From Candidatus Heimdallarchaeota archaeon (GTDB lineage: Archaea; Asgardarchaeota; Heimdallarchaeia; Hodarchaeales; Hodarchaeaceae): DNA of 14,844 nt. The stretch covers positions 1 through 14,844 of the forward strand of contig JBHLSH010000088.1 of the NCBI GenBank assembly GCA_048881705.1. Reading direction: 5' to 3'. This document shows, in pieces, positions 1 to 14,844 of the stretch. The translations under genes and the position numbers were made by a program. The stretch's first letter is position 1, and every line of letters starts with the position of its first letter. The notes under the pieces were generated by a model that did no database searches, had not been told where the DNA came from, and saw only the letters and a program-made list of their open reading frames with translations.

Positions 1-399
1 TTCCTCGCGGCTCGTTTGTTATTCTGTGTTGATTGTTATTATAATCCTTAATAAAATTTCGTTTCAGGGCTGCCAAAATACGTACAAAGGATTAAAGAAG
101 GAGTTTAATTATCACACTGGCAAAAGAGAACATGAAAGTGTTCCAAATGCGGCTAAGTCAAGGGTTGTATATATTGCCAATTATCTTTCCTAACAATCAC
201 CTTATATAATGGATTTTCAGCCGTATACTAGCAGATTTCTGAGACTAAGAGGAAATAACTATTCGGTGGTACCATCTCGACGACTATACTACCAAAAACA
301 ACCAAAAATACAGTCATCGTAAAGATTCTTTTTTAGAAAAATCCCGTAGAGAAATCCCTAATCCTCCTCTTCAGGATTAACTTCTGTTTGGGTTCTACC

Positions 400-1926
400 A
401 TGAGAAAACCGTATACGCTTTTATTGAGTCTACTTTTCTTACCCCTCTTCGTACTTGGTCAAACTGTCACAGCCCATGAAGGGTACCATGATACGGTTCT
501 CGATACGGGGGATGTGACAGGCCCCATCCAATCCGCCCTAGTTGGACTCGGCCTTCTTATTTTTCTCGGTATTATTGTTTTTTCAGTTCGATTGCTCCAA
601 AAACCCCAACTTAGCATTCCTAACCCCGTAACCTATTTTCAGAAGATAAACAGTTTTAGTCAAAACGCCCGTTATTTTACTCTGCATATAGAAGGAATGA
701 GCCTCATGTACGGGGTTAGAACGATTCTTTTCAATATTTATCTACTGTACTTATTTCCTGACGGAATTGAGTTTCTGGGAGTCACTATAGGTGCGGTTTT
801 CTTTGTGGGAATCCTCCTGGCAATTGGTTCTTTGATATCCGGAATTATCTCTCCATTTGCAGGAATTTTAGTTGACCGCATCGGCAAGAAATGGTCCTTC
901 ATTTTTGGAGATTTCTGGGGAGCGATCATGATCTTAATTGTGATTCTATGGCCTATCCCCTGGGTTATCGTTGTGGCCCAGATCATTCGTTCAGCAGTAA
1001 TGTCTATACATAGTATCGCAGAGAATCCTTTTATCTATGAGCAAAGTTCCGAGAAAGAACGTGCATACTTGTTTTCAACCTTAGACGGGATGTCCACGTT
1101 GGCAATGATGAGCGGTAATCTTTTGGGAGGCGTGGTTCCTTTAGGCATTGCATTAGTGCTATATCAAACAGCCATTGTATCTGGGGCAGCTGCCATATTC
1201 GTGTTACAGATTGGACTCTTGGTTTCAGTAGCACTATGGTTAGGTAGTCTAATTCCTGCTGTGTTCTTGAAAGAGGATCCTGCTCTTCGAAAACAGGCCC
1301 AAGAATCAATTAAGACACGGATGAGCTTTAAAAATGTGACTAACTGGGGAACCGTTGGGGTTTTTGTTTTGAGTGCTATCTGTATCGGATTAGGAGCTGG
1401 AATGTTTGTTTATTTCTTTTCCCTGTTCTTTTTATTATTCTTTAATGCCAATCCAGCAGAAATTGCCGTGGTTTTCGCACTTGGCGCTTTAGTCACGGCT
1501 TTAGGAAATTTTGTTTCACCCCTCATCGCTGAAAAGTTTGGAAAAGTCCAGGTTATTGTTGGAACCCGATTACTTAGTCTTCCTTTTTTGCTTCTTCTCC
1601 CCTTTGCACCAGGATTACTTGTTGCAGGAGTTTTCTATTTACTCCGCGGGTTTTTCATGAACGCTACCACTCCAACTGAATCTGCCCTGGCGATGGAAGT
1701 GGTGAATGATTCAGAACGGGTTACCATGGAGGCGCTGAGGATTGCAGGAATGAATATCTTTACTGCGGTCGGATTCTTATTGGGCTCTTATTTGATGGAT
1801 ATTGGGGATTTCTATTCACCCTTCATTCTGGCCACGGGATTTTATCTATTGGCAGTAGTAGTTTTTTGGGCCTATTTCCGAAATGGTCGTCAGGTTCTCC
1901 CAGCAAAGACCCCTGTACCAGGCTAG
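400..1926 (+). CDS. Major facilitator superfamily transporter with an N-terminal signal-peptide-like extension and an extra TM helix
   Basis: About 12 hydrophobic segments. MFS motif A-like 'GILVDRIGKK' and second-repeat 'LIAEKFGKVQ'. The ORF track starts at TTG 388; the ATG at 400 (MRKPYTLLL) is preferred because it opens a typical n-/h-/c-region signal peptide. Confidence 0.9.
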   Translation: MRKPYTLLLSLLFLPLFVLGQTVTAHEGYHDTVLDTGDVTGPIQSALVGLGLLIFLGIIVFSVRLLQKPQLSIPNPVTYFQKINSFSQNARYFTLHIEGMSLMYGVRTILFNIYLLYLFPDGIEFLGVTIGAVFFVGILLAIGSLISGIISPFAGILVDRIGKKWSFIFGDFWGAIMILIVILWPIPWVIVVAQIIRSAVMSIHSIAENPFIYEQSSEKERAYLFSTLDGMSTLAMMSGNLLGGVVPLGIALVLYQTAIVSGAAAIFVLQIGLLVSVALWLGSLIPAVFLKEDPALRKQAQESIKTRMSFKNVTNWGTVGVFVLSAICIGLGAGMFVYFFSLFFLLFFNANPAEIAVVFALGALVTALGNFVSPLIAEKFGKVQVIVGTRLLSLPFLLLLPFAPGLLVAGVFYLLRGFFMNATTPTESALAMEVVNDSERVTMEALRIAGMNIFTAVGFLLGSYLMDIGDFYSPFILATGFYLLAVVVFWAYFRNGRQVLPAKTPVPG

Positions 1927-1943
1927 AACGTTTGATATGCGGT

Positions 1944-2105
1944 TTATCCGGCTCGCTCTTTACGTTTGGGCCGTAAACGTGTTGACCGACAGCGACGACA
2001 TTTGGTTGCACCCGGAGGATTTCGGGCATAACACTTTCTGCAAATGCTCATTTCTAAAAGTGCTTGTCGAGCGATGATTCGTTTCTCAGGATCGGTGATG
2101 GGCAT
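1944..2105 (-). CDS. rpl40e: 50S ribosomal protein L40e (eL40), 53 aa, zinc-ribbon; not in the ORF track
   Basis: Hand translation: MPITDPEKRIIARQALLEMSICRKCYARNPPGATKCRRCRSTRLRPKRKERAG*. It has CxxC...CxxC and LRPK as in the eL40 family, and a GGAG SD (2117-2114) 8 nt upstream of the ATG. Confidence 0.97.
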   Translation of the reverse strand: MPITDPEKRIIARQALLEMSICRKCYARNPPGATKCRRCRSTRLRPKRKERAG

Positions 2106-2580
2106 CGATTTAACTCCTTAAAATTATGAAGACATGAGATTTTTCGTGTTTTAGCTTGGGTTAACGCCAGAATCGTGTCAGATTCTCTAATGGAAGGGAC
2201 AACTTGAGTATAGATTTATATGCTAGTGCGAGTGGCAAAACCAGAAAAATCGGGCTTTGTATTTAGATCCAAGGCTTTGGGTGTGATTGTTATATAGTTC
2301 GCATAGCACTCCCATCTCATCGCCAAAAAACCCTCAGAATAGGGGGAGTATTCCACTTCTTAACTTTGTCGGTTAATGACCCTATTTACACTTGGATGCT
2401 GCTCTCTCTATTTAAGCCTTTTAGCCTCCCTAGGATTTCAGTAAACGTGCTACCCTCTATGATTGAGGAAAAGACCCTCGCCCCTACACTTCCTGTGGAG
2501 GCCACGATCCAGATCTGACAAAAAACCCTCCTGCCGACAAAAATTCGGCAAAAATCGTTATTATACATTTAAAATTTGAA

Positions 2581-2949
2581 ATGGAGTTTCGAGAAAAGGT
2601 TAATAAATGGGTACTTTCAAGACAGTACACGAAAAGATTAGTTATTGAGAGTGATCTTCTTATGCAGTATTATATGTCAGTTTCAGAGATCCAAGATCGG
2701 ATGAAAGCCCTTCTTAGCTGTTACACTAAAAATCGTCATTTAAAATCTCCTTTTGTAAACCAACGCTTGCTAGATCAGTTGGAGCGAATGAAAGACCCTA
2801 ATTTGCTAAATAATGATGCAGTTGCTGAGGAGATCATTACTGTCTTTCTAAACTCATTAGTTCTTGCTGGCCATTTGGGTATCGATATTGAAGGGAAAAT
2901 ATACGAATATCTGTGTCAACTCGAACGTGATACTCTGTTCGTGATGTAA
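2581..2949 (+). CDS. Hypothetical all-alpha protein; C-terminus resembles the MazG-like NTP pyrophosphatase fold
   Basis: 122-aa ATG ORF between two real genes, followed by a T-rich tract. 'AEEIITVFLNSLVLAGHLGIDIEG' resembles the MazG-family 'EELADV...LAN.LGIDLE' segment. The product call is recognition by eye only. Confidence 0.6.
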   Translation: MEFREKVNKWVLSRQYTKRLVIESDLLMQYYMSVSEIQDRMKALLSCYTKNRHLKSPFVNQRLLDQLERMKDPNLLNNDAVAEEIITVFLNSLVLAGHLGIDIEGKIYEYLCQLERDTLFVM

Positions 2950-2970
2950 TCCTCTAGATTGTACCCCTGT

Positions 2971-2979
2971 CTCTTTTTT
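2971..2979 (+). terminator. Putative oligo-T archaeal terminator
   Basis: TCTCTTTTTT-type tract about 20 nt after the stop codon of 2581..2949, in a convergent gap. Confidence 0.35.
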
Positions 2980-3013
2980 AGACCTTCATTTAATGAAACT
3001 ATCAGTCGGGGAT

Positions 3014-4147
3014 TTAGGCGAATAATGCTATTATGGAATCCCAGGTAAATATGCCTAGGATCAATCCACCGAGAACACTCAGTAGGAGACACCCCATGCC
3101 TCCAAATATCGGAAGAGGAAGTCCAGGTAAAGCCCGTTCTTCTTCTAAAAACTTAAAAGTATAATAGGCCCCAACAAACAATCCCACAAGGGTCGCAAGA
3201 AGCGGAAAAAAGTTGGCCAGCCCACTACTGATAACGACCACAGCGCTCGCAAGCATGCTAAAAAAAGCGAAATCCCCCAGTCCAATGTTTATAAGTGGAG
3301 TGGAATAGACAGGCAACGCTGGAAGCAGGGGCACTTTCTCATACCTGATCCCATTCTCTTCAAGGAACTGCATTTGTTCTTCTACTTCTGCAGCAGTTTG
3401 ACGTCCGTGATCAATAATGCCTTTCAAGGGCCCACGGAACACCGCGTAGATATCATAGATGGCCAATCCTATCAAGATGAGAAATACCGTAAGCAATCCA
3501 AGATGAATAGCAAGCATCGAACCCAGCATAGCTCCAAAAAACACCATCATTCCATTCCGCACCCAGATACGGTCAAAGGTCTGAATCCCGAATGAAACCA
3601 TTCCTAATAATCCTAAGATAAGTGCAAAGACGTACATTAGCATCTCAATGACAAAAATTTCTTGTGTTCCAACTAGAATCTTCCACGCTAAAAAATCGTT
3701 AATTCCAGCTTGGATAGCGGTGGGAAGCCACAACCAAATGAGATCTAATCCCTCGAACAGGACAACATAGCCATAAAACAGCCCAAAAACAAACCAGGAA
3801 AAGCCCATCATCGCGGCAAAAAAATAGACGAGGAGCTGGACTAGCCCTTTCCTGATTATGATCAAGACCAGAATTCCTCCAAGGAATGCCACGCCCACAT
3901 AGAAGAGCATGTTGAGGAGTGCCCCTTGTGCAATGCCGCCTACTGGATCATCAGGATTTTCTGGAATGGGAGAAATGTCAGGAGGTGCTTGCTGTATCCC
4001 CTGATAGAAATTCAGGGTCATAACGGAGAATACGATCGCTAGCAATATTACAGCGATGATGGGTAGAATAAACGCCCGAAGCTTGGCGCGTGAATCAATG
4101 TTAGTGGGAATTGGTGCAGAGGAAGTTTCAGCCGTCTCAGTACTCAT
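3014..4147 (-). CDS. Presenilin-family (peptidase A22) GxGD intramembrane aspartyl protease
   Basis: Catalytic YD (Y231-D232, 'IYDIYAVFRGPLK'), GLGD (289-292, 'IGLGDFAFFSML'), PAL-equivalent 'ALPGLP' (339-344), and about 9 TM segments. Confidence 0.95.
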   Translation of the reverse strand: MSTETAETSSAPIPTNIDSRAKLRAFILPIIAVILLAIVFSVMTLNFYQGIQQAPPDISPIPENPDDPVGGIAQGALLNMLFYVGVAFLGGILVLIIIRKGLVQLLVYFFAAMMGFSWFVFGLFYGYVVLFEGLDLIWLWLPTAIQAGINDFLAWKILVGTQEIFVIEMLMYVFALILGLLGMVSFGIQTFDRIWVRNGMMVFFGAMLGSMLAIHLGLLTVFLILIGLAIYDIYAVFRGPLKGIIDHGRQTAAEVEEQMQFLEENGIRYEKVPLLPALPVYSTPLINIGLGDFAFFSMLASAVVVISSGLANFFPLLATLVGLFVGAYYTFKFLEEERALPGLPLPIFGGMGCLLLSVLGGLILGIFTWDSIIALFA

Positions 4148-4180
4148 TTTTCACTCAATTGATACCTCAAGGCGTCTCGT

Positions 4181-4200
4181 CTTAAAATCTTCTTATATTG
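4181..4200. promoter_or_regulatory. Candidate back-to-back TATA elements in the 75-nt divergent gap between presenilin and thiL
   Basis: TTATATTG (4193-4200, +) lies 23-30 nt upstream of the thiL ATG. TTTTAAG (4187-4181, -) lies about 35-40 nt upstream of the presenilin ATG. Confidence 0.4.
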
Positions 4201-4222
4201 AAACACAAACAAGACCCTCAAG

Positions 4223-5233
4223 ATGACGCATCGGAAAACACTAGGAAAATTAGGGGAAGTAGCGACAATCAGACTATTACAAGCGTTTTTGGACACAACG
4301 CCTCATCTAGGACAAAACGAGGATGCCTATCTCTACTCTAACACCCCTCCACATATTCTCGTAAATGTAGATACCATGTCAAGGGTGTCTGATTTTCTTC
4401 CACAGCAAACCTGGGCCCAAATTGGAACCAAACTTGTTGCAACAACTTTTTCCGATCTTGCGGCAAAAGGAGCGCTGCCTGAACTGTTCTTGGCGTCACT
4501 GGTACTTGAAAACTCCATGCATGAAGAGGAACTGAAAGAGCTGGTTTCATCAATCCAAATTACGGCCCACAAATACCAAGCCCAATACCTAGGTGGAGAT
4601 CTAGGTTCTTCACAAGAAACGGTCTTGACAGGCGTGGGAATTGGATCCATTCCATCAGGAAAAATCTTGACTAGACGTGACGCTACCATAGGAGATCTAG
4701 TATGTGTTACGGGTTATTTTGGCCTTACTACGATAGGACTTGATTACCTTCTATCTCCAGAGCAACGGAGAGTCTCTGATGTGCCCGCTGATCTTATGAA
4801 CCGTGCATTGAACCTTCTTTTCGAGCCTAAGCCACAAATTTTGGCTGGAAGGGTGCTCAGTGAGCATCGGCTGGCAACAGCATCAATTGATTGTTCAGAT
4901 GGATTAGCCATATCCCTTCATTGGCTAGCTCAAGCCTCAAATGTAGGAATTTTACTCCGTACGCTGCCAATCTACCCCGAACTTGAACCATATTTGGAAA
5001 CAAATTCGGTGGCCCAAGACATCACCCTATACGGCGGAGAGGAATATGTTCTTGTTTTCACTATCTCCCCTACGCAACTCGACGAGCTAAAACGTACTTT
5101 TGAGCAGAACGATCTAAAATACCTTGTAATCGGGGAATGTGTATCAAATCCTGGCGTCTTTCTAGAAGTTGGTGATACTCCCACGCCCGTCCCAATGCGA
5201 GGTTGGGATGCCTTTCAAGGAGGTATACGATAG
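4223..5233 (+). CDS. thiL: Thiamine-monophosphate kinase (PurM/AIRS family)
   Basis: 'LGE', 'EDA', 'VNVD', 'FSDLAAKGA', 'LGGD', 'GDLVCVTG', 'IDCSDGL', 'GGEEY' and C-terminal 'GWDAF' follow the ThiL motif order. Confidence 0.9.
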   Translation: MTHRKTLGKLGEVATIRLLQAFLDTTPHLGQNEDAYLYSNTPPHILVNVDTMSRVSDFLPQQTWAQIGTKLVATTFSDLAAKGALPELFLASLVLENSMHEEELKELVSSIQITAHKYQAQYLGGDLGSSQETVLTGVGIGSIPSGKILTRRDATIGDLVCVTGYFGLTTIGLDYLLSPEQRRVSDVPADLMNRALNLLFEPKPQILAGRVLSEHRLATASIDCSDGLAISLHWLAQASNVGILLRTLPIYPELEPYLETNSVAQDITLYGGEEYVLVFTISPTQLDELKRTFEQNDLKYLVIGECVSNPGVFLEVGDTPTPVPMRGWDAFQGGIR

Positions 5234-5235
5234 TA

Positions 5236-5306
5236 TGCGCCGACCGGGACTCGAACCCGGGCCACCAGTGTGGCAGACTGGAGTCCTACCACTAGACTAT
5301 CGGCGC
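5236..5306 (-). tRNA. tRNA-Gly(GCC), intron-less, 71 nt, CCA not encoded
   Basis: Full cloverleaf: GCGCCGA/TCGGCGC acceptor, GTCT/GGAC D-stem, CCAGT-CTGCCAC-ACTGG anticodon arm, CCGGG-TTCGAGT-CCCGG T-arm, discriminator A. Confidence 0.98.
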
Positions 5307-5379
5307 AAACCATTCTTGAAGATTTTTTAGAGAGTTTTGAGCCATTCTTTCCCCCTAAACTTTGATTTAAAAGTTCCAT

Positions 5380-6168
5380 CTAGTCTGTCAGGTTAATAGC
5401 AATCCATTTCAAAACGCCGCACAGAGTCGATACCTCCCGTCCAGTAACATAACCTCGGGAGAGGACGTTTGAGAATGCTTGTTTCGCAACCCGTTGCTTT
5501 TCTGGATAATATTTTGAGCGTTGAATTACCTGTTCGAAATATTCGAGTAGTTGCTGTTTTTCCTGATATTTTGCCGCTCGGTGTTTAGAACCATCATCCA
5601 TGGTTTGGGGCAATTTACAAAATCTTTGATGCAGAAAATAAATTATAATTGCCACGGCGTGAGAGAGATTCATGACTGGGTAAATTTCCTCTGTTGGAAT
5701 GCTGATTACCAAGTCGCAAAGACCGATTTCTTTATTAGAAAGGCCGTACTGTTCACGACCGAATACGACCGCTAGATTTTCACTCCCAATATCAGTGGAT
5801 AACAACGCTTCTGGTGGTAGTGCTACACGTAGTAGATTATAATCGCCACCAGTACGGGCCGTAGTTCCAATTAAAAAACTGAAACTGTCCCTTACTCTTT
5901 GAAAATCATCAAAAATTCTGACAGAATCGATGATCGTTCCTGCTCGCCTTGCCACCGCCATTATTTCTGAAAGATGACCCTGATCCGTGAGATCCAAAGC
6001 AGGATCAACGAGAATGAGATTCAAAATCCCAAAATTCATTGCAACACGTGCAATGCTTCCTAAATTTTGAGGTTTTGAAGGCCCAACCAAAACGATCGAC
6101 AAAGCGTCTCCTAGAGTCTTTTTCTCGTATGGATTATGCAAGATATGGCCTCTCAAATGGTTAAACAT
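5380..6168 (-). CDS. trmJ: TrmJ-family SPOUT tRNA (C32/U32) 2'-O-methyltransferase
   Basis: 'IVLVGP..PQNLGSIARVAMNFG', 'GTTAR', 'VFGRE..GLSNKE', 'YPVMNLSHAV' are TrmJ/LasT-type SPOUT motifs. Confidence 0.9.
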   Translation of the reverse strand: MFNHLRGHILHNPYEKKTLGDALSIVLVGPSKPQNLGSIARVAMNFGILNLILVDPALDLTDQGHLSEIMAVARRAGTIIDSVRIFDDFQRVRDSFSFLIGTTARTGGDYNLLRVALPPEALLSTDIGSENLAVVFGREQYGLSNKEIGLCDLVISIPTEEIYPVMNLSHAVAIIIYFLHQRFCKLPQTMDDGSKHRAAKYQEKQQLLEYFEQVIQRSKYYPEKQRVAKQAFSNVLSRGYVTGREVSTLCGVLKWIAINLTD

Positions 6169-6177
6169 TCTTCTATC

Positions 6178-6185
6178 AAAAAAAA
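6178..6185 (-). terminator. T8 tract immediately 3' of tRNA-Leu
   Basis: Eight consecutive T on the minus strand, 4 nt after the discriminator base. Oligo-T tracts are established archaeal terminators. Confidence 0.5.
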
Positions 6186-6189
6186 TGAA

Positions 6190-6355
6190 TGCGGGGGAGG
6201 GGATTTGAACCCCCGGACTTCTATAAGACTGGATCGCTTATATATGGCTATTAAGCCAACAGATCTTAAGTCCAGCGCCTTTGGTCGGCGCCTTGTGATA
6301 ACATAGAGTTATCATCTAGCCCTGATATCCTTTGACCTGGCTTGGCTACCCCCGC
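6190..6355 (-). tRNA. tRNA-Leu(TAA) with two introns: D-loop 21/22 (6331-6281, 51 nt) and canonical 37/38 (6264-6235, 30 nt); mature 85 nt, type II variable arm
   Basis: Removing both inserts gives GCGGGGGTAGCCAAGCCAGGTCAAAGGCGCTGGACTTAAGATCCAGTCTTATAGAAGTCCGGGGGTTCAAATCCCCTCCCCCGCA. The central helices GGTC/GACC and CTTA/TAAG are each flanked by 3-nt bulges. Confidence 0.93.
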
Positions 6356-6451
6356 TTCAAACGGGGCATTCTACATTTCAAATTGTTCGAATAATCTGTT
6401 CTAAGGGGTTTTTAATTCTTAAGAGGATGAATTCACCGAAAATTAAAAGGT

Positions 6452-7783
6452 TTAACGTTTTTCTTCGCCCATGAGATAGGTTGGCCCCGCATCTATTATT
6501 TGAACCTGAATGAAATCTCCTATCTTAACATTACCCCCAGAAAGCACCACGGGCAAATAGGACGAATTTCGCCCGACAAACTGGGCGGGATATTTTCCAC
6601 GTTCATTGATTAACATCGTCCCTTCCCACCCTACCCATTTTTTCAGTTCTCTGTATGTAATTTGACGAATAAGGGTTCCTATTTCTTGGCTTCGCTTCGC
6701 CTTAATATGGGAGGGTACTTTATTGCCCATTTGGGCTGCAAATGTTCCAGGTCGATCTGTGTATTTAGAAAGGTTAACAATGGCGGGCCGAACTTCTTTA
6801 AGTAGGTCACGGGTGGCTGCATAATCCTGGGGGGATTCCCCGGGGAAACCTACGATTACATCTGTGGCTAGGGTAAACATAGGAACTTCTTCTCTCAAGT
6901 GGCGAACTAGATCGGTGAAATATTTGGCGGTCTCCAGACGACGCATCGCACGGAGTATTGAGTTCGCCCCTGATTGGATTGGAAGGTGAAGATGTGTATA
7001 GATCTTTTCTTGCATTAGTTGCTCTATAAGTGGATCTATATATCTTGCCACAGATTTAGGGGTCATCATCCCGAGTCTTACAAAGAATTGCTCTGGAAAA
7101 GTAGCAATCGAACGCAATAGCGAAGTAATATCCTGTCGTGGCCTCAAGTCCCAGCCATAGGGTCCCACATCTTGCGAGGTTAACCGTATCTCCTTAACTC
7201 CAGTTGTAAGGGCGATTTTAATCTCATGGAGAATATTATCTGGACTACGTGACCGAAGATGCCCTTTTGTGCTTTTGACGATACAAAATGTGCATTGGCC
7301 GAGGCACCCGCGGCTGATTTCAATATTACCTACCACTGGGTTGAAACGGATTCGTGAAGCATCGTAAAGACGGGCCCAGTCGGCGGGATCTTCCCAAGTG
7401 GTGTTAATAAGCGGTATATCCTCCAACAATCCAGGGAGCTGATCCGCGTTTTCCGGAAACAGAATTTTGGCGGCAGGAACATGTTGTTCGACCCAACTCT
7501 GCATCGCTACGGGCAGACAGCCTGTGACAACAACCTCTTTTGTTTCGGCCAAGGACAATAGGAGACTTTTCATTCGATGCTCCGTATTTTGCTTTACAAT
7601 ACAGGTGTTTACCACCACCGTCTCCGCCTCATCAACCGATGACGTGATGGCATAACCAGTGTCGCGTAAAATACCCATCATTCCCTCAGCTATACTGAGA
7701 TTGGCAGTACAGCCATAATTCATCACTGCTACTATTTTTTTCTGTTCTTGGGCCTGCTGCATTGATTTTAGTCCCGGATGCAA
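6452..7783 (-). CDS. mtaB: MiaB-like radical-SAM tRNA methylthiotransferase of the archaeal/eukaryotic MtaB (CDKAL1-like) type
   Basis: UPF0004 domain cysteines ('NYGCTAN', 'VNTCIVK', 'VTGCLP'), CxxxCxxC ('GCLGQCTFCIVK'), 'TSQDVGPYG', 'HLPIQSG', 'IVGFPGE' and a C-terminal TRAM-like domain. The start may instead be the ATG at 7762. The subfamily call is inferred. Confidence 0.85.
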   Translation of the reverse strand: MHPGLKSMQQAQEQKKIVAVMNYGCTANLSIAEGMMGILRDTGYAITSSVDEAETVVVNTCIVKQNTEHRMKSLLLSLAETKEVVVTGCLPVAMQSWVEQHVPAAKILFPENADQLPGLLEDIPLINTTWEDPADWARLYDASRIRFNPVVGNIEISRGCLGQCTFCIVKSTKGHLRSRSPDNILHEIKIALTTGVKEIRLTSQDVGPYGWDLRPRQDITSLLRSIATFPEQFFVRLGMMTPKSVARYIDPLIEQLMQEKIYTHLHLPIQSGANSILRAMRRLETAKYFTDLVRHLREEVPMFTLATDVIVGFPGESPQDYAATRDLLKEVRPAIVNLSKYTDRPGTFAAQMGNKVPSHIKAKRSQEIGTLIRQITYRELKKWVGWEGTMLINERGKYPAQFVGRNSSYLPVVLSGGNVKIGDFIQVQIIDAGPTYLMGEEKR

Positions 7784-7866
7784 AATTTTGCGGTAAGCTT
7801 TTTTTAGTCTATGAAGAACTACCTTATGCTGGAAATTCCTTTACACTTCCAGTAGGGGTAGATCTT

Positions 7867-8007
7867 ATCCGCACAGTAACCATTTATATTGATGAAAAAG
7901 ACATCGATGCAATGGCGAAACTTGTTCGAAAAGGGAAGTATCCCAACCGCTCAGAATTCGTCCGTTCGGCCATCCGTGAGTTAATAGATAGACATCAACC
8001 TAGTTAA
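7867..8007 (+). CDS. Ribbon-helix-helix (CopG/Arc/MetJ-like) DNA-binding protein; start codon uncertain
   Basis: 'IRTVTIYIDE...LVRKGKYPNRSEFVRSAIRELI' is a typical archaeal RHH. The ORF track start is TTG 7762. The domain itself begins at ATC 7867, 7 nt after AGGGGT. Confidence 0.8.
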   Translation: MRTVTIYIDEKDIDAMAKLVRKGKYPNRSEFVRSAIRELIDRHQPS

Positions 8008-8015
8008 GCGTTTAA

Positions 8016-8954
8016 CTAAGCACTGGGCAAGCGCTCAATCGCTTTACTAAGAAGGGGAATCACACTAACAATCGTCATCCCATCAAAATTTGTTTTGATA
8101 CTGTCTGAGGTAATCGCCAAACGTGGTTTGGATTCTAATATCCGCTTAAGCCTTTCAGCCGTGTGTACAGGGTGTGTATAAAGGAAATAGATATCCATTG
8201 CCCCTTTTTCTCTGAGAAGTTCTGCGGCTCCTATCATAGTTCCCCCTGAGCTTACTAGATCATCAACAATCACGACAGGATGCCCTTCCACGGGGACATC
8301 AATTCCCATAAATGTCTGAGTAATTATTCCTGTTTCACGGTCTCGCTTTTTCTTCAAAGCTCCAAAATAGGGGGATCCAAGACCCTGGGCGGCCTCTTTG
8401 GCCAATAATAGCGCGCCTTCGTCAGGTGAGAAACATAGTGCCTCCTCAGGCGAGCCCAATTGTGATTTCAGTGCTCGAGCTAAAGTAGGAATGGCTGATA
8501 ACCCCACTGCATACGAACTGGAGAAAAAGTGGTCGAGTTCGATCTTTCCATATGAATGCGAATTGATTGTGATGAAATAATCTATCCCTGCGGCCTCTAA
8601 AGTTTGACCCAGATAACGACTGGAAAACGGCTCTCCACCACGGAATTCTGTGTCCTGACGGGAATATATATGATATGGCATAATGCAGGTAAGTTTTGCA
8701 GGTTGATAACGTTTCACATTGTAGAGTGTCCAGAGTAAAGAGACCAAGTATTGGTTGGCACATTGACCCTGTTCTAATTGTAGAGCCACAACTGCATGAG
8801 TATCTTTGAGTAAACTAGCATCGGGTATCAATATTCGGGGACATACCTCTCCGTCAGGAAAGATACGCTCTTCAAGTTGGAAAAATCTCGCTGATGAGAT
8901 TTCTTCTGCTATTTTACCTGCGAACGTCTCCTGTCCAATAATAACCTTTTTCAA
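8016..8954 (-). CDS. prs: Ribose-phosphate pyrophosphokinase (PRPP synthetase), archaeal type; TTG start
   Basis: 'FPDGE', 'MPYHIYSRQD', 'SPDEGA', 'KKRD', PRTase loop 'VDDLVSSGGTM', and 'THPV'. A GAGGAG SD lies at 8971-8966. Confidence 0.95.
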   Translation of the reverse strand: MKKVIIGQETFAGKIAEEISSARFFQLEERIFPDGEVCPRILIPDASLLKDTHAVVALQLEQGQCANQYLVSLLWTLYNVKRYQPAKLTCIMPYHIYSRQDTEFRGGEPFSSRYLGQTLEAAGIDYFITINSHSYGKIELDHFFSSSYAVGLSAIPTLARALKSQLGSPEEALCFSPDEGALLLAKEAAQGLGSPYFGALKKKRDRETGIITQTFMGIDVPVEGHPVVIVDDLVSSGGTMIGAAELLREKGAMDIYFLYTHPVHTAERLKRILESKPRLAITSDSIKTNFDGMTIVSVIPLLSKAIERLPSA

Positions 8955-9091
8955 GATGAGTATAACTCCTCTACTTGCTTCCTAATCAGCTGCTGTTTCG
9001 GGCCAATACACCTTATTTATCCTTAAAATGATACTCAAAATGACTCATCTTCTTATCTTAATCAACTTATCTGGAAGGAAAGGTCTATGCT

Positions 9092-10357
9092 ATGTCAGTA
9101 GATACCCCAGAAAAGCGTTCGAGCTGGTTGACACGTAATGTTGTTTTATTGGGATTGGTGTCGTTTCTGGCCGATGTTTCTGGGGAAATGATGACCCCCA
9201 TCCTTCCCCTCTATCTCGCCGCTCTCGGGGGATCAGGACTAGTTATTGGATTTATTGGGGGCCTTGGAGATGCAGTAGCAAATATCGTAAAAGTGTTTTC
9301 AGGATATCTTGCGGATCAAACGGGGAAAAGACGTCAATTGATTGCAGTAGGTTATGGTATCCCCTTCTTTGCCAAGTTAGGTATCGGTTTGAGTCAATCC
9401 TGGGAACAAGTCGCGGTATTAAAACCGATCGAACGATTAGGAAAGGGAATTCGAGGGGCCCCACGAGATTCTTTACTTGCAGACAGTGTTTCAATTCAGT
9501 TACGTGGCAAATCTTTCGGATTTCATCGGATGATGGATACTGCAGGGGCAATTCTCGGCTCCATGATTACTTTAGGAATCGTAATTGCGCTGTTTTCGAA
9601 TGTCGAAGAAGAATCCTCCCTCTTACGGCTCATTATCATCCTTTCTTCTTTCATTTCACTATTTGCCGTGGTTCCTATTATTTTTCTTTCAAGCCCTATC
9701 TATAGTAGCGAGAAAAAGACCCCAATCGTCACTGGTTTTTTTCAAAACCTCAAAAACTTACCTAGGGACTATTACCTGTTTTTGGTTATTTCGGTCATCT
9801 TTGGTCTCGCCAATTTTACCATTCTTCTATTTATTCTCCACACAAGGTCTATTCTTGCAGGTACCGTCGGTTTCACAGATACTCCTTTTAATCAATTGAC
9901 AATGACGCTTGCGCTTTTTATCTGGTTCAATGTAGCGTATAGTGGACTTTCCATCCCATTCGGCGGCTGGTCTGATCGTTATGGACGTAAAAAGGTTTTT
10001 GGTTTGGGATTAGTCCTTTTCATTATTACCTGCCTAATTTTTGTATCCACCACCTATCTTCTTGCTCTTATTCTAGCTTTTGGTATCTATGGGGCCTTTT
10101 ATGCCGCTACGGACGGTGTTCAAAAGGCTTATACGGTGGATTTACTCCCTTCAGCCCTTAAGGGCACAGGGATTGGGCTTCTCCAGACTAGTATGGGACT
10201 CGCAGGGCTCACAGGGGGGATTATCGCAGGTTTACTATATGAGATAGCTTTTCCTTTGCCATTCTTATTTGGTGCTCTGCTTTCAGCAGTTGCGCTCCTC
10301 ATTCTTCTGTTGGGTAACATCAGATCTCATCCCCAAAAAACACCGGTTTCTGATTAG
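9092..10357 (+). CDS. Major facilitator superfamily transporter
   Basis: Two MFS repeats with motif A ('SGYLADQTGKRR', 'GGWSDRYGRKK'), 'ERLGKGIRGAPRD', and about 12 TM helices. Confidence 0.92.
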   Translation: MSVDTPEKRSSWLTRNVVLLGLVSFLADVSGEMMTPILPLYLAALGGSGLVIGFIGGLGDAVANIVKVFSGYLADQTGKRRQLIAVGYGIPFFAKLGIGLSQSWEQVAVLKPIERLGKGIRGAPRDSLLADSVSIQLRGKSFGFHRMMDTAGAILGSMITLGIVIALFSNVEEESSLLRLIIILSSFISLFAVVPIIFLSSPIYSSEKKTPIVTGFFQNLKNLPRDYYLFLVISVIFGLANFTILLFILHTRSILAGTVGFTDTPFNQLTMTLALFIWFNVAYSGLSIPFGGWSDRYGRKKVFGLGLVLFIITCLIFVSTTYLLALILAFGIYGAFYAATDGVQKAYTVDLLPSALKGTGIGLLQTSMGLAGLTGGIIAGLLYEIAFPLPFLFGALLSAVALLILLLGNIRSHPQKTPVSD

Positions 10358-10491
10358 GTTTGTTATATTAACCAAATGAAAGAACCAAAATTAGAGTCAG
10401 TGTTCTTATCGGACGAACAGCCAAATAAAGCGTCAGGTACTCACCTGTTCTGGACGAAATTTCCGTAAAAAAAAATGGAGTTAAATCTGAA

Positions 10492-11172
10492 TTGGCGCTA
10501 CATCCTCCAGCTGTCCATTTTCCCATTGGAGCTTGGTTTGTTACCACTCTCACGCTTTTGATGGCACTCTGGATCAATTTTTTCCAAAAAAGAGGTATTA
10601 TTGATTTCGAAAGCCGGTTTGGCGAAAATATTGTATCTCGACTCGATTTTGTGGCGCATGTGTGTGGAATAATTGGACTAGTTGGAGTCTTGCCAGCAAC
10701 ATACCTCGGACTTATCGATGCATCCGGAATCATTAATCCTAATCCATTGGATATTAATACCGTATTACTAGGGTTAACCAATAGTTTTCAAGATGACCTT
10801 CTAACGATTAAGGTAATAGGAGCTCTTGTGGGAATGCAATTATTTATCATAGCAGGAGCCTTACGGTTCATTGTCGTAACGGTCAACCATGCCGACATAT
10901 ATGAAGCGAGGACCCTCATCCAAGTTCTCTATGGAGGTTCTACATTCATTGGATTTGGAGTCATTCTTTTGGTTGGAGCTGTAGGGGGTATAATTGTGTA
11001 CGACGAATCTCTGCTTGAAACATTACCATTCATAGATGTCTTGATCTACGAAGCAGAGATCACCTTAATACCTATTCTAATGATTATTGCGATTGTTTTT
11101 ACGTTTATGTTAATTATTTCGGTCTTTCTTTTCAAACAGGGAAGAGATGCCATTAATAAGACGACTGAATAG
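10492..11172 (+). CDS. DUF2231-like membrane protein (about 5 TM); TTG start
   Basis: N-terminal 'LHPPAVHFPIG' and later 'GAVGGIIVY' match the DUF2231 pattern (HP..VHFP ... GG.LVY). A GGAG lies upstream at 10477-10480. Confidence 0.7.
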   Translation: MALHPPAVHFPIGAWFVTTLTLLMALWINFFQKRGIIDFESRFGENIVSRLDFVAHVCGIIGLVGVLPATYLGLIDASGIINPNPLDINTVLLGLTNSFQDDLLTIKVIGALVGMQLFIIAGALRFIVVTVNHADIYEARTLIQVLYGGSTFIGFGVILLVGAVGGIIVYDESLLETLPFIDVLIYEAEITLIPILMIIAIVFTFMLIISVFLFKQGRDAINKTTE

Positions 11173-11662
11173 ATCATTAAGGCCTTACTGTTGCTATACT
11201 TGTGACTGTTATATTATCAGGCTGTTTCATGTCTTCTCGCACAATACTCCCAGCATTCTCTCACGCAAGGGGTCAAAAATCTGAATAAAGTGAGAAGAAT
11301 CAATAAAAAATGTGCAGAAAAAGGGCGGTTAGTAGGATATTTCATCCTTTGAGACAAAAAATCCTGTGCATTTGAGAAAGAAAAAACTGTGATCTTGTTA
11401 TTTCCTAGGCCTAACCTTTCTCCAATCTCTCTCTTCGGCCATACAACTATTTATTATTGTTTCTACCTGTAAATTTTGAAAAACTCATCAAATTGAGGAA
11501 TAAGAAGAAAATTCCGAACTTGTGTAGACCCCTTCTCACTATCTTTTACACCCTTATTTGTCAGGTTTTCTCTGTCTTTTTAATGTATGTGAAAATCAGA
11601 AGATATTCGGAAGACGCTCCCCCTTGCGTTTCCTTATAACTCCTCCTTAAATTATAATCGTT

Positions 11663-13345
11663 TTGGCCGCCTCTCAGCCTTTCTGTTCCGAATTCATACA
11701 TTCTTTGTGTCAAAATAATGGTTCTTACGATCATGAGTCAGAGATCTTCGCTGTTTTTAAAAGGACTTTATTAAGTCACAGCAAGCTATTTATTATTTCA
11801 GCTCAATCTCAGTGCTATTTGGAAACTTCGGAGAGAAGTGAGGTGGTTTGGCTAAGAGAGACACACAAAAAGCTTCTCCAAACGGTCATAGATCAGCTTC
11901 CCCCATATATCGAACGCTATTCTCTGGAAGAACAAGAATTATTAACTGCGTTCTTTGAGACTTTGAAGTACTATGAGGAAGCGGACTCCCAACGTGAGAG
12001 GCTTTCAAAGCGGTTTCTAGACTATAATCGCCAGTATTACCAGACTCGAATATATCTAAAATATCCGTTTCTGTGGTTTTCGATTGCCTATTTTGCCACT
12101 GCAAACCTTATGATTTCGCTAGCTAAGTACGATGGCAGGAGTTTTTATGCCTATTTAGCTAGACCCTTCAGACGACATTCCCAGTCCGAAGGGGGGTTTT
12201 TACTTGTTAAGAATCAAACTCCCCTCGAATCCCAATTATGGGAACAGCTCCAAATAATTTGTGCTAGAATTGAGTTAAACCTTACAGAAGCACAATTACT
12301 AGTTTTAAAGAATGTCTATCAGACCATTAAAGAGCGTGGCATCCATTCATTACATTCGCGGCAGCTAAAGAAGCAGATCACTACAGACACTCATTCGTTT
12401 CCAATGATGCGGGAACTGGCCAATTTCTTCAAATTACTTGGGTCTAAATGGGATTTGTGGTTTTATGCGCCAGCTTTTGACTTGAAATATCTCTACTTTC
12501 ATCTTAAACTTGCAGAAAACACGCCTTTAACGAAAATCATTGATTTCCAAAACCCTAAAAATCGAACTCTTTGTGCGAGCCGAATCCATCGTGTTCCAGA
12601 CCGAGAAAATGAATACTCAGGATATTTGGTCATCCCTGAGCCCTTCCTTGAGGATCTCAAAGGGTTCTTGGCATATAATAAACATATTCGCAGAGTAGTT
12701 AAGCTGGAAATGGACGAGATTCTTACCGAGCGGGTCTCGTTCTCCTTAGCTCGCTATTCGCCAGGCAAGGGGTGGCAAGAGCGTTCCCCTCCTAGTTCCA
12801 TCGCTCAGGACTATAATCGCTATATTACGCCTGAATTCAATCAAACCTGGCATTACACGCAGTTTTCTGATCCGCTGGCCCTTATCCAGTTCTTCTGTCG
12901 GCACAAGGCGATCTATTATTTTGAAGACCTACCTTTGGATCCAGTACCCGTAAAACGCCAAACCCGTGAAACTGTCAAACAAGCCGCAGATGAAAGAGGT
13001 TTGCTGAAATTTTTATTTGAGAAAAAGGTATGCGTGCTTGCGTTTGACTCACCACGACTACATTACCTATATTCCCCCTATTTATTCGAGGTACGATTAC
13101 CCGTCTCTTCTTTAGATGCTCTTAACCAAATAGTTTCTGGACTGCCCTTTGTTCGAATATTTTTCGCGGAGGAACAGCTTTTTCTCTGGGCGTTTTTGAC
13201 TGCGAAAGATGTCGAGAGCCTCGAAACAGAATATAATTGTCAGATTCAACATGTAATTTCCTACCACTATCCGCAGAGGCTGCAATTTTTGTGGTATGAT
13301 TCAAGGAAATTTACTTGGCATCCCCCTAGTATCTTAACAAGTTAA
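11663..13345 (+). CDS. Hypothetical soluble protein, 560 aa; possibly divergent tandem wHTH/Lrp-AsnC-like modules
   Basis: A 1.68-kb open frame is unlikely by chance. The domain guess comes from 'LTEAQLLVLKNV' and paired Y-x(5-6)-W motifs. The start is uncertain. Confidence 0.7.
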   Translation: MAASQPFCSEFIHSLCQNNGSYDHESEIFAVFKRTLLSHSKLFIISAQSQCYLETSERSEVVWLRETHKKLLQTVIDQLPPYIERYSLEEQELLTAFFETLKYYEEADSQRERLSKRFLDYNRQYYQTRIYLKYPFLWFSIAYFATANLMISLAKYDGRSFYAYLARPFRRHSQSEGGFLLVKNQTPLESQLWEQLQIICARIELNLTEAQLLVLKNVYQTIKERGIHSLHSRQLKKQITTDTHSFPMMRELANFFKLLGSKWDLWFYAPAFDLKYLYFHLKLAENTPLTKIIDFQNPKNRTLCASRIHRVPDRENEYSGYLVIPEPFLEDLKGFLAYNKHIRRVVKLEMDEILTERVSFSLARYSPGKGWQERSPPSSIAQDYNRYITPEFNQTWHYTQFSDPLALIQFFCRHKAIYYFEDLPLDPVPVKRQTRETVKQAADERGLLKFLFEKKVCVLAFDSPRLHYLYSPYLFEVRLPVSSLDALNQIVSGLPFVRIFFAEEQLFLWAFLTAKDVESLETEYNCQIQHVISYHYPQRLQFLWYDSRKFTWHPPSILTS

Positions 13346-14032
13346 AACGCCATTTCAGAGCGGAATCGAACGGGATTTTTTGAGTGAACAAGAGCCCACT
13401 TTGAAAATGTAGAACGACATATCAACTTTGTGATACTTATCAAAAAACAGAGCCACGTCTAGATTTTCCGCTTTTATTGGTTTTTGGCATGGGTGGGAGA
13501 GAGCGTAGTCAAAACTAATTTTCACTATTCCTCCCCCATCTGATGCTTTTCATTTGTATTTTCTGACCCTCCTCTCGAAACTGGCACGAGACACTGATTC
13601 ATCCAGATACTAAAACCTCAGGACTTTTACAGTAATTTACTCTGTAAATACTCAAGATTCCGAGATACAAAGAAAATTTGGGTATTTAAATTATGGCTAG
13701 TCAATGCTGGGGTGAAATAATCGCGTAATCCTGTAATCAAATTGACCAAAGGAGGTCAGAGCGATGCCCCCAGAAGAACCAACCAGCCAATAGATGACAA
13801 TCAAGAACCCTCCTCTTGCTTCTTTTTTTCTCCAAAATTAGTGAAAACTCCATCTCTCTTAGCGAGGTTATTAATGGCCGTATTTGAAATCGAATCCCAT
13901 TCAGAATTCGGGCATAGTTTTCTTCGTGGAGAGGAACCCCACTACTAGAGGAAGTCGAATGAACGTCTCCCAAGTGTTATCTGGATTTGGCTTGTCCATT
14001 TTGTTCCACTGATTGGTTTCATTCACAAATGC

Positions 14033-14080
14033 TTTTGTCTTATCAGAATTTTTTTGTCTCGGCATAGTTTTTTTTTGTCT
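14033..14080 (+). repeat. Three direct copies of TTTTGTCT at 19- and 21-nt spacing
   Basis: Copies at 14033-14040, 14052-14059 and 14073-14080. Confidence 0.6.
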
Positions 14081-14101
14081 CATGACATTTGAATAAAGAA
14101 A

Positions 14102-14205
14102 CGGGCGCAGAGGGACTTTCACTGTGCAATCGAAATTGCCACAGCTTTGAACCCCCGACCAATGGGTTAAAAGCCCATCGCTCTACCTAGCTGAGCTATG
14201 CGCCC
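14102..14205 (-). tRNA. tRNA-Lys(TTT) with a T-loop intron at 59/60 (14145-14116, 30 nt); mature 74 nt
   Basis: GGGCGCA/TGCGCCC acceptor and ATGGG-CTTTTAA-CCCAT anticodon arm. Strict BHB: TTCA/TGAA central helix with bulges AA|G and AG|T; intron hairpin CTGT-G-GCAAT(TTCG)ATTGC-ACAG. Splicing restores the T-loop TTCAAAT. Confidence 0.95.
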
Positions 14206-14231
14206 TGGACGTCTTCCACTGCTAGAAATGT

Positions 14232-14379
14232 TGGCGCCCCGAGCGGGAGTTTCAGATCGAGTGAAAAACTCAAATCTTTTGAACCCGCGTCGGATGGGCT
14301 CTGTAGGCCGTCGAAAAGACAATATTAACGAAATGCCTTTGACAGCCATCAATGCTAGACCGGACTACACCATCGGGGC
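14232..14379 (-). tRNA. tRNA-Asp(GTC) with two introns: canonical 37/38 (14339-14299, 41 nt) and T-loop 59/60 (14277-14249, 29 nt); CCA encoded
   Basis: GCCCCGA/TCGGGGC acceptor followed by G-CCA. BHB 1: CTGT/ACAG, bulges CA|A and AG|C, flank AGGC/GCCT. BHB 2: TTCA/TGAA, bulges AA|A and AC|T, flank GAT/ATC. Mature length 75 nt plus CCA. Confidence 0.95.
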
Positions 14380-14532
14380 TCATATTCAACAAATCGTCTT
14401 TATTAGAGGCAATAATTCAGAGAAGATCTCCTTTTGGGACTGAATTTCGCAGATATATTAATTTTCTTCGTATTCTATGAATTTCAAAAGCGGTTAAGAG
14501 GATGGGAAGGCAAGATCAATAAAAATAGTGAA

Positions 14533-14635
14533 TGCTCCGACCGGGATTTGAACCCGGGTATCCTCCTTCACATCAAATCAGTGAAGTCTTAGGGGTGAGA
14601 GCCCTAAATGATGGGCCAAGCTACACTATCGGAGC
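14533..14635 (-). tRNA. tRNA-Glu(CTC) with a variable-loop intron at 45/46 (14587-14560, 28 nt); mature 75 nt
   Basis: GCTCCGA/TCGGAGC acceptor and TAGGG-CTCTCAC-CCCTA anticodon arm. The insert has a CTTCAC/GTGAAG stem. Relaxed BHB: CCTA/GAGG (3 of 4 pairs) with bulges AG|A and AT|A. Removal restores a 4-nt AGAC variable loop. The exact junction is set by the BHB cleavage rule. Confidence 0.9.
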
Positions 14636-14668
14636 ATGACATATCTAGGAGTCATATTGTCAGTGGAG

Positions 14669-14828
14669 TGCTGGGAGGGGGATTTGAACCCCCGACTTCG
14701 GGATTTCTCCTCTGTTGCGCATATATTGCCCTATAAATTGTATGAGAATAGATCTCAGATTATGAGTCCCGCGCTATAGGCGCAAACTCGACCAAACCAG
14801 GTGCTATACCAGGCTAAGCCACCCCAGC
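14669..14828 (-). tRNA. Elongator tRNA-Met(CAT) with two introns: D-arm 22/23 (14805-14776, 30 nt) and canonical 37/38 (14760-14705, 56 nt); mature 74 nt
   Basis: GCTGGGG/TCCCAGC acceptor with G1-C72, so not the initiator. Spliced anticodon arm CGGGA-CTCATAA-TCCCG. BHBs: TGGT/GCCT with AT|A bulges and GCA/TGC flank; CTCA/GGAG with TA|A and AA|A bulges and TCTG/CAGA flank. Elongator Met rather than Ile2 is inferred from the acceptor stem. Confidence 0.9.
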
Positions 14829-14844
14829 GTCACGAGATGACTCA

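Follow-up and report, generated by a model that had tools for sequence, protein, structure and literature searches.

Four consecutive tRNA genes in a Candidatus Heimdallarchaeota genome (labelled G000; G001 and the other G numbers denote related genomes), for elongator tRNA-Met, tRNA-Glu, tRNA-Asp and tRNA-Lys, are all interrupted by short insertions. We are highly confident, from sequence comparison, that these are working genes, apparently the only ones for their isoacceptors, and that the insertions are short archaeal introns which would be spliced by protein enzymes. Gene identities, insertion boundaries, conservation of the motifs and presence of the enzymes are matters of direct observation. 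The cluster is one more case, well supported, of interrupted tRNA genes in Asgard archaea and represents no new kind.

Layout, identity and annotation of the tRNA genes

The window, that is, the whole 14,844-nt stretch of DNA that was analyzed, carries the four genes in tandem on the minus strand, as a preliminary description had stated, with spacers of 33, 153 and 26 nt (the encoded CCA of tRNA-Asp counted in). The six introns listed there, at positions 22/23, 37/38 (twice), 45/46 and 59/60 (twice), are all present in the sequence, and four of the six insertions lie at non-canonical positions. The claim of introns 'in all four tRNA arms' holds for the D, anticodon, variable and T loops, all of which are hit, and is otherwise loosely worded, since the acceptor arm is uninterrupted. 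A strict hBHBh' motif is defined here as a 4-bp central helix with two 3-nt bulges and outer helices, cut after the second bulge base (BHB, bulge-helix-bulge). The features are as follows:

14828..14669, minus strand: tRNA-Met(CAU), elongator type; exons 14828..14806, 14775..14761 and 14704..14669
14805..14776, minus strand: Met intron 1, 30 nt, D loop 22/23; relaxed BHB UGGU/GCCU, H 3/4, h 1, h' 3
14760..14705, minus strand: Met intron 2, 56 nt, canonical 37/38; CUCA/GGAG (3 pairs + A.G), H 3/4, h 5, h' 4
14635..14533, minus strand: tRNA-Glu(CUC); exons 14635..14588 and 14559..14533
14587..14560, minus strand: Glu intron, 28 nt, variable loop 45/46 (AG|AC); relaxed HBh' CCUA(40-43)/GAGG 3/4, h 0, h' 6
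14379..14232, minus strand: tRNA-Asp(GUC); exons 14379..14340, 14298..14278 and 14248..14235; encoded CCA 14234..14232
14339..14299, minus strand: Asp intron 1, 41 nt, canonical 37/38; strict hBHBh' CUGU/ACAG, h 5, h' 4
14277..14249, minus strand: Asp intron 2, 29 nt, T loop 59/60; strict hBHBh' UUCA/UGAA, T stem as h, h' 4
14205..14102, minus strand: tRNA-Lys(UUU); exons 14205..14146 and 14115..14102
14145..14116, minus strand: Lys intron, 30 nt, T loop 59/60; strict hBHBh' UUCA/UGAA, h 5, h' 5
6355..6190, minus strand: tRNA-Leu(UAA), same window; 51-nt D-loop intron 6331..6281 and 30-nt 37/38 intron 6264..6235
5306..5236: tRNA-Gly(GCC), same window; compact, without intron

Once the six insertions are taken out, canonical cloverleaves with the expected anticodons return (ARAGORN scores 120-125): the spliced products score 120.2 as Met-CAU (74 nt), 122.9 for tRNA-Glu (75 nt), 120.7 as Asp-GUC and 124.6 as Lys-UUU (74 nt). 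The Rfam tRNA model matches tRNA-Met at 40.7 bits, with two large insertions, and tRNA-Glu at 48 bits. Two further CAU tRNAs in the genome resemble the initiator (A1:U72) and Ile2. The CCA is genomically encoded in 10 of 12 tRNA-Asp orthologs. With tRNA-Leu and tRNA-Gly included, the earlier tally for the window of eight introns in five of six tRNAs, five of them non-canonical, is borne out.

The expectation that default finders would miss or miscall such genes was confirmed with ARAGORN and the Rfam tRNA model. Run with default settings on the cluster, ARAGORN reported only a truncated Lys; with introns allowed, it called Met as Ala(GGC), misplaced the Glu intron and missed Asp, while the Rfam model missed Asp and truncated Lys. 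The four isoacceptors and the tRNA-Leu of the window being missed or miscalled by these tools, automated annotation would give an incomplete tRNA set for the genome. Genome-wide removal of strict BHB motifs followed by ARAGORN, in the manner of SPLITS, led from 123,224 candidate motifs to about a dozen genes, few being recovered since a second intron, or a relaxed one, is present in the majority of interrupted genes. A partial census by acceptor-plus-T-arm seed search with combinatorial intron removal, used in its place, gave about one intron per tRNA gene and about two-thirds (~64%) of genes interrupted, with four loci wrongly resolved (including the tRNA-Leu of the window and a probable Arg-CCG) and no resolution reached for a 221-nt locus on contig C59. 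Intron-less copies elsewhere in the genome, which the preliminary description had named as evidence against its reading, were looked for by BLAST of the mature sequences against the 3.96-Mb assembly (91% complete), and none was found for the four isoacceptors.

Intron motifs and orthologous genes in the genus

Each motif was scored against 20000 shuffled introns and against alternative (moved) placements. Strict hBHBh' motifs were found in only three of the six introns, namely Asp 37/38, Asp 59/60 and Lys 59/60 (H 4/4, h 5, h' 4-5), whose scores were matched by 0 of 45-87 alternative placements and reached by 10, 3 and 5 of the 20000 shuffles, respectively. The relaxed Met 37/38 motif was reached by 66/20000 shuffles and that of Glu 45/46 by 92/20000. 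Thermodynamic folding of the precursors gives no preference to the 4-bp central helices, with pair probabilities of 0-0.05 at 59/60 and 0 at Met and Asp 37/38. Low predicted pairing of this helix is usual for a motif that needs protein to hold its shape. As the central helices are not predicted by them, folding energies were not used as evidence either way. We rejected a group I or group II intron or a mobile element, which would bring a ribozyme core hundreds of bases long or a coding region for a protein, as the source of the insertions, which are 28-56 nt long; the tRNA family alone matches the region in Rfam.

Comparison with orthologs offers what we regard as stronger evidence for the predicted introns than the BHB motif, and evidence independent of that motif. 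Exons are nearly identical in 13 genomes of the same genus (67-75 of 74-75 positions), and for every non-canonical insertion there are species of the genus whose genes lack exactly that stretch and show the predicted spliced sequence of G000. Thus the Met 22/23 intron is absent in G006, G014, G002, G004, G011 and G021, where the D arm equals that of the spliced G000 gene. The Glu intron is absent in nine orthologs, in which the 4-nt variable loop reads AGAC (as in G006), CGAC or UGAC, and the 3' cut of the 45/46 intron is fixed by the variable-loop sequence of these intron-less orthologs. Unrelated introns occupy this Glu position in G005 and G011, that of G005 with a perfect UAGG strand. In 7 of 12 tRNA-Asp orthologs (G006, G011, G016, G007, G012, G008 and G013) the 59/60 intron is missing and the T loop is intact. 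The Lys 59/60 intron is missing in nine orthologs, which have a 37/38 intron instead; G005 has both, and the sister family has a tRNA-Lys(UUU) without any intron. The canonical Met 37/38 intron is present in 15 of 15 orthologs at 49-62 nt, one of these orthologs coming from the sister family, and within this one deep genus tRNA-Met carries from one to four introns.

The intron helices stay paired despite diverged sequences, with several pair types per position. We counted the first four h' pairs across distinct orthologous introns and compared them with the same partner slid. Pairing was found in 86/104 cells for 26 distinct 59/60 introns (slid, 41-50/104), in 36/44 for the Asp 37/38 orthologs (9-17/44), in 49/56 for the Met 37/38 orthologs (16-32/56) and in 12/12 for the set with the Glu 45/46 introns of G005 and G011 (3-7/12). 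A single-gene tree of PRPP synthase supports only the clades (G000,G001), (G004,G020,G014,G002), (G009,G012,G007,G008) and (G017,G010); the base of the genus is not resolved in it, so the tree was set aside as a polariser and no gains or losses were called.

Splicing enzymes and proposed pathway

Both PF01974 and PF02778, which together cover the N- and C-terminal domains of EndA, match an ORF of 182 aa on contig C28 and one of 213 aa on C27, and nowhere else in the genome. The 182-aa protein aligns with the catalytic EndA subunit of Aeropyrum pernix (3P1Z_B, E 1e-41) with no gap through the specificity loop; the catalytic Tyr, His and Lys all align, K39 falls on A. pernix K44, the conserved lysine of that loop, and FAVYKRGPGIDHSPF and SVRKRY are conserved when 3P1Z_B and 3AJV_B, the His-to-Ala mutant, are aligned with it. 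The 213-aa paralog is without the catalytic His. The genome also has an RtcB gene. This two-subunit gene set bears out the earlier expectation of a heteromeric, broad-specificity EndA and supports the prediction that the genome encodes an (alpha beta)2-type enzyme with a broad-specificity L1/CSL loop. The A. pernix enzyme (3P1Z, 3AJV) is likewise made of two paralogous subunits of ~180-210 aa, with a CSL lysine and a beta subunit that is without the His, whereas the beta subunit found here is nearer to the EndA-like unit of Methanopyrus kandleri (5X89, E 2e-22) than to A. pernix beta (E 0.006). Given how closely they resemble enzymes of known structure, the two subunits would probably form the heterotetramer and cleave relaxed motifs. 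Kaneta et al. 2018 (PMC5829648) described the L1-bearing (alpha beta)2 EndA in Asgard archaea.

From these data we infer the probable transcription units, the order in which introns may be removed, and how they would be cut out and the exons ligated. Precursors would probably be transcribed as Met-Glu and Asp-Lys pairs, as these two pairs remain adjacent in all relatives. Upstream of Asp in G000, at a distance of 19-26 nt, there is a TATA-like TAATAAAG; it is not conserved in G001, and no promoter was assigned to Asp-Lys. Each intron and its flanking exon would fold into a BHB motif, half of which would be supplied at 59/60 by the T stem and T-loop bases 54-57, and at 37/38 by the anticodon stem and loop; at 45/46 the motif would borrow bases 40-43, so that the anticodon stem would have to open first. 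The heterotetrameric (alpha beta)2 EndA with its L1/CSL loop would then cut after the second base of each 3-nt bulge, and RtcB would join the exons. Splicing at 22/23 is predicted to leave tRNA-Met with the D loop AGCCUGGUA.

The long 37/38 intron of tRNA-Met keeps several internal blocks within the genus, namely a UGAGA/UCUCA hairpin, AAGGGCAA and YGCGC. Pairing is possible between the last of these and exon bases 24-28, and in G005 one change in this block matches the exon change of G28 to A. It is conceivable, and we offer it only as a long shot, that this intron orders the removal of the others through the fold of the precursor or persists as a functional circular RNA. A C/D-box guide in the intron was considered and rejected: there is no Rfam match to one, the consensus fold comprises nothing beyond the BHB and a single small hairpin and shows hardly any covariation, and the C-box-like GAUGAG at the 3' end of the intron is accounted for by its complementarity to the CUCAU anticodon loop.

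Alternative explanations and relation to known intron-rich lineages

The Met D-loop insertion (14805..14776) is where a different reading of a single intron is most readily entertained, its cut register being ambiguous in G000 inside a repeated UAUAGC. Rather than being removed at 22/23 through a BHB, it might be cut in another register (for example at 25/26, using UAUA/UAUA), through an alternative motif such as the stronger-looking GCUU[AG|C]...GAGU[UU|G] or a bulge-helix-loop, or it might be kept as an enlarged D loop. The 22/23 motif of G000 is indeed no better than chance (1732/20000 shuffles, 8.7%, and 9/99 moved placements reach its score), its h' helix is unsupported across orthologs (13/28 cells paired, the same as slid controls), H 4/4 and h 5 are attained by the alternative motif, whose spliced product also scores 120.2 in ARAGORN, and D-arm insertions are often without canonical motifs according to a recent preprint (Goswami et al. 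2026, 10.64898/2026.10.13.758758). We nonetheless consider this reading unlikely, since the six orthologs that lack the intron read GCUUAGCCUGGUAUAGCG, the product of any cut inside the repeat, and the alternative motif would instead remove G18 and G19. In other intron-bearing orthologs the repeat is reduced to AUA, which limits the cut to 20/21-23/24, and within these limits the BHB rule gives 22/23. Six of the seven distinct orthologous introns keep the central-helix strand GCCG, and the helix UGGU/GCCG at 22/23 then has 4/4 pairs, while motifs as strong as the alternative are expected by chance at ~1-2 per gene (an estimate, 0.375^9 over roughly 16000 placements).

Two further explanations would put the whole cluster in another light. 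The genes could be decaying pseudogenes or unspliced relics, with the working tRNAs encoded in the ~9% of the genome that is unassembled; the assembly is 90.9% complete, and it is common for tRNA genes to be absent from assemblies. This we judge very improbable, because exons of G000 and G001 are identical at 300/301 positions (99.7%) and spacers at only 188/212 (88.7%; introns, 203/214), because exons are nearly invariant in a genus whose PRPP synthase proteins are only 47-57% identical, and because all stems are paired, with compensatory changes within the tRNA. In the relatives, too, including G007 and G016 with their closed genomes, only the interrupted copies were found at these loci, and a second copy was not found in the G000 assembly. 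The contig could, on the other hand, have been binned wrongly and come from some lineage rich in introns, for instance Thermoproteales, given an estimated bin contamination of 7.5%, and the Asgard assignment would then be wrong. That scenario has hardly any credibility, since the entire cluster is present in G001 at 95% identity and orthologs of both gene pairs, Met-Glu and Asp-Lys, occur in 13 genomes of the genus. A PRPP synthase gene lies within a few kb of the tRNA genes on the same contig in ten genomes (G005, G006, G007, G008, G010, G011, G012, G013, G014 and G016) and is also present on the contig of the window, where it groups with that of the genus. Over 921 bases, the PRPP synthase gene of G020, a member of this GTDB genus, shows 100% identity to that of 'Candidatus Hodarchaeota archaeon isolate YT2_065', and the only other named relatives found were Heimdall- or Hodarchaeota records. 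An Asgard origin of the genome, which the preliminary description had set as a condition, is supported. Hodarchaeales are said to be closest to eukaryotes in some phylogenies.

The novelty implied by the preliminary description does not stand, as heavily interrupted, multi-intron tRNA genes have already been published for Asgard archaea, in 2024 (PMC11291895) and in a census of 90 genomes (Goswami et al. 2026, 10.64898/2026.10.13.758758). The focal families of that census (Freyr-/Atabeyarchaeia) have 2.2 introns per gene and 97% of genes interrupted, and its 'other Asgard families' have 0.91 introns per gene; the ~1 intron per gene of our partial census fits the latter value and not the extreme one. 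Introns are short in both studies (median 22-23 nt in the Asgard census, 28-56 nt in the cluster). The published Asgard genes and those described here also have in common many non-canonical sites, hot spots in the T and D arms, more than one intron per gene, recurrent gains and losses among relatives, weak-motif D-arm introns overlooked by annotators and a background of (alpha beta)2 EndA. Hodarchaeota are not named in the main text of either work. The tRNA genes of Thermoproteales (Sugahara et al. 2007, 2008; Fujishima et al. 2010; PMC4033280) resemble the present ones in holding several introns per gene, with BHB or relaxed-BHB motifs, and in having them in D, anticodon, variable and T regions alike. 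Their splicing depends on a CSL-bearing heteromeric EndA (PMC4033280), as is predicted here. In that order, however, similar intron sequences recur in different tRNA species, which indicated transposition (PMC4033280), whereas an all-against-all comparison of 29 intron bodies here gave none above shuffled sequences (best score 20, shuffled maxima 15-22), and copying of introns between tRNA genes was rejected.

The cluster leaves the known splicing mechanism unchanged, and it adds to the catalogue of interrupted Asgard tRNA genes a documented Hodarchaeota example with ortholog-based boundaries. How such introns arise and vanish is an open question named in the preprint of Goswami et al. 2026, and the occurrence of the same gene with different intron sets within one genus provides a usable series for studying intron gain and loss.

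Four interrupted tRNA genes in tandem

The window is the entire contig C88 (14,844 bases) of G000, a bin of 3.96 Mb in 155 contigs, and carries a tandem of four tRNA genes on its minus strand (14828..14102), separated by spacers of 33, 153 and 26 nt. Once six insertions are taken out, ARAGORN folds all four tRNAs into canonical cloverleaves. The genes, spacers and six insertion sites in the preliminary description were confirmed from the sequence.

tRNA genes of the cluster and their insertions (sites in standard tRNA numbering)
14828..14669, minus: tRNA-Met(CAU), spliced 74 nt, ARAGORN 120.2
14805..14776, minus: Met insertion, D loop 22/23, 30 nt
14760..14705, minus: Met insertion, 37/38, 56 nt
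14635..14533, minus: tRNA-Glu(CUC), spliced 75 nt, ARAGORN 122.9
14587..14560, minus: Glu insertion, variable loop 45/46, 28 nt
14379..14232 including encoded CCA, minus: tRNA-Asp(GUC), spliced 75(+CCA) nt, ARAGORN 120.7
14339..14299, minus: Asp insertion, 37/38, 41 nt
14277..14249, minus: Asp insertion, T loop 59/60, 29 nt
14205..14102, minus: tRNA-Lys(UUU), spliced 74 nt, ARAGORN 124.6
14145..14116, minus: Lys insertion, T loop 59/60, 30 nt

Elsewhere in the window, tRNA-Leu(UAA) (6355..6190) has a strict 30-nt intron at 37/38 and a 51-nt D-loop intron, whose central helix is GGUC/GACC, with an AA|A bulge to either side and no exon helix. Counting this gene and the compact tRNA-Gly(GCC), the earlier tally of eight introns in five of six tRNAs holds. 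The CCA of tRNA-Asp (window 14232-14234), which directly precedes the short spacer to tRNA-Lys, is encoded in 10 of 12 orthologs (loci L002-L017); the Met, Glu and Lys genes of the cluster lack an encoded CCA. We also noted a 377-aa open reading frame (3014-4147, minus strand) matching Pfam Presenilin (PF01080, E 1.4e-10), and two on the plus strand, 10492-11172 (226 aa) and 11663-13345 (560 aa), with no Pfam match at E 0.001.

The expectation that default tRNA finders would fail here was borne out by ARAGORN and the Rfam tRNA model. Default ARAGORN reported Gly and a truncated Lys and nothing else in the window; with introns allowed, it miscalled Met as Ala(GGC) and misplaced the Glu intron. 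The Rfam model missed Asp entirely and truncated Lys, and tRNA-Leu(UAA) (6190-6355) was reported by neither.

Splice motifs and intron boundaries

Every boundary was scored by the bulge-helix-bulge (BHB) rule. Each strand of the motif contributes four bases to a central helix (H) and then a 3-nt bulge, in which the cut falls behind the second base; an exon helix (h) borders H on one side and an intron helix (h') on the other. Scores were tested against 20,000 shuffled introns and against alternative placements in the same tRNA. Strict motifs (H 4/4, h 5, h' 4-5) were found at Asp 37/38 (CUGU/ACAG) and, with UUCA/UGAA and the T stem as h, at Asp 59/60 and Lys 59/60; their scores were matched by 10, 3 and 5 of the 20,000 shuffles, respectively, and were equalled by none of the other placements within that tRNA. 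At Met 37/38 the central helix consists of three pairs and an A35.G mismatch (h 5, h' 4; reached by 66 of 20,000 shuffles). Glu 45/46 pairs CCUA (40-43) with GAGG with one mismatch (92 of 20,000), lacks an exon helix and has a 6-bp intron stem; because the anticodon stem lends its 3' strand to this central helix, precursor and mature tRNA must fold differently. The motif at Met 22/23 is weak (H 3/4, h 1, h' 3; 8.7% of shuffles), and its register in G000 is ambiguous, with UAUAGC repeated. These three relaxed assignments were not rested on the motif.

Orthologs were retrieved by DNA search of related genomes, and the predicted mature tRNAs were aligned, spliced, to the loci. The whole cluster is present in G001 at 95% identity, and Met-Glu and Asp-Lys pairs occur in twelve further genomes of the genus; exons are near-identical across loci and the set of insertions varies. 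The D-loop insertion is absent in G006, G014, G002, G004, G011 and G021, whose D arm is that of the spliced G000 gene. The 4-nt Glu variable loop of the nine orthologs lacking the 45/46 insertion reads AGAC (as in G006), CGAC or UGAC, so the Glu intron must measure 28 nt and its exons join as AG|AC. Where Asp and Lys orthologs have no insertion in the T loop, that loop is an uninterrupted UUCAAAU.

For the pairing comparison, tRNA numbering set the register, and sliding the partner by 1-3 bases served as control. The h' next to the 5' bulge still pairs although the intron sequences are unrelated, and each h' position shows several pair types.

Pairing of the first four h' positions across orthologous introns
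26 distinct 59/60 introns: 86/104; slid 41-50/104
Asp 37/38 introns: 36/44; slid 9-17/44
Met 37/38 introns: 49/56; slid 16-32/56
Glu 45/46 introns: 12/12; slid 3-7/12

At Met 22/23, orthologs retain the central helix UGGU/GCCG (27 of 28 cells), and their h' is unsupported (13 of 28, the same as slid controls); the site resembles a substrate of the bulge-helix-loop type. Orthologs have only AUA left of the repeat, so the cut must fall at 20/21-23/24, and within these limits the BHB rule selects 22/23. Another motif in G000 (window 14783-14814, GCUU[AG|C]...GAGU[UU|G]) looks stronger, with H 4/4 and a 5-bp h built from acceptor and D-stem bases, but was rejected: it would remove G18 and G19 and leave a D loop found in no ortholog. 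By chance, about one to two equally strong motifs are expected per gene, and we therefore regard it as a chance occurrence, one that may compete for the precursor fold.

At 49-62 nt, the 37/38 intron of elongator tRNA-Met (window 14705-14760; loci L003-L018) is unusually long, and none of the 15 orthologs lacks it. Within the genus it has conserved internal blocks, UGAGA..UCUCA, AAGGGCAA and YGCGC, the last able to pair with exon bases 24-28; G005 alters both partners, with A for G28 in the exon and U for C in the intron. The intron matched no Rfam family, and clear covariation was absent. The genome's other long intron is the 57-nt 37/38 intron of tRNA-Tyr(GUA) (C69:12149-12279).

Intron turnover in a deep Asgard genus

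The number of introns in tRNA-Met ranges from one (G006) to four (G016, G007, G012, G008 and G013). The 59/60 intron of tRNA-Lys(UUU) occurs in G000, G001 and G011, a 37/38 intron in nine species and both in G005, and the gene is intron-free in two sister-family genomes. Intron sites are identical among sampled members of each clade supported by the PRPP synthase tree, namely (G000,G001), (G004,G020,G014,G002), (G009,G012,G007,G008) and (G017,G010); the base of the genus lacks support. PRPP synthase of G000 is 77% identical to that of G001 and 47-57% to those of other members. The genus is deep, and intron turnover therefore spans long evolutionary times.

The PRPP synthase gene (window 8016-8954) lies within a few kb of both tRNA pairs in ten genus genomes (L029-L046). 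The pairs are divergent in most of those examined and in tandem in G000, G001 and G006; in G000 and G001 they lie ~5 kb from the gene, with MFS transporter genes between.

Asgard affiliation, raised conditionally in the preliminary description, is supported by this gene. Among named genomes, the window's PRPP synthase matches Heimdall/Hodarchaeota records only, and that of G020, from the same GTDB genus, is 100% identical over 921 bases to 'Candidatus Hodarchaeota archaeon isolate YT2_065', whose phylum NCBI places within the Asgard kingdom Promethearchaeati.

Splicing machinery and genome-wide intron load

Between G000 and G001, 300 of 301 exon, 203 of 214 intron and 188 of 212 spacer bases match. 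BLAST of the whole G000 assembly found no intron-less copy of the four mature tRNAs; the only relatives, Glu(UUC) on C79 and Lys(CUU) on C42, are interrupted too. Of three CAU tRNAs in G000, the C15 copy has initiator marks (A1:U72, G29-31:C39-41) and the C73 copy most resembles tRNA-Ile(GAU), which makes the window gene the elongator tRNA-Met. The window's last 77 bases (14768-14844) equal the first 77 of C55, so the two contigs abut and the tRNA-Met upstream/promoter region lies on C55.

Examination of EndA architecture recovered exactly two homologs. The 182-aa protein (C28) aligns with the catalytic alpha subunit of Aeropyrum pernix EndA (3P1Z_B, E 1e-41) without a gap through the Crenarchaea-specific loop, K39 corresponding to specificity lysine K44, and conserves the catalytic Tyr, His and Lys. 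The 213-aa homolog (C27) lacks the catalytic histidine and is nearest to the non-catalytic EndA-like unit of Methanopyrus kandleri. Judged by these predicted subunits, the enzyme belongs to the (alpha beta)2 class with an L1 loop, already known in Asgard archaea (Kaneta et al. 2018, PMC5829648). RtcB is encoded on C24, and the presence of these genes suggests a putative route in which EndA would cleave the introns and RtcB ligate the exons.

A partial census (acceptor stem and T arm seed search, then combinatorial intron removal) gave 39 distinct tRNA genes, 25 of them interrupted, and ~38 introns; these are lower bounds, with four loci wrongly resolved and a 221-nt candidate on C59 (minus) resisting up to four BHB introns. 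About two-thirds of genes are thus interrupted at ~1 intron per gene (again a lower bound), and the cluster, at 1.5, is somewhat above this average. Comparing intron bodies of different G000 tRNA genes revealed no similarity beyond that of shuffled sequences, and so no sign of the transposition described in Thermoproteales.

Introns occur in 92-95% of tRNA genes in three Atabeyarchaeia/Freyarchaeia genomes, where several introns per gene and non-canonical sites are frequent (Valentin-Alvarado et al. 2024, PMC11291895). A survey of 90 Asgard genomes (Goswami et al., October 2026 preprint, 10.64898/2026.10.13.758758) put the number of intervening sequences per gene at 2.2 in focal families and 0.91 in the remaining Asgard families, with as many as five in one gene. 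It also reported T-arm and D-arm hot spots, recurrent gain and, for most genomes, an (alpha beta)2 EndA. The main text of neither study names Hodarchaeota. The estimated rate in G000 falls within the preprint's range for non-focal families. Taken as a whole, the biological inferences first drawn from the cluster are supported, and its interrupted genes show no departure from the published Asgard pattern, being of a kind already known.
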